Source: Alphaproteobacteria bacterium (lineage in GTDB: Bacteria > Pseudomonadota > Alphaproteobacteria > Rs-D84). From it: 64,000 nucleotides of DNA. The stretch's first letter is position 1. Each line of letters starts with the position of its first letter. The position numbers were made by a program, and so were the translations under genes. The notes under the pieces were generated by a model that did no database searches, was not told the origin of the DNA, and saw only the letters and a program-made list of their open reading frames with translations. The DNA is taken from NCBI GenBank assembly GCA_031549365.1, contig JAVBPX010000004.1, forward strand, positions 46,627-110,626, in the 5' to 3' direction. This document shows positions 1 to 64,000 of the stretch, one piece after another.

Positions 1-597
1 AACGGCAAAGACATTCATACCATGACCGCACATCAAATTTTTAATGTCCCAGAATCCGATGTAACATCCGATCAACGACGCGTTGCAAAAACAGTTAATT
101 TTTCAATTGTATATGGTATATCTGCGTTTGGATTGGCTTCGCAATTAAAAATCGAACGCCATGCCGCACAACAGTTAATAGATTCGTATTTTACCGCATT
201 TCCTGAAATAAAAATATACATGGATAAAATAAAGGATTTCGCACGTGAACACGCATACGTAATGACACCATGGGGACGAAAAATTGTTTTGAATGACATG
301 AAAAACTCGCGCACACGCGCGTATGGATTACGCGCTGCGATTAACGCCCCGATTCAGGGGTTCGAGGCTGATTTAATGCGCCTAGCATTATGCAAAACAG
401 AATCTGAATTAAAAAAATCATATCCAAACGCAAAACTTTTAATGCAAGTCCACGACGAAATGGTTTTCGAAGCACCGAACCAAGACGCTGAATCTGTTGC
501 AAAAATCATTCGCGACACAATGGAACACATCGCGGAATTATCGATTCCATTGGTTGCCGAAACCGGCATCGGGCCCGACTGGAATTCAATTAAATAA
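1..597 (+). CDS. polA: DNA polymerase I, C-terminal part (5'-truncated by window edge)
   Basis: Family A motifs RRVAKTVNFSIVYG, AINAPIQG and LLMQVHDE. Confidence 0.97.
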   Translation, partial: NGKDIHTMTAHQIFNVPESDVTSDQRRVAKTVNFSIVYGISAFGLASQLKIERHAAQQLIDSYFTAFPEIKIYMDKIKDFAREHAYVMTPWGRKIVLNDMKNSRTRAYGLRAAINAPIQGFEADLMRLALCKTESELKKSYPNAKLLMQVHDEMVFEAPNQDAESVAKIIRDTMEHIAELSIPLVAETGIGPDWNSIK

Positions 598-608
598 AGG
601 AGACAAAA

Positions 609-1184
609 ATGGTAAAACCAATTGAACCAAAAAAAATTCCAAATCCTGTAACACACCAGTTTAAACTGGAATACGCACGCCAGGCCCCAGGATTATTATT
701 CGAATCTCTGTTATGTATTGTGGCTGCCCTATTCCTATTCTTTTACCCTATGGAAACATTGCAAACCCTGACATTAATTTTTGGCATTGGAATTGGATTA
801 ATCGGAATTTATACGGCATTGACTGGATTAACCCGCAAATCCATGTGGGGCGTTTTAATGGGCGCAATATATGCGGCCATCGGATTTATGTTCGTATCAA
901 ACCCTGCGACATCATTTATAACGTTAGTATACATTTTCGCAGCATTATTTTTCATACGATCGTTTTTTTCGATTATGCTTGCAATTCAAATGATACAAAT
1001 GCGCGTTGGTCATTATATAATCAGCTTTGTTATGTCGTTAATTTCAATGGCCTTGGCAATATTTTTATTGTTTCACCCATCATACGGCGCAATAACATTG
1101 GTTTATTATATCGGCATCACATTGCTGTTTAACGCATTTAATAATCTGTATGTATTTTTTCAATTACGAAAGCTATCAAAATAA
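609..1184 (+). CDS. HdeD/DUF308-like membrane protein
   Basis: About 6 hydrophobic helices in two repeated units, each with an F..P turn. Confidence 0.65.
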   Translation: MVKPIEPKKIPNPVTHQFKLEYARQAPGLLFESLLCIVAALFLFFYPMETLQTLTLIFGIGIGLIGIYTALTGLTRKSMWGVLMGAIYAAIGFMFVSNPATSFITLVYIFAALFFIRSFFSIMLAIQMIQMRVGHYIISFVMSLISMALAIFLLFHPSYGAITLVYYIGITLLFNAFNNLYVFFQLRKLSK

Positions 1185-1208
1185 AAAATGCCCATTTGGG
1201 CATTTTTT
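1183..1208. terminator. Bidirectional intrinsic terminator
   Basis: AAAAAATGCCCA-TT-TGGGCATTTTTT hairpin between convergent units. Confidence 0.8.
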
Positions 1209-1215
1209 AATATTA

Positions 1216-1405
1216 ATTATTATGGTGGGTCGGCAGACGGGGGAATGGGGGCGTCCCCCATTAGTGTTTTGGAATAATTTATTGTTTCAAAACATGTACA
1301 AACAATTAATAATTGTTTGCCGTAATAATGCACTACGCATTATTACAGTTCATGCCAAGGCCTACCTGATAATAAAAATACCCCAAAGGGGCATTTTTAT
1401 TATTA
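1216..1405 (-). mobile_element. tRNA-linked hairpin-rich miniature element with duplicated tRNA 3' end
   Basis: 21-bp direct repeat ATTATTATGGTGGGTCGGCAG at 1216-1236 and 1399-1419, with four hairpins and a terminator between the copies. Confidence 0.65.
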
Positions 1406-1482
1406 TGGTGGGTCGGCAGGGACTCGAACCCCGGACCAAAGCGTTATGAGCGCTCCGCTCTAACCAACTGAGCTACCGACCC
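1406..1482 (-). tRNA. tRNA with CAT anticodon, probably tRNA-Ile2 (lysidine type)
   Basis: Minus strand GGGTCGG...GAGCG-CTCATAA-CGCTT...GGTTCGAGTCC...CCGACCC-A-CCA forms a 77-nt cloverleaf; the GGG start and CGCTCATAACG arm resemble Ile2 rather than Met. Confidence 0.93.
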
Positions 1483-1562
1483 CGTGGGCAGTATTCTACA
1501 CATATTTGCCAATATTTCAAGTATAAAATATTGCACCATGCAGAAAACCGCTGGTCTTAGAA

Positions 1563-1602
1563 TTATGAGCGCTCCGCGACTGACCAACCGAGCCACCAAC
1601 CC
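1563..1602 (-). pseudogene. Degenerate copy of the 5' half of the adjacent tRNA(CAT)
   Basis: TTATGAGCGCTCCGCgacTgACCAACcGAGCcACCaACCC aligns to 1444-1482; no T-arm or CCA. Confidence 0.8.
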
Positions 1603-1690
1603 GGATATAAACAACAACGGTGTTATACGGATTAATTATTAAAATTCAATAAAAATATGATATAATGATCATCAATCATAGGTCGAGAAA

Positions 1691-2266
1691 ATGAAAAACA
1701 TTGTAATCATAAATGGACATCCAGATATCATGTCATTTTGCCATGCATTAACTGAATCATATGCAAACGGCGCGCATCAGGCAAAAAATAACGTTATAAC
1801 ATTTCATTTGCACCAATTAAAATTTGATCCAATATTACACAACGGATATCGAACAATTCAAGAATTGGAACCAGATTTGATTTTGGTTCAAAACGCAATC
1901 AAATCCGCGGATCATGTTGTATTTGTTTATCCAAATTGGTGGGGAACATACCCTGCTTTGTTAAAGGGATTTTTTGATCGCGCTTGGTTGTCCGGATTCG
2001 GATTTAAATACGTTCCCGGGAAAATGTTACCAAATAAATTATTAACTGGAAAAACAGCCCGTATAATCATGACCATGAATACACCAAAGTGGTATTACCG
2101 TTGGTTTTATGGCCGACCCGGGATAAAATCGGTTCGTGATACCATATTGGCTTTTTCCGGCATTGGCCCAACCAAAATAACGCAAATCGGCATGATCAAA
2201 GGTTCGGATGACAAAACGCGCGCCGAATGGTTGAAAATGGTTGAAAAATTGGGCTATACGGATTGA
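1691..2266 (+). CDS. Flavodoxin-fold NAD(P)H-dependent (quinone) oxidoreductase
   Basis: IINGHP..SF, YPNWWGTYPALLKGFFDR and LLTGKTA motifs. Confidence 0.92.
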   Translation: MKNIVIINGHPDIMSFCHALTESYANGAHQAKNNVITFHLHQLKFDPILHNGYRTIQELEPDLILVQNAIKSADHVVFVYPNWWGTYPALLKGFFDRAWLSGFGFKYVPGKMLPNKLLTGKTARIIMTMNTPKWYYRWFYGRPGIKSVRDTILAFSGIGPTKITQIGMIKGSDDKTRAEWLKMVEKLGYTD

Positions 2267-2706
2267 CCTTCGATTTTTAATAATTTTTTCTTCATGTTTA
2301 AACCATATGCGTATCCACCCATATCACCGCCAATTCGAACAACACGATGACATGGAATAAATATAGCAATTGGATTTGCACCAATGGCGGAACCCGTTGC
2401 ACGCACTGCATTTGGACGGCCAACCGCCCGCGCAATGTCTGAATATGTTCGCAATTCTCCGTATGGAATTTCACAGAGCGCTTTCCAAACGTCCATTTGA
2501 AATTCTGTGCCGTGCGGTTCCAAATTCAAAGTTGAAAAATCAACAACACGCCCTGCAAAATAATTGTTCAATAAATCAACGAACGATCCGTGGTCCAAGC
2601 AAATTGAATGTTCGATCGAATTTACCATCTTTAACGATCGTATCGCCCCGTTTTCGGTTTGTATCCGACAAATCCCCACTGGTAATACCACATCTGAAAT
2701 TTTCAT
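2254..2706 (-). CDS. ogt: Methylated-DNA-protein-cysteine S-methyltransferase
   Basis: GTEFQMDVW, IPYGE..TY and the active site IPCHRV. Confidence 0.95.
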   Translation of the reverse strand: MKISDVVLPVGICRIQTENGAIRSLKMVNSIEHSICLDHGSFVDLLNNYFAGRVVDFSTLNLEPHGTEFQMDVWKALCEIPYGELRTYSDIARAVGRPNAVRATGSAIGANPIAIFIPCHRVVRIGGDMGGYAYGLNMKKKLLKIEGQSV

Positions 2707-3269
2707 TTTTGAACCTCCGCCAATTTATCACGAATTTGTTTTAAATCTTGCCATGCATAACGCTTCATCGAAACATCCCGCAACAAAAAGGATGGGTGAA
2801 AAGTCGGCATTGTTGGAATCCCATTTACATCAACCCAATGCCCCCGTAAACGCATAATACCCGTATTGGTCTGTAAAATCGCCTTGGCCGATGTGCCGCC
2901 CAATAAAACCAATACATCTGGTTTAATTATTTTAATGTGTTCCATTACATACGGCAAAAATAAATTCATTTCATCACGCGTTGGCGTTCGATTGTTTTCC
3001 GGACGCCACGGTAAAATATTTGCAATGTAACAATCGGATTTACGATCCATATTAATCGCAACCAACATTTTGTTTAACAATTGACCGGCAGGACCAACAA
3101 ATGGCAATCCCATTATGTCTTCTTGTTCACCTGGTGCTTCGCCCACCAACATTAATCTGGCATCAATATTACCATCCGAAAAAACAAAATTTTTAGCATT
3201 ATATTTTAATGGCGTTTCAACATCACGCATACGTTTTGATAAATCATTTAAACGTTCTTGCTTGGTCAT
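2703..3269 (-). CDS. Uracil-DNA glycosylase family 4
   Basis: GEAPG..ED..G.PFVGPAGQLL, RPENNRTP and TFHPSFLLR; start set at MTKQ. Confidence 0.93.
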   Translation of the reverse strand: MTKQERLNDLSKRMRDVETPLKYNAKNFVFSDGNIDARLMLVGEAPGEQEDIMGLPFVGPAGQLLNKMLVAINMDRKSDCYIANILPWRPENNRTPTRDEMNLFLPYVMEHIKIIKPDVLVLLGGTSAKAILQTNTGIMRLRGHWVDVNGIPTMPTFHPSFLLRDVSMKRYAWQDLKQIRDKLAEVQK

Positions 3270-3353
3270 ACTTTCATGCTGACATAAAAAATTTGCAAAC
3301 GCAACAAAAACCATGTATACTTAAACCCACGGTTGAACCAAAGGAAAAACATC

Positions 3354-3935
3354 ATGATTGAACAATCACCATTACCATTTGATATAACATCATTGGAACC
3401 ATATATGTCCAAACGCACATTGGAATTCCATTATGGTAAACATCACGCTGCATATATTAAAAAAACAAACGAATTAATTGCTGGAACAGATTTGGAAAAC
3501 GCAACATTGGAAACAATTGTTGTATCAGCCTATAAAAATAAAAACACTGCCTTGTTTAACCAATCGGCCCAGGCTTTGAACCATGAAATTTTCTGGAAAT
3601 CATTGCGCGCAAACGTAAAAATGTCGAACATAGTTAAAACAAAAATCGAATCCGATTTCGGTTCATATGATAAATTTGTCGACGAATTTACAAAATCAGC
3701 AATGGGCCAATTTGGATCTGGCTGGACCTGGTTGATATTGGACGGAAATAAAATGAAGATCGTATCCACATCAAACGCGGAAACCCCAATCGTAAATGGG
3801 TTTAAACCATTGTTGGCATTGGACGTATGGGAACATTCATATTATTTGGATTATCAAAATTTACGTGCGGATTATATAAAAAACTTTCTGACCAATATTG
3901 CCAACTGGGATTATGTGGAAGAAAACATCAAATAA
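3354..3935 (+). CDS. sodB: Fe/Mn superoxide dismutase (likely Fe)
   Basis: HYGKHH, FNQSAQALNH, QFGSGW and DVWEHSYYLDY. Confidence 0.95.
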   Translation: MIEQSPLPFDITSLEPYMSKRTLEFHYGKHHAAYIKKTNELIAGTDLENATLETIVVSAYKNKNTALFNQSAQALNHEIFWKSLRANVKMSNIVKTKIESDFGSYDKFVDEFTKSAMGQFGSGWTWLILDGNKMKIVSTSNAETPIVNGFKPLLALDVWEHSYYLDYQNLRADYIKNFLTNIANWDYVEENIK

Positions 3936-4034
3936 TAATATAAACCCAATCCCGATCTCGGCGGAGTGTAACGCAGACAGATGACATTATGTCGCCGAAA
4001 ATTTGAAGTAATAAAATCAAAATTCGATAAAACA

Positions 4035-4060
4035 AAAAACCACCCAATCGGGTGGTTTTT
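4035..4060. terminator. Bidirectional terminator between sodB and tsf
   Basis: AAAAACCACCC-AATC-GGGTGGTTTTT. Confidence 0.85.
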
Positions 4061-4080
4061 AATAATTAAAAAAGAATTAG

Positions 4081-4962
4081 TTATTGTGCAGCACTTGCGG
4101 AAATTTTCGCAATTTCCTCTGCAAAATCTTCTTCCTTTTTTTCAATTCCATCACCCAATACAAAATATGCAAAGCTGGACAATGTCGCACCGTTATCGGC
4201 CAACAATTGTTTTACTTTCATATCTGGGTTCATAACGAAATCCTGTTCTTCCAGAACAATTTCTTCGTAAAATTTACGAATACGTCCTTCGATCATTTTT
4301 TCAACAATCGATTCTGGTTTGCCGGATTCCAAAGCAGATTGACGAAAGAAATGTTTTTCTTTTTCAACAACTTCGGATGTAACATCGGCAATGCGTGCGA
4401 AATCTGGTTTTGATGCAGCAATGTGCATTGCAATTTTTGAACCGATTTCAGCCAATTTTGCATGATCCGCACCATTTAATCCAACAACAACACCGATTTT
4501 ACCCATACCTGGTGCTTGAACATTGTGAACATATGTGGACACAACATCACCAGACACAACGGCTGTACGACGCAAATTCATGTTTTCACCGATTGTTGCA
4601 ATCAATTGAACAACATCTGCTTGCATTTCATTGGATACTTTTTCAAAATCACCCGAATGGTTCAAAGCAGATTCAGCAGACTTTTGTACCATTGCTTGGA
4701 ATTTGTCATTTTTTGCAACGAAATCAGTTTCAGCATTAACCTCTACCAATACGCCCATACCTGGTTTTGATGCAACAACAACCAACCCAGACGCAGCAAC
4801 GCGGTCGGATTTTTTTGATGCTTTGACCAAACCTTTTTCACGCAACCAATCGGCTGATGCTTCCATATCTCCGCCACATGCTTCCAATGCGGCTTTGCAG
4901 TCCATCATCCCAGCGGATGTTTTTTCGCGCAAATCTTTAATTTTTGCAGGTGTAACAGTCAT
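4081..4962 (-). CDS. tsf: Elongation factor Ts
   Basis: LREKTSAGMMDCK, ETDFVAKN and MHIAASKP; GGAG RBS upstream; follows rpsB. Confidence 0.97.
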   Translation of the reverse strand: MTVTPAKIKDLREKTSAGMMDCKAALEACGGDMEASADWLREKGLVKASKKSDRVAASGLVVVASKPGMGVLVEVNAETDFVAKNDKFQAMVQKSAESALNHSGDFEKVSNEMQADVVQLIATIGENMNLRRTAVVSGDVVSTYVHNVQAPGMGKIGVVVGLNGADHAKLAEIGSKIAMHIAASKPDFARIADVTSEVVEKEKHFFRQSALESGKPESIVEKMIEGRIRKFYEEIVLEEQDFVMNPDMKVKQLLADNGATLSSFAYFVLGDGIEKKEEDFAEEIAKISASAAQ

Positions 4963-4978
4963 AATACACTCCTTTGAC

Positions 4979-5860
4979 TTATTTAGTTTCTTCTTCGGCC
5001 ACTTTTCTTGCTTCTTTTTCAATCAGCTTGTCATGACGTTCGTTTTTTGCTTCGGATTTTTTGGATTTTGTTTTCAATTCTTTTTCTTTGATTTCATCTT
5101 CCAATTCTTCCAATTTGTCGCCAGCAACCAACATATCAGATTCAGCTTTTTTAACATTAGATTGGCCCAAACGTTTTTCAATTCCGGACAATATAGCACC
5201 CGCAGCCAAATCACAATACAATTGAATTGCACGACTGGCGTCGTCATTACCTGGAATTGGGAAATCAATTAATTCTGGATTTGCATTTGAATCGCAAACA
5301 GCAATGATTGGCAAATTCAAAACTTTGGCTTCCTTGATAGCATTGTATTCGCGTGGCACGTCAATAACAACAACAGCTTGTGGTGTACCGTGCATTTCCA
5401 ACACACCGCCAAAAGCATCGCGCAATTTTGCAACTTCGCGCGTCATGTTCAAAACTTCTTTTTTGGTCAAACCCAGAGATTCTGCATCTTCGATTTGTTT
5501 TTCCATTGCTTTTAAACGACGGATTGATTGTGAAATTGTTGACCAGTTTGTCATCATTCCACCCAACCAACGGTTATTTACATAAAATTGTCCGCAACGT
5601 TCCGCAGCATCTTTGACGATTTCACGGGCTTGTGGTTTTGTTGCAACGAACAAAATTTTTCCACCGTTTGCAGCAACTTCTTCCAATTTTTCCATGGCGC
5701 GGTGCATCAAAGGCGCGGTTTTGTTCAAATCCATAATGTGGATTTTATCTTTCACACCAAAAACATATGGTGTCATTTGTGGGTTCCAACGACGAGTATG
5801 ATGTCCAAAATGCACACCTGCTTCGATCAGTTGTTTCATAGTAAATTTTGGTAAAGCCAT
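4979..5860 (-). CDS. rpsB: 30S ribosomal protein S2
   Basis: EAGVHFGH..RRWNP, RWLGGMMTN and PIPGNDDA; Lys/Glu-rich C-tail. Confidence 0.98.
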   Translation of the reverse strand: MALPKFTMKQLIEAGVHFGHHTRRWNPQMTPYVFGVKDKIHIMDLNKTAPLMHRAMEKLEEVAANGGKILFVATKPQAREIVKDAAERCGQFYVNNRWLGGMMTNWSTISQSIRRLKAMEKQIEDAESLGLTKKEVLNMTREVAKLRDAFGGVLEMHGTPQAVVVIDVPREYNAIKEAKVLNLPIIAVCDSNANPELIDFPIPGNDDASRAIQLYCDLAAGAILSGIEKRLGQSNVKKAESDMLVAGDKLEELEDEIKEKELKTKSKKSEAKNERHDKLIEKEARKVAEEETK

Positions 5861-5975
5861 AATAATTCCTTTTTGTTTACCAGTTAGTTCCTCGGCTACA
5901 TAAAAACATCGGAAATTCCGACACCGGATGGTCAATTGGGAACACCCCAAAAACCGATATGTAACCTGTGTATTT
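5861..5975 (-). promoter_or_regulatory. Probable structured rpsB leader (S2 autoregulation)
   Basis: About 110-nt leader containing GGGGTGT, a CCGGTGTCGGAATTTCCGATG hairpin and GAGGAACTAAC next to the RBS; position matches known rpsB leaders. Confidence 0.45.
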
Positions 5976-6147
5976 GTCGAAAAAATCAAATTTTCACGAC
6001 AGTGCGCCCATTATATAACCAAAAACAATGAAAAATCAAGTAAAAACATTAACTTAAAAACATCAACTAATTTGGAAAAAATTGTTGACAAATCAAATAG
6101 AATAGATAACATAATGTACAAACAGCCAAACTAAAAAGGAGCTTAAC

Positions 6148-6465
6148 ATGAAAATAGAAATAAATACATATCAGGCATATAAAAGTGACAATAGCGGTTT
6201 TCCATCAATATCAAAAAGTCATTTTAAAAGACTGAGTACTAATAATGAAACAACCTATGGCTATACCGAAGCACTAGAAATTATTGGACCGTGCTATTTG
6301 GCCACATCTTGGGATGTTGAACAAGAACTGCCAAAAAACAGCAATTTTCCCATACGATATAACAAAATAAAAGATTCAGACTGTTTGGTTTGGATCACAA
6401 TAAATCCCGTTGAATTAAAACCTAACTTTTACTTCGGATTACTAGCAAAAGCAACAAGTCGATAA
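6148..6465 (+). CDS. Hypothetical protein (ORFan)
   Basis: AAGGAG RBS, TTGACA upstream at about 6085, downstream terminator. Confidence 0.7.
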   Translation: MKIEINTYQAYKSDNSGFPSISKSHFKRLSTNNETTYGYTEALEIIGPCYLATSWDVEQELPKNSNFPIRYNKIKDSDCLVWITINPVELKPNFYFGLLAKATSR

Positions 6466-6468
6466 TTT

Positions 6469-6500
6469 AAATAACCCCGAAATTTTTCGGGGTTATTTTT
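6469..6500. terminator. Bidirectional terminator
   Basis: AAATAACCCCGAAA-TT-TTTCGGGGTTATTT. Confidence 0.85.
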
Positions 6501-6502
6501 TA

Positions 6503-6721
6503 TCACAATTCTTCAATTTCAATCAATTTGTCCCGTCCTGTATCACCACGAATAATTTTAATACGCGATTTCGGGACCCCATAATGCTTTGCCAGCAATT
6601 CGGCAACCGCCCTGTTTGCTCTACCATCTTCTGGAACCGTTGTAACATAAACCCGTATCGGATCACCATCAACAATCCGATTTTTCGATGAATTTGGCGT
6701 AACACGAATATTTATTTTCAT
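6503..6721 (-). CDS. DUF167/YggU family protein
   Basis: IRVTPNSS, PEDGRAN and IIRGDTGRDKLI. Confidence 0.9.
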   Translation of the reverse strand: MKINIRVTPNSSKNRIVDGDPIRVYVTTVPEDGRANRAVAELLAKHYGVPKSRIKIIRGDTGRDKLIEIEEL

Positions 6722-8343
6722 CTGCGGGCCACTTGTTTTTTGGCAACCGCTTTTTTCGCATTTGCATTTATTTTTTTAGACATATTTACTGTTTTTTTGT
6801 CGTTCACATTTTTTTTAGCACTTTCCAATTTCGCAGCTTCTATTTTTTGATTATTTAATTTTTCCAACTTGGCAATCTTGGCGCGATACAAATCATTCGG
6901 TGCATATTTTTCAGACAGCGTATAATTTGCCAATGCCATTTTATTATCGTGCATTTTTTCGCACGACAGCCCAGCATTATAATGGGCCATAGCCAAAGCA
7001 TTCTTATCCATCTTAAGAGCATCCAATTTGCGCAAATTACGAACTATCTGGCGACTGTCTTCATAACGTCCCAAACGATATAAAACAAAGCTTAAATCAC
7101 TATATGCTTGGGCATTTTTTGGATCAATGGATATAATATGTTTAAAGATTTCAGACGCAGATTCCAAATCACCCTGATCCACAGCCAACAATGCTTTTTT
7201 GGATAAATAACCAATATTTTTTTCATCATCCGATGATTTTACGCGCTCTGCTATCAAAACACCCGACCCATTCATCGCATCTATATAATTTATTGTTTCT
7301 TTTTCATATTTAGCATCCAACAAAACCCGTCCCGACTGAACGCGAGCCAAAACTTTGTTTGGAATAACCTCTGAAATTTTGGATTTTTTGTTTGTATATT
7401 CATAACATTTTTCCAATTTTTCATAATCAATTTTATAAAAACCATCTTTATCGCGATTATATAAAACTCCGCCACCGTTACTCTTCAAAGTTTTATTAAA
7501 ATCATACATCGCAGCTTGTGGAATATTAACAAATTTTACCCAATCAATTTTACCGATATAACAATATGCTTCAAACGCACGGCGAATTTCCAACCCTGAT
7601 GCACGAACGCCCCCAGCACTTAAAAATCCCGTAAAATGCTTTGCAACTGTTTCCGATTTTGCACCATTCATTAAATCTTTTAACACACTGGTTGGGTGTT
7701 TAATCGGATATCGTTTTAATAATTTTAACATTTCGGCCTTGGTCGCATTTCCAGACCGGTATAATTTTCGAATACGCGCCCAACGTTCATCACGAACGCG
7801 ATTTGGATCAGGGGATTCAAACATCCCTGCCCCACCATTATAAACGAACGAGGCCAACGCCAATGTTTGTTCAGCACTTAATTCAAGATTTGCAACACAG
7901 CAAACATAAAAATACAATGTTAAATATGTTTCAATTTCCAAATGCCATTGAACAATTTCATAACCTTGGTCTGGGTTTTTTAACGACTTGGTCGAAGGCC
8001 CAATAATCCCATCGGGGGAAACCGTACTACCATAACCAATAGTCCATGTCCCGATCGGATTTCCTTTTTTATCATATTTATCGTTATACACATTTGGTTT
8101 GAATTCTTCATGCAAACACAAAAAAGCCAACATATACGGATCCAACTGATGGCATTGCGTAACATACTCATTATATGTTTCAACATTTTTCAATTTTACA
8201 TTTTCGATTGTTTTTTCACGTCTGTTTTCTTTGATATTATCAACTATTTTTTTGGCCCCAATTCCACCCAAAATCACAGCAGGAATCCCCAATAACAGAG
8301 TTGCACGTTTTAATTTCGATTTGATAATAGATTTTTTTGCCAT
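6718..8343 (-). CDS. Membrane-anchored GH24 (phage-type) lysozyme domain plus TPR-repeat protein
   Basis: N-terminal hydrophobic helix; HEEF..VYND...WTIGYG, LASFVYNGG and GLEIRRAFE; C-terminal TPRs (DPKNAQAYSDL, AHYNAGL). Confidence 0.75.
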   Translation of the reverse strand: MAKKSIIKSKLKRATLLLGIPAVILGGIGAKKIVDNIKENRREKTIENVKLKNVETYNEYVTQCHQLDPYMLAFLCLHEEFKPNVYNDKYDKKGNPIGTWTIGYGSTVSPDGIIGPSTKSLKNPDQGYEIVQWHLEIETYLTLYFYVCCVANLELSAEQTLALASFVYNGGAGMFESPDPNRVRDERWARIRKLYRSGNATKAEMLKLLKRYPIKHPTSVLKDLMNGAKSETVAKHFTGFLSAGGVRASGLEIRRAFEAYCYIGKIDWVKFVNIPQAAMYDFNKTLKSNGGGVLYNRDKDGFYKIDYEKLEKCYEYTNKKSKISEVIPNKVLARVQSGRVLLDAKYEKETINYIDAMNGSGVLIAERVKSSDDEKNIGYLSKKALLAVDQGDLESASEIFKHIISIDPKNAQAYSDLSFVLYRLGRYEDSRQIVRNLRKLDALKMDKNALAMAHYNAGLSCEKMHDNKMALANYTLSEKYAPNDLYRAKIAKLEKLNNQKIEAAKLESAKKNVNDKKTVNMSKKINANAKKAVAKKQVARR

Positions 8344-8465
8344 TTTTCACCTACGATAATTTTCCTAAATTTTACCACAAAGTCAACCATTTGTCAAAAA
8401 TTTAAATTATATATTTCATTCATACTCTTGATTTTATACCTAAAAAATGCTATAATACTCGTGCT

Positions 8466-9752
8466 ATGGGCATTAAAAACAAAACACATTATTTGGAAAA
8501 ACCAATCAAACGCCGAACCGTATTGTTGGCGGGCGGCGGGGTTTGTTTAATGATATCTTTGTCCCCTGGCATTTCATGGGCTGTATCAAAAAACACTTTG
8601 AAAAATGTGCGCACTGGGAAACAGCCTGATGATAAAACGCGCATTGTTTTGGAAACTTCGTCAAAACCCGATTATGAAATTTATTATTTACAAAATCCAA
8701 ACCGTATTATGATTGATTTGCCAAACACAAACGGCATTTCCGCTGACAAAGATTTAATTTCCGGATCACTGGTATCAAAATTTTCAATTGTACAAAAGGA
8801 TGCCAACGGATTACGTTTAATATTCACATTGAAAAATCCAGCCATGCCCGTTGCATCTGAAAATTTATTTGCATTAAATCCATCAAATGGGACTGGACAT
8901 CGATTGGTAATGGACATAAAAAAAACAACCGAAGCAAATTTCAAACGCGCCGTAATAAATAATGCACGCGCGACAAATAAAAAAACGGATACCGTCTTTT
9001 TCTCGTCTGCAACAACAGCAGGAACCGCAACCCAATCAGTTCCACAATCAAACAATAATTCTACGCCATCAAATTCGGACAAACCAATCATCGTCATTGA
9101 TCCCGGACATGGAGGCAAGGATCCAGGATGTATTGGTCGTGGCGGAACACGCGAAAAAGATGTAGTATTAAACGTCGGCAAAAAACTGGCCACTCAATTG
9201 CGAAATTCCGGTAAATATCGCGTTTATATGACACGCGATACTGATATATTTTTAAATTTGGATACACGTTCTGGCATTGCTGAAAAAAAACACGCTGACT
9301 TATTTATATCATTACACGCAAATGCAAATCCTTCACGCCAAATGCGCGGATTTTCTGTTTATACTCTGTCCAAAAAAGCTTCGGACGCCGAGGCGGAAAA
9401 ACTGGCCGAGGCTGAAAACGCATCCGATAAAATCGCATTTGACGGATTTGAAAAATATGAACCAGATATCCGCAGCGCACTGGGTTCATTACAACAACAA
9501 ATGGTAGCCCAAACATCTGTATCATTTGCGGAACAGGTTGTAAAATACAATCGGGGCAAAGCAATAATTGCCCAGGATAAACCCCGTCGTTTCGCAAATT
9601 TTGCAGTATTACGTTCATCAATCCCGTCCGTATTATTTGAAATTGGACATTTATCAAACGCAACCGAAGAAAAACTGTTAACAAACGCAACCCATCACAC
9701 AAAAATCATAAATGCATTAATCGCAGCTGTTGATAATTTTGAATTTGTGTAA
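8466..9752 (+). CDS. amiC: N-acetylmuramoyl-L-alanine amidase (AMIN + Amidase_3), probable Tat substrate
   Basis: KRRTVLL signal, NPNRIMIDL, IDPGHGGKDPG, FISLHAN and SVLFEIG. Confidence 0.92.
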   Translation: MGIKNKTHYLEKPIKRRTVLLAGGGVCLMISLSPGISWAVSKNTLKNVRTGKQPDDKTRIVLETSSKPDYEIYYLQNPNRIMIDLPNTNGISADKDLISGSLVSKFSIVQKDANGLRLIFTLKNPAMPVASENLFALNPSNGTGHRLVMDIKKTTEANFKRAVINNARATNKKTDTVFFSSATTAGTATQSVPQSNNNSTPSNSDKPIIVIDPGHGGKDPGCIGRGGTREKDVVLNVGKKLATQLRNSGKYRVYMTRDTDIFLNLDTRSGIAEKKHADLFISLHANANPSRQMRGFSVYTLSKKASDAEAEKLAEAENASDKIAFDGFEKYEPDIRSALGSLQQQMVAQTSVSFAEQVVKYNRGKAIIAQDKPRRFANFAVLRSSIPSVLFEIGHLSNATEEKLLTNATHHTKIINALIAAVDNFEFV

Positions 9753-9821
9753 TAAACACCCTTGAAATCCGCCATAATTCAATTATATAGTGCGGACAAT
9801 TAACAAAAAAACAGGAAAACC

Positions 9822-10322
9822 ATGTCTGAATCATTAAAAAACGAAATTGTTAACGAAAATACATCTGATACATCCACTGAAAATATGGTTAATATTGAAA
9901 CGGAATTGCGCTCGGAAATCGCATTATTAAACGATAAATATTTACGCGCAATTGCCGATGCCGAAAACACAAAACGACGCGCACGATTGGATGCCGAATC
10001 CATGTCAAAAACACGCATGGTTCGCCTGGCAACCGACATATTTCCAGTTTTGGATGCCGTTCGCGCAGCAATCGCAAACGCCACAGATATTCAATTGGAC
10101 GGATTGTTGTTAATTGAAAAATCTGCACTTGATGCATTGGGCAATGCTGGGATTAAACCAATCCCAACCGTTAATGCAATATTTGATCCAAAACTACACT
10201 TTGCTGTAAATACAGAAAAACGCGACGATTTGGCAAAAAACACCATTTTGGCTGAATTGCAATCAGGATTTACCCTGGATGATATAGTTTTACGCCCTGC
10301 AATGGTGATGGTTTCCGCATAA
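9822..10322 (+). CDS. grpE: Nucleotide exchange factor GrpE
   Basis: YLRAIADAENTKRR, FDPKLHFAV and LRPAMVMV. Confidence 0.95.
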   Translation: MSESLKNEIVNENTSDTSTENMVNIETELRSEIALLNDKYLRAIADAENTKRRARLDAESMSKTRMVRLATDIFPVLDAVRAAIANATDIQLDGLLLIEKSALDALGNAGIKPIPTVNAIFDPKLHFAVNTEKRDDLAKNTILAELQSGFTLDDIVLRPAMVMVSA

Positions 10323-10433
10323 ATTCTGAATTTTTCCTTGCATTTAACAAACGAATAAATCATAATGGCCTTCGCCTGTCCCGACACCCTTGGAGGCAGA
10401 CAGGAAATTAACTAAAATAAAAAGGTCAAAAAC

Positions 10434-11072
10434 ATGTCTAATAAAATTAATCTGACCGTCGGAATTCGTGAACGTGTTGGCAAGGGGGCCGCACGAGCAT
10501 CCCGTCGTGATAAAAAAATCCCTGGCGTTATTTATGGTAACAAAAAAGAACCAGTTGCAATTGAAATCAATGCACACGAATGGTCGCAATTGATCAAACA
10601 ACCGGGATTATACACCAAAGAATTCGATATTAAAACACCAAATGGCGCCGAAGTTGCCATGTTGGCAGACATCCAATATCACCCTGTAACTGATGTACCA
10701 ACACACGTTGATTTCACACGTATTGATATTAACAAGGAAGTATTGGTCGACATTCCATTGACATTGATTAACGAAGAAATCGCCCCAGGCGTCAAAGCCG
10801 GCGGCGTATTGAATTTCGTTATGCGCGAAGTTACAATTTCCGCAAAAATCGCAAAAGTTCCTGCATCCATTGAAATCGATGTTGCAAATATGAACATTGG
10901 CGACGTTATTCACGGATCTGACTTGAAATTGCCATCGGGCGTTTCATTGGCCAACAACATGGCTGACGAAGCATTCGTTGCAATCACAGGCCAAGCCGAA
11001 GAAAAAGAAGAAGCCGCAGTTGCTGCAGACGCAGTCCCAGCAACCAAGGCCAAAGAAGAAGCAAAAAAATAA
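10434..11072 (+). CDS. rplY: 50S ribosomal protein L25/Ctc
   Basis: GKGAARASRR..KIPGVIYG, QYHPVTD..THVDF and GVKAGG. Confidence 0.97.
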   Translation: MSNKINLTVGIRERVGKGAARASRRDKKIPGVIYGNKKEPVAIEINAHEWSQLIKQPGLYTKEFDIKTPNGAEVAMLADIQYHPVTDVPTHVDFTRIDINKEVLVDIPLTLINEEIAPGVKAGGVLNFVMREVTISAKIAKVPASIEIDVANMNIGDVIHGSDLKLPSGVSLANNMADEAFVAITGQAEEKEEAAVAADAVPATKAKEEAKK

Positions 11073-11094
11073 TTGCCACTTCGCTTCAATCAAC

Positions 11095-11119
11095 AAGCCC
11101 TGCACGTGCAGGGCTTTTT
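11095..11119 (+). terminator. Intrinsic terminator
   Basis: AAGCCCTGCACGTGCAGGGCTTTT. Confidence 0.85.
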
Positions 11120-11179
11120 AATGTAATAATAAATCCCCCGGCTGGACCGGGGGGATGGCTTTTCGACAACATATTTTAA

Positions 11180-12277
11180 TCATGGATTGGTAAGCCTAAA
11201 TTCAATCCTACGATTTTGCCTTAAAGACATTTCATCATTACCGGATGATATCGGATACATTTCACCAAAACCTGATGGGATTAAGCGACTCTTGTCCACG
11301 CCCTGACTCTGCAAAAATTTTGTAACAGACATTGCGCGCGCCAATGACAATTCACGATTATTCTTAAATGATTTTGTGCCGGGTTTGACAGGCTTAATAT
11401 CGGTATGCCCATCAACACGAATAATCCATGGCGTACCGGCCGGAATTTTGATTTCCATTGTGCGGATAACATTCGCAATTTTAATCAATTGTGTGCGCCC
11501 TACTGGCTCTAATTCCGCAGATCCGGACGCAAACAAAATTTCGGTCGGCAAAACAAATCTATCATCAGATATATCAATTCCGTCCATTCCGCCCAATGAC
11601 ATTTTCATAGCTTTGAAAAATTCGGATTGATATTCCATATATTCAGCCATTTTATTTGCCAGCGCACGATTTAATCGCGTTGACATTTCAACGAATTGAA
11701 CTTCTTGTTCGCGGGCGCGTTCATCGGATTCGGCCAACGCAGCATTTAATTTTGCCAATTCATCTGTTAAAATTCTTTTTTGTTCTTCGCGGTCACGTAA
11801 TGCCGCATCCGATTCCATAATCTTGCCTTCCAATCCCATAACCAAATTATTTAAATCGGCCTCACTCATTTCCAAATCCTGGACCTGTTGTTGATAACGA
11901 ACTATATCAGCACGGGTTTGATCACGTTCCATTTGCATCTGTTCCATCGCCATACGAATTTGTTCCAACTCGGACCGCAATTGTTCGCGCTCTAAATCTA
12001 ATTGTTGGGCTTGATGTTGAACCTGCATGATAACTTGTTGTGATTGCAATTCTCGTTCGGCCAAATTTTTCAATTCCAATTCTTGATCCGCACGGACTTG
12101 TTCCAATTCGGCAACTTTTGCCTTGGTATTTTCACGGGCCGGGCCAGAAAACACATTAGTCATTGTATACAAAAAGATAAATACAATTAATAAAAATATT
12201 AAAATAATAACCAAATTTGAAAACAGATCAACAAATGCAGGCCATGCGTTTTCACGTTCTTTGCTTCTTTTGAACAT
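11180..12277 (-). CDS. MotB/OmpA-family peptidoglycan-binding protein with long coiled coil
   Basis: WPAFVDLFSNL TM helix with conserved Asp; ILFASGSA, VDGHTD, NRELSLARA and NRRIEF. Confidence 0.9.
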   Translation of the reverse strand: MFKRSKERENAWPAFVDLFSNLVIILIFLLIVFIFLYTMTNVFSGPARENTKAKVAELEQVRADQELELKNLAERELQSQQVIMQVQHQAQQLDLEREQLRSELEQIRMAMEQMQMERDQTRADIVRYQQQVQDLEMSEADLNNLVMGLEGKIMESDAALRDREEQKRILTDELAKLNAALAESDERAREQEVQFVEMSTRLNRALANKMAEYMEYQSEFFKAMKMSLGGMDGIDISDDRFVLPTEILFASGSAELEPVGRTQLIKIANVIRTMEIKIPAGTPWIIRVDGHTDIKPVKPGTKSFKNNRELSLARAMSVTKFLQSQGVDKSRLIPSGFGEMYPISSGNDEMSLRQNRRIEFRLTNP

Positions 12278-13484
12278 TTCCCCTCTCCTTGTTTAATATA
12301 ACAACCTTTTTTGGACGTCCCACCTTGCGCACCAATTTTGGTTCAGCTTTCACCAATCTTGGACGCCCAACAGGACGAACAGCAACTGGCTCTGATTTAA
12401 CAGATTTCAAACGAACCGCTGCCGCCGATTTAATCGGCAACGCGGCGGTCATATTATCCATCGATTTTCCCATTTGCATCATAGCATCCGCCATCATTTT
12501 ATTCTGTGCCTGGGTTTCATGAATTAACTTTTCCAATACTGGTTTTAATTCAAAATAACCGACAGCCAGTTTTTGCAAATCTAATGTTTTCTCTTGCGTA
12601 GAGGCTGCCAGAGCAGTTACTCCCGACGCCATAGAAGAAACCTTCCTCATAGTATCCATAGATGTTTTTTCAGCACCGCCCAGCGATTTTTCTAGCATTT
12701 GAACAGATCCCGATAATTCATCCAACACCGATTGAATATATGTTAAAACAGTTTCTTCGCCACGTGCAGCAACGCCCAAATATCCAAACAATTTTGTTTG
12801 ATCGGCCAATTGTTCTTCCAGTTCACGATAAACAACATTTTGCGCCAGCGATGCCTGTAATGCCAAAAACCCAACTATCAATGATCCAGACAATCCCAAA
12901 AACGACGAACTAAACGCAGTACCCATGCCGGACAACGGGGCGAGCAACGTTTCTCGCATTGCATCAAACACAGCCGACGGATCGGAATCCGCACCCAAAG
13001 TCATCGATGCCAAAATATCCGAAAATGATTGAATCGTATGTAACAATCCCCAAAAAGTCCCCAACAATCCCAAAAAAATTAAAACATTTGTAATGTATCG
13101 AACTTGTTCACGCTGATCTTCGAAACGATCCATAATCATACTCAAAAAAGATTGCAAAGTTTGTGATGAAATGTACGGTTTGTTTTGCTGACGTACCGAC
13201 ACCAACATTTTTGCCACAGGCTTTAATACATACGGAGGCAATTCCGCATCACGTTTTTTATCCACAAAAAAACGTTTCATCCAACGATATTCAGGCAATA
13301 ATTGAAACACATGAACAAAACATAAAATTGTTCCAAACAAAAAGCACCCTAAAATTATTCCATTTAACCATGGGGCTGTCGCACAAATCCTAATAAATTC
13401 ATCAAAAAACATAATGATCCCGATTGCAATCAAAGCAATAAAAATAACCATTCTGTTTAATATCCTGTGGAAACGGCTGTTCAT
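12252..13484 (-). CDS. MotA/TolQ/ExbB-family membrane protein with long cytoplasmic tail
   Basis: LIFLGLLGTFWGL and GMGTAFSSSFLGL; overlaps the MotB-like gene. Confidence 0.88.
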   Translation of the reverse strand: MNSRFHRILNRMVIFIALIAIGIIMFFDEFIRICATAPWLNGIILGCFLFGTILCFVHVFQLLPEYRWMKRFFVDKKRDAELPPYVLKPVAKMLVSVRQQNKPYISSQTLQSFLSMIMDRFEDQREQVRYITNVLIFLGLLGTFWGLLHTIQSFSDILASMTLGADSDPSAVFDAMRETLLAPLSGMGTAFSSSFLGLSGSLIVGFLALQASLAQNVVYRELEEQLADQTKLFGYLGVAARGEETVLTYIQSVLDELSGSVQMLEKSLGGAEKTSMDTMRKVSSMASGVTALAASTQEKTLDLQKLAVGYFELKPVLEKLIHETQAQNKMMADAMMQMGKSMDNMTAALPIKSAAAVRLKSVKSEPVAVRPVGRPRLVKAEPKLVRKVGRPKKVVILNKERGNVQKKQRT

Positions 13485-13616
13485 GTAAAAATCCCTCTGT
13501 TATCAACAAAGGAATTCTAGCAAAATTCATAAAATCCTGTCAACACTGAAATAGCATTAAAAAAATATGATTATTTTCCTTGATTTTAAAATACTGTAAT
13601 CTAGAATTCCATCGCT

Positions 13617-15491
13617 ATGAGAAAAATCCTATATATCATATCCACAATATTCTTTTTCGGCCCCGCATTTGGGGCACCAACCTTAATCCAAAGCAATTAT
13701 ATTATTTCAGGCGATCAAACATTTACAACTGACCTAGAAAACCAAGGCACAGTAAATGCAATCATCACAATGAACGGAAATAATTTAACATTTGAAAATT
13801 CCGGAAAATTCACACAAAACGGCTATTTAAACATCGCACAAAATTCAGTCATAAATTTATATAATTATGACACTATACTTAATCCTGTTTTAATATCCGA
13901 AAACGCTGTGTTAAATTGGTTTACATCAAGCAATCATCAATTAAAAAATGTATTCACTACCCGTCAAACCAATGCCAAACTAAATATATATGTTGAATCC
14001 AATGAATACACCATTATCCCGAACAACATATCAAACCCAGATCAAATCAACATTAAAAACACAACCTTTGAAAACCACTTGAACAACACAACTATAAATA
14101 TTACAGATTCTGTGTTCAATATTTTAAATACAAATATAATCGATAAATTAAACACATCTGGCCAAAATCTTATTAACTTTTATATCAACAATGATAATGC
14201 GTCCAAATTATATGCAAAAAATCTGAATTTTAATGGAATAGTTGCGCTGGCGTTAAATTTTGATAATTCAATTACATTAAATGGGCCAACAACACTGACT
14301 TTGATTGAATCTGAAAACGAAAGGGTTGACGACATATTAACATTTGCATCAAACATTCCATCCGCCTTTCGCGCCAATTTTGCCTCCAACACCCATATCA
14401 TTAACGTTACCATATCCCGCGAAACAGATTATGAAAAAATCATGGGCACAAATAATCCAATTGCAAAATCATTAAATTTAATCCGATCATATGATCCAAA
14501 CAATACATCTCTGGGCCAATTGGATAATATTTATAATTTGAACCAACTGTATTCAGAATTAAATTCGTTTTCAAAGTTCAATCCAAACATTTTTGGAAAT
14601 ATTTTAAACATCTGGGCAACAGGATTAATCAACGAACAAATAACAAAATTAAATACCGAAAAATTAAAACCGACTACTGATTCTTTTTATAATGATCACA
14701 CATCTGGCATATGGTTAACGGCCCATGGAATCATTACAGACGGCGCCTATTTTGATTCAACAATTTACGGAATTTCAATGGGTTATAACAAATATTTGAA
14801 TCAAAATAACACCTTGGGATTTTCGGTTTCTTATGGATATACAGACATTAATGGCGCCCTATATAATGCCACTGGAAATATGTATAACACACAAATTTAT
14901 TACCAACTTTATTTAAATAAATTCACCATGGATTTAATCTCGGGATACGCATATTCAGAATATGATGCATACAGGGAAACCCCTCTTGAATATATAAAAT
15001 CCAAACCAACCGCATCCGAAATTTACGGTGTCGGGCAGATACGATATAACATATTTGATAATAAAAATTGGTCCGTCGAGCCCCTGGCTCAAATATCCAT
15101 GTCGCAAATTACAATGAAAAATTTGTCGGAATCAAATTCATTGTTTGGGATAACATCCGACAATATCACACAATCTGGAATAATGGCGTCCGGCGGAATT
15201 AACATAACAAACAAAAACTATGTCGAATCCATGTATACAGTTTTTAATGCTTTTATTTTGACAGGAACGCCAATCATGACATCCGACAATAATCCATCCG
15301 CGTCTATTGATACAATGGAAATAGCAATCAATCCAACGAAAACATTTACCACCAACCTACAAATCGGTTTATCCGGAACATTTACAACATATTTGGAAAA
15401 CTTGTCATTGGAACCCAGCTATGTATTTTACATCGATGATAATAAAACCACCGCACACATATTCCGAATTTCATTTAAAACTTTATTTTGA
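13617..15491 (+). CDS. Autotransporter-like outer membrane protein
   Basis: Signal peptide, Asn/Thr-rich beta-helix-like passenger, C-terminal barrel (GIW, LGFSVSYG, VEPLAQ) ending in F. Confidence 0.75.
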   Translation: MRKILYIISTIFFFGPAFGAPTLIQSNYIISGDQTFTTDLENQGTVNAIITMNGNNLTFENSGKFTQNGYLNIAQNSVINLYNYDTILNPVLISENAVLNWFTSSNHQLKNVFTTRQTNAKLNIYVESNEYTIIPNNISNPDQINIKNTTFENHLNNTTINITDSVFNILNTNIIDKLNTSGQNLINFYINNDNASKLYAKNLNFNGIVALALNFDNSITLNGPTTLTLIESENERVDDILTFASNIPSAFRANFASNTHIINVTISRETDYEKIMGTNNPIAKSLNLIRSYDPNNTSLGQLDNIYNLNQLYSELNSFSKFNPNIFGNILNIWATGLINEQITKLNTEKLKPTTDSFYNDHTSGIWLTAHGIITDGAYFDSTIYGISMGYNKYLNQNNTLGFSVSYGYTDINGALYNATGNMYNTQIYYQLYLNKFTMDLISGYAYSEYDAYRETPLEYIKSKPTASEIYGVGQIRYNIFDNKNWSVEPLAQISMSQITMKNLSESNSLFGITSDNITQSGIMASGGINITNKNYVESMYTVFNAFILTGTPIMTSDNNPSASIDTMEIAINPTKTFTTNLQIGLSGTFTTYLENLSLEPSYVFYIDDNKTTAHIFRISFKTLF

Positions 15492-16127
15492 TTCCATAAA
15501 TTGCGACAACCAAGCATCCGCAGCTTCGCGCATAGCATTCTTTTTAGAAGATCCAATCGCAGTAGCAGATTTATCCAATGCCGTAACCGTTACTACAAAT
15601 TCAGGTTCATGCGCAGGCCCAGAAACCGTATCAACCCTGTACTTTGGCAAATCAACGGTAAAACTCTGAACATATTCTTGCAACATTGTTTTTGGGTCTT
15701 TTGGCAATTCAATACTTTCAACAACCATATCTTGAAACAAATTAACAATGACTTTGTTCGCAACATCAGCGCCTGCTTCTATATAAATAGCGGCAAATAT
15801 TGCCTCCATTGCATCCGCCATCACATTTGTCAAATCCCCAGTTGTCAAATGCGCGCGCTTTAAAACAGATTGCATGCCCAATTTATCAGCAACAATCGCC
15901 AAGGATTTTGATGACACCAATGCAGCATGTCGTTGGGCCAAAAATCCCTCGTTTTCATCTGGAAATTTTTCATACAACAAATATGCAACCGTTAAACCCA
16001 AAACGCGATCGCCCAAAAACTCTAATCTTTCATTATTTTTGATTGCGGAATACCCGGATTGGGTCAATGCCTGATCCAGCAATGATTTATCCTTAAAAGT
16101 ATATCCCAATTTTTTTTCAAATGTCAT
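15483..16127 (-). CDS. rnc: Ribonuclease III
   Basis: NERLEFLGDRVL, ADAMEAIFAAIY and dsRBD DPKTMLQE/GPAHEP. Confidence 0.97.
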   Translation of the reverse strand: MTFEKKLGYTFKDKSLLDQALTQSGYSAIKNNERLEFLGDRVLGLTVAYLLYEKFPDENEGFLAQRHAALVSSKSLAIVADKLGMQSVLKRAHLTTGDLTNVMADAMEAIFAAIYIEAGADVANKVIVNLFQDMVVESIELPKDPKTMLQEYVQSFTVDLPKYRVDTVSGPAHEPEFVVTVTALDKSATAIGSSKKNAMREAADAWLSQFMESK

Positions 16128-17029
16128 TATTTTGCCGCCATAAAAAATCTTTCCCAACGAATTTTGCTAGGCCAATTCCAAGGCAATAACAATGACCCAT
16201 AATAATTATGCGAATAAAATATAAACCATACGCGCCCCAAAACATTATCACGCGACACAAATCCAACATTATCTATATCTCGGGAATCGCCTGATAAATC
16301 ACGATCATCCCCCATAAAGAAATAATGGCCATCCGGAACACGGTACAATGGCGTATTATCATAATAAGCATCATCCGCCAATTCTATGATTTCGTGTTTA
16401 ATTCCATTTGGCAATATTTCGATATATTTTTCAAAATGCAACACACCAAAACAAGCATTCGGAGTATTTACACAAACAGAATCATCTTTGTATTCAATTG
16501 TGTATGGATACTCAACATCCTTATTATTTTCATAAATTTTATTTCCACGAACAATCGTAATCATACCTGTATTTTTATCGACAATTTGAAAACCAACAGA
16601 ACGTAATTTTTGTGGAATCGCCGCAACAACATATTTTCCGACATGCTGACGCTCAACCATTTTACCATTAATATACAAACGACCAGATTTCATTTGAATT
16701 TCATCATTCGGCATTCCAATCAAACGTTTGACATAATCTTCTTTGGCATTTGGTTTGCGAAACACAATTATATCGCCTTGTTTTGGCCCATCAATCTCAA
16801 AAAAACGACCATCAAATAAATCCCAAGAACCAAACGGAAACGAATATCTGGAATAGCCGTAACTCCATTTTTTAACAAATAAATGATCTCCTACTTCCAG
16901 AGTTGGAATCATTGATCCGGACGGGATATGAAATGGCTCTAATAAAAAACTACGAAAAATAACTGCAATTATCGCGGCCCAAAAAAAAGTAGAAATCCAA
17001 GATTCTTTTGTTGCGTGTTTTTGTTTCAT
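16127..17029 (-). CDS. lepB: Signal peptidase I
   Basis: IPSGSMIPTL, YVKRLIGMP and MGDDRDLSGDSR. Confidence 0.96.
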   Translation of the reverse strand: MKQKHATKESWISTFFWAAIIAVIFRSFLLEPFHIPSGSMIPTLEVGDHLFVKKWSYGYSRYSFPFGSWDLFDGRFFEIDGPKQGDIIVFRKPNAKEDYVKRLIGMPNDEIQMKSGRLYINGKMVERQHVGKYVVAAIPQKLRSVGFQIVDKNTGMITIVRGNKIYENNKDVEYPYTIEYKDDSVCVNTPNACFGVLHFEKYIEILPNGIKHEIIELADDAYYDNTPLYRVPDGHYFFMGDDRDLSGDSRDIDNVGFVSRDNVLGRVWFIFYSHNYYGSLLLPWNWPSKIRWERFFMAAK

Positions 17030-17083
17030 ATTGCCCCCTGGGTTTACCGGGAAAGCATACCAATTATATCCCAAAAAGCAAGG

Positions 17084-17452
17084 TTATTTTTCGATAATAA
17101 CAGATGCGATTGCGTATTCGCCTTCGTCCGACAATGATAAATGCAACACCGCATTTGGAACACGTCCGTCCAATATATCCCGAGCCCCCCCAACAACGCG
17201 TAAAACCGGCTGGCCAGATTTTAAATGATCGACAGAAACATCGGAAAATTTAATCTTGTCCGAAAACCCGGTTCCCAACGCTTTCAAAAAAGCCTCACGC
17301 GCGGCAAAATATTTGGCCAATCTGGCATCCGGATGCGAGTTTCCCGCAATTGACTTTAATTCATCCGGCGTAAAAATCCGCGACAATTTAAAATCCGACC
17401 AATCGGCAAAACGCGCAATTTCAACCAAATCAATACCAATACCAAATATCAT
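17084..17452 (-). CDS. acpS: Holo-ACP synthase
   Basis: GIGIDLVEI, FAAREAFLKALGTG and HLSLSD. Confidence 0.96.
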   Translation of the reverse strand: MIFGIGIDLVEIARFADWSDFKLSRIFTPDELKSIAGNSHPDARLAKYFAAREAFLKALGTGFSDKIKFSDVSVDHLKSGQPVLRVVGGARDILDGRVPNAVLHLSLSDEGEYAIASVIIEK

Positions 17453-17544
17453 TTTAAACCCCGCTAAAATTTAATAACGAAATTATTACAATATATAAAT
17501 TAAAAATCAATATAAAGAAAACACACTAGCTTTATGCAAAAGGA

Positions 17545-17705
17545 TAAAAACACAGCAAAACGAGTCATATAGACGTTTTTTAAAATCCAAAAGGCGAGTA
17601 TATAGACATACAAAACCGAGGATTTTGAAAAAGAAAACGGCCTACACCGGGTCCCAAACAAATTATTTGTTTGGGTGGTATTATGGCCGTTTTCATATGT
17701 TTTTA
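17545..17705. repeat. Stop-codon-associated palindromic element, copy 1 (with nested hairpin)
   Basis: Terminal IR TAAAAACAcagcAAAACGagtCATA / TATGGCCGTTTTCATATGTTTTTA; core GTATA-TAG-ACATAC; ends in the TAA of the DsbA gene. Confidence 0.75.
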
Positions 17706-18554
17706 CATACTACGTAACACTGATTTAATCTGATCATACGATATCGCACCTGGGAAAGATTGTTCCCCAATAATCAAATATGGTGTTCCGCTGATGCCAA
17801 ATGTCTGGGCCAATGAACGAACTTGTTCGAATTCAGCTTGAACTTCTGGCGCTGTATCCATATCACGACCCAATTTTTCAGTATCCAAGCCAGCTTTTTT
17901 TGCCAATTCCATTACGTTTGCACGAACAGTTTTCGCAACAGCTTGTGGGTCTTGGTTCTTCATATCTTGTGGCCAGTATGGTTTTTCCATCAACAAACGA
18001 TCCAATTCAACTGCTTTGTCATTGCTTTGCAATTTCGCAGCAATCGTGGCCCTAGCAGCAGAATCAGACAAAGGACCATGGATTGAAAATTGTTTCAAAA
18101 CAACACGAACGTCTTTGTCTTCGTTTACTACGCGTTCCAATTCATGATGAACTTGTTGGCAGTAATGACAAGAATGAGCCGCAAACAAATAAATTGTTTT
18201 TTTGCCATTGACGTTACCCATAATTGGAGCATTTTTCATCAATTCTGCTTGTTTATCAACAACGTATTTGCGGATTTCTTTGGATTGCATCATTGATTGA
18301 CGCGCTTTCATGCTTTCAACCATTTCTTGCAACACTTCTGGATTTTGGCTTACCAAATATGAATGGGTCCCAAGTCCAGTACGATTAACACCCCAAACCA
18401 ATAATACAATAGAAGTCAGTTTAACAACTTTCTTCAATGAACACATGATTTTGGATGATTTTTCCTTTCTTTTCGAATCGTTATCGCGAGTCAACATACC
18501 GGCAGCGGCATATAAAACAACAGCAGCAACGATTATCAAAATTGTCCATAACAT
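17703..18554 (-). CDS. DsbA/Com1-family thiol-disulfide oxidoreductase
   Basis: CHYC active site and GISGTPYLIIG cis-Pro motif; follows the M48 gene. Confidence 0.88.
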   Translation of the reverse strand: MLWTILIIVAAVVLYAAAGMLTRDNDSKRKEKSSKIMCSLKKVVKLTSIVLLVWGVNRTGLGTHSYLVSQNPEVLQEMVESMKARQSMMQSKEIRKYVVDKQAELMKNAPIMGNVNGKKTIYLFAAHSCHYCQQVHHELERVVNEDKDVRVVLKQFSIHGPLSDSAARATIAAKLQSNDKAVELDRLLMEKPYWPQDMKNQDPQAVAKTVRANVMELAKKAGLDTEKLGRDMDTAPEVQAEFEQVRSLAQTFGISGTPYLIIGEQSFPGAISYDQIKSVLRSM

Positions 18555-18633
18555 CAGTTTTCTCCTTTCGTTAAGTGAACGACGAAATCATAGCGAAATA
18601 TATACTGATAATCAAGCAAATTTTGTGTGATTT

Positions 18634-19968
18634 TTATCTTGTTTTTATTTCCAAAATATCGCGGGATTTTATTGCTTCGGCCGAACCCTTGGGTAATTTT
18701 TTAACCGCACTTTCTGCATAATCTCGGGCTTTTTTCTTATCCTGTTTTAATGCATAATATTCTGCCATTGCCCACGCATAACGTCCTTCGTCACGCTCTA
18801 ATTGGTATGTTACCCCTAAAACCCAATATGCCAATGGAACATTTTGATTTTGAATTAAAACTTTTTTCGCAGATTCTTTGGCCGCAGCAACATCATTCGT
18901 ATTTCCACGACCCGCCAAAGCCAAGGCCAACGCCAATTCAATCTGATAAGATGAAACAGATTTTGGTAACAATGCCAAGGATTTTTTATATGTTTTAATA
19001 GCACCATCATAATCACCCGTTTGATATAAAATATCACCCAATAATTCATTAAAATAAGGATCATTCGGATATTTTTCAATTAATGCCTCGGTCATTTTTT
19101 TGGCCACGCTCCATTCATTTTGTCGCATTAATAAAATCGCTCGGGCATATTGCGCCGCAACACTGTTGTCATTTTTTGGATACATATAGGAAACCATATC
19201 AGAACCCAACAAGTATCCGGCCAGTTTTGCACGAACCCTGGAATACGCCAACACAGTATTCGCAGACAACGGTTTTGAATCATATTTATTATGATCAATC
19301 CAATCGCGAACATTGCGAATACGTTCGGACGTTGTCGGATGCGACAAAATGTTTGGGTTAACACGATTTTCCATAGCCAGCTGATCGTTTCCAGTTTTTG
19401 TTAAAACATTTAAAAAACCGGAATACGGCAATCCTGCCTTTTTCAATAATTCCAGCCCCGCATTATCTGCCAATCTTTCTTCGTTTCTGGAAAAAGATAA
19501 TATATTTTGTTGCGTAACACCCATACTGCCTGCAATCATACCAACGCCCGCCTGGGACGACTGACCACCAGCAATCATCATCGCAACACCCAATGTTTGC
19601 ATAATTAATGCCCCAGCCATTTCACGTTGCATACGCGTCATCATTAATGAATAATGACCACCCAACATATGTCCCATTTCATGGGCAACAACGCCCTGAA
19701 ATTCATTTGGATCCTTTAAATCAATAACCAACCCTGTATAAACATAAACGTCTTCGCCCGATGCAACAAAAGCATTAAATTGATCCGACGACAAAACGTG
19801 CAAACGAATTCGTCCGTCGGCCAATTTACCAGCACGCGCCAACGGATCAATCAGAGATGATAATACAGATTCAACCTCGGTATCAGAAATTGCTGAAACC
19901 CCTGCATACACAGGGGTCCCAATCAAACACATGATTATCGCAATTATGATCCGATAATTTTTTCCCAC
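18634..19968 (-). CDS. M48 metalloprotease with TPRs (BepA/YfgC-like)
   Basis: FNAF, GVVAHEMGH, FSRNEERLAD and SHP..SER; C-terminal TPRs. Confidence 0.92.
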   Translation of the reverse strand: MGKNYRIIIAIIMCLIGTPVYAGVSAISDTEVESVLSSLIDPLARAGKLADGRIRLHVLSSDQFNAFVASGEDVYVYTGLVIDLKDPNEFQGVVAHEMGHMLGGHYSLMMTRMQREMAGALIMQTLGVAMMIAGGQSSQAGVGMIAGSMGVTQQNILSFSRNEERLADNAGLELLKKAGLPYSGFLNVLTKTGNDQLAMENRVNPNILSHPTTSERIRNVRDWIDHNKYDSKPLSANTVLAYSRVRAKLAGYLLGSDMVSYMYPKNDNSVAAQYARAILLMRQNEWSVAKKMTEALIEKYPNDPYFNELLGDILYQTGDYDGAIKTYKKSLALLPKSVSSYQIELALALALAGRGNTNDVAAAKESAKKVLIQNQNVPLAYWVLGVTYQLERDEGRYAWAMAEYYALKQDKKKARDYAESAVKKLPKGSAEAIKSRDILEIKTR

Positions 19969-21758
19969 AGGCTTTCCTTGGGCTTGTTTTGTTTATTATT
20001 GCCATTGTGATTATTTCCCCTCTTCACAGGCTTTTCACGACGAGTCGGAGTTTCAGAAACAACCTTTTTGACCTGTTGATGCTGAGGATCGCGCTTACGA
20101 ACATTTGTAACCGGCTGATGGGTTTTTAATTGTTCTTCGGCTTTTATCTCGACACCAACACGCTGAATTTGATATTGATTAATATGCATTAACGAATCAT
20201 CTGCCAATATAACAATATCAGTGTTGTATTGATCTTGTAATGATTGCAAATCTGCGCGTTTTTGATTCAATACATACATTGCAACGTCGGACGGCACAGA
20301 AACAATCATGCGTTCGGCTGGTTTTGCCATTAATTTTTCCTGTAAATGACGCATTAAAATAACGGACGCAGTTTGAACTGATGGGACAACCCCAGTCCCC
20401 GAACAATACGGACATGTTACATACGATGATTCAATAAAGCTGGAACGCAAACGTTGACGCGACAACATCAAAACACCAAAATTATTAATACGCCCTACCT
20501 GAATACGGGCGCGATCACGTTTTAATACTTCGCGCATTTTTTGCTCGACCCGATTATTATTTTTTTCTTCGTCCATATCGATAAAATCCACGGCAACGAT
20601 ACCTGCCAAGTCACGCAAACGTAATTGGCGGGCAATTTCCTCGGCGGCTTCCAAATTGGTATTTAACGCAGTTTCTTCAATACCTTTTTCTTTGATTGCG
20701 CGGCTGGAATTAACATCAATTGTAACCATGGCTTCGGTTTGATTTAAAACAATCGAACCGCCAGATGGCAATTGAACTTCGGGTCTGTGCAACCCTTCCA
20801 ATTGTTGTTCTACATCGGCATGAATAAATAACGGAGTATCCCCCATATATTCAACGATATTTTTCTTGGATATTTTGCCGTGCATTTGACGATAATAATT
20901 CATCGCAACTTCTGCCCCTGTGTGGCCTTGGATCGTTAAAACATCGTCCTTGTCCAACAAAAAATCACGAACAACACGACGTAACAACGAATCTTCGGTA
21001 TGAATTGTCGCAGGCGCCACAGATTCCAACGTTGTTTTGCGAATATCGTTCCATAACGATGTTAAATAATCATAATCTTTTTTAATTTCGACCTTTTTCA
21101 TACCAGCAGATGCAGTGCGCAACACAACCGTCATTCCAACTGGAATTTTTAATTCACGTAAAACTTCGCGCAATCTGTCGCGTTCTTCGCGATCGCCAAT
21201 TTTTTTAGAAACTCCATAACTGTTTCGTTTTCTGGAATTTGGCATTAAAACCGCAAACCGACCGGCCAACGACAAATAAGTTGTCAAAGACGCGCCCTTT
21301 TGCCCGCGTTCTTCCTTGACGCCCTGGACCAATAAAATTTGTTTTGGTTTAATAACGTCTTGGATTTTGAATTCACGTAATTTTCTTAAAAATTCTTTGT
21401 TGTCTTCACCAGCATCTGTATCGTTGTAATCGGCAACATCGCCATCTTCGTCGTCTGTGTCTTCGGCCATATTAGCATGCGCCAATTCCATTAATTTTTT
21501 GCGAGCATCCACTGGAATTTGGTAATAATCCGGATGAATTTCAGAAAAAGGCAAAAAGCCATTTTTCCCAGTTCCATAATCCACAAACGCAGCCTGTAAT
21601 GATGGTTCAACCCTGATTACTTTGGCCAGGTAAATGTTTCCTTTGATTTGTGGTTTTGTAGTTGTTTCAACGTCAAAGTCTGAAACACGCTTGTTTTCGA
21701 CCACCACCACCCGTGTTTCTTCGGCATGGACGGCATCGACATATATTTGTTTTGCCAT
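19944..21758 (-). CDS. rne: Ribonuclease E/G family
   Basis: GNIYLAKVIRVEPSLQAAFVDYG, IDVNS, DFIDM and CPYCSGTG. Confidence 0.95.
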   Translation of the reverse strand: MAKQIYVDAVHAEETRVVVVENKRVSDFDVETTTKPQIKGNIYLAKVIRVEPSLQAAFVDYGTGKNGFLPFSEIHPDYYQIPVDARKKLMELAHANMAEDTDDEDGDVADYNDTDAGEDNKEFLRKLREFKIQDVIKPKQILLVQGVKEERGQKGASLTTYLSLAGRFAVLMPNSRKRNSYGVSKKIGDREERDRLREVLRELKIPVGMTVVLRTASAGMKKVEIKKDYDYLTSLWNDIRKTTLESVAPATIHTEDSLLRRVVRDFLLDKDDVLTIQGHTGAEVAMNYYRQMHGKISKKNIVEYMGDTPLFIHADVEQQLEGLHRPEVQLPSGGSIVLNQTEAMVTIDVNSSRAIKEKGIEETALNTNLEAAEEIARQLRLRDLAGIVAVDFIDMDEEKNNNRVEQKMREVLKRDRARIQVGRINNFGVLMLSRQRLRSSFIESSYVTCPYCSGTGVVPSVQTASVILMRHLQEKLMAKPAERMIVSVPSDVAMYVLNQKRADLQSLQDQYNTDIVILADDSLMHINQYQIQRVGVEIKAEEQLKTHQPVTNVRKRDPQHQQVKKVVSETPTRREKPVKRGNNHNGNNKQNKPKESLWEKIIGS

Positions 21759-22015
21759 TGTAAAATCCTTTTATTTCATGACATTCAATTATTTTTTCAT
21801 CATAAATTAATAAATCAGAGTCCAAATTCAAATAGCGCAGGCAAAAATTCCCACGACGTTTCCGCGCAATTATACCAACGGCGGAACAGAACAGTAAAAG
21901 AGAAAAGATAGTTATCATCCCCAAAATACTCTGTATTAAATTTACAATCAGAAAAATGTTACCACCATGGAAACCAAAATACAAGATTTTTATTATTAAA
22001 TGTTTTAATAAAAAC

Positions 22016-22043
22016 TTGACAGATAATATTTTTAAACTATAAT
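22016..22043 (+). promoter_or_regulatory. sigma70-type promoter
   Basis: TTGACA-16 bp-TATAAT upstream of the ORF at 22077. Confidence 0.65.
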
Positions 22044-22076
22044 ACCCCCAGAAAACAACAATCTCAGGGGAAAAAC

Positions 22077-22928
22077 ATGTCCAAACAACTAGAAAACTTA
22101 CGCGCAAACAAAAATCCTGAACAGGCTTATGAAAACTATCGCTCGGGCTTGATTAATGATTACGTTGCTGCTATCCGAAAAAATTTAAAAACATACAATG
22201 CGGCCCAAACATTGGAATTAATTGATAAACTGAACAACAATATAGAATTGGACGAAACAGCCTGCAAAATGGCATTAAACGAATGCAACGCCAAAATATC
22301 TAAAATAATTAATGATGAATTATCAAACATATTCCATCAAATGCTGTCCGGGCAAAAATCTGCTCGCGATATTCGTGAAAACATGCACGAATATGAAAAT
22401 ATTTCCGCAATTCCAGGATTACGCGAAATGGCTTGCAAATATTGCAATGAATGGGAAAGTTTCCCTTTGATTTTAATGTTGAATTATCCAAAAGTATTAT
22501 TATCCCAATTAAAATACAATATTGATAAATATTCAGACCGAAACATCATAGATCTGCTTGAATATATGCATAATTGTGACCGAATCCCGGCCGATATCCA
22601 CCAACCAGTAATGGACACGTTAACAGAACTAGTCAAAAACGATCCAGGATTATTCAAAATATCTAATTTAATAATCATTGAAAAAACGATGTGTCGCCCA
22701 CTTTCAATTTCATATAAAAAGCCTGGAATTGGGGCATTAAAACTTATGGAAATTGTTGTATCAAGGCAAAAATTATCAAAATCAGAACTATCCCAATTGG
22801 AATTAGCCGCCGAACTGGAAAGCAAATACAAAAATATTCTGCACCTTTATAATATCAGTAAAAAGCATTTTGATAAAAAAGCAAAAATCCAAACCAAAAT
22901 TAAACAAATACTGGGCCTGGACAAATAA
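22077..22928 (+). CDS. Hypothetical alpha-helical protein (ORFan)
   Basis: 283-aa ORF with promoter and AGGGG RBS; no recognised motif. Confidence 0.75.
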   Translation: MSKQLENLRANKNPEQAYENYRSGLINDYVAAIRKNLKTYNAAQTLELIDKLNNNIELDETACKMALNECNAKISKIINDELSNIFHQMLSGQKSARDIRENMHEYENISAIPGLREMACKYCNEWESFPLILMLNYPKVLLSQLKYNIDKYSDRNIIDLLEYMHNCDRIPADIHQPVMDTLTELVKNDPGLFKISNLIIIEKTMCRPLSISYKKPGIGALKLMEIVVSRQKLSKSELSQLELAAELESKYKNILHLYNISKKHFDKKAKIQTKIKQILGLDK

Positions 22929-22991
22929 ACACAACAAATCTTGATTAGCCCAAGCGTTGCTTGATACGGCGTGTGGGATATATATGTTTTT

Positions 22992-23159
22992 TAAATCAAT
23001 CAAAATGTAGTAGTTGGTTGTGGCTTCGCCGTTTTCTGACGCGGCAGAGCATATATGAACATATGTAACCCGCGCAAAAAGCCAGAAACGCACCACCCCG
23101 GATCCCAAAATAAATCTTATTTATTTTGAGTGGGCTTATGCTGCGTTTTCATTGATTTA
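22992..23159. repeat. Stop-codon-associated palindromic element, copy 2 (with nested hairpin)
   Basis: IR TAAATCAATcAAAAtGtAG / CTGCGTTTTCATTGATTTA; core ATATA-TGA-ACATAT; abuts the TGA of the gene at 23160. Confidence 0.8.
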
Positions 23160-24587
23160 TCAAAAGACGGCTTTGACGCCCAAATGTATCCCAAACGACT
23201 GCCACACAGCCGATTTTAAAGCATCTTCAATTTTTTCAGTTTGCTCGGCAACATGAACTGTATCTGGTAAACCATCATCATCTTCGTCCAAATATTGACC
23301 ATTTTCATCAATTACAAAATAATCACCGCCGGCAACATATAATTCACCGCCAATTTTACCAATTTTGTAATAATCCATGTTTCCTTTTAATGATAATGAC
23401 CAATTATCAGATATGCGGTAACTATATTCGGCTTCGAACGCGTAACTTAAACCACCATTTGAACCTTCGTCTACAAAACTTGGATCTTGTTGCCAATCGG
23501 TACGATTCGGCCAAATACCCTCGGACGAATAATATGGCATACCAATCTGGGCATAAAAACGCAGATGGTCAACATATGTTAATTGTTTTTCAACCTCCAT
23601 CCCGATAAAAAATCCGGACCAAGTCGTATTATATTTATGCGTTGTTCCCGGCACCATAATTTCACCATCGGCACCCAAAATCACACATTCACCAAATGGA
23701 ACGCCCCAAACGCTTGGGTCCCCTGGCAATCCAGTCGGCAAACCAGCCCCTGATATTGTTCCATCACCATTAACATTTATTAATTGCAAATCTTCCGGGC
23801 CTAAACAAACCTGATAATATCCAGCCGGAATAGAAGAACCCTGGGGCACAGTAATAAATCCATCCGAATTACCATTGCCAAAAATATATTCACCATTTGG
23901 CGACAAAGCTGGGATATATGTTGCTGGATTTGGATATCTATGATCAAACATTTCCAAATCATGCTTGAATATTTCATAACCAAAGGACGGAGAAAACTTC
24001 CAACCGCCAGCATTCCAAACATGACGCCCGCCCAATCCCAAACGAAAATAATCTGTTTTACCATCTTGGTCGCCGATACTGACAGTAAATATCCCCTCAT
24101 TCGAAGCACTGCTGTAAAAAGCCTCCAAGTCATAGTCCATTGAATAACCACCAGATTCATAAAATCCGTGGCGATAATCGGCAAAAACATAAGCATCCGA
24201 ACCAAATAACGTAAAATCAGCACGCCCAGAAACGCCAATTTCATTAAAAATCATATCGTCCCATTCCAAAATGGAATTAACACCTGTTTTAAATTCAAAA
24301 TCTGCAAATTTACGACCAACAGTTAAATTCAATTCAAAATCATCTGATGGCGCATCCACTCCATTCGGGGTCATTGTATACGGCTTTACATTTCCTGCCG
24401 GGTTTGGTGTCGAAACAGTATTAACACGCTGTCCCACAACAACATCAGACGACCGATTGCCCACATAAACCTGATTTGAATTTTCCGGAATCCCATAGCC
24501 AGACTGATAATACGAAGGCGTACCCTCACGCGCGGCTGCGGCGAATGGCAACATCAAAACAGACAAAAAAGCAGCCGTTTTTTTCAA
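23160..24587 (-). CDS. Outer-membrane beta-barrel protein, possibly omptin-like
   Basis: Signal peptide from a TTG start with GGAAGG RBS; alternating aromatic strands; C-terminal IHLGVKAVF. Confidence 0.65.
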   Translation of the reverse strand: MKKTAAFLSVLMLPFAAAAREGTPSYYQSGYGIPENSNQVYVGNRSSDVVVGQRVNTVSTPNPAGNVKPYTMTPNGVDAPSDDFELNLTVGRKFADFEFKTGVNSILEWDDMIFNEIGVSGRADFTLFGSDAYVFADYRHGFYESGGYSMDYDLEAFYSSASNEGIFTVSIGDQDGKTDYFRLGLGGRHVWNAGGWKFSPSFGYEIFKHDLEMFDHRYPNPATYIPALSPNGEYIFGNGNSDGFITVPQGSSIPAGYYQVCLGPEDLQLINVNGDGTISGAGLPTGLPGDPSVWGVPFGECVILGADGEIMVPGTTHKYNTTWSGFFIGMEVEKQLTYVDHLRFYAQIGMPYYSSEGIWPNRTDWQQDPSFVDEGSNGGLSYAFEAEYSYRISDNWSLSLKGNMDYYKIGKIGGELYVAGGDYFVIDENGQYLDEDDDGLPDTVHVAEQTEKIEDALKSAVWQSFGIHLGVKAVF

Positions 24588-24688
24588 ATTTCCTTCCCTT
24601 GATATCGGCATTATATCATAAACGTCGGATTTCACACAAGTACAAAAAACACTTTACATCACGTTATAAATATTCTACTATCCCGCCT

Positions 24689-25975
24689 ATGCAACATTTT
24701 AAAAACCATTCTTCGTGGAAATCCGTATTGGCATCCCCGTTCCATAAAATTTGGCAATTGGTCAAACGCATATGGCCGGAACGCACCATCACAATTATTC
24801 AAAATGGAAACGTTGATTTTTATCAACAGTCGTCTCGCGTTCGTTTTCTCAAGGCCACGACCAAGGCCATATTGGGAATCTGGGCATTATGGTCAACATA
24901 CGTATTTGTGTATCACCGTCCAATGCTGGAACAAAAAACGCGCGAACTTGATATGGAACGCACTTTTCACGCACAACAAATGGCCGACTTGGTTATTTTT
25001 CAAAAGAAATTCGTTGATCTGCACCGTCAATTAACAACATTTGACGAACAAATTTTAAAACAAAACAAGGTTGGCAACGCAACGATAGATTCAATGTTAA
25101 AACAACGTTTGCAATGGTGGGGCGAATTGGACTATTTGCAAACCAAGATTTCAAACATTTATACCGACAATAATTATGCCCCAGATTACTTAAAGCAATC
25201 TGAATTATCGATGGAGGTTCAATTAACCCGCGAAGAAAACCGCCAATTATCGCAACGCAATTCCGAATTAGAACAATCAATGACCACAATTCATGACGCC
25301 CAAACTCGATTGATTGACAAGGTATCAAATCTTGCAAAAAACAACATTGATAACCTGGACAAAGATTTGCGCAAAATTTCTGGGACCCTGACATCATTAG
25401 GATTAAACCAAAACGCATTGGCAGAACGTGCACAACGCGCTGATCTGCCGTATTTGGGCGGAACATTCACCCCATTGGATTATTCAAAAATGAAAAACAT
25501 CGATCCTAAATATCTGGAATTGGCAAAACAGATCAATTTGTGGGAGGGGCTATCCCGAACCAAAACTATGTTACCTGTTGGGAACCCAGTTAAAAACCCG
25601 TACATAACATCACAATTTGGCGGACGCGATGATCCGTTTAATGGAACGCCAACAATGCACCGCGGAATTGATTTTGCTGGGGAAATTGGAACGCCATTAT
25701 ATGCCGTTGCCCCGGGTCGCGTAACTCAATCTGGCTGGCGCTCCGGTTACGGGAACTCTGTCGAAATTGAACACGGAATGGGCTTTACCACCCTATACGC
25801 TCACTTACAAGAAATTCGCGTCAAAAAAGGGGACTTCATAGAACCCAAGGACGTAATCGGACTGGGCGGCAGCTCCGGACGCTCAACAGGGCCACATTTA
25901 CACTATGAAATTCGTTATAATGGGCAACCATTTAACCCATACACCTTTATCAAAGCAAAACAAATTGATTTCTAA
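24689..25975 (+). CDS. Membrane-anchored coiled-coil M23 peptidase
   Basis: TM helix and coiled coil; HRGIDF, GYGN, YAHL and STGPHLHYE. Confidence 0.93.
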   Translation: MQHFKNHSSWKSVLASPFHKIWQLVKRIWPERTITIIQNGNVDFYQQSSRVRFLKATTKAILGIWALWSTYVFVYHRPMLEQKTRELDMERTFHAQQMADLVIFQKKFVDLHRQLTTFDEQILKQNKVGNATIDSMLKQRLQWWGELDYLQTKISNIYTDNNYAPDYLKQSELSMEVQLTREENRQLSQRNSELEQSMTTIHDAQTRLIDKVSNLAKNNIDNLDKDLRKISGTLTSLGLNQNALAERAQRADLPYLGGTFTPLDYSKMKNIDPKYLELAKQINLWEGLSRTKTMLPVGNPVKNPYITSQFGGRDDPFNGTPTMHRGIDFAGEIGTPLYAVAPGRVTQSGWRSGYGNSVEIEHGMGFTTLYAHLQEIRVKKGDFIEPKDVIGLGGSSGRSTGPHLHYEIRYNGQPFNPYTFIKAKQIDF

Positions 25976-25989
25976 ACAGGGGCACGATT

Positions 25990-26382
25990 ATGATTTCTTT
26001 CTTTAAAAAGCCAACAGAAAAATCAACACCAACTATTTTGGGCGCTGGCACACGTATGATCGGGGAAATCCACAACCAACACATATTACAGGTTCACGGC
26101 ATAGTTGATGGCAATATCGTGGCCGACACTGTAATTATTGGAAAAACTGGATTGGTTCACGGCAAAATCATTGCGAAACACTTATTTTTACACGGAACCG
26201 TTGATGGTCCTGCAACTGTCGAAGAAGCAACAATTTTCCCAGGCGCATCAATTTCTGGTGACCTGCACTATTTCAAATTGAATATCATCAATAACGAAAA
26301 TTTGGAATGTCGCTTAATTAAACGCACAACCAAAACGCCAAAAGATTTAACACAAACAAAACAACCAGCCAAAAGGAAATAA
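25990..26382 (+). CDS. Bactofilin (polymer-forming cytoskeletal protein)
   Basis: TILG.GT.M.GEI...LQVHGIVDGNI...VIIGKTG.V.G beta-helix; directly follows the M23 gene. Confidence 0.88.
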   Translation: MISFFKKPTEKSTPTILGAGTRMIGEIHNQHILQVHGIVDGNIVADTVIIGKTGLVHGKIIAKHLFLHGTVDGPATVEEATIFPGASISGDLHYFKLNIINNENLECRLIKRTTKTPKDLTQTKQPAKRK

Positions 26383-26384
26383 AC

Positions 26385-26909
26385 ATGACACACCAATGCA
26401 AACACGACCATTGTTGCGGAAACCATGAATGCGGCTGTAAAAATAATTCCGAATATTCTGTATCGAACAACAATATTTCAAAATTGTATATTGCATCTGA
26501 CCACCGAGGCGTTGGATTAAAACACTATTTGCGTGAAATGTTGGATCAACGCGGTGTATCCCCAATAGATTTAGGAACCGACAACCCAAACGAAATGGTT
26601 GATTATTCAGACATTGCAAACATATTGGCAAACGCAATGCTGGGCGATACAAACGCACGTGGAATTTTAATCTGCGGCACCGGTGCCGGCATGTTAATTG
26701 CAGCCAACCGTTATCGCCACATTCGTGCATCTCGTTGCGACACCCCGGACCAGGCTCACAACGACAGATATCATGACGACATCAACGTTATTGTATTCGG
26801 AGCAGATGACATAGACCCTGAAAACGCATTAATTTGCACCCAAGAATTTTTAACATCTGAATTTGACGCAATTGAACGCCGCATCCGCCGAATTGAAAAA
26901 ATGTCCTAA
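26385..26909 (+). CDS. rpiB: Ribose-5-phosphate isomerase B
   Basis: IASDHRG, VDY, GILICGTGAGM.IAANR and RRIRRIEK. Confidence 0.93.
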   Translation: MTHQCKHDHCCGNHECGCKNNSEYSVSNNNISKLYIASDHRGVGLKHYLREMLDQRGVSPIDLGTDNPNEMVDYSDIANILANAMLGDTNARGILICGTGAGMLIAANRYRHIRASRCDTPDQAHNDRYHDDINVIVFGADDIDPENALICTQEFLTSEFDAIERRIRRIEKMS

Positions 26910-26939
26910 TAGAATCAAAACCTCACTGAATTTTAAACG

Positions 26940-26961
26940 ACTCGCCGACGGGCGAGTTTTT
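26940..26961 (+). terminator. Intrinsic terminator
   Basis: ACTCGCC-GACG-GGCGAGT-TTTT. Confidence 0.8.
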
Positions 26962-27027
26962 ATTACAAGAATTGCTTGACAAATATAAATAAACAGATAA
27001 CCTTGTCCATAAACCCAGGCTTATCAA

Positions 27028-27552
27028 ATGAAAACCAAAAAATTATTCTTTTTAATATTATTGGCATCTGCACTTACAGCTGGCAATTTTGCAAATGCGC
27101 AAACGTCATCCAAACGCGAAATTAAAAAAACAGCAAAAATCAAGCGCAAAATGACGGACGCATATTATACCATCCTGTATAAAAATTACGACATATCTGA
27201 TTATAGAAATCTAGGCATGGAATACGATGCAAATGACACAACTGAAATAAATCAACTGTATGAAATAATTCACAAATCTTACCCTTTCCGTTTTGTAACA
27301 TATTTTGGCAAAAACACATCCGATGAACGAATTGCAATTTTTTACCGCGATTTATTGATATTTTCAAATTTAATCGAGTATGAATTTATTGATTTCAAAC
27401 CATTTACTGATAAAAAAATTCGCAATAATAGCTTCAGCTATACAATGAAAATTTATAATGAAACCGGTGAAATGGTTGTCGATTTGTATGAAGTGTTAAA
27501 ATACTATGAACGACTTGATAAATATTTGTCCAAACACAAAAAAAACCGATAA
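27028..27552 (+). CDS. Hypothetical secreted protein
   Basis: Signal peptide ending ANA; TTGACA upstream and its own terminator. Confidence 0.75.
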   Translation: MKTKKLFFLILLASALTAGNFANAQTSSKREIKKTAKIKRKMTDAYYTILYKNYDISDYRNLGMEYDANDTTEINQLYEIIHKSYPFRFVTYFGKNTSDERIAIFYRDLLIFSNLIEYEFIDFKPFTDKKIRNNSFSYTMKIYNETGEMVVDLYEVLKYYERLDKYLSKHKKNR

Positions 27553-27578
27553 AAAAACCCGGATAATTCCGGGTTTTT
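27551..27578. terminator. Bidirectional terminator
   Basis: AAAAACCCGGA-TAAT-TCCGGGTTTTT. Confidence 0.85.
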
Positions 27579-27581
27579 AAT

Positions 27582-28301
27582 TTATTTTACTGCATCTATT
27601 ATCGGTACAAAATCATCAATCCTCAACGAAGCTCCGCCAACCAACACTCCTTGAACATTTTCTGTTTCCAAAATCTCACTCGCGTTTGATCCCTTGACCG
27701 AACCACCATATAAAATTTTGGTATCCGACAATCCCATTGAACCCAACACGGTCGCAATATGTGCATGAACTGTTTTCACGTCATCAACCGTCGCGACCAA
27801 TCCCGTACCAATCGCCCAAATCGGTTCATATGCGACAACAACGCCCGGCGCGACAAATACAGATTCACGAACTTGTTTTTCAATAACTGATAACGTTTGC
27901 CCGGACTCTTTTTCGGATTGCGTTTCTCCAACACAAATAATCGGTGTCATGCCAGATGCAAATACCAACATAGCCTTTTGTTTTACCATTTCATTTGTTT
28001 CATTATGATATTGGCGACGTTCTGAATGCCCAACAATCACATATTTGGCGCCACAATCGCGCAACATTTCAACCGACACTTCGCCAGTATATGCACCAGA
28101 TTCATGAATTGAACAATCCTGGGCCCCAACTGAAATTTTATCCGCACACATCATCGCCGCAGCCATTGTAATATACGGATATGGCGGACAAATAACTACA
28201 TCCACATTTTTTACATTAAAATCCACCAATCCCATAATCATATCGTGCAACAAAGCCGCGCTTCCATTCATTTTCCAATTACCAACTATTAATTTTTTCA
28301 T
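27582..28301 (-). CDS. tpiA: Triosephosphate isomerase
   Basis: GNWKMNG, GHSERR, AYEPIWAIGTG, LYGGSV and LVGGASL. Confidence 0.98.
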   Translation of the reverse strand: MKKLIVGNWKMNGSAALLHDMIMGLVDFNVKNVDVVICPPYPYITMAAAMMCADKISVGAQDCSIHESGAYTGEVSVEMLRDCGAKYVIVGHSERRQYHNETNEMVKQKAMLVFASGMTPIICVGETQSEKESGQTLSVIEKQVRESVFVAPGVVVAYEPIWAIGTGLVATVDDVKTVHAHIATVLGSMGLSDTKILYGGSVKGSNASEILETENVQGVLVGGASLRIDDFVPIIDAVK

Positions 28302-28405
28302 ATTTTCATCCCTTGGTTTTAACCAACAAATCATTGCATTTTTTGCTTGTTTACGCAACTGATTTTTGCTATAACAAACATACTTGAAAACCAAAAGGAT
28401 TTGAA

Positions 28406-29887
28406 ATGTTGGAAACACTACGTAATGCTTCGGATAAACTGTGGGCCAAAATATTAATGGGCGTATTAATTTTTTCATTTGTTGGCTGGGGTGTTGCATC
28501 TTGGATTTTTGGTGAAAACCGCATGGACGATTCTGTTGTAACGGTCGGTGACCAATCGGTTAAAATTACTGAATTTGACCGTGAAATGAACCGTCAATTG
28601 GCCCAAATGTCCAAAGCGATGAGCAAAGAAATTTACACAGATCCAACCGCCCGTCTTTACTTTGCGGAACAAGTATTATCAAATTTGGTATCACGCCTAT
28701 TACTGGAACAACGCGCAATTGATTTGAAATTAACCGTATCGAATCAATATATCGCATCCATCATTAAAAATGCCCCAGAATTCCAGGAAAACGGATTTTT
28801 CAGCACTGAAAAATTCGACGCAATTTTATATTCAAATCAAATGACCGAAGACCAATTTGCAAACACACTCCGTCGCCAATATTTGCGGGAATTGGTACTG
28901 GTTGGATTGGTTGAATCATCAATTGTTCCAAACTTTTTCTCGGCCGGGGTTTACAATAATCGTTACCACGAACGCCGTATTGATTACAGCGTAATTAAAT
29001 ATGATGATTTCAAAATATCTGAAACTCCAACTGAATCAGATTTAAAAAAATTATATGCAATCGAAAAACCAATGATGCCCGAATATCGCAAAATTTCATA
29101 CATCTTGGTTCCTGTCAAAGATATGAAAAATCCGGACTCATACGACAACGGTTACGCCCGCGCACAAAAGGTCGAAGACGCAATCATCAGTGGCGAACCA
29201 ATGAAATCAGTTGCTGAGAAATTCAAAGCAACATATGTTTCGCGCGAACCAATGACAATTCAACACAAAGACATCAATGGGAAAACTATCAATGATCCCA
29301 TTTTAAACGACACCATGATTAATTCCATATTTACAATGGAGAGCGGTATCGAAAGCCCATTAATGGAAATAAATTCTGGTTTTTTAATTGTACGCGTTGA
29401 TCAAATCGATACTGCCCGCGCAACTCCATTTGAAAAGGTAAAAGAAAGTTTAAAAACAACATGGATTGAAAAACAAAAAGAAAAATTGGCATACGCCCGC
29501 GCAAACGATATGTTGTCCAATATCAAACAGGGCAAATCTTTCAAAGAAGCCGCTGGCGCTTCCAGCGTATCATCATACCAAATGGGCAGCCGCGTTACAC
29601 GCACATCCACATCAATTTTCCCATCCGAAGTGGTTACAACAACATTCGCAACCAAACCCGGAAAAACCGTATTGGCCCAGGGCAACCGTGCATTCCACCT
29701 TGTTCATGTAATAGAACAAGTCAAACCAACCATTGATACGGAAAAAATGAAAAGCATTAAATCCGAATCATCCAACATGATTTCAAAAATGTTGATTGAT
29801 GATTATACTGGATTCTTGGCCCGCCAATATCCAGTACACACAAACGAACGTTTATTTAATAAAATGTTCACACCGCAACAACCATAA
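28406..29887 (+). CDS. ppiD: PpiD/SurA-N-domain periplasmic chaperone
   Basis: MLETLR...LIFSFVGWG anchor, SurA-N region and PEYRKISY; divergent from tpiA as in alphaproteobacteria. Confidence 0.8.
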   Translation: MLETLRNASDKLWAKILMGVLIFSFVGWGVASWIFGENRMDDSVVTVGDQSVKITEFDREMNRQLAQMSKAMSKEIYTDPTARLYFAEQVLSNLVSRLLLEQRAIDLKLTVSNQYIASIIKNAPEFQENGFFSTEKFDAILYSNQMTEDQFANTLRRQYLRELVLVGLVESSIVPNFFSAGVYNNRYHERRIDYSVIKYDDFKISETPTESDLKKLYAIEKPMMPEYRKISYILVPVKDMKNPDSYDNGYARAQKVEDAIISGEPMKSVAEKFKATYVSREPMTIQHKDINGKTINDPILNDTMINSIFTMESGIESPLMEINSGFLIVRVDQIDTARATPFEKVKESLKTTWIEKQKEKLAYARANDMLSNIKQGKSFKEAAGASSVSSYQMGSRVTRTSTSIFPSEVVTTTFATKPGKTVLAQGNRAFHLVHVIEQVKPTIDTEKMKSIKSESSNMISKMLIDDYTGFLARQYPVHTNERLFNKMFTPQQP

Positions 29888-29903
29888 TTTAATAATGCTG
29901 AAT

Positions 29904-29932
29904 AAAAAATCCTGTCTTTCGACAGGATTTTT
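29904..29932. terminator. Bidirectional terminator
   Basis: AAAAATCCTGTC-TTTC-GACAGGATTTTT. Confidence 0.85.
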
Positions 29933-31053
29933 TATTCAGCGGTATAACGCTTTATAAAGCCATCCTTGAACTTTTCAAATTCATCATTTTCAATCGCATT
30001 ACGAATGTCGTTCATTAAATCCTGATAAAATTGAATATTATGATTGGTCAATAACATCGCACCCAATATTTCATCTGCCTTGATTAAATGATGAATGTAC
30101 GCACGCGACAATCCCCGTGAACACGCAATACATTTACAATTTGAATCAATTGGCGCATCATCCAATTTATGTTTTGCATTTCGCATATTTAACGTGCCGT
30201 CCCAAATAAATGCCTGGGCTGTGCGACCTGCGCGCGTTGGCATAACACAATCAAACATATCAATTCCGCGTTCAACCGCACCCAATATATCCAGAGGCGT
30301 TCCAACGCCCATTAAATAACGCGGTTTATCAAATGGCAACAACGGCGTTGTATGCGATAATACATTAAACATAACGTTTTGGGGTTCTCCAACGGCCAAA
30401 CCACCAACAGCATACCCATCAAAATTTAATTCAACCAATTCATTTGCAGATTTTGTGCGCAGGTCCAAAAAATCAGCCCCCTGAACAATTCCAAAAATTC
30501 CATAACCATCACGATCAATAAATGCATCGCGTGAACGTTTTGCCCAACGAGTTACCATATCAACATTTTTTTCAACACGATCACGCGGCGCGGGCAAATG
30601 TAAACATTCATCCAACACCATGGTAATATTTGAATCCAATTGATGTTGAATTTGAACTGATTTTTCTGGCGTTAAAAAATGTTTAACCCCGCCATCAATA
30701 TGTGATGTGAAATGTACACCCTCTTCCGTCATTTTGGTTAATGTGGACAAAGACATTACCTGGAATCCGCCACTATCTGTTAAAATTGGTCCATCCCATC
30801 CGCTAAATTTATGCAATCCTCCCATCTGTTCAACCAAATCGCCACCAGGTCGCAACATCAAATGATATGTGTTGCCCAAAATTACTTGGCATCCAGTATT
30901 ACGAACCATATCCGTTGTTTGCGCCTTGACCGTACCGGCAGTCCCAACCACCATAAATGTTGGTGTCTGAACATCCCCGTGCGCGGTTGACAACACCCCA
31001 CGCCGCGCCATGGAATTTTTCGATGCTTTTAATAATTTATATTTCAATGCCAC
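29932..31053 (-). CDS. tgt: tRNA-guanine transglycosylase
   Basis: NTYHL, TDSGGFQV, GIVQG, DMFDCVMPTR and Zn site CKCIAC...HN. Confidence 0.98.
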   Translation of the reverse strand: MALKYKLLKASKNSMARRGVLSTAHGDVQTPTFMVVGTAGTVKAQTTDMVRNTGCQVILGNTYHLMLRPGGDLVEQMGGLHKFSGWDGPILTDSGGFQVMSLSTLTKMTEEGVHFTSHIDGGVKHFLTPEKSVQIQHQLDSNITMVLDECLHLPAPRDRVEKNVDMVTRWAKRSRDAFIDRDGYGIFGIVQGADFLDLRTKSANELVELNFDGYAVGGLAVGEPQNVMFNVLSHTTPLLPFDKPRYLMGVGTPLDILGAVERGIDMFDCVMPTRAGRTAQAFIWDGTLNMRNAKHKLDDAPIDSNCKCIACSRGLSRAYIHHLIKADEILGAMLLTNHNIQFYQDLMNDIRNAIENDEFEKFKDGFIKRYTAE

Positions 31054-31064
31054 AAAGTTTTCCT

Positions 31065-32345
31065 TTATTTAAAATTTTCTTGCCACACAGATTTTAAATC
31101 CACCTCAAAATCGGCACCCTGGGTTATTATTGAAATATCTCCATCAAAATAACCACGGGAATTTTCAATAACTTCATCCCGACGTATGGATTTAGACATT
31201 TCGACAACGTTATAAAAATCATACAACAAACCATAATTTCTATGAAACCCTGTTAACCTGTCGCATCTGCTGGTTGCAGACTCTAGCCAATCTGCATTGC
31301 CCAGCCTGTTTTTACGAAAAAAACGATCCAGATCTTCATCTGTTATTTCGTTTTCATTATAAATTTTAAAAGCATTTTTTGCAATCAACGAAACCGCTTT
31401 CTCTATATTTTTAACCGACGTTTCTGTTGCAAATCCATTCAAACAAAATTTTTCATTTCCAACGTCGGTCAAGCCAAACCCGTAAACCAATCCGTTTTCA
31501 TGGCGCAGAACTTCATACATTTTTTTACCCATAAATCTTTCAAATTTTGAAACCGACATTCTTTTATATCTGTTTTCAAATTTTTGATCCCAAATTTCAG
31601 GAAATAAAATCCTTAATTTAATATTGTTTTTATCAGGCTTTGAATTATGAGCAATTGCTGGAATATAATTTATATCTGAATTTTCTGACACTTCTATCGA
31701 TGGCAACCATCCAAACGTTTTTTCCAAACATTTCAAGAGTTCCGTCTCGTCATGGATTTTTCCAGATATCCCAATTATGCAATTTTTAGCAGACAAACGC
31801 AGTGACAAAAATTCCAACATCTGGTCTCTGGTAAAACTTTCAATGTTCTCAAAATTACCCAATGTCCCGCCCAAAGATGAACCCAATGCTCCATTAAACA
31901 AGGTTTCCGACATAAAATTTGATAATTGCCTGCCCTCGTTATCCAAACTACGCCTTAATTCATCTGAAATTACACCTCGTTCAATTTCTATTTTTTCTTG
32001 CAAAAATAATGAATTTTGTATCTGATCTCCCAAAAAATCCACCAATATATTCACGTTTTCGGCTAAAATTCTACCATAAAAACTCAAACCAGAATTCCCT
32101 GTGCTTGCATTTGTGGAACCTGAATGATATTCGAAATAATCATCTATTATTTTTTTTGTTGGGAACCTGGTGGTTCCTTTGCACAACATATGTTCGCAAA
32201 AATGGGTTAAACCTTTCTCATTTATTTTTTCATCCCTGGATCCTGTAAAAAAGCTAACCTTGACACTGGTTGTTTCCAAATCCATCGAATCAAGTATAAT
32301 CGTAACCCCATTTGATAATTTATGTAATGTTGGCACAAACTTCAT
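31065..32345 (-). CDS. M16 (pitrilysin-family) zinc peptidase
   Basis: GSRDE...GLTHFCEHMLCKGT, NAST, ERGVISDE and LRHENGLVY. Confidence 0.9.
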   Translation of the reverse strand: MKFVPTLHKLSNGVTIILDSMDLETTSVKVSFFTGSRDEKINEKGLTHFCEHMLCKGTTRFPTKKIIDDYFEYHSGSTNASTGNSGLSFYGRILAENVNILVDFLGDQIQNSLFLQEKIEIERGVISDELRRSLDNEGRQLSNFMSETLFNGALGSSLGGTLGNFENIESFTRDQMLEFLSLRLSAKNCIIGISGKIHDETELLKCLEKTFGWLPSIEVSENSDINYIPAIAHNSKPDKNNIKLRILFPEIWDQKFENRYKRMSVSKFERFMGKKMYEVLRHENGLVYGFGLTDVGNEKFCLNGFATETSVKNIEKAVSLIAKNAFKIYNENEITDEDLDRFFRKNRLGNADWLESATSRCDRLTGFHRNYGLLYDFYNVVEMSKSIRRDEVIENSRGYFDGDISIITQGADFEVDLKSVWQENFK

Positions 32346-32357
32346 TTTAAACCTCTT

Positions 32358-33377
32358 TTAATTTCTAAATAACAAACAGCAATCGCCGTACGAATAAAAA
32401 CGATATTTTTCGTCAATTGCATGTTGATACGCGGCCTTCATATTTTCCAATCCAGCAAACGCAGATACCAACATGAATAACGTAGAACACGGCAAATGAA
32501 AATTGGTTAACAAAATATCAACCGCTTGAAATTTATAACCCGGCGTAATAAAAATCGATGTTTTATCAAAAAATTCATGAACACGACCATCACGCGATGC
32601 GCTTTCCAGCAACCGCAACGATGTTGTGCCAATCGCAATCACGCGGCCTCCATTTGCACGTGCATTATTAATTTCCGCGGCTTGATTCGTCGTTATTTCA
32701 CCATATTCCGAATGCATTTTATGATCATTTGTATCATCAACCTTGACCGGCAAAAATGTTCCGGCACCAACATGCAATGTTATTTCAACAATTTTAACTC
32801 CGCGCGATTTAATCGCATCCAATAATTTGTTTGTAATATGCAACCCCGCAGTGGGCGCAGCCATCGATCCAACGGGTTTTGAATATACGGTTTGATAGCG
32901 TTCATTGTCGGATTTATCGGCACGACGTTTCATATATGGAGGCAACGGCATTTCGCCAACACGATTTAAGACATCAACGATGGAATTATCGTCCACCAAA
33001 AATTGTAATTTTAATCCGCTTTCATCCGATTTATCCAAAACCAAAATTTTCGTACCATCAATCAATGTTAATTCGTCACCAATTTTAATGCGACGACTCT
33101 TTAAACACATTCCGAACCAAATATTGCCCGCATCCATCGTATGCAACGTCATTTCATAATCGCGACCCATCACATCCGTTACAATAAATCGGGACGGCAA
33201 TACGCGTGAATTATTCAAAACCATAATATCACCAGGCTTTAAATATTCCAAAATGTCCCAAACGTGGCGGTTATTCATTTCCGGCACAACCAACATACGC
33301 GACGCATCGCGTTTTTCCAACGGTTGCGATGCAATTAATTCTTCGGGTAATTTAAAATCAAACTCACAAACTTTCAT
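32358..33377 (-). CDS. queA: S-adenosylmethionine:tRNA ribosyltransferase-isomerase
   Basis: MPLPPY, YQTVY, AAPTAGLH, TLHVGAGTF, TNFHLP.STL and YRFYSYGD. Confidence 0.98.
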   Translation of the reverse strand: MKVCEFDFKLPEELIASQPLEKRDASRMLVVPEMNNRHVWDILEYLKPGDIMVLNNSRVLPSRFIVTDVMGRDYEMTLHTMDAGNIWFGMCLKSRRIKIGDELTLIDGTKILVLDKSDESGLKLQFLVDDNSIVDVLNRVGEMPLPPYMKRRADKSDNERYQTVYSKPVGSMAAPTAGLHITNKLLDAIKSRGVKIVEITLHVGAGTFLPVKVDDTNDHKMHSEYGEITTNQAAEINNARANGGRVIAIGTTSLRLLESASRDGRVHEFFDKTSIFITPGYKFQAVDILLTNFHLPCSTLFMLVSAFAGLENMKAAYQHAIDEKYRFYSYGDCCLLFRN

Positions 33378-33402
33378 ATATTTTCCAGACTTTTGTTTTT
33401 CC

Positions 33403-33532
33403 TAAATTTGCATCAAAATGCGATGATTGTAAAGAATTTATTGTTTTTCAAGACCCGCGGTGTATACAAACATACATAAGGGTTTTGAAAAACAATAAAC
33501 TTGTTTAGAGGCGCGCATTTTCATGTAAATTA
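33403..33532. repeat. Stop-codon-associated palindromic element, copy 3
   Basis: IR AATTTgCATcAAAATGCG / CGCATTTTCATGTAAATT; inner stem TTTATTGTTTTTCAAGACCC / GGGTTTTGAAAAACAATAAA; core GTATA-CAA-ACATAC; about 6 bp from the era stop. Confidence 0.8.
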
Positions 33533-33538
33533 TATAAA

Positions 33539-34429
33539 TTATGCGAATTTAAGGCCACTATCTTCATAAAATTCCGCCCTCTCTTCCCACTTCGGGTCAA
33601 CTTTTACAAACAGTTTCAGTCGAACGCCCTGGCCCCATTCTTTTTGCAATTCTAAACGGGCGGCCATTCCAATACGCTTCAAACTCTCGCCTCGTGTTCC
33701 AACAACAATTTTTTTATACGAATCTTTCGGGACAAAAATTGTTTGATCAATCTCAACAACACCTTCTTCTGTGTCTTTGATTTGATCCGTCATAACGTGA
33801 ATATGATATGGCAATTCTTGGTGAATAAATTTATAAATTTTTTCGCGAGTAATTTCCGCAGCATATAATTTTTCAGGCACATCAACCGCAGTTTCCGGGT
33901 CAAATAAATATGGGGATTCAGGCATAACATCGGCCAACTTTTTTAATACAGCATCAACCCCTGTTTTCTTTAATGCAGAAATCATAAACACTTCTTTAAA
34001 ATTTGCCATTTCCATCAACGATTGGGCCAGAGGCAACAAATCCGCCTTGTTCACAGCATCCACCTTGTTTAATGCAACAAACAAATTCGGATGATCTGAA
34101 ATACGTTTTAAAATATTTTTAATTGTCTGGGTAATTCCGTGCGTTGCATCAACCATTAACAACACAGCATCAGCCTGTAATATTGATCCATACGCCGCAT
34201 CAACCATCGCACGATCCAAGCGTCGTTCCGGTTTAAAAATACCAGGCGTATCAATAAACACCAGCTGTTTATCACCAACCATTTTCACAGCACGAATTTG
34301 CGTACGTGTTGTTTGAACTTTGTGCGAAACGATCGCAGCCTTTTGTCCAATAACCAAATTCAAAAACGTAGATTTACCAGCATTCGTCGGGCCAATAATA
34401 GCAACGAAACCAGAATAAGTTTTAATCAT
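33539..34429 (-). CDS. era: GTPase Era
   Basis: GPTNAGKST, QTTR, DTPG, NKVD and KH-domain QELPY. Confidence 0.97.
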   Translation of the reverse strand: MIKTYSGFVAIIGPTNAGKSTFLNLVIGQKAAIVSHKVQTTRTQIRAVKMVGDKQLVFIDTPGIFKPERRLDRAMVDAAYGSILQADAVLLMVDATHGITQTIKNILKRISDHPNLFVALNKVDAVNKADLLPLAQSLMEMANFKEVFMISALKKTGVDAVLKKLADVMPESPYLFDPETAVDVPEKLYAAEITREKIYKFIHQELPYHIHVMTDQIKDTEEGVVEIDQTIFVPKDSYKKIVVGTRGESLKRIGMAARLELQKEWGQGVRLKLFVKVDPKWEERAEFYEDSGLKFA

Positions 34430-35601
34430 TCATAATCCTTTAATATTTTATCAATTTCTTCGACTGTATACAGTGTATCAGATTGTAACCAAATTTGCAA
34501 AATTTGATCTATTTTTGTCCCAAATGTTGAAACATCGCGGCCCATATCATACCATTTTTGAATATAATACGAACGAATTGGTGTAAAATCTGGATCCTCC
34601 ATCGAAAAATCCATTTTGCGTCCACGCAAAATTGCCCAATCCATGCAAACATCACGTCCATATAAAAATAAACGCGCACGATTTGTTGATGTTACATCGT
34701 ATAAACATTTGCGCAAATTGTTGTAATACTTTTTTTCATCCCGCGTTAAAACAAATCTTATTAAATTTGGAATACGCCCTGCACAGCAAACGTACAAACG
34801 TAATAATACGCTGGCTCCACTGTGGACAACGCGTGAAAATAAAACTGGGTCAACATTCCCGCCAAACAAAATCCGTGACAATCCATCACGATTCAAAATT
34901 GAAATAACGTCCGTTGCTCGTTTTGTCATTAATATTTTAAACATTTCAGCACGAATTCTTTCGTTCGATACAGTCTTTAATTTATTTTTAAACAATCGAC
35001 AACATAACCGTGAAAATCCAGTCAAACCAACACGACCATACCTACCCCAAAAACGATACATGCGCAAAATTCGCAAATAATCTTCGCGAATTCTAAAAAA
35101 TGGCAAACCAATAAACTTAATTCGCCCAGTCCACAAATCATCCAATCCACGAACATCATCATGTAATGTTCCATTCAAATCAACATACAACGCATTAATT
35201 GTAAAATCCCGACGACGAGCATCCAATTTCCAATCATGTGTCAATTTAATATCCGCATGACGCCCATAATTTTTAACATCGCGACGGAACGGAGCAATCT
35301 GAACATAAATTTTATCAAACCCATGATAAAAAATAAATGACACAACACCATAACGTTTATCCTGCTGCACGCCTGCAAACGGAGATCCCGGATATCCAGA
35401 ACGACGCCGTAATGCATCATACACAACATCCATCGGTGCATCAGTTGAAATATCAACATCCTGGGTATCCAAACCCAATAATGCATCCCTAACAACCCCG
35501 CCAACAAAATATACTGAATACCCTCGCCTCTGCATTAATGTTAAAAACACCATCAAAGGTTCCATCTGTAATACGGCAAAGCGTTGCGGGCTTAATCTCA
35601 T
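34426..35601 (-). CDS. CCA-adding/poly(A) polymerase family nucleotidyltransferase
   Basis: VGGVVRDALLG..DVD, DARRRDFTINA, EDYLRILR and SNERI..E. Confidence 0.9.
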   Translation of the reverse strand: MRLSPQRFAVLQMEPLMVFLTLMQRRGYSVYFVGGVVRDALLGLDTQDVDISTDAPMDVVYDALRRRSGYPGSPFAGVQQDKRYGVVSFIFYHGFDKIYVQIAPFRRDVKNYGRHADIKLTHDWKLDARRRDFTINALYVDLNGTLHDDVRGLDDLWTGRIKFIGLPFFRIREDYLRILRMYRFWGRYGRVGLTGFSRLCCRLFKNKLKTVSNERIRAEMFKILMTKRATDVISILNRDGLSRILFGGNVDPVLFSRVVHSGASVLLRLYVCCAGRIPNLIRFVLTRDEKKYYNNLRKCLYDVTSTNRARLFLYGRDVCMDWAILRGRKMDFSMEDPDFTPIRSYYIQKWYDMGRDVSTFGTKIDQILQIWLQSDTLYTVEEIDKILKDYE

Positions 35602-35686
35602 ACCGCTATTTAACCATAATAATTTGGGATGTAAAGCACTTTATACACCACTTGCGCGATAAAAAAATATGTGCTATAAATCACGC

Positions 35687-36784
35687 ATGAAAAAAATAAT
35701 TTACCTATTTTTAATAATGATTTCATTGCCACTGTATGCAGCAAGCGATTCAGAATTGGGAAAAATCCAATCGGACATACGGACTGCGGAATCCCGCCAA
35801 CGTGCTTTGGAAAAACAATCTTCTGAATTGGCAAAATCCATGAATAAAACCAAATCAGAATTGGTAACTTCGGCAAAAAAAATGAAGGGCTTGGAATCAG
35901 AAAAGAGTCAATTGGACACAAAACTATCAAAATTAACCAACGAACGTGATCGATTACGTGCAAAATTGGGCGCACATCAATCCGAAATGTCTTTTGCTGT
36001 GGCGTCATTATTGCACATGTCGCATACTCCTGGGTCCATTGCATTAACAGCACACGCATCCGAAATGGACGACACGGTACATGCATCCGAATTATTGCGC
36101 ACAATGTCTGAACAATTTTCCAATCAAATAACAGAATATGAAAAACAACTGGCTGAATTAAATTCCGTTCAAAAACAAATCGGAACTGAACGAGAAAAAT
36201 TGGGCAAAACCATGGTTAAATACAAATCTCAACAATCGGATTTGGAAAAATTAATGTCCGATCGACGCAAACAAAATAAGAGCCTGCTGTCCGAACAGCA
36301 AGAATTACAAAAAAAACTGCGCGCCCTGGCGGAACGGGCAAAATCATTGACGGACCTGGTCGAAGCAACGCCCAAAGCAAAAACATACCGCCCTCCATCC
36401 GGCGGTGGCGCCACAATGGATTCGCCAGTACTTGGAATGTTGTTACGTGGCTGGCGCGATAAATCCGCACTGGGATTAATATCAGACGGCTGGTACATCC
36501 GAACACCAAATAACGCAACTGTAACGGCACCTGCGGATGCAACAGTTGCATTTGCGGACCATTTCAAAGGCTATAATAAAATCTTGATTTTGGATCATCA
36601 TAACGGCTATTATAGCGTATTGACAGGATTGGAAATTTTGGACGTTATGGTTGGTCAATCGGTATTGGGCGGGGAACCCATTGCGCGGATGGGTCCAACA
36701 AACCCAGAGTTATATTTGGAATTACGATACAAGAATCAGGCAATTGATCCTGCCACCAGATACAGACAACCCAGAGGAAGGTAA
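35687..36784 (+). CDS. envC: Murein hydrolase activator EnvC family
   Basis: Signal peptide, coiled coil and degenerate M23 domain (LYLELR); upstream of the S41 peptidase. Confidence 0.85.
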   Translation: MKKIIYLFLIMISLPLYAASDSELGKIQSDIRTAESRQRALEKQSSELAKSMNKTKSELVTSAKKMKGLESEKSQLDTKLSKLTNERDRLRAKLGAHQSEMSFAVASLLHMSHTPGSIALTAHASEMDDTVHASELLRTMSEQFSNQITEYEKQLAELNSVQKQIGTEREKLGKTMVKYKSQQSDLEKLMSDRRKQNKSLLSEQQELQKKLRALAERAKSLTDLVEATPKAKTYRPPSGGGATMDSPVLGMLLRGWRDKSALGLISDGWYIRTPNNATVTAPADATVAFADHFKGYNKILILDHHNGYYSVLTGLEILDVMVGQSVLGGEPIARMGPTNPELYLELRYKNQAIDPATRYRQPRGR

Positions 36785-36785
36785 A

Positions 36786-38210
36786 ATGTTTAAAAAATTT
36801 ATACTATGTCTATTTTTATTAATGTCCCCGGCCATCGCCGCGGAAAAACCGGAACCGATTAAACATCTGTCAGACGAACAAATATACGAAATGATGAAAA
36901 AATTCGCCATGGCATTCGAAGTGGCCCGCACTGATTACGTCGAAGAAATTGATGAAAAAAAGGCCATCGAAGCCGCAATTAACGGCATGTTGGAATCATT
37001 GGATCCACATTCCAGTTATTTAAATGCAGATGACTATCATGATTTCACAGACCGCACATCCGGTCAATTTGGGGGATTGGGAATACAAATTACGGCCGAT
37101 CGTGGCGTAATCAAAGTTATATCGCCAATGGACGATTCTCCTGCGCAACGTGCTGGGATAAACGCAGGCGATTATATTACACACATCGACAACGAACAGG
37201 TCCAAGGCTTAACATTAACCCAAGCCGTAAAAAAAATGAAAGGCAAACCCGGGACCAAAGTCAAATTAACAATCATCGGGAAAAGCATGGCCGAACCAAA
37301 AACAATTACCCTGACCCGCGCAATGATCAAGGTTAATTCCGTTAAATTCGAATTAAAAGATGACAATGTTGGTTATATTAGAATCTCTGATTTTGGTGCA
37401 ACAACTGTCCGTGAATTACACAATGCTATCAAAGACTTAAATGCCCGCGCCAAAAAGAACAAAAAAGAAATCATCGGATATGTAATTGATGTCCGTAACA
37501 ATCCAGGCGGATTTTTGGAAGCAGCAATCGGCGTTTCCGATACTTTCCTGGAATCTGGGGAAATTGTATCAACCCGCGGACGTAAAAAAACCGATGTTGA
37601 TCGCAGTTACGCAAAATCCGGCGATATGGCCAACGGCAAACCAATTGTAGTTTTGATCAATCACGGATCTGCATCTGCATCTGAAATTGTTGCCGGCGCA
37701 ATCCAAGACAACAAACGCGGATTGGTAATGGGAACCCAAAGTTTTGGCAAAGGTTCGGTTCAACAACAAAAAGTTTTGGGCGATAACACAGCAATTCATT
37801 TAACAATTGCACGTTATTATACACCAAACGGCACATCAATCCAAGGCAAAGGGATTACACCTGATGTCGAAATAATGCAGTCCAAAGTTGAAACTCTGGA
37901 AAAGAAAACCGACATTTTTTCCGAAGCAACCTTAATCAATGCATTAAAAAACGAGGATGATAAATCAGACAAAAACAACGAAAAATCTGACGAAAAAAAA
38001 GATGATAAATCCGATTATCAATTGGAACGTGCGGTTGATATGGTTCGTGCATTGTCTGTAATGCAACCAAAACCAACTGCTGAAAAATCTGATGATAAAT
38101 CGGGCGATAAAAAATCAGAATCAAAATCTGAAAAAAAAGATTCCGATAAAAAAATCGTACCATCCGATCAACGCGCCAACGAATCCGACAAAAGCGCAGA
38201 CAAAAAATAA
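36786..38210 (+). CDS. ctpA: Carboxyl-terminal protease, S41 family
   Basis: LDPHS, PDZ FGGLGI, DVRNNPGG, SASASEIVAG and SFGKGSVQ. Confidence 0.95.
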   Translation: MFKKFILCLFLLMSPAIAAEKPEPIKHLSDEQIYEMMKKFAMAFEVARTDYVEEIDEKKAIEAAINGMLESLDPHSSYLNADDYHDFTDRTSGQFGGLGIQITADRGVIKVISPMDDSPAQRAGINAGDYITHIDNEQVQGLTLTQAVKKMKGKPGTKVKLTIIGKSMAEPKTITLTRAMIKVNSVKFELKDDNVGYIRISDFGATTVRELHNAIKDLNARAKKNKKEIIGYVIDVRNNPGGFLEAAIGVSDTFLESGEIVSTRGRKKTDVDRSYAKSGDMANGKPIVVLINHGSASASEIVAGAIQDNKRGLVMGTQSFGKGSVQQQKVLGDNTAIHLTIARYYTPNGTSIQGKGITPDVEIMQSKVETLEKKTDIFSEATLINALKNEDDKSDKNNEKSDEKKDDKSDYQLERAVDMVRALSVMQPKPTAEKSDDKSGDKKSESKSEKKDSDKKIVPSDQRANESDKSADKK

Positions 38211-38233
38211 CAACAAACAAAAAGACAGAAACT

Positions 38234-41200
38234 ATGACAAAAAAAACATTAATTGTTGATGGAAATTTTGCTGCTGCCGAAGTTGCATATCGTTGTTCCG
38301 AATTCTCGGCAATTTATCCTATTACACCTTCGTCCACGATGGGCGAATTGGCCGACGAATGGGCATTCCAGCATAAAAAAAATATCTGGGGAAACATTCC
38401 ATCCATTCTGGAAATGCAGTCCGAAGCAGGTGCCGCAGGCACATTGCACGGCGCATTGCAAATGGGAAATTTATGCACGACTTTTACAGCGTCCCAGGGG
38501 CTATTATTAATGATTCCAAACATGTATAAAATCGCGGGCGAATTATCACCATTTGTTATGCATGTTGCAGCCCGCACCGTTGCCACACACGCATTATCCA
38601 TTTTCGGCGACCATTCTGACGTTATGGCATGTCGCGGAACTGGATTCGCAATGTTGTGTTCCAATACGGTCCAAGAGGCCCACGACATGGCCGCAATCGC
38701 ACACGCATCCACATTGGAATCTCGCGTACCTTTTCTGCACTTTTTTGATGGGTTCCGCACATCACATGAAATCGCAAAAATTGATTATATTGAAAATTCT
38801 GTTTTGGAAAAAATGTTACCTCTGGAACGTATTATTTCATTGCGTTCCCGTGCCATGAAACCGGAAAACCCATATATCAAAGGGACAGCACAAAATCCTG
38901 ACGTTTATTTCCAAGCCCGCGAAGCATCAAATCCATATTACAACAACATCACTGAAATTGTAAAAAACAACATGAAAAAATTCGCTGAATTAACAGGACG
39001 CGAATATAATTTAGTTGAATATATCGGCGATGAACATGCCGAAAATGTATTGGTTATCATGGGTTCTGGCGCATCCACAGTCCAAGAAACATTACCAGAA
39101 TTACCATCAAAAACCGGATTGGTAAAAATCCATTTGTATCGTCCATTTCCATCCACTGATTTTGTAAATGTATTACCAAAATCTGTTAAAAAAATTGCTG
39201 TACTGGATCGGACCAAGGAACCAGGGGCCACTGGCGAACCATTATACTTGGATGTAATCACAGCATTACACGAAGCCGGAATTAATAACATCAACGTATA
39301 TGGCGGACGCTATGGTTTATCATCCAAAGAATTCCGTCCCAAAGACGTCAAAGCTGTATTTGACATGTTGATGTCGAACAACTCAAAACGCGAATTCACA
39401 GTTGGAATCACGGACGACGTTACAAAATTATCATTGGATACCGATGATTTTTTCACATTAAAACATGATGATGTAAAATCTGCATTAATGTGGGGATTGG
39501 GATCCGACGGGACAGTTGGCGCATCCAAAAACGTAATTAAAATCGTTGGCGAAGAATCCGATTTATACCCCCAAGGATACGCCGTATACGATTCAAAAAA
39601 ATCAGGGTCCGTCACAGCATCACATTTGCGTTTTTCCAAAAATCCAATTTTATCGCAATACTTGGTTGAATCTGCCGACTTTATTTCATGTTCACAATTT
39701 CCAATCGCACAACGTTTGGATATCTTCAAAACATTAAAACCATTGGGAATTGTTTTAATAAACACATCAATGGATCCAAAGGTTGCATTTAAAAACCTGC
39801 CCCGCGAAACCCAGGAATTTTTATTACGCCAACGCGCAAAAATATATTTCATTGATGCAAACCGCGCGGCCGCAGAATTGGGATTGGGAAAACGTATTAA
39901 TACATTTATTTTGGCAAATTTCTTTTACCTGTCGAAAATTATTGATCCAAAAATTGCATTCGAATCAATGAAAACAGCTATTGAAAAAACCTATCGCAAA
40001 AAAGGCGATGAAATCGTTCAAATGAATTTGGCTGCGATTGATCGTGCCCCTGAATTTTTGGTTGAATTTACATTACCAACCAGCGTTACACCATTCGCAT
40101 CCGATTTCATTCCTCCAATGGTCGGCAATGTGCCAGATTTTGTTAAAAACGTATTGGGCGAAATTTCTGCCGGTCGTGGTGATGAATTACCAACATCTGC
40201 ATTTAACCCTGATGGATCATTCCCATCAGCAACATCACAATACGAAAAACGCTATATCGCAGACCGCATTCCAACATGGGACAACGAAACATGTATCCAA
40301 TGCGGTAAATGTGCATTTGTTTGCCCGCACAGCGCAATCCGTTTGCACGTCAACAAAACTTCCGATTTCAAAAATGCACCGGATGGCTTTGTACATGTTC
40401 CATATAAAACACCTGAACTGGGACCAGATTTGGAATTTGCATTAACTGTATCCGCGGCCGATTGTACTGGATGTGGTGTATGTGTTAAAAATTGTCCCGC
40501 CGCGACCAAGGCAAACCCACATGTCAAAGCAATTAAAATGACGGACATTGCTGATGTTTCTGAAAAATCACAACGCGATTTTGATTACGCAGAAACTCTG
40601 CCACCATTTGATAAAACAAAATTAAATTTGAACATTCCAAAACACACACAATTATTGGAGACAATGTTTGAATTTCCCGGGGCCTGTGGTGGATGTGGGG
40701 AAACACCATATTTACGATTGGTAACACAATTATTCGGGGATCGTATGGTAATCGCAAACGCAACCGGCTGTTCATCGATTTACGGCGCAAATTTGCCAAC
40801 AACACCATATTCAAAAAATTCCAATGGTATGGGGCCTGCCTGGTCAAATTCATTATTCGAAGACAATGCAGAATACGGGCTGGGCATGCGCATGGCAATG
40901 AATCAAAATATGCATATTGCTCAATCATTGTTGCACGAATTGAAAAACGAAATTGGCAATGATCTGGTTAATGCGATTTTAAACAACGAAATGAAAACCG
41001 AATCTGAAATCATTGATCAACGTCAAAATATTGCGACATTGAAATCTGTTTTAACAACAATTAAAAATGATCGCGCAACAATGTTGGATTCGCTGGCTGA
41101 TTCATTGGTTAAAAAATCATTGTGGATTATCGGTGGCGACGGTTGGGCGTACGATATCGGCTACGGAGGTTTGGATCACGTATTACATTCTGGTCAAAAT

Positions 41201-41791
41201 GTTAATATACTTGTAATGGATACCGAGGGATATTCCAACACCGGCGGTCAACAGTCCAAAGCAACACCATTCGGCGCATCCATGAAGTTCGCGGTGGGCG
41301 GCAAGGATCAACACAAAAAAGATTTGGGCATGATTGCAATGATGTCGGGCGCATACGTTGCACAAATTGCACTGGGCGCTGATCAAGCCCAAGCAATCCG
41401 TGCAATCCGCGAGGCCGAAGCCTTCAACGGCCCATCCCTGATCTTGGCATACAGCCCATGTATCGCACACGGATTCGAATTATCCAACGGTGCCGAACAT
41501 CAACAAAAATTGGTTAAAACTGGTGCATGGCCATTATATCGCTTTAACCCAGATTTGATTGAATCAAATACTGCACCATTAATCATGGATTCGGGCGAAG
41601 CGTCATTACCATTATCGGATTTCGTATCGACCGAGGGTCGTTTCAACATCGTCCGTTCAACAAACGCAACACGATTTGAAAAATTGATGACACGTGCGGA
41701 AACAGATAATGAATATCGTCGCGAATTAAAAAAACACATTTCAAATTTCGCATTAATGCGTAAAACTCCAAAAGAAGGCGGGGAAGGATAA
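38234..41791 (+). CDS. nifJ: Pyruvate:ferredoxin/flavodoxin oxidoreductase
   Basis: YPITPSS, SEAGAAG, CIQCGKC...CPH, CTGCGVC..CP, GACGGCGE and GGDGWAYDIG. Confidence 0.98.
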   Translation: MTKKTLIVDGNFAAAEVAYRCSEFSAIYPITPSSTMGELADEWAFQHKKNIWGNIPSILEMQSEAGAAGTLHGALQMGNLCTTFTASQGLLLMIPNMYKIAGELSPFVMHVAARTVATHALSIFGDHSDVMACRGTGFAMLCSNTVQEAHDMAAIAHASTLESRVPFLHFFDGFRTSHEIAKIDYIENSVLEKMLPLERIISLRSRAMKPENPYIKGTAQNPDVYFQAREASNPYYNNITEIVKNNMKKFAELTGREYNLVEYIGDEHAENVLVIMGSGASTVQETLPELPSKTGLVKIHLYRPFPSTDFVNVLPKSVKKIAVLDRTKEPGATGEPLYLDVITALHEAGINNINVYGGRYGLSSKEFRPKDVKAVFDMLMSNNSKREFTVGITDDVTKLSLDTDDFFTLKHDDVKSALMWGLGSDGTVGASKNVIKIVGEESDLYPQGYAVYDSKKSGSVTASHLRFSKNPILSQYLVESADFISCSQFPIAQRLDIFKTLKPLGIVLINTSMDPKVAFKNLPRETQEFLLRQRAKIYFIDANRAAAELGLGKRINTFILANFFYLSKIIDPKIAFESMKTAIEKTYRKKGDEIVQMNLAAIDRAPEFLVEFTLPTSVTPFASDFIPPMVGNVPDFVKNVLGEISAGRGDELPTSAFNPDGSFPSATSQYEKRYIADRIPTWDNETCIQCGKCAFVCPHSAIRLHVNKTSDFKNAPDGFVHVPYKTPELGPDLEFALTVSAADCTGCGVCVKNCPAATKANPHVKAIKMTDIADVSEKSQRDFDYAETLPPFDKTKLNLNIPKHTQLLETMFEFPGACGGCGETPYLRLVTQLFGDRMVIANATGCSSIYGANLPTTPYSKNSNGMGPAWSNSLFEDNAEYGLGMRMAMNQNMHIAQSLLHELKNEIGNDLVNAILNNEMKTESEIIDQRQNIATLKSVLTTIKNDRATMLDSLADSLVKKSLWIIGGDGWAYDIGYGGLDHVLHSGQNVNILVMDTEGYSNTGGQQSKATPFGASMKFAVGGKDQHKKDLGMIAMMSGAYVAQIALGADQAQAIRAIREAEAFNGPSLILAYSPCIAHGFELSNGAEHQQKLVKTGAWPLYRFNPDLIESNTAPLIMDSGEASLPLSDFVSTEGRFNIVRSTNATRFEKLMTRAETDNEYRRELKKHISNFALMRKTPKEGGEG

Positions 41792-42222
41792 TGAAAAAAT
41801 TTCTGTTAATAACATTGGCATTAATTTCGGTTTGCGGTTGCACAACAAATACAAAACACCGTGGATATATATTCCCCTCAGATATTGATAATGTTGTTGA
41901 AACCTTGAAAACTCGTGATGATGTTCAACAGAAATTGGGAAATCCATCTGCACAAACAATATATGGAAAACCGTTGTGGATTTATTATGGATACGATGAA
42001 AATTATCGTGGCCCACTACCATTAAAATACGATAACAAACAGGTTTTATTAATCCAATTCAATGGTGAAATAGTTACTAGCAAAAAAATCCTAACCGATA
42101 CGGATCTGCCTGATGATTTTTGTATGGATTCAGATGAAACTGCCGTACCTGGCGCAGTTGATTTGAACATGTTCGAAGAATTATTTAATAACATTGGACG
42201 ATTCAGTCCATCCGGTATATAA
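41791..42222 (+). CDS. bamE: Outer membrane assembly lipoprotein BamE/SmpA
   Basis: Lipobox-like VCGC, HRGY, TRDDV..KLGNPS, WIY and ELFNNIGRF. Confidence 0.85.
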   Translation: MKKFLLITLALISVCGCTTNTKHRGYIFPSDIDNVVETLKTRDDVQQKLGNPSAQTIYGKPLWIYYGYDENYRGPLPLKYDNKQVLLIQFNGEIVTSKKILTDTDLPDDFCMDSDETAVPGAVDLNMFEELFNNIGRFSPSGI

Positions 42223-42238
42223 CGAGAGGGAGAAAATC

Positions 42239-42733
42239 ATGAAAAAATTATTGATAGCCGCTGCAACATTGTTAACAATACCATCGTACGCAAATGTTGA
42301 TTGCGGTGATGGATGGGTTGTCGCATCCAGCAAGAGCGGGAGTCAAACACACCAATGCGAAAAATTATGGTGCATTGATTTAGAAACCGGGAAATCCATG
42401 GGATCTGGAAATTCTGCAAATTCTGGATACATTATGGGTTCAAATCCAAATTCAATATCAGCATACGGAAAATCCGTAACATGTTGGGGCGAACGCAAAT
42501 GGTGTTCCGGGGCGGGGAATGGCGATTGGAGCGATGAAATGGGCGCATATATCCGCAACGGCGGCACAGCATACGAAACACAATTATCTGGCGGTTGCTG
42601 GAAATGGGATTTAACCAAACCCAAATGCCCATCTGGCACAGTTGCGATATTACAGGATAACGAATGGGCTTGCGGCCGCGAAAGCGCCACAGTTACAACA
42701 AAAACACCACCGCGCGCTGTAACAAAACGTTAA
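42239..42733 (+). CDS. Secreted Cys/Trp/Gly-rich hypothetical protein
   Basis: GAGGGAG RBS, signal peptide, 8 Cys in the mature part. Confidence 0.75.
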   Translation: MKKLLIAAATLLTIPSYANVDCGDGWVVASSKSGSQTHQCEKLWCIDLETGKSMGSGNSANSGYIMGSNPNSISAYGKSVTCWGERKWCSGAGNGDWSDEMGAYIRNGGTAYETQLSGGCWKWDLTKPKCPSGTVAILQDNEWACGRESATVTTKTPPRAVTKR

Positions 42734-42735
42734 CT

Positions 42736-42762
42736 AAAAATCCCGGATTAATCCGGGATTTT
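42736..42762 (+). terminator. Intrinsic terminator
   Basis: AAAAATCCCGGA-TTAA-TCCGGGATTTTT. Confidence 0.85.
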
Positions 42763-42801
42763 TAATTTGAATTTTATGTGTTTTCGTGCTACATTCTATT
42801 T

Positions 42802-43845
42802 ATGAAAAATAAAAACATATTATGCTTGGGAATCGAATCATCATGCGACGAAACAGCCGCAGCGATCGTCGATTCAAACAAAAACATTTTGGGTCATATA
42901 ATTTATTCACAAATTCCTGAACACCAACCATACGGTGGTGTTGTCCCTGAATTGGCTGCACGTTCGCACATATTGGCAATCGATCATGTAATAAATGAAA
43001 CTTTGCGCGCCGCAAATAAAACTATTGACGACATTGACATCGTGGCTGCAACATCTGGCCCAGGATTAATTGGCGGCGTACTGGTTGGATTAATGACGGC
43101 CCAGGGGATTGCAAAATCCACAAACAAACCATTTGTATCGATTAATCATCTCGAGGGTCATGCCCTGACCCCACGCCTAACATCCGAAATTCCATTTCCA
43201 TATTTATTAATGTTGGCCAGTGGCGGACACTGTCAAATTTTATTGGTACACGGCGTTGGTAATTATGAATTATTGGGGCAAACATTGGATGACGCCGCGG
43301 GCGAGGCATTCGACAAAGTTGCAAAAATGCTGGGATTGGGTTATCCCGGCGGTCCAATCGTGGAACAACGCGCAACATTGGGTGATTCAACAAAATTTAA
43401 TTTTCCACGTCCATTGGTTGGACAACCAAATTGCGACTTTTCATTCAGCGGAATAAAAACATCCGCCCGAAATTTATTAAACAAACACGGACCAATGTCT
43501 GATATTGATATTAATGATTTTTGCGCATCATTCCAATTGGCTGTATGTGATTGCATAATTGACCGTTTATCAATGGCTCTAAAAATGCCAACAACAATTA
43601 ACGCAAAACCAAAAACAATGGTTGTCGCAGGTGGCGTTGCAAAAAACATGGCAATCCGCTCTCGCATGGAAGAATTGGCAACAAAAAATAATATGATTTT
43701 TTCCGCCCCACCCTTGTCATTATGCACCGATAACGGCGCAATGATTGCATGGGCAGGCATTGAAAATTATTTGGTTGGAAATTACACACACGAACCTGTC
43801 GCTGCGCGTCCACGTTGGCCATTAACGGAATTAAAAAATGATTAA
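42802..43845 (+). CDS. tsaD: tRNA N6-threonylcarbamoyltransferase TsaD
   Basis: GIESSCDET, GGVVPELAARSH, HLEGH, SGGH and CTDNGAMIA. Confidence 0.98.
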   Translation: MKNKNILCLGIESSCDETAAAIVDSNKNILGHIIYSQIPEHQPYGGVVPELAARSHILAIDHVINETLRAANKTIDDIDIVAATSGPGLIGGVLVGLMTAQGIAKSTNKPFVSINHLEGHALTPRLTSEIPFPYLLMLASGGHCQILLVHGVGNYELLGQTLDDAAGEAFDKVAKMLGLGYPGGPIVEQRATLGDSTKFNFPRPLVGQPNCDFSFSGIKTSARNLLNKHGPMSDIDINDFCASFQLAVCDCIIDRLSMALKMPTTINAKPKTMVVAGGVAKNMAIRSRMEELATKNNMIFSAPPLSLCTDNGAMIAWAGIENYLVGNYTHEPVAARPRWPLTELKND

Positions 43846-45088
43846 ACCGGAACCAATTACAAACGATACGATTTTATCTGTTTCCGACGCATCACAATTA
43901 ATCCGTGGTGTTATGGAAACCGCATTCGCCCGCATAAAAATTCGCGGTGAATTATCCCAAATTACATGTGCAACATCCGGCCATACATACATGACGGTCA
44001 AGGACTCGGGCGCATCAATTTCCGGAATCATTTGGCGCGGGACTCCGATACCATTTAAACTGTCGGACGGATTGGAAGTGGTAATAACCGGTAAAATCAC
44101 AACATACCCGGCCCGTTCAAATTACCAAATTATTGTATCATCAATTGAAATGGCTGGCGTTGGCGCGATACTTAAAATGCTGGAAGAACGCAAACAAAAA
44201 TTATCCGCGATTGGTTACTTTGATCAATCACGAAAAAAACCAATTCCAAAATATCCCGCAACAATTGGCGTTGTAACATCACCAACTGGCGCAGCCATCC
44301 ATGACATATTAAATCGTTTGCGCGAACGTTTCCCAACACGTGTTTTAATCTGGCCCGCCGTGGTCCAGGGCGAAACCGCATCACGCGAAGTGGTTGCTGG
44401 AATTAACGGTTTTAATAAATTAATCGGAAAAAATCGTCCTGACGTTATAATCGTTGCACGTGGCGGCGGATCAATCGAAGATCTGCTTCCCTTTTCCGAT
44501 GAATCGGTTGTAATCGCAACCGCCGAATCAAAAATTCCAATTATATCCGGCGTCGGCCATGATCCCGATTGGACATTAATTGATTTTGCATCCGATATGC
44601 GTGCGCCCACTCCAACCGGAGCAGCCGAAATGGTTGTCCCAGATCGCATGTCAATAATCGAAATCGTAAACACATTGCATCATCGTATAACAACCGCCGT
44701 AACAACAATTTGGAAAACATCACTACAAAAATTAAATGGCATTGTTTTAAAAAGTCCCAAACAATTAATAATGGAACGCGCACAACGCATTGACGACATC
44801 ACAAAACAATTATCGCAATTAATGACAATTAAAATTCAATCCTCTGCCGCACGTGTTCCAGATATAAAAAATCTTACATTCCGAATCACACAAAAAATAT
44901 CAACTTTTGCACAACGAATTGAACATTTTGGTAAATTATTGGACAGCTATTCATACCACAAAACATTGATGCGCGGATTTGCAATTGTGCGCGATAACAC
45001 AGGGAAAATTATAACAACCGCAACCCAATATCGCGACAACACACCTGATTCAATTACCTTTGCCGACGGCGAAGTCAAAATATCCTAG
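43838..45088 (+). CDS. xseA: Exodeoxyribonuclease VII large subunit
   Basis: VVTSPTGAAIHD, ARGGGSIEDL and APTPTGAAE. Confidence 0.96.
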   Translation: MIKPEPITNDTILSVSDASQLIRGVMETAFARIKIRGELSQITCATSGHTYMTVKDSGASISGIIWRGTPIPFKLSDGLEVVITGKITTYPARSNYQIIVSSIEMAGVGAILKMLEERKQKLSAIGYFDQSRKKPIPKYPATIGVVTSPTGAAIHDILNRLRERFPTRVLIWPAVVQGETASREVVAGINGFNKLIGKNRPDVIIVARGGGSIEDLLPFSDESVVIATAESKIPIISGVGHDPDWTLIDFASDMRAPTPTGAAEMVVPDRMSIIEIVNTLHHRITTAVTTIWKTSLQKLNGIVLKSPKQLIMERAQRIDDITKQLSQLMTIKIQSSAARVPDIKNLTFRITQKISTFAQRIEHFGKLLDSYSYHKTLMRGFAIVRDNTGKIITTATQYRDNTPDSITFADGEVKIS

Positions 45089-45145
45089 GAATAAGCCCCT
45101 ATACCAATCCAACTGAAAAATCTGATACAATCCTTATACCCTATC

Positions 45146-45391
45146 ATGGGGACAGAGGAGATAAAAATGCATAACATTAAACACACATTAAAACATTATG
45201 TAATTAAACCATTATTGATTATTGGCGGATTAAATTGGGGATTGGTCGGATTATTAAATTTTGATCTGGTTGCCGCAATTTTCGGATCGGGAACAATGTT
45301 GTCTCGTTTAATCTATATCTTGGTCGGTTTGTCGGCTGTTGCAATGGCAACATTCATGGCAATGCCCCACGACCAAAAACGCATGAAATAA
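45146..45391 (+). CDS. DUF378 family small membrane protein
   Basis: IIGGLNWGLVG...DLVAAIFG...IYILVGLSA; start may be the ATG at 45167. Confidence 0.9.
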   Translation: MGTEEIKMHNIKHTLKHYVIKPLLIIGGLNWGLVGLLNFDLVAAIFGSGTMLSRLIYILVGLSAVAMATFMAMPHDQKRMK

Positions 45392-45396
45392 AATAT

Positions 45397-45422
45397 AAAA
45401 ACCCCGATTACTCGGGGTTTTT
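45397..45422. terminator. Bidirectional terminator
   Basis: AAAAACCCCGA-TTAC-TCGGGGTTTTT. Confidence 0.85.
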
Positions 45423-45426
45423 ATTT

Positions 45427-45503
45427 TGGTAGCGGCTCCCAGATTCGAACTGGGGACCTGCGGATTATGATTCCGTCGCTCTAACCGACTGAGCTAAGCC
45501 GCC
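45427..45503 (-). tRNA. tRNA-Met (CAT), elongator type
   Basis: Minus strand GGCGGCT-TAGCTCAGTCGGTTAGAGC-GACGGA-ATCATAA-TCCG...GTTCGAATC...AGCCGCT-A-CCA. Confidence 0.95.
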
Positions 45504-45542
45504 GCTATGAACACATTATCATTCCTGACAACACGGCCTATT

Positions 45543-45574
45543 ATATTGTTTTTGATTTCAAAATCAAGCAAAAA
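45543..45574. repeat. 32-bp direct repeat, left copy (overlaps predicted tRNA-Met promoter)
   Basis: ATATTGTTTTTGATTTCAAAATCAAGCAAAAA is identical to 47997-48028; minus strand reads TTGATT-16-TATAAT toward tRNA-Met. Confidence 0.92.
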
Positions 45575-45576
45575 AT

Positions 45577-46137
45577 CTAAACTTTGGCCAATTTTCTCAG
45601 CATCAGCTCTGGTTTTCCCGCATTCAGCTCATCGGACACAGATAACCCCAGAGAATCTATAAAACTTTGTATTTCTCGTTTCACTCCTTGGACATCAACA
45701 TCATCCGAAGTAGAATATTCTACTTCTAAGAACAGACCTAAATTATCAACCCGTTCAAATTCAATAACATAATTTTTGTACTGATATGTTCTCTTCAAAT
45801 TATTTATAACCAGCAACTCTTCCAAACCCAAAGCATCTATTATGCAAACAACCTCTTTTTCTGACCCAACATCTGTTTCATATTCATCTGAATACAACCA
45901 TGTATCTCCATCAAAATGATCATTTTTAAATGTGATTTGCGTTTTTCCTGCTTTTTTCCTCAATCGAAAGCAAGCATTCAATCTGCCATTTTCACCCGGT
46001 TTCAGCCCATCTCTCAATGGGTCAAAATAGTAAACATCCCTTGTCTCTTTGTCCCCAACAAACTCAAAATCCGCCAATGCTTTTAAAACCCTGTCTTCAT
46101 CATCAAAAACTTGAACCAAAATTTCAATTTCTTTCAT
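45577..46137 (-). CDS. CYTH-domain (class IV adenylate cyclase / triphosphate tunnel) protein
   Basis: MKEIEI, DVYY, FRLRK, ITFK, EYET, KRTY and LGLFLEVE. Confidence 0.88.
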   Translation of the reverse strand: MKEIEILVQVFDDEDRVLKALADFEFVGDKETRDVYYFDPLRDGLKPGENGRLNACFRLRKKAGKTQITFKNDHFDGDTWLYSDEYETDVGSEKEVVCIIDALGLEELLVINNLKRTYQYKNYVIEFERVDNLGLFLEVEYSTSDDVDVQGVKREIQSFIDSLGLSVSDELNAGKPELMLRKLAKV

Positions 46138-46141
46138 TTTC

Positions 46142-47947
46142 TCACCTCATTTTTTGCAAAGCTTTCAAAACGCTTTCCTTTGTGTCCCACGTAATTCCCA
46201 TAGACATCCACCAACAAGTTTGATGTTTTTTCAAAACCTCATTCGCCGCGTCTCTCCCAAAAAGATGCCCCATAACGTGTACAGCCTCTTCCAGGTTAGA
46301 AAACAACAAAGGCACCTTGATGTTGTTTTTATACCAACTAAGATGACTGTTCCTTGGGCTCTTAATTGATTCGGAGCGCTTTGATGCCCATTCATTAAAA
46401 CTATCCGAAATTATATCATCCGGAATATACTTATGCCACATTCTATTTAGTTCATCATTAAATCTTTCACTCCATCCAATCGTAACAAAAATACCATCTT
46501 CAGACAAATTATTATAGACTGCCTCCAATTCTTCTTTACAAGTAACATCATCCGAAATTCTTGAAGGAAATCCAAACGAGCTAATAATAAACGAAGACTT
46601 TTCATCATCCGGCAATTTAAAATTCTTAATCGCCCCCTGAACTAGTTTAATATCATTTATGTATGATTTTTGCCTATTAATAGTTCTATCTAAAAAGCCC
46701 AGCATATCTGGACTATAATCGACGCCATAAAGAGTTCCTGAATAAGAAACTGTATTCATAATTTTTCTAAATGTTTTTCCAGTACCCGTAGCCAAATCTA
46801 CTGGATTTACAATTTTAATCCCTTCTTTTTTTATTTTTCTAAAAACAGAATCAAAACAAACATTTTCTACATCTTCTGCTTCAGAAAAAATATTATAAAC
46901 ACTTGGATCTGCATACCATTTATCACTATTATCTGCAATCAAGCCATTCTCATTAACTCTGCATTTGCTTAAAATTTTTCTTTCCGACCTTAAGTGCTCA
47001 TTTTTAATTTTACTAATAGCTATTGAAGCCTCCGCTATAACGCCCAAATTATCTTCACAGTCTAATAACGACTCAATTCTATCCAAATTCTTTCTGGAAT
47101 TTATTCTCGTCAACCCGCGCAAAGACATTTTTCTAATCGTTTTGTTTGCGTCGTCTAGGCCGGACAAAAAAACATCCTCGAAAACCCCTTTCGGTTCTTT
47201 TGAAATAGCAACATAAATAGCATTTATAATTTCATAATCTTTTGATTCTTTAAGCATTTCGTTAATTCTTTTAATAATATCATTATCAAATAATCTCAAA
47301 TGAGCCAAAAGCCATAACGTATTTAATATAATTTTTTTATCAGAACTAGACATAAATTCTCTTTTTAAAGACGGATATATTTTATCCTTAATATCAGCGT
47401 TATTCGCACATAACAAAATCGATATCAAATTTCTTTTATTAGATAAATTAGATAATGCAAAGTCCAACTCCATCGCAGGAAACCTCTTTAGACTTCGTTT
47501 TAAATTATTTATAGAACTAGAACCAGTAACTTTTTCCAAAGCAAATGAAGCCAACCACCAAGATTCCGAATTTTTTGCATAATTTAAAACTTCATACAAA
47601 AAATCTGAAATATATACACTCTTAGTATTTAATTCACCAAGCGACCACACCAAGCCAATAGATTCGTACAAATATGTACGTTTTTTATCTGGAACTCTTT
47701 TAAGCTCTGATATTATATTTTCAGGATTAAAGTGTTGCAAAATGCTACCAATATTCCAATCTGCCGCTTCCGAAAATTGATAGTTAGTCAAATAGTTAAA
47801 AAATAATTCAATATATCTAAGCTCATTTTCTTGCAACCTTCTTGCAATATAAGCCAAAGACTTTTCCGAAAACTGTCTTTCGGACAATAAAGATAAATCA
47901 GATTTCTCAATTGCACTTAAAATTCTATCCAGATGATCATTTTTCAT
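46142..47947 (-). CDS. Helical (HEAT-like) repeat domain fused to class I SAM-dependent methyltransferase
   Basis: Repeats VWSLGEL, SFALEKV, LWLLAHL, IRKMSLRGL, ASIAISKI; C-terminal VDLATGTG and GVDYSPDML; start set at MKNDH because the upstream extension reads through the repeat. Confidence 0.75.
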   Translation of the reverse strand: MKNDHLDRILSAIEKSDLSLLSERQFSEKSLAYIARRLQENELRYIELFFNYLTNYQFSEAADWNIGSILQHFNPENIISELKRVPDKKRTYLYESIGLVWSLGELNTKSVYISDFLYEVLNYAKNSESWWLASFALEKVTGSSSINNLKRSLKRFPAMELDFALSNLSNKRNLISILLCANNADIKDKIYPSLKREFMSSSDKKIILNTLWLLAHLRLFDNDIIKRINEMLKESKDYEIINAIYVAISKEPKGVFEDVFLSGLDDANKTIRKMSLRGLTRINSRKNLDRIESLLDCEDNLGVIAEASIAISKIKNEHLRSERKILSKCRVNENGLIADNSDKWYADPSVYNIFSEAEDVENVCFDSVFRKIKKEGIKIVNPVDLATGTGKTFRKIMNTVSYSGTLYGVDYSPDMLGFLDRTINRQKSYINDIKLVQGAIKNFKLPDDEKSSFIISSFGFPSRISDDVTCKEELEAVYNNLSEDGIFVTIGWSERFNDELNRMWHKYIPDDIISDSFNEWASKRSESIKSPRNSHLSWYKNNIKVPLLFSNLEEAVHVMGHLFGRDAANEVLKKHQTCWWMSMGITWDTKESVLKALQKMR

Positions 47948-47996
47948 ATTTTTCTCGCTTAAATAGAACTCTCTCAACCTCACACGCACAAGTATA

Positions 47997-48028
47997 ATAT
48001 TGTTTTTGATTTCAAAATCAAGCAAAAA
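47997..48028. repeat. 32-bp direct repeat, right copy
   Basis: Identical to 45543-45574; 2 bp from the lrgB stop codon. Confidence 0.92.
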
Positions 48029-48030
48029 TA

Positions 48031-48726
48031 TCAATATATTAACGATATAATTATTGGAGCAACGATCGCCGTTAATATTCCGGACAACACAATGGCCAGG
48101 CTGGACATCGCCCCTTCTACCTGTCCCATCTCCATTGCTTTGACTGTCCCAGCCGCATGCGATGCGTTTCCAATGGCCAAACCACGTGCTATTGGATTTT
48201 TAATCAAAAACACACGACAAACTATATCGCCAATTGATGCACCCAACACACCTGTTATCACAACAGCAGCAACGGTTAAAGCAACTACTCCTCCCAATCC
48301 ATTCGTTATTCCAATTGCAATCGCTGTGGTAACTGAAATTGCAGCCAAAGAGCGTACAAAAATATCACCTAGTCCAAATAACGCACAAACCAACACAACC
48401 GAACATACGGACCCAACAACACCGAACAATATTGATATTAAAATCTCTGGCCCATGCTTTCTTAATAACGGCAATTGTTTATACATTGGTACCGCAAAAC
48501 AAACCGTTACCGGCACCAAAAACCAAGTCAAATATTTTGCAGAACTATTATAAACAGAATATGGAATATTAAACATAACCAAAATCGCAATAACTAAAAT
48601 TGTACCAATAAACAATGGGGTTGTTAAAGGTCCCGGAAATTTTTTATTTAAATAAAGACCGAATAAAAACACCATCAGAGTCAACAAAGTCCCAAAATAT
48701 CCTGAAATCCCCCAGAAAGCCTGCAT
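48031..48726 (-). CDS. lrgB: LrgB/CidB family membrane protein
   Basis: TVCFAVPMY, SVTTAIA, ARGLAIG.ASHAAGT and GAMSSLA. Confidence 0.92.
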   Translation of the reverse strand: MQAFWGISGYFGTLLTLMVFLFGLYLNKKFPGPLTTPLFIGTILVIAILVMFNIPYSVYNSSAKYLTWFLVPVTVCFAVPMYKQLPLLRKHGPEILISILFGVVGSVCSVVLVCALFGLGDIFVRSLAAISVTTAIAIGITNGLGGVVALTVAAVVITGVLGASIGDIVCRVFLIKNPIARGLAIGNASHAAGTVKAMEMGQVEGAMSSLAIVLSGILTAIVAPIIISLIY

Positions 48727-48737
48727 AAAATCCCCTT

Positions 48738-49094
48738 TTATTTCTTGTTATGTCGAAGATTAATTAATAATTGCGCTGCAGCCCCCGTAAACAACATGGA
48801 CACAAAATACGCAATAACCAATAAAACCAACAACCACATCCAAACCAATTTAATTTCAGGCCAAATTTCAATAATCGCAACCGCTGGCGCAATAAATAAC
48901 AACGCCATTGTACTGTGAAAAAAATTTGCAATATCTTCGACCCAATGCAATGGAACAATTTTAAAACACAACGCCAAAAATAATAAAATTAAACCATAAA
49001 TACTGCCAGCAATTGGCAATGGAATTAAATATCCCAACAATTCTCCCAATAATATAAATACCAATATAATAAAAAATTGATTTAAATATTTCAT
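48738..49094 (-). CDS. CidA/LrgA family holin-like protein
   Basis: Q..IIL...LLGE...PLPIAGSIYGLILLF and M.LLFIAPAV; upstream of lrgB. Confidence 0.92.
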   Translation of the reverse strand: MKYLNQFFIILVFILLGELLGYLIPLPIAGSIYGLILLFLALCFKIVPLHWVEDIANFFHSTMALLFIAPAVAIIEIWPEIKLVWMWLLVLLVIAYFVSMLFTGAAAQLLINLRHNKK

Positions 49095-49278
49095 TTTGCA
49101 TCCCGCTAGTTACAAAACAATTTTATCATAAATCAAACCTATAACCAACTGCAAAAAATAATAAAAATATGTAAAACCAATCAAAACACGGCCGACGAAT
49201 TGGTTCATCAATTTTTTTAAAAATGCTGGGAACATTCAAAATGTGCCAGATGGACGGGTTCTTTTATTTTCGGGCAGC

Positions 49279-49406
49279 AAAAACGTTCAGAATTATGTAA
49301 TTGTAAAGAATTTCCCTGTTTTTCAGACCCGCGGTGTATATAAACATACATAAGGGTTTGAAAAACAGGGGAACTTGTTTTCAAGTGCGTGATTATCAAC
49401 GTTTTA
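49279..49406. repeat. Stop-codon-associated palindromic element, copy 4
   Basis: IR AAAACGTTcAgAATtAtG / CGTGATTATCAACGTTTTA; inner stem TTCCCTGTTTTTCAGACCC / GGGTTTGAAAAACAGGGGAA; core GTATA-TAA-ACATAC; ends in the TAA of the SIMPL gene. Confidence 0.82.
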
Positions 49407-50162
49407 TTTTAACTCAAAGCTAGCGTTGACCGTAACCGATATATCTCCATCCCGCGCATACAACGTCGGCGCGGCTTCTTCCGCCACAACCATATCCGCC
49501 ATAACCGACTTTGCCATCAGCATTCTTGGTTCGGCATAACCCGAATTTGATGATGAATTATAATAATTCGCATTGATCATTTTTCCAACATACGATTTTC
49601 CACCACGCGCCAAAGCAACCGCTTTTTCACGCGCGTTTGCAGTGGCCTCTTTCATACATGATTCTTGTTCCGCCTTCATCAATTCACGCGATGTAAACAT
49701 GCGCAATGATCCGGTATAAACATCCGAATATTTTGAAACCATTTCAATTACACGACCGATTGCTTCTTGGTTTTCAGCAATAATTTCCAAACGAATAACG
49801 GATTCGTAACCCATCAAAACATTTTTCTTTTGTTTCCCATCCCATTCACGTTTTTCATAACTATCAATTGATGTCGTTTCCATTTCAATATTTTTATAAT
49901 CGGACTTCATTACAACAATCGCATCTGTTATCTTTTTGTATGTATCCATGGATTTTTTGGTTGCGCCCGCTACTTTCGTATCCAAATTTTTAACCTCGAC
50001 CGTCACAGACACACGATCCTTGGCCACTTTTTTGATACATTCTCCGGTAACATTAACCTGTTTAAAATTACCGTTATTTGTGGCAAACGGATTAAAAAAC
50101 AACAAAATTATCGCAGCCACAGTTGTTACAAACACAACATTTTTATTTAAATTCAAAGACAT
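49404..50162 (-). CDS. SIMPL/DUF541 family protein
   Basis: VNVTGE...DRV, EATANAREKA..LA and ISVTVNASFEL. Confidence 0.85.
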   Translation of the reverse strand: MSLNLNKNVVFVTTVAAIILLFFNPFATNNGNFKQVNVTGECIKKVAKDRVSVTVEVKNLDTKVAGATKKSMDTYKKITDAIVVMKSDYKNIEMETTSIDSYEKREWDGKQKKNVLMGYESVIRLEIIAENQEAIGRVIEMVSKYSDVYTGSLRMFTSRELMKAEQESCMKEATANAREKAVALARGGKSYVGKMINANYYNSSSNSGYAEPRMLMAKSVMADMVVAEEAAPTLYARDGDISVTVNASFELK

Positions 50163-50287
50163 TCCTCACCCCTTTTTCCTATACGAAAATATTCAAAATT
50201 GAATTGGCACAAAAAACATAAACCGTTTTCAATCACCTACTTTCAATGATTTATAAAAAATGCGGGCCATATAACCCGCATCATAAA

Positions 50288-50857
50288 TTATTTTACCGCT
50301 GCCATCGAATCAACAAGATCTTTGGTTGATTTGGCTTTTTTGGATTCTGCCTTTACGTTTTTATCCAAATTCGCAGCGTTTGCATCGACATTTGCTTTAA
50401 CAGAATCAACCTGGGCCTGGGCTTTGATTTTGGCATCCACAACAGCTTTGTCGGATTTTTCCTTGCCAGCTTTTACAGATGTTTCGGCTTTACCTTTTTC
50501 CGCGGCTGTTTTTGCTTCATAATCCTGAACTCTTTTTTTGAACTCGGCCTTTTCTTTTTCGGTTAAATTTTGCCCCTTAAACTTGGAATTTGCTTTCAAA
50601 TCAGCCATGAATTTTTTATGTTCAGCCATCGCAGTTTTACAATTTACAGAAACGCTTTCTGAATTTTGCTCTAAACAAAGCATAAAACCACCTGTTTGAC
50701 CCTGTTTGCACAATTTTTGAATATCTTCTTTACATGTTTGATAAACATGCCCCAGCCCCTTTTTCGGCGCAGCCGATACTGATTTTTTTGCTTCTTCGGC
50801 AATCGCGGCCGATGCAAATATTGAAACTATTGCAAATACTGGAATAAATTTTTTCAT
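50288..50857 (-). CDS. Secreted protein with a cysteine-rich repeat and Ala/Lys-rich tail
   Basis: Signal peptide; C..DI..LC......CL.......S..C pattern. Confidence 0.7.
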   Translation of the reverse strand: MKKFIPVFAIVSIFASAAIAEEAKKSVSAAPKKGLGHVYQTCKEDIQKLCKQGQTGGFMLCLEQNSESVSVNCKTAMAEHKKFMADLKANSKFKGQNLTEKEKAEFKKRVQDYEAKTAAEKGKAETSVKAGKEKSDKAVVDAKIKAQAQVDSVKANVDANAANLDKNVKAESKKAKSTKDLVDSMAAVK

Positions 50858-50932
50858 GATTTCTCCTTATGTTTTATCACGGCAAAATCATAGCACACGG
50901 TCCAAAAATGTCAAAACAATTTTAAAAAAAAT

Positions 50933-51379
50933 TTACATTCCAACTTTGATTGGTCTTTGGATTGGATGCGTTGAACGACCAGCAGGATTTAATTTTCCTG
51001 AATCCTTGGCATTTTGAATTTTATCATGCAATTGTTCGCGTTGTTCATAACTTAATTTTGAACGATTTTCACCGTCATGTAAACCATCTCTGTCATACCC
51101 AACACCATATGTCGGAAACATTCCATCCATCATAAATATATCATGTTCACATTCATCTGACAAATCATCACGATGATCATCCAAACAAGCATACATTCGC
51201 GCGGAATATTTTGGCAAATCGGAACAAAATCTTTCAATATCATGCACACAATGCTCGGCCATTGAATTATGCTGTGATGATTCCGATTGAAAGTCATCCG
51301 AATATTTCGGATCAAAATCATCTGCTATCGCCAATACCGGAACCACAAAAAATAAAACAAATAAACCCAATTTTTTCAT
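50933..51379 (-). CDS. Secreted protein with a cysteine-rich repeat (paralog of the neighbouring gene)
   Basis: Signal peptide; CVHDIERFC...CLDDHRDDLSDEC; both genes share an L(T/S).E(K/Q) helix afterwards. Confidence 0.7.
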   Translation of the reverse strand: MKKLGLFVLFFVVPVLAIADDFDPKYSDDFQSESSQHNSMAEHCVHDIERFCSDLPKYSARMYACLDDHRDDLSDECEHDIFMMDGMFPTYGVGYDRDGLHDGENRSKLSYEQREQLHDKIQNAKDSGKLNPAGRSTHPIQRPIKVGM

Positions 51380-51464
51380 GAAACCCTCCCCTTGTTTCTG
51401 ATAAGAATTATTTTATCATCAAAAAATCGAAAATCAAACCCAAAAGAATCTTGAACTAGGAAAA

Positions 51465-51494
51465 TAAAAAACGCAGCTAAATGCTGCGTTTTTT
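51465..51494 (-). terminator. Terminator after the cold-shock gene
   Basis: AAAAAACGCAGC-TAAAT-GCTGCGTTTTTT. Confidence 0.8.
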
Positions 51495-51508
51495 AATGTT
51501 TTATGGAA

Positions 51509-51871
51509 TTATTTTTTCCAGAAAGCAAAGGATTTTCTTTCCCCGCCTTCGCGACGATCTCCGCCTTCACGACGACGATCTCCGCCGCCACGACGGTCTC
51601 CGCCAAATCCGCCTTCACGACGTGGTCCACGACGTTCTGCGAATTTTTTTGCAGATTCTTCGTTGCGTTTGATCAATTCCAATTTGGAAACTGACAATTT
51701 GCCATTTCTGTCTTCTGTATCGAATGCAACTTCGTCGCCTTCGTTCAAAAAGCGCAAATCGGCTGCTTTGATTACTGATGAATGAACGAATACATCTTCA
51801 CCGCCATCAACTGGGGTAATAAATCCAAAGCATTTCTTTCCATCATACCATTTTACTGTTCCTTGACGCAT
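51509..51871 (-). CDS. Cold-shock domain protein with RGG/RRE-rich tail
   Basis: GTVKWYD.KK.FGFI and DVFVHSS. Confidence 0.95.
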   Translation of the reverse strand: MRQGTVKWYDGKKCFGFITPVDGGEDVFVHSSVIKAADLRFLNEGDEVAFDTEDRNGKLSVSKLELIKRNEESAKKFAERRGPRREGGFGGDRRGGGDRRREGGDRREGGERKSFAFWKK

Positions 51872-52284
51872 TTTAATATCCTTTTTGTTGCGTATTTAAA
51901 ACCAGACTTTTTACGTTATCCATACCAACAAAGCGTTTACCTGACAGGAACAGAACCTTAAAAAAATCTTCAGCCCACATTCTGCGCGATTTTTTTACCA
52001 AATGCAAGCTATTTCGCCTTATCCGTGCAAATCCGCCAAAAAACATAACAAAAAACCAATAATACAGGCTCACTAATACACCCTCCAACAACAAAACAAT
52101 TAAAATAACAAGCCTGCTATATTAAAACCCAACCGCCAGCAAAACCGAACCCAGATTAACTTAAATTGCAAACGGCAGTGCCGCAATTTTAGTGTTTCAA
52201 GTTCGTTACAGCGGTATCAACACACAAACACCCAACCCAAAACAACCGCCAGCAAAACCAATCGAATTTCCCGCCCCAAAACAC

Positions 52285-52312
52285 TTGACAAATTCATAAA
52301 TACTACTATAAT
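52285..52312 (+). promoter_or_regulatory. sigma70-type promoter of the GNAT array
   Basis: TTGACA-16 bp-TATAAT. Confidence 0.65.
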
Positions 52313-52361
52313 ATTACTATAACAGAGGGAAAACATGGAAAAGAATTAGGCGGAAAATAAT

Positions 52362-52811
52362 ATGAAAATAAAATACTGCGAAATTAAAAATCCAAATATG
52401 CTTGTTTTAATAAAACTGGCCCATATTCAATTGGAATATGCGGGCCCAGTGGAAACATCTGTAAATACATTGGCTGAAATTTTGGCCCGCGGTTACTTGC
52501 GATTTATTTCAGACAACAAACCAAGTTATTTTTTATTAACCGCAATGGACGCAAAAAAAATCATTGGGTTTATATTGGCTGGCTTCAATTCCCAAGAAGA
52601 ATTATTTAGCATTGAAAATCTCTACATATCCAAAGATTATACCAAAAATAAAATCGGAGACCACCTATTAAATCGCGCAGAAGAACACCTGAAAAAACAC
52701 ACCGATAAAATCCACATACATTCCAGCCAAACAGCGATTGCTTTTTATGAAAAACACAATTATAAAAAATTATACGGACGAAACATGATCAAAGATTTAG
52801 GCGGAAAATAA
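52362..52811 (+). CDS. GNAT family N-acetyltransferase (array copy 1)
   Basis: IIGFI, IENLYI..DY.KNKIG..LL and AIAFYEKHNY. Confidence 0.85.
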   Translation: MKIKYCEIKNPNMLVLIKLAHIQLEYAGPVETSVNTLAEILARGYLRFISDNKPSYFLLTAMDAKKIIGFILAGFNSQEELFSIENLYISKDYTKNKIGDHLLNRAEEHLKKHTDKIHIHSSQTAIAFYEKHNYKKLYGRNMIKDLGGK

Positions 52812-52812
52812 T

Positions 52813-53250
52813 ATGAAAATAAAATACCAACGTTTAAAAAATCCTTGTTATGAAATCCTGTTGCAATTGGGGGAAATTTCTGAATATTACACCAATCGAT
52901 ACGTCGAAAAAAAAGACAAATTCGCATTTGCTACCGAATATCAAAAAAACATCCAAACATGCGAAAATTCTTTTATATTTGTTGCAATGGATGCAAAAAC
53001 AATCACAGGATTTATACTCGGTAACAACGACATAATTCAACGCTTCTATCTGGATCAAAAATATACAAAAATGAAAATCGGACATCAATTATTAAAACTA
53101 GCAGAACAACAAATCATTAAAAACAATCAAAGCAAGGCTTGGGTATCGGCCGACAACGAAGCCATCGGCTTTTATGAAAAGAATAAATATATTATGTCTG
53201 CGTGTGGCCTCATGAGCAAAGAATTAACAACGGGAATTCAACGATGCTAG
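52813..53250 (+). CDS. GNAT family N-acetyltransferase (array copy 2)
   Basis: AMDAKTITGFI, YTKMKIGHQLL and AIGFYEKNKY. Confidence 0.85.
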   Translation: MKIKYQRLKNPCYEILLQLGEISEYYTNRYVEKKDKFAFATEYQKNIQTCENSFIFVAMDAKTITGFILGNNDIIQRFYLDQKYTKMKIGHQLLKLAEQQIIKNNQSKAWVSADNEAIGFYEKNKYIMSACGLMSKELTTGIQRC

Positions 53251-53768
53251 CAATCAAACACATTTCGAATCCATCCGAACAATTATTTCACCAAATGGCA
53301 GAAATTGAATTCTGGGCCCGGGATCATGAATTTAAATCCAACATAAACACATTCAGTTTAAATACATACACAAAAAAGTACAAAAAACTTTTGGAAAATG
53401 ATTTCATTTTATACACAGCAAAATTTAACGACAACACCATTGGTTTCATAATGGGATGTTTTAACAGCCAAATTTCACAAATTGATCATTTATATGTTTT
53501 ACCAAATTATCAAAATATGGGCATTGGGTCAAAACTATTTTCTGAATTCAAAAAACATTCCGCCAAAATCGGAGTTTCGGAAATTATACTATTGCGATCC
53601 GCCAAAAGTTATCATTTTTACACAAAAAATGGATGCTCTGGGACATCCAATAACAGCGATCGCATAATGCGCCTAGAAATTAAAAACAACCAAACCGACA
53701 AGAGCATTGACATTATCACACAAATGAAACAACGCATTGCAGAACTGAGTCAAAAAAATGGAAAATAA
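53244..53768 (+). CDS. GNAT family N-acetyltransferase (array copy 3)
   Basis: TIGFI, IDHLYVLPNYQNMGIGSKL and FYTKNG. Confidence 0.88.
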   Translation: MLAIKHISNPSEQLFHQMAEIEFWARDHEFKSNINTFSLNTYTKKYKKLLENDFILYTAKFNDNTIGFIMGCFNSQISQIDHLYVLPNYQNMGIGSKLFSEFKKHSAKIGVSEIILLRSAKSYHFYTKNGCSGTSNNSDRIMRLEIKNNQTDKSIDIITQMKQRIAELSQKNGK

Positions 53769-54225
53769 AAATTTCAATTTTAAATTTATTGATTCTCCAT
53801 CTTATCGCGATTTTAAAAACGTATCGGATATCCGTTTTTTATCGTTTCCACAAAAAACAAAACGTCGTGAAATGAAACGATACAAACGAGATTTCGTATC
53901 TGAATGGAACGATACAGCTATTAAAAAAAATGTACGATTGATACTAGCATATAGTGATAAAAAATTGGTTGGTTTTTTGTTGGGAATGTTATACTTTGAC
54001 CAAATGAATGCGAATATTAATAACTTGTTCGTACATCATTCATACCAAGAAAACGGAATCGGCCAAAATTTAATCCAACTATATGAAAGATACACATCCG
54101 AACAAAATTTTAAAAAAGTTACTGTAACACCATTACACAGCAAAGAAACATTTTATACAAACCGCGGCTACGCCCAAAATATATACACCATGGAATTTGA
54201 AAAATCCCTCTCCCCCAACCGCTAG
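53758..54225 (+). CDS. GNAT family N-acetyltransferase (array copy 4)
   Basis: LVGFL, INNLFV..SYQENGIGQNLI and FYTNRGY. Confidence 0.88.
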   Translation: MENKNFNFKFIDSPSYRDFKNVSDIRFLSFPQKTKRREMKRYKRDFVSEWNDTAIKKNVRLILAYSDKKLVGFLLGMLYFDQMNANINNLFVHHSYQENGIGQNLIQLYERYTSEQNFKKVTVTPLHSKETFYTNRGYAQNIYTMEFEKSLSPNR

Positions 54226-54308
54226 AATTTTCTTATTTAAAATTAAATAAAAAAAATTATTTAAAACCATTAAAAACAAGTTTTTCAAAAACACTATCAA
54301 AAATTTTA

Positions 54309-54436
54309 TAAAACCATTCAAAACGTATCAGATGGTTGGGTTATTTTATTTTTGAGGGGTTGAGCGTATACGGACATACGTGATATCCCCGAAAAAATAA
54401 AAAACGCACCCAGATGATGCGTTTTCAATGGTTTTA
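54309..54436. repeat. Stop-codon-associated palindromic element, copy 5
   Basis: 22-bp IR TAAAACCATTcAAAACGtATCA / TGATGCGTTTTCAATGGTTTTA; core GAGCGTATA-CGG-ACATACGTGA; ends in the TAA of the ABC permease gene. Confidence 0.85.
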
Positions 54437-55654
54437 CTCGTAACGAAGGGAATCGATCGGATTAAGTTTAGTAGCCTTGATTGCCGGAAACACACCAGAC
54501 GCAATACCGACAATCAAAGCAACAATTACGGACAATGTTACAGACCACATACTGATTGGGACAACATATCCCAATATATACCCACCAATTTGCGACGCAA
54601 CAATTCCCAGAATTAATCCCAATAAACTGCCCAAGAACGAAATCATTACAGATTCAGACAAAAATTGAATCATAATATGTCGTTCTTTGGCCCCAATCGC
54701 CTTGCGTATACCAATTTCTCGGGTACGCTCTGCAACCGACACCAACATCATATTCATAATACCAATTGAACCAACCAATAACGAAATTGATGCAATCGAG
54801 ATTAATAATAATTTCATAAACCCAGTAATTGTATTCATTGTATCCAAAATTTGTTTCATATTCATAACCTGAAAATCGTCTTGATCACCATCTTTGATTT
54901 TATGACGCACTCGTAAAATTTCAGTAATTTGTTCAATAACAGTATCATTCGAAGTATCAGAATTTAATTTAACCGCAATCATTGAAACACTGTCTGGAAA
55001 GCGCGATCCAAACACACGTTTTTTCAGTGTTGACATTGGAATAAAAGCCATATCGTCTTGGTTTGGTCCACCCATCGATGATTCACCGCGTGATTCAGTA
55101 ACCCCAATTACGATAAAAGGAATATTCATAATGCGAACAACTTGGCCCACTGGATCATCCCCCAATTCCAATTCATCAACAATTTTTTGTCCCAACACCA
55201 CATATGTGGATGCAAAACGTTCTGCATTATAATCAAAAAATCCGCCCAAACGAACATCAATGCCCATAACATTTTGATAATCAGGATACGATCCAACAAT
55301 TGACGTCGCCCAATTTTTGTTACCATTAATAATTTGCGCACTGGCAAAATCAACCGGAGAAATTGAAGTAACATCCGGCAATTTTGAAATAATTTCGGCA
55401 TCACCCAACGTCAAAGTACGACGATTCCCACCACTGATTCCACGATTGTTGGCTGCGCCCGCACGAATAACCAACATATTGGTTCCAATCGATGAAAATT
55501 CGTCATCAATTTTTTTCTGAACCGCTTCACCAACAGCAACCATAATAACCACAGCCATAACGCCGATAATAATTCCCAATATAGTCAAAAACGAGCGTAA
55601 TTTATTCCCCGTAATTGAAATCCAAGATTCTTTTAAAATATCTGTTAACGTCAT
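54434..55654 (-). CDS. MacB-type ABC transporter permease
   Basis: NKLRSFLTILGIIIG, GIMNMMLVSV.ERTREIGIRKAIGA and PIDSLRYE. Confidence 0.95.
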   Translation of the reverse strand: MTLTDILKESWISITGNKLRSFLTILGIIIGVMAVVIMVAVGEAVQKKIDDEFSSIGTNMLVIRAGAANNRGISGGNRRTLTLGDAEIISKLPDVTSISPVDFASAQIINGNKNWATSIVGSYPDYQNVMGIDVRLGGFFDYNAERFASTYVVLGQKIVDELELGDDPVGQVVRIMNIPFIVIGVTESRGESSMGGPNQDDMAFIPMSTLKKRVFGSRFPDSVSMIAVKLNSDTSNDTVIEQITEILRVRHKIKDGDQDDFQVMNMKQILDTMNTITGFMKLLLISIASISLLVGSIGIMNMMLVSVAERTREIGIRKAIGAKERHIMIQFLSESVMISFLGSLLGLILGIVASQIGGYILGYVVPISMWSVTLSVIVALIVGIASGVFPAIKATKLNPIDSLRYE

Positions 55655-56379
55655 GACAATAACCTTTCTTCTTTTGGCACACGACCGTCGTAATCAATTT
55701 TTCCGTCACGAATTCTAACTAATCTGCGGGTATATTTTGCAATATCAAATTCATGTGTTACCATAACAACAGTAATGCCCATATCTTCGTTCAATTGCTT
55801 GAACATATTCAAAATTTCATAACCTGTTTTTGAATCCAAATTTCCGGTTGGCTCGTCCGCCAGAATTAATTTTGGATCTCCCGCCAAAGCACGCGCAATT
55901 GCAACACGCTGTTTCATCCCTCCGGACAGTTGTGTTGGCAAATAACGTTCAAATCCCTCCAACCTAACAGCTTTTAACATTTTCATTGCACGATGTTCTC
56001 GTTCATCTTCGGGCAACCCACGATACATCAATGGCAACATAACATTGTCCAACACGCTTCGTTTTGGTAACAAATTAAAATTTTGAAAAACAAAGCCAAT
56101 ATATTCATTACGCGCAGTCGCCAATTCATCGGGGCTCAACCCCTGAACACTTTTGCCATATAATAAATAATCACCAGATGTTGCGACATCCAACGCACCA
56201 ATGATATTCATACACGTTGATTTGCCAGAACCGCTGGGCCCCATAATTGAAACAAATTCACCAACATCAATCTTTAAATCAATATCGTATAAAACACGTT
56301 GTTTTGCACCGCCATACAGAGTAAAATCCTTGCATACTTTTTTTAATTCAATAACTGCTGGCGATTTTGTTTTAATCAT
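55651..56379 (-). CDS. MacB/LolD-type ABC transporter ATPase
   Basis: [23 protein letters not shown] and [11 protein letters not shown]. Confidence 0.96.
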
Positions 56380-57548
56380 TATTTTGGTTTCCCGTTTGTA
56401 TCAACAGTTTTTTTCACATTTTTCAAACCAACAACAATCCTGTCCCCAGTTTTTAATTCTGAATCAGGGATAACTTCGGCCTCGGTCGCCGTTGTAATTC
56501 CCCGTTTATATGTAACAACATGCGGTTGGCGTTCGCCTTCGGACAAAACCAAAATAGCATCTTTTGCTGTTAATTCACCAGACTGAACCCGTGGATCATC
56601 TGATAAATCTTTAATAGACTTAATAGATAATGCTACATTTGGAACCTTCCAAACATTTTCTTTTTCTTGGATTAAAATTGTAACGAACGCAGTCATCCCA
56701 GGCATCAAATGCAAATCAGAATTATCCACATCAATAATAACCGTGTAAATAACAACGTTCTGTGTTGTGGTTGGGGACAAACGAATTTGTTTAACAATAC
56801 CGTCAAATGTTTTTGTTGGATATGCATCTACTGTAAAAGTAACATTTTGGCCCATTTTAATCATACCGATATCTGCTTCGGACACAGACGTTTCAATCTG
56901 CATTTTACGCAAATCTTCGGCAATTGAAAATAAATCCGGAGTCTGAAAACTGGCTGCAACGGTTTGACCTTCGTCCACCTGGCGCGCAATCACCGTGCCC
57001 GATACGGGCGATTTAATCGTCGCATATCCCAAATTTGTAATAGAACGATCATATTGCGATTTCGCAGAATTATAATTTTGAACCGCAGACACATAATTTG
57101 TATTTGATTGATCCAATTCAGAACGCGCGATAAAACCGCTCTTGAACAATTCTGCGGAACGATCATATTCTTTTTTTGCATAATCGCGTTGTGATTCCAT
57201 ACGTTTTAAATTGGCCAGAGATTCATCAACCGAAGCCTGTAACACGGACGGATCAATTTCCAATAGAATTTGATCTTTGGTTACTTGATCATTGTAATCA
57301 ACAAATATCTTTTGAATTGTACCCGAAACCTGTGATCCAACTTTAATAATATTAACAGGATTAATTTCGCCCGTAGCGGTTACAACTTGACGCAATTTTC
57401 CATAAGTTATGGACACTGTATGATATTTTTCACCCACTTTGTCCGTACGATAATGATTATAAATTCTATATCCCAACAATGCGATTAATATAATAACTAT
57501 TGATTTCCAAACAATCGGTTTTTTAAAAAATGAAAATATTTTACTCAT
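56379..57548 (-). CDS. macA: MacA-type periplasmic adaptor (membrane fusion protein)
   Basis: VGSQVSG, IKSPVSG.V, GQTVAASFQTP.LF and LMPGMTA. Confidence 0.92.
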   Translation of the reverse strand: MSKIFSFFKKPIVWKSIVIILIALLGYRIYNHYRTDKVGEKYHTVSITYGKLRQVVTATGEINPVNIIKVGSQVSGTIQKIFVDYNDQVTKDQILLEIDPSVLQASVDESLANLKRMESQRDYAKKEYDRSAELFKSGFIARSELDQSNTNYVSAVQNYNSAKSQYDRSITNLGYATIKSPVSGTVIARQVDEGQTVAASFQTPDLFSIAEDLRKMQIETSVSEADIGMIKMGQNVTFTVDAYPTKTFDGIVKQIRLSPTTTQNVVIYTVIIDVDNSDLHLMPGMTAFVTILIQEKENVWKVPNVALSIKSIKDLSDDPRVQSGELTAKDAILVLSEGERQPHVVTYKRGITTATEAEVIPDSELKTGDRIVVGLKNVKKTVDTNGKPK

Positions 57549-57562
57549 AATTACTCCTGTAT

Positions 57563-58903
57563 TTAATTCAAATCTGCCTGAACATCCCCAATTGCCAAAG
57601 CCAAAGCAGAGCGTTTAATTAAAAAATCATACTTTGCAGAAATTGCCTGGCGTTTTGCACTGGCCAATTCTGCCTGCTGCGTCATCCAGTCCAACATCGT
57701 AGAGCGCCCAACTTTATACATTCCGCGCGTAACGCGTTCTGATTCAGTCGCACTGATCAACAGCGTTTCAGACGAAGACAACAATTCGCGCGCCGTAATA
57801 TAATTTTGATACGCTTTCCAAACATCCAATTCAATGGCATCTTGTTTGTTTTTCAATTGCTCTATGCTTTTATCGTAATTGTATTTGGCTGCACGCTGTT
57901 TGTTCAAATCAGCAAACCCTGAAAACAAAGGCATTGAAACACGCAACCCAATCGCAGACGAATGGCGATCCCCAGGGATTGCACGTTCTGTGTCAACGTA
58001 ACCCACAGATCCGTACCCAGACAAACTGGGCAAACGATCCAAAAACACAGAATCCCATTGTGCCTTGGCGCTTTTTGTTGTTTGTTCCACACTTAATAAA
58101 TCTGGCCGTTTTTCCTTGGCAATCGCAATTAATTCATCCACTGAACGGCCTTCGACTTCACGCGTTTTGGATGTTTCTGAATCATCCAAAACAATCTTTT
58201 GATTTTGTTCGTATGATAACAAATATAATAATTGTCCGGCGGCTACCTCGGTCGCCATTTCGGCACGCTGCATATCCATTTGTCGTTGTGCAACGGTTGT
58301 TTCCGCCTTTAATACATCGGCCTTTGGCACAACGCCAGCCTTGTATTTTTGATCTGACATTTGCTTGGCTTCCTTGGCAACTTTTAATAAATCAGCCGCA
58401 GCCACTTCATCCGCCTGGGCCATTAATAACGTATAATAGCCCTGAACCACATCAAACACATATGTTTGAACAGTTGTGTTATGATCAAAGTCCACAGCCT
58501 TCCAAACGGCGGTCATATTGTTTAAATCGGAATAACGTTTTCCAAAATCAAATAATAAATAATTTGCTGTTAATGTTGCCGAACTGAATTCGCCATGGTT
58601 GTGCGTATGACCCGGGACCGCATCAATCGACGCTGAATCTTTGGACCAACCCATTTCGGCGCCAACATTGACAGATGGCATATATGGCGCATACGCAGCA
58701 TTTTTATTTGCCCGCGCGGCCAAAACCGCAGAATATGCCGCACGTGTTTGAGGGTTTCGACATAAACCCATCGATACAATTTCATCCAAACTCAACTTTC
58801 CATCCGGCACAGAATCAGACGTTTGGCACCCAGATATATCCGCAGCCAAAACACACGACGGAATCGCCAAAAACCCCACTATAAACAGCGAAAATTTCTT
58901 CAT
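57563..58903 (-). CDS. TolC family outer membrane efflux protein
   Basis: Signal peptide, GL.RNP, YLLFDFG, MPLFSG and YKVG; first gene of the efflux operon. Confidence 0.92.
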   Translation of the reverse strand: MKKFSLFIVGFLAIPSCVLAADISGCQTSDSVPDGKLSLDEIVSMGLCRNPQTRAAYSAVLAARANKNAAYAPYMPSVNVGAEMGWSKDSASIDAVPGHTHNHGEFSSATLTANYLLFDFGKRYSDLNNMTAVWKAVDFDHNTTVQTYVFDVVQGYYTLLMAQADEVAAADLLKVAKEAKQMSDQKYKAGVVPKADVLKAETTVAQRQMDMQRAEMATEVAAGQLLYLLSYEQNQKIVLDDSETSKTREVEGRSVDELIAIAKEKRPDLLSVEQTTKSAKAQWDSVFLDRLPSLSGYGSVGYVDTERAIPGDRHSSAIGLRVSMPLFSGFADLNKQRAAKYNYDKSIEQLKNKQDAIELDVWKAYQNYITARELLSSSETLLISATESERVTRGMYKVGRSTMLDWMTQQAELASAKRQAISAKYDFLIKRSALALAIGDVQADLN

Positions 58904-58980
58904 TTACTCACCTATTGATTGCTTGTATTGTAACACAAAAAAAGATTTGCACCAATCAAAAAATGTTATACCATATGGTT

Positions 58981-59700
58981 ATGAAGCTTGAAACAATTGG
59001 TTTTGTAATATCAATTCGTCCACATACTGAACGCGATTTAATTATCACCGTTTTCACAGTGGACTATGGGTTAATTTCTGGCTTAATGCGATTTGGCCAA
59101 TCATCCCGCAATAAAATCCACGTACAACCAGGAATGTTGGGCAATATAACATGGTCCGCCCGACTGGACCATCATTTAGGAAACATAAATTTGGACATTG
59201 ATAAAAATTTATCAGCACGCTTAATGTCAAATCCACCTGCATTGGCCGCCATGAATTCCATGTTTGCATTGTTAATCGGGACATTACCCGAACGTGAACA
59301 ATTCCTGGAATTATACGACCAAACACTATCCGCGCTTCTACATTTATCTGACGAACCATTAAAACGATACAGCCTGTGGGAAATAAACCTCATCAATGCT
59401 TTGGGATACGGACTGAATTTAACAAAATGCAGTGGTTGTGGCAAAACCGACCATTTAACCCACATATCGCCCAAAACTGGACGCGCTGTTTGTGCAGATT
59501 GCGCAGCACCATATTTGGATAAATTATTCATATTACCCGAATATTTAAAATCCCGAACAACTGCCGACAACAACGACATTAATGCCTCATTGAACATATC
59601 TGGATTTTTCTTGAATCATTTGATTCAAAATCACGGCGGGAATATGCCATCGGCCCGCGACCGACTGATTTTGATAAAAAACTTGCAATCATTGAATTAA
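58981..59700 (+). CDS. recO: DNA repair protein RecO
   Basis: R.H.E.D, WSARL..HLG, LPERE, LGYGL.L..C..CG and [10 protein letters not shown]; upstream of parC. Confidence 0.92.
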
Positions 59701-59735
59701 ACCGTTACACTGCCGGACTGATAAACGGTGAAAAA

Positions 59736-61982
59736 ATGAACGCAAAAACCACAAATATAATTGAAAATATAGATTCCCAACAGTTGGCAGACGCCCTGTC
59801 GGAACGCTATTTGTCATACGCAATTTCGACAATTGTATCACGCGCCCTACCCGATGTCCGTGACGGTTTAAAACCAGTTCATCGCCGTATTTTATATTCA
59901 ATGCGCAACCAAAAATTAAATCCAAACTCTGGATTTAAAAAATGCGCAACCGTTGTTGGTGATGTAATCGGCCATTATCACCCACACGGGGATTCCGCAA
60001 TTTATGACGCTATGGTCCGCCTGGCCCAGGATTTTTCCGTTCGTTATCCTCTGGTCGATGGCCAGGGTAACTTTGGAAACATCGACGGCGATCCGGCAGC
60101 GGCATATCGATACACTGAATCCCGCATGACCGTGCCGGCCACATTAATCATGGACGGATTGGATGAAAACGCTGTGGATTTCGTACCAAATTTTGACGGA
60201 TCCACATCCGAACCATCTGTTATGCCCGGCGCATTTCCAAATTTATTGGCAAACGGATCTATGGGAATTGCTGTTGGTATGGCAACAAATATTCCATCCC
60301 ATAACGTTTCTGAAATTTGTGATGCATTAACATATTTATTGGATAAACCGGATGCAACAACCGCCCAAATTATGAAAAAATTGGTTGGCCCCGATTTTCC
60401 AACCGGCGGCATTTTAATCGAAGATTTTGATTCAATCGTAAAAACGTACGAAACTGGTCGCGGAACATTTCGTGTTCGAGCAAAATGGGAACGCGTTGAT
60501 TTGTCCCACGGTCAATACCAAATCGTAATCACAGAAATTCCATACGGCGTCCAAAAATCAAAATTAATTGAAAACATTGCGAATTTATTGGATCAAAAAA
60601 AATTACCTTTGATTAATGATATTATGGACGAATCCACAACCGATGTTCGAATTGTAATCGAACCAAAATCGCGCACAACGGATGCGGATGTTGTTATGGC
60701 CCATTTATTTGCAACAACCGATTTGGAATCACGCTTTAATATGAACTTCAACGTAATTGATTCCACCAACAGTCCGCGCGTTATGTCAATTCATCAAACA
60801 CTGACCGAATTCATCAATCACCAACGCATTGTTTTACAGCGCAAAACCACACACCGTTTGGATCAAATCGCGCACAGGCTGGAAGTATTGGGCGGATATC
60901 TGATTGCATTTTTAAATTTGGATCGCGTAATCCAAATTATCCGTGAAAATGATTCCCCTAAACCAATAATGATTGTTGAATTTAATTTAACGGACATCCA
61001 GGCCGAGGCCATTTTGAACATGCGCCTACGCTCGTTGAAAAAGTTAGAAGAGATGGAAATCAGGGCCGAGGATGAAAAACTCCGCACCGAACAAAAGAAC
61101 CTGACCGAATTATTGGCCTCCGACGAATTAATGAAAAACGCATTAAAGGATTCATTCGCATCAATCGAAAAAATGTTTTCGAAAAAAACAACAATTGGAA
61201 AACGCCGCACATTATGGCAACCAAACGCGGAAACGATTACCGTCAATGCCGAAGATTTCATTGAACGCGAACCAATCACAGTTATCATTTCAAATTTGGG
61301 CTGGATCCGCGCGGCCAAGGGTCACACTGATCTAAACGCGACCGATGTTAAATTCAAGGATGGCGACGGATTGCTAACCGCATTCCACGCACAATCAACC
61401 GATAAATTAATGGTATTTTCATCTGACGGCCGCATGTTTACAATGCCGGCCAACAATTTACCATCTGCCCGCGGATTTGGCGAATCAATTCGTTTGATGA
61501 TTGATTTGGGACCTGACGATTCAATCGTTCGTGCATGGCCATACGTTGCCGACACACGTTTGTTATTGGCAAATCGTCACGGCGGTGGATTTATAATTAA
61601 TTCGAATAATATACTTGCCCAAACTAAAAATGGCAAAGCAATCATGAATGTGGATTCAAAAAACCCAGCCATAATTTGTGCGGATATTCCAAACGATGCC
61701 AACATGGTCGCATTCAGCGGATCAAACGATAAATTATTGGTATTTGGAATTGATGAAATTCCAGAATTGAACAGGGGCAAGGGCGTAATCCTACAAAAAT
61801 ATAACGCTGAAAAAACATCCGTATTGGATGTAACGTTCTTTGATAAATCAAACGGATTAACCTGGACAACTGGTCGTGGCACAACCAAATTGGATGATTA
61901 TGGTCCATGGCTGGGCAAACGCGCGGCCCAGGGTCGAACTGTTCCCGTCGGTTTTCCCCGCAGCGGCAAATTTAAAAATTAA
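59736..61982 (+). CDS. parC: DNA topoisomerase IV subunit A
   Basis: [27 protein letters not shown]; no GyrA box; C-terminal RAAQG; recO-parC synteny. Confidence 0.93.
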
Positions 61983-61983
61983 T

Positions 61984-62059
61984 GTTCCCATAGTTCAACT
62001 GGATAGAACGGGTCCCTCCTAAGGATCTGATACAGGTTCAAGTCCTGTTGGGAACGCCA
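61984..62059 (+). tRNA. tRNA-Arg (CCT)
   Basis: GTTCCCA-TAGTTCAACTGGATAGAAC-GGGTCC-CTCCTAA-GGATC...GGTTCAAGTCC...TGGGAAC-G-CCA. Confidence 0.96.
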
Positions 62060-62233
62060 TAAAATGAAATGACCCTATCCGGGTCATTTTGTTTTATCAG
62101 TGTTACACAGGATCTTGAACCTGTAAGATTCCTTACAAGGCAACTTGTTGCCGCAGTGGAAAGGGGCCCATTTGTCCAATCTTTGATTGGGTATAAATGG
62201 GAATTACTATTCCTGTTGGGAACGCCATAAAAT
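62060..62233 (+). mobile_element. tRNA-linked hairpin-rich miniature element with duplicated tRNA 3' end
   Basis: 23-bp direct repeat TCCTGTTGGGAACGCCATAAAAT at 62043-62065 and 62211-62233; internal inverted T-arm copy and hairpins. Confidence 0.75.
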
Positions 62234-62340
62234 AAAATACCCCCTCCACCGGGGGATTTAAATTTATATTTCCATCCCGATTGACATTCATTAACTTTTT
62301 TTGCTATTATCCATCGGTGAAAAAGAAAGGGGATTAAACC

Positions 62341-62835
62341 ATGAAAAAATTAATTGCTGCCGCACTGCTGACAACAATTACATCCGCGGCCCACGCCGTA
62401 TGTCCGGTCTGCACCGTTGGTGTTGCCGCCGGGTTGGGCGTATCACGCTGGTTGGGGATCGATGACGTATTAACCGGAATCTGGATTGGTGGATTAACAG
62501 TATCGTTAATTTTTTGGACCGCATCATATTTAAAACGCCGCGGCATTCGTGCTAAATGGGCATATTTGTTGAATTTTTTGGGTTATTATGCCCTGACCTT
62601 TTCGGTATATTTATTGCCTGACTTTTATTTCGGATCACACACATTGTGGGGTATCGATAAATTATTTATGGGAATCGTCGTTGGATCAATCGGATTATGG
62701 ATGGGCAGTTTTTGGTACGAAAATATTAAAAAAAGAAACGGCGGACACGCGCAATTTAAATTTCAAAAGGTTGCAATGCCAATCGGTATATTATTGGTAT
62801 TAACCGCAATTTTTTCAGCAATCATATATTTATAA
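62341..62835 (+). CDS. Uncharacterised membrane protein with N-terminal CPVC motif
   Basis: Signal-like AHA followed by VCPVC; 4-5 TM helices; TTGACA...GCTATTAT promoter at 62281-62310. Confidence 0.85.
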   Translation: MKKLIAAALLTTITSAAHAVCPVCTVGVAAGLGVSRWLGIDDVLTGIWIGGLTVSLIFWTASYLKRRGIRAKWAYLLNFLGYYALTFSVYLLPDFYFGSHTLWGIDKLFMGIVVGSIGLWMGSFWYENIKKRNGGHAQFKFQKVAMPIGILLVLTAIFSAIIYL

Positions 62836-62848
62836 TCGGGGGCAAATT

Positions 62849-63508
62849 ATGGCAACTAAATCAAAAAAAATCGAACCAAAAACCGCATCTTGCGGACTAA
62901 ACCCACCATCAAAAAAAACATTTGATAACTGGCAGGAAATGGTCGAAAAAATCGACCAATCGAAAAAAATAAATCCAAAAGATTTATCATCCGACCAGGA
63001 TTTATCAATCGCAGTAATGAATTTAATTTCATTGGAAGAACACTTTATGTTTTCGGGCGCAAAAACCAAGAAAACACAATATTATGATATGATTAATGAC
63101 ATCCGCGAAATGCGCAAGGAATTGATGCAAAAATTAATCCCAGGGTACGAAGGCGAAGTCTGGTGCATATCAAAACACTTGCTGGCCACATCAATGCGTA
63201 TTATGGAAGTTGGGACCAAAGCATTGGGGAATGGCGACAACAAAACCGCATATGATTTGTTCGAAAAATCATATGATTTATATTCATTATTTTGGGGACT
63301 GAATATGGGATTAATTGATGCAACTGGGGCCAAACAAATCGACAGCCAAATCATTGCTGATTACAATTCCAAACAAACAAAATCGACATCGGCAAATCAC
63401 GGACAAACAACATCCACTTCCATCAAAAATGAACCCCGCCATAACAAAGGCATTTTGGGGTCCATGGGCGATTGGGTCAAAAACGCCGTCAATTGCTGTA
63501 TTGAATAA
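62849..63508 (+). CDS. Uncharacterised helical protein with EEH, WCISKH and C-terminal CC motifs
   Basis: 219-aa ORF, GGGGG RBS, 13 bp after the previous gene. Confidence 0.85.
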   Translation: MATKSKKIEPKTASCGLNPPSKKTFDNWQEMVEKIDQSKKINPKDLSSDQDLSIAVMNLISLEEHFMFSGAKTKKTQYYDMINDIREMRKELMQKLIPGYEGEVWCISKHLLATSMRIMEVGTKALGNGDNKTAYDLFEKSYDLYSLFWGLNMGLIDATGAKQIDSQIIADYNSKQTKSTSANHGQTTSTSIKNEPRHNKGILGSMGDWVKNAVNCCIE

Positions 63509-63526
63509 ATTCTATTTTTACACCTT

Positions 63527-63553
63527 AAAAACTCTGGCAAAACCAGAGTTTTT
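63527..63553 (+). terminator. Intrinsic terminator
   Basis: AAAAACTCTGG-CAAAA-CCAGAGTTTTT. Confidence 0.8.
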
Positions 63554-63946
63554 ATTTTTGTCATTGCGAACCGATTTATTGGCGCGGCAATCTTTGTAAT
63601 TATATCACTGTATATACAAAAACTGGACAGATGAAAAATGAAAAATAAATTGATAAGCAATTGATTCAAAATTAAATTTATGATGACAAAATGGAAACAT
63701 GCAAAATAAACTTGACCAAAATTTAATAACATTGATGGGTGTTCGCAACCCGAAACCATTTATCATAAAATCGGAATAAAAACCCGGGCAAATGATTCCA
63801 AAAAATCCCATAAAACAAATTTTTCGAACCCTGCTCTGAACTTTGGATTCACACGATAAAAATATATCCCATGTCTATACACTTTTTCTATTTACACGGC
63901 ATGATTGTTTTTGCTATTGTCTGAACAAGAGGTAGGAAATCTTTTA

Positions 63947-64000
63947 ATGAATTATGCAAAATTGCTTGATTTTCAACGAATTGCCAACGGTATGCAATTT
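63947..64000 (+). CDS. Possible start of a gene running off the window
   Basis: GAGGTAGG upstream; open frame MNYAKLLDFQRIANGMQF. Confidence 0.35.
   Translation, partial: MNYAKLLDFQRIANGMQF

Follow-up and report, generated by a model that had tools for sequence, protein, structure and literature searches.

Here we report a two-gene block, encoding a HEAT-repeat methyltransferase and a CYTH-family protein, that lies between lrgB and a tRNA gene with a CAT anticodon and is bracketed by two directly repeated copies of a promoter-like sequence. Our best explanation, offered tentatively and at a little under an even chance, is the recent insertion of a foreign gene pair in the course of which 36 bp of native promoter were duplicated, the likeliest route being the Campbell-type integration of a small circle. 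The features of the locus are listed in Table 1, where positions refer to the window, that is, the whole 64,000-nt stretch of DNA that was analysed.

Table 1. Annotated features of the locus, in order of position in the window.
Feature	Position	Strand	Description
Hairpin terminator, strong	45395..45424	-	3' of the tRNA gene; common to the convergent DUF378 gene
tRNA with CAT anticodon	45427..45503	-	Single-copy, non-initiator (elongator Met or Ile2 type), CCA encoded
tRNA leader	45504..45538	-	Starts GGCC, as at the native tRNA-Thr(tgt) promoter
Repeat copy R1	45539..45574	-	TTGATT-16-TATAAT promoter-like; 2 nt past the CYTH stop
Cargo gene 2, CYTH / triphosphate-tunnel	45577..46137	-	186 aa; class IV adenylate-cyclase-like; stop TAG
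Cargo gene 1, HEAT + methyltransferase	46142..47947	-	601 aa; N-terminal HEAT-repeat solenoid and class I SAM methyltransferase domain
Cassette leader, 45 nt	47948..47992	-	From R2 to the methyltransferase start; unrelated to the tRNA leader
Repeat copy R2	47993..48028	-	TTGATT-16-TATTAT promoter-like; 2 nt past the lrgB stop
Native lrgA-lrgB operon	48031..49094	-	Upstream of the insertion; lrgB full length

Direct reading of the sequence and a repeat search agree on a direct repeat of 36 nt with one mismatch, which falls in the -10 box (TATAAT in R1, TATTAT in R2). An earlier interpretation made from the letters alone, referred to below as the sequence-only reading, had claimed a perfect 32-bp repeat, and this is indeed the perfect core of the two copies (45543-45574 and 47997-48028, at a spacing of 2454). 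It had also described a TTGATT on the minus strand followed by a 16-nt spacer and either TATAAT at the tRNA or TATTAT at the cassette, a dyad TTGATTT-CA-AAATCAA within the repeat, and exactly two genes between the copies with gaps of 2 nt to the CYTH and lrgB stops; reading of the repeat and the ORF coordinates (for lrgB 48031-48726 on the minus strand, stop TGA) bear out each of these points. Even when as many as 3 mismatches are permitted, the 32-mer matches exactly twice in the window; at least two matches were obtained in 0 of 100 dinucleotide-preserving shuffles. A search for further copies, as that reading had suggested, extended to the whole assembly (911,163 bp) and again gave exactly two matches, with none beyond the bracketing pair.

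The edges of the repeat are sharp. No similarity was detected outside it by local alignment of the flanks, the observed scores being equalled by 71% of 2000 shuffles downstream and 99% upstream; a longer, decayed duplication is ruled out as the source of the repeat, since its flanks retain no residual similarity. An RNA element was likewise rejected: the hairpin is weak in both copies (-2.8 and -5.2 kcal/mol, z -0.4 and -2.0), and an Rfam scan of 45000-49300 gave nothing that came up to its family's gathering score besides the tRNA itself. Direct repeats stand at both ends of a 2.4-kb block, as is expected of a tRNA-associated genomic island, and the repeat includes no tRNA bases, so that it does not duplicate the 3' portion of the tRNA gene. 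The repeat search found no pair of terminal inverted repeats joining the two cassette ends. Target-site duplications of transposons and insertion sequences measure 2-15 bp, and the duplication of 32-36 bp seen here is outside that short range.

Both copies of the repeat have a predicted sigma-70-type layout, with recognisable hexamers (TTGATT-16-TATAAT in R1 scoring 10/12 and TTGATT-16-TATTAT in R2 scoring 9/12), a spacer within 16-18 nt and a workable distance to the gene. The sequence CTTGATTT occurs on the same strand within 80 nt upstream of five tRNA genes, four of them besides the tRNA of this locus, against 0.19 expected by area. The promoter of tRNA-Thr(tgt) reads CTTGATTTT, with TATAAT placed 16 nt past TTGATT and followed by AGGCC, and the region upstream of tRNA-Ser(gct) is identical to the repeat over 15/15 nt (TTTTTGCTTGATTTT). 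Compared with these genes, the repeat looks like the native tRNA promoter style of the host genome, not like cassette DNA. This AT-rich region shows no enrichment of consensus promoter matches (23 vs 17.8 +/- 4.3 in shuffles).

R1 ends about 35-36 nt from the 5' end of the tRNA, and the 36 nt between its -10 box and the tRNA exceed the corresponding distance at most tRNAs of the genome. R2 lies about 45-46 nt from the methyltransferase ATG; a version of the cassette found in another genus has its own TTGACA-17-TATAAT promoter, which ends 39 nt before the ATG. Judged by this spacing, R2 is at a normal promoter-to-start distance ahead of the cargo, from which it would fire and drive the two genes. 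Between lrgB and the cassette there is no terminator, so that read-through from lrgAB could also express the cargo; a transcript leaving lrgAB meets its first terminator-like site, bar one within the methyltransferase ORF, at the hairpin beyond the tRNA. The CAU tRNA is present in a single copy and must stay expressed. The sequence-only reading had proposed an insertion into a stable-RNA promoter that supplied the cargo with a strong promoter. The foreign cargo, the native-style repeat and the mobility of the pair speak for the insertion, but because the promoter signal is a consensus match only, read-through is possible and no empty site was found, the benefit of strong-promoter capture and the route of insertion are both things that we infer.

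The cargo differs from the rest of the genome in composition. GC content falls to 0.26-0.33 in the cassette interior, the methyltransferase gene (GC 0.321) is at the 3rd percentile of the genome, and AGA or AGG accounts for 28 of its 32 arginine codons and for 35 of 42 in both cargo genes together, vs 14.5% genome-wide (537 long ORFs). On arginine codon use and low GC the cargo is foreign, and its earlier description as AT-rich and using AGA codons stands. The CYTH gene starts 4 nt after the end of the methyltransferase gene, and Pfam detected neither a transposase nor a recombinase domain in either gene, in keeping with the claim of an integrase-free cassette. Scores above the curated cut-offs place the predicted product of cargo gene 2 in the CYTH / class IV adenylate cyclase family (PF01928, 60.5 bits vs 23.2; TIGR00318, 80.7 bits vs 57.95), and it matches the solved relative 7ns8 with an E-value of 4e-9. 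The AlphaFold model of the methyltransferase is confident (pLDDT 91.2); Foldseek searches with it returned generic class I small-molecule and peptide methyltransferases only, and a search of PDB sequences found nothing beyond HEAT alphaRep proteins and generic methyltransferases. PADLOC gave no match for the cargo, an Atlas search with the methyltransferase retrieved only the protein's own kind of cluster, and a literature search on the HEAT-methyltransferase/CYTH pair produced nothing relevant among the matches listed.

The pair is present in gut Alphaproteobacteria, Bacilli, CPR bacteria and DPANN archaea, and 212 homologues were found. Among 31 loci drawn from many phyla, the CYTH gene directly follows the methyltransferase gene at 26 and precedes it at one. 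Within the family, just 4 of the 200 other genomes have the methyltransferase. In two genomes of another genus the cassette occupies differing contexts, and the two share 86% homology from 74-75 nt before the ATG to a few nucleotides before the CYTH stop, a stretch that takes in the TTGACA-17-TATAAT promoter mentioned above. This distribution indicates that the pair is a compact operon roaming horizontally across phyla. Carriers of the methyltransferase were found in none of the viral contigs, PLSDB plasmids or phage records. The pair, an uncharacterised module, is concentrated in small-genome, host-dependent lineages.

The pair is frequently docked just downstream of tRNA genes, and no integrase was found within ~4 kb in any of the five tRNA-adjacent loci scanned. 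One of its loci, in an Uhrbacteria genome, shows the classical form, with a 21-nt repeat of tRNA-Val 3'-end sequence on either side of the two genes. Flanking repeats above the inverted-repeat control are absent in 18 of 23 comparable loci, a count that includes one borderline repeat of 22 nt at 91%; since most other loci have no flanking repeat, repeat formation is not intrinsic to the pair. A cassette in another genus that seemed to be flanked by a duplication of ~200 bp was rejected as a second example: alignment gives just two patches, one of 47 nt at ~85% and the other of 29 nt at ~90%, in non-collinear order vs cassette-free sites, and the region is a multi-copy serine-recombinase element, so it is not counted as a clean parallel.

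The promoter-bracketed arrangement is so far known from one genome only. None of the 40 relatives searched belongs to the same genus, and the 26-nt core of the repeat had 0 matches in metagenome contigs. Scanning those contigs for lrgB gave 16 loci, the best of them 66% identical; none of the 15 scanned for tRNA genes had a tRNA(CAU) after lrgB, and the same order was seen in none of the relatives examined. No other long contig contributes a 90% cluster mate to the flanking or cargo proteins, which are known essentially from the source contig alone. A genome of another genus was considered as an empty site and rejected, its lrgA-lrgB being separated from DUF378 by 294 bp with no tRNA or cassette and in a differing orientation. 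In all, the relatives and metagenome contigs searched yielded no genome or contig of the same genus, no empty site, no alternative cargo and no second occupied site.

In the explanation that we favour, a compact foreign operon (methyltransferase, then CYTH) would have been inserted recently in the 73-bp spacer between lrgB and tRNA(CAU), immediately downstream of the -10 box in the sigma-70-type promoter that belongs to the tRNA. The 36 bp of native promoter would have been duplicated in the process, with one copy placed ahead of the cargo, the other still ahead of the tRNA, and lrgB left intact. While the repeat, its edges and native style, the foreign cargo and the integrase-less mobility of the pair were read from the data above, the route is inferred, and would most likely be the single-crossover (Campbell-type) insertion of a small circle made up of the pair and one promoter copy. 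Its catalyst may have been host RecA acting on the ~32-nt identity, or a recombinase supplied in trans. Recombination between R1 and R2 would release exactly such a circle, so that, among close relatives, the block could repeatedly leave and re-enter the site.

Several points weigh against the circle. The foreign cassette must already have carried a promoter native to the lineage, which moves the origin of the arrangement one step back; the cassette's first acquisition of that copy would be left without explanation. The recombinase candidates in the genome are also poor, consisting of two Xer-like genes and one weak P4-like integrase-like ORF (25 bits), with one large serine recombinase encoded on another contig. 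A RecA-dependent crossover has a lower length limit, and 32-36 nt comes close to it. In favour of the route, RecA and a ComEC competence channel are encoded. The host is a tiny gut bacterium with a genome of 911 kb, represented by a metagenome-derived draft in 15 contigs.

The most serious alternative, which we consider unlikely, is a staggered break in which the strands were cut 36 bp apart at the promoter edges, a promoterless linear copy of the pair was ligated into the gap and the overhangs filled. Such an event would be rare, and on this account selection kept it because tRNA and cargo both ended with a promoter. No prior homology between cassette and target is necessary, and the repeat has the properties expected, being a native target sequence with sharp edges and flanks without homology; moreover, the duplicated block corresponds almost exactly to the upstream A/T tract, -35 box, spacer and -10 box, which fits either selection or a protein-protected segment. 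Against it, the cassette has neither terminal inverted repeats at its ends nor a transposase. Insertion mediated by Cas1, rve or DDE_Tnp_1 was rejected because none of these families, the three for which the genome was searched, was found in it. We know of no bacterial enzyme that gives a 36-bp duplication without leaving element ends.

It is improbable that the insertion and the duplication were separate events, the pair having landed between pre-existing tandem promoters or the promoter having been copied later under selection. Overlapping or tandem promoter-like boxes do exist at some tRNA genes, for example tRNA-Leu(caa), and the sole mismatch between R1 and R2 sits in the -10 box. Against this, exact tandem promoter duplication was seen at 0 of 45 tRNA genes, and the two versions require, respectively, a strike at the one junction between 36-bp units or the copying of 36 bp to a place 2.4 kb away.

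We regard as similarly improbable the view that the locus is a decayed classical island, in which an integrase-bearing element inserted at the promoter and was later deleted down to its attL and attR cores and two genes. A repeat of 32-36 nt is a normal size for the core of a tyrosine integrase, and the genome encodes, elsewhere, the degenerate P4-like ORF. Elements of this kind have been described: the CIMEs, as outlined in PMC5704250, are cis-mobilizable, retaining attL and attR after the loss of their integration and transfer genes. The locus resembles them as an integrase-free block between direct repeats that has no transfer genes and could be mobilised only in trans, but it differs in showing no signs of decay from a larger ICE or IME, and its repeats are putative sites only. 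No remnant element genes accompany the pair, the block consisting of the 45-nt leader and two packed genes and ending 2 nt past the CYTH stop. Furthermore, the bare pair without integrase is the rule in other phyla, and the cassette unit of the other genus likewise comprises a promoter and two genes only. None of the Xer-like, P4-like and large serine recombinase candidates of the genome was identified as the cognate integrase of the repeats.

An artefact of assembly or of a mixed population, with the pair on a 2.45-kb circle or in a minority strain and threaded through the 32-mer into an lrgB-promoter-tRNA chromosome, is very improbable. In its favour, the draft is metagenome-derived and in 15 contigs, and an integrated block and its excised circle would share a repeat node in the assembly graph. 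Against it, R1 and R2 differ at one base within the 36-nt block, and the flanks of each junction are unique. Contig C9 has a terminal overlap of exactly 141 nt, which suggests a final k of 141, large enough for a 32-nt repeat to be harmless to assembly. In addition, a 2.45-kb circle without a replication gene would not persist, and the methyltransferase is on no plasmid, phage or viral contig searched.

Comparison with known systems brings out what sets the locus apart. It shares with islands and islets at tRNA genes, which are inserted by tyrosine integrases and have the tRNA 3' end as att core, a foreign low-GC cargo beside a tRNA and a target repeat that keeps the tRNA functional. However, the repeat here is upstream of the tRNA, duplicating its promoter and not its 3' end, and whereas such islands contain an integrase beside the att site, this locus holds only the HEAT/methyltransferase and CYTH genes. 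The dusA-specific islands, as described in PMC4482086, integrate in the 5' end of a gene, which is thereby exchanged for sequence of the element, and putative -10 and -35 boxes are present once integration is complete; they are alike in that integration is on the 5' side, the upstream part is rebuilt and the gene stays expressed, and unlike in that they have a dedicated integrase and a 21-bp consensus within the coding 5' end, while the present locus involves a promoter only and no integrase. For the TnGBS ICEs and ISLre2-type insertion sequences, the account in PMC3942029 places insertion at sigma-A promoters, 15-17 bp ahead of the -35 box. There too the promoter is the landmark for insertion, but those elements have a DDE transposase and inverted repeats and enter upstream of the -35 box; here neither is present, the break falls immediately after the -10 box and the whole promoter is duplicated.

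Although the evidence comes from one draft genome, which limits its weight, we consider it plausible, if only partly supported, that insertion into a stable-RNA promoter left one copy for the cargo and one for the tRNA, which would be a rare footprint of gene capture without a recombinase gene. More speculatively, and with a probability that we would put low, streamlined genomes may share a recombinase-free mode of capture in which small promoter-plus-operon units, this pair among them, enter beside stable-RNA genes with duplication of the target, the essential gene keeping its signals and the newcomer receiving a copy, after which the block could leave and re-enter by homologous recombination between the flanking copies. 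The duplicated target in such a scheme may be a tRNA promoter here and a tRNA 3' end or gene end elsewhere, and the present locus would be the cleanest case of a promoter-only duplicated unit. The analysis also draws attention to an uncharacterised, phylum-hopping two-gene module composed of a HEAT-repeat methyltransferase and a CYTH enzyme. If our explanation is true, bacterial gene capture beside tRNA genes can do without the 3' end and without an integrase carried by the island, and a strong stable-RNA promoter could be copied in the act, so that the new genes are expressed and an essential single-copy tRNA is left unharmed.

A repeat search of the window returned a single family with two copies, R2 after lrgB and R1 before a tRNA(CAT) gene, each 36 nt long, 97% identical to each other and 2,454 nt apart from start to start. 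Its perfect core is the 32-mer highlighted by the sequence-only reading, and the layout proposed there, a direct repeat bracketing exactly two genes and lying 2 nt from the CYTH and lrgB stops, is the one we read in the sequence (see table). With up to three mismatches allowed the window contains the 32-mer exactly two times, a number that none of 100 dinucleotide-preserving shuffles reached, and the search for further copies suggested by that reading returned only the same two across the whole assembly (911,163 bp, 15 contigs). The repeat is genuine and cannot be put down to chance. The sole mismatch between R1 and R2 falls in the -10 box. Beyond the 36 nt their surroundings are unrelated, with 71% (downstream leaders) and 99% (upstream gene ends) of shuffles scoring as well in local alignment; this marks a discrete, sharp-edged duplication and rules out the conserved core of a longer, older one. 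Both neighbours of the insertion are intact; compared with Pfam and with its homologues, lrgB has its full length.

Features of the locus, listed in the reading direction of its genes (all on the minus strand)
Feature	Coordinates	Strand	Basis
lrgA	48738-49094	-	
lrgB, TGA stop, then 2 nt to R2	48031-48726	-	
R2, then 45-nt leader	47993-48028	-	repeat search
601-aa ORF, HEAT_2 and class I SAM methyltransferase domains	46142-47947	-	Pfam
186-aa ORF, CYTH, TAG stop, then 2 nt to R1	45577-46137	-	Pfam
R1, then 35-nt leader	45539-45574	-	repeat search
tRNA(CAT)	45427-45503	-	
Strong hairpin terminator 3' of tRNA(CAT), in common with convergent DUF378 gene			

On the minus strand R1 reads TTTTTGC-TTGATT-16 nt-TATAAT-A and R2 the same with TATTAT, in agreement with the promoter elements and spacer first noted from sequence. 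A survey of the 90-nt region preceding each of the genome's 45 tRNA genes revealed that this promoter style recurs before several of them. Upstream of tRNA-Thr(tgt) lies CTTGATTTT, with TATAAT placed 16 nt beyond the TTGATT hexamer and followed by AGGCC, a match to R1 in -35 context, spacer length, -10 box and following bases; the region upstream of tRNA-Gln(ttg) contains GCTTGATTTTTGAAAT, and TTTTTGCTTGATTTT is common to the repeat and the tRNA-Ser(gct) upstream region (15/15 nt). Five tRNA genes, four besides the locus tRNA, have CTTGATTT within 80 nt upstream on the same strand, against 0.19 expected from its 96 genomic occurrences. By these comparisons the repeat looks like a copy of a native tRNA-type promoter. 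As RNA it shows only weak folding, and it is no terminator. Orthologues of the tRNA in another family of the order (91-94% identity) have promoters nearer the gene that cannot be aligned with the repeat. The genome has exactly three tRNAs with a CAT anticodon, each single copy; the one on contig C15 carries the C1-A72 mismatch that marks bacterial initiator tRNAs, so the locus tRNA is either an elongator tRNA for Met or an Ile tRNA of the lysidine type, and with this gene complement it cannot be dispensable.

The cargo looks foreign in composition. AGA/AGG make up 35 of its 42 Arg codons, compared with 14.5% in 537 ORFs of at least 200 aa, and the methyltransferase gene has a GC content of 0.321 (3rd percentile), bearing out the AT-rich, AGA-using cargo originally described. 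The GC profile drops to 0.26-0.33 within the cassette block, while the adjoining lrgB, xseA and tsaD are of ordinary composition. Scoring 8,000 candidates gave 212 relatives of the methyltransferase at E ≤ 0.001, the nearest 62% identical and many at ~50% labelled as Bacilli MAGs; within the host family it was found in only 4 of 200 other genomes, all of one other genus. A locus scan taking one genome per species yielded 31 loci, with record titles spanning Alphaproteobacteria, Bacilli, a Muribaculaceae MAG, Saccharibacteria and other Patescibacteria, Gammaproteobacteria MAGs, Chitinophagales, Thermoanaerobaculia and two DPANN-type archaea. The CYTH gene directly follows the methyltransferase in 26 of these, precedes it in one and is absent from two; in two the contig ends too early to tell. 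That the genes are so strictly paired in different phyla suggests a joint action of their products. The closest CYTH relative (67% amino acid identity; L004, G005:C12, 1357-2055) stands alone, without a methyltransferase; rplY is on one side of it and a convergent tRNA-Ser(gga) on the other, with 40 nt separating its stop from the 3' end of the tRNA.

Two genomes of the other genus (loci L022 and L034) carry the cassette in differing surroundings, and their 86% DNA homology extends from 74-75 nt before the methyltransferase ATG, a stretch containing a perfect TTGACA-17-TATAAT, to a few bases before the CYTH stop. The mobile unit there, as read from this alignment, is the two genes with their own promoter, and comparisons of this kind indicate that the cargo is mobile. 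In G061, G184 and G142 of that genus (L017-L019, L023/L024/L034) the cassette lies within a multi-copy element comprising a small ORF and a serine recombinase; the regions considered include L034 5640-5980 and 8352-8700 and loci L072-L082. The CYTH stop lies directly against a 28-29-nt copy of the recombinase start, and the opposite side carries short non-collinear patches of element sequence; in cassette-free genomes the small ORF directly overlaps the recombinase start. The fourth carrier, G100 (L016/L022), has the cassette elsewhere, without such repeats.

The flanks of 23 loci contain 12 tRNA genes, six of which (in five loci) are co-oriented and at most 800 nt upstream of the methyltransferase; this half compares with 8% expected by area (binomial 2e-4), a value that is only indicative because the window size was picked after looking and the loci are partly dependent. 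No integrase was found within ~4 kb of the pair in the five tRNA-adjacent loci scanned, where it is surrounded by housekeeping genes, among them nusA, ddl, recG, dnaX and miaA. One Uhrbacteria locus (L046) has the pair and a small ORF between 21-nt repeats of a tRNA-Val 3' end (one mismatch), with an older 36-nt copy at 83% further on: a classical tRNA-island footprint, with no integrase inside. A flanking repeat above the inverted-repeat control was absent from 18 of 23 comparable loci. A 3,867-bp contig (L043) carries a DUF4406 gene, the methyltransferase, CYTH and an NDK-like gene, and its ends repeat 120 nt with two mismatches. It could represent a circle or a tandem, or else an island at whose flanking repeats the assembly broke.

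From the end of the R2 -10 box to the methyltransferase ATG the distance is 46 nt, close to the 39 nt seen in the other genus, which places R2 where the operon normally keeps its promoter. From consensus, position and this analogy, we infer that R2 would drive the cargo. No terminator-like site was found between lrgB and the cassette, making read-through an alternative source of cargo transcripts. The CYTH protein scores 80.7 bits against the class IV adenylate cyclase model TIGR00318 (curated cut-off 57.95), and among solved structures the nearest relative is that of an archaeal triphosphate tunnel metalloenzyme. A confident model of the 601-aa protein (pLDDT 91.2) shows a helical repeat solenoid that reaches to about residue 330 and, after it, a Rossmann methyltransferase extended by a C-terminal sheet. 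Structurally it is closest to generic methyltransferases of small molecules and peptides. Neither cargo protein matches defence-system models.

The case is a single draft genome. No same-genus genome was present among the relatives searched, none of the relatives examined has this tRNA after lrgB, and no protein from another long contig clusters with the local proteins at 90%. Metagenome contigs held no exact match to the repeat core, and their closest lrgB is 66% identical.

The locus works like a tRNA-docked genomic islet, yet it has neither the tRNA-3'-end repeat nor the island-borne integrase of classical tRNA islands. The dusA-specific islands described in PMC4482086 likewise enter at the 5' side and rebuild it, but carry their own integrase. 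A promoter also serves as landmark for TnGBS and ISLre2, for which PMC3942029 reports insertion by a DDE transposase at 15-17 bp upstream of the -35 box. Among the papers listed by our literature search, none showed a bacterial cassette lying between two copies of a bare tRNA promoter, a thin basis for claiming that none has been published. The "unusual capture route" of the sequence-only reading is a fair description of the footprint, with its real repeat, native promoter style and foreign, mobile cargo; the route itself, promoter activity and any present-day mobility are putative.

Any mechanism must account for a duplicated 36-bp native target and two undamaged neighbours, with no inverted repeats left at the insertion (repeat search) and no recombinase in the cassette (Pfam). 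We give nearly an even chance to a small circle, bearing the pair and one promoter copy, that would have crossed once with the chromosomal promoter. This would explain the att-like repeat around the same cargo in L046. RecA and a ComEC channel are encoded in the genome, as are candidate trans-acting recombinases: two Xer-like genes, a weak P4-like integrase-like ORF and a large serine recombinase, itself a homologue of the enzyme that adjoins the cassette in the other genus. The circle route leaves unexplained the first capture of a lineage-native promoter by foreign DNA. Ligation of a promoterless fragment into a staggered break at both promoter edges, followed by fill-in, would work without prior homology. 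We see no enzyme that would carry it out, as searches of the genome for Cas1, rve and DDE_Tnp_1 found none, and we consider it less likely than the circle. Smaller shares go to a two-step origin, to a decayed integrase-bearing island and to an artefact. The locus resembles CIMEs, as defined in PMC5704250, in being repeat-flanked and integrase-free, and no trace of a larger decayed element is seen here. One indirect observation speaks against misassembly: the exact 141-nt end overlap of contig C9 is the signature expected of an assembler with a final k of probably 141, which would resolve 32-nt repeats.

Further features were noted outside the window in the source genome. The identical first and last 141 nt of C9 (10,492 bp) suggest a 10,351-bp circular replicon or element, and contigs C3, C8, C11, C12 and C13 share a ~40-140-nt repeat family at or near their ends. 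On C8 (49258-52697) the large serine recombinase (506 aa) is followed by a ~60-nt direct repeat (50836 and 52403, three mismatches) bracketing two genes of native codon usage, one DUF488-like (by eye) and one a 171-aa ORF, and then by tRNA-Ser(gga); with it, the genome has a second block of two genes between repeats. A 55-nt exact duplication 168 bp apart on C1 (25454-25676), comprising a terminator hairpin and the tRNA-Lys(ttt) 3' end, resembles an att-type repeat that has been left behind, its two copies enclosing next to nothing. The P4-like integrase-like ORF on C15 (48241-49814; 362 aa, only 25 bits to Phage_integrase) seemingly lacks the usual C-terminal catalytic motifs (by eye) and is followed by a 160-aa ORF of GC 0.27, a probable decayed island. 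For the cassette itself, if a small circle did enter by a single crossover at the tRNA promoter, its gain and loss would be reversible.
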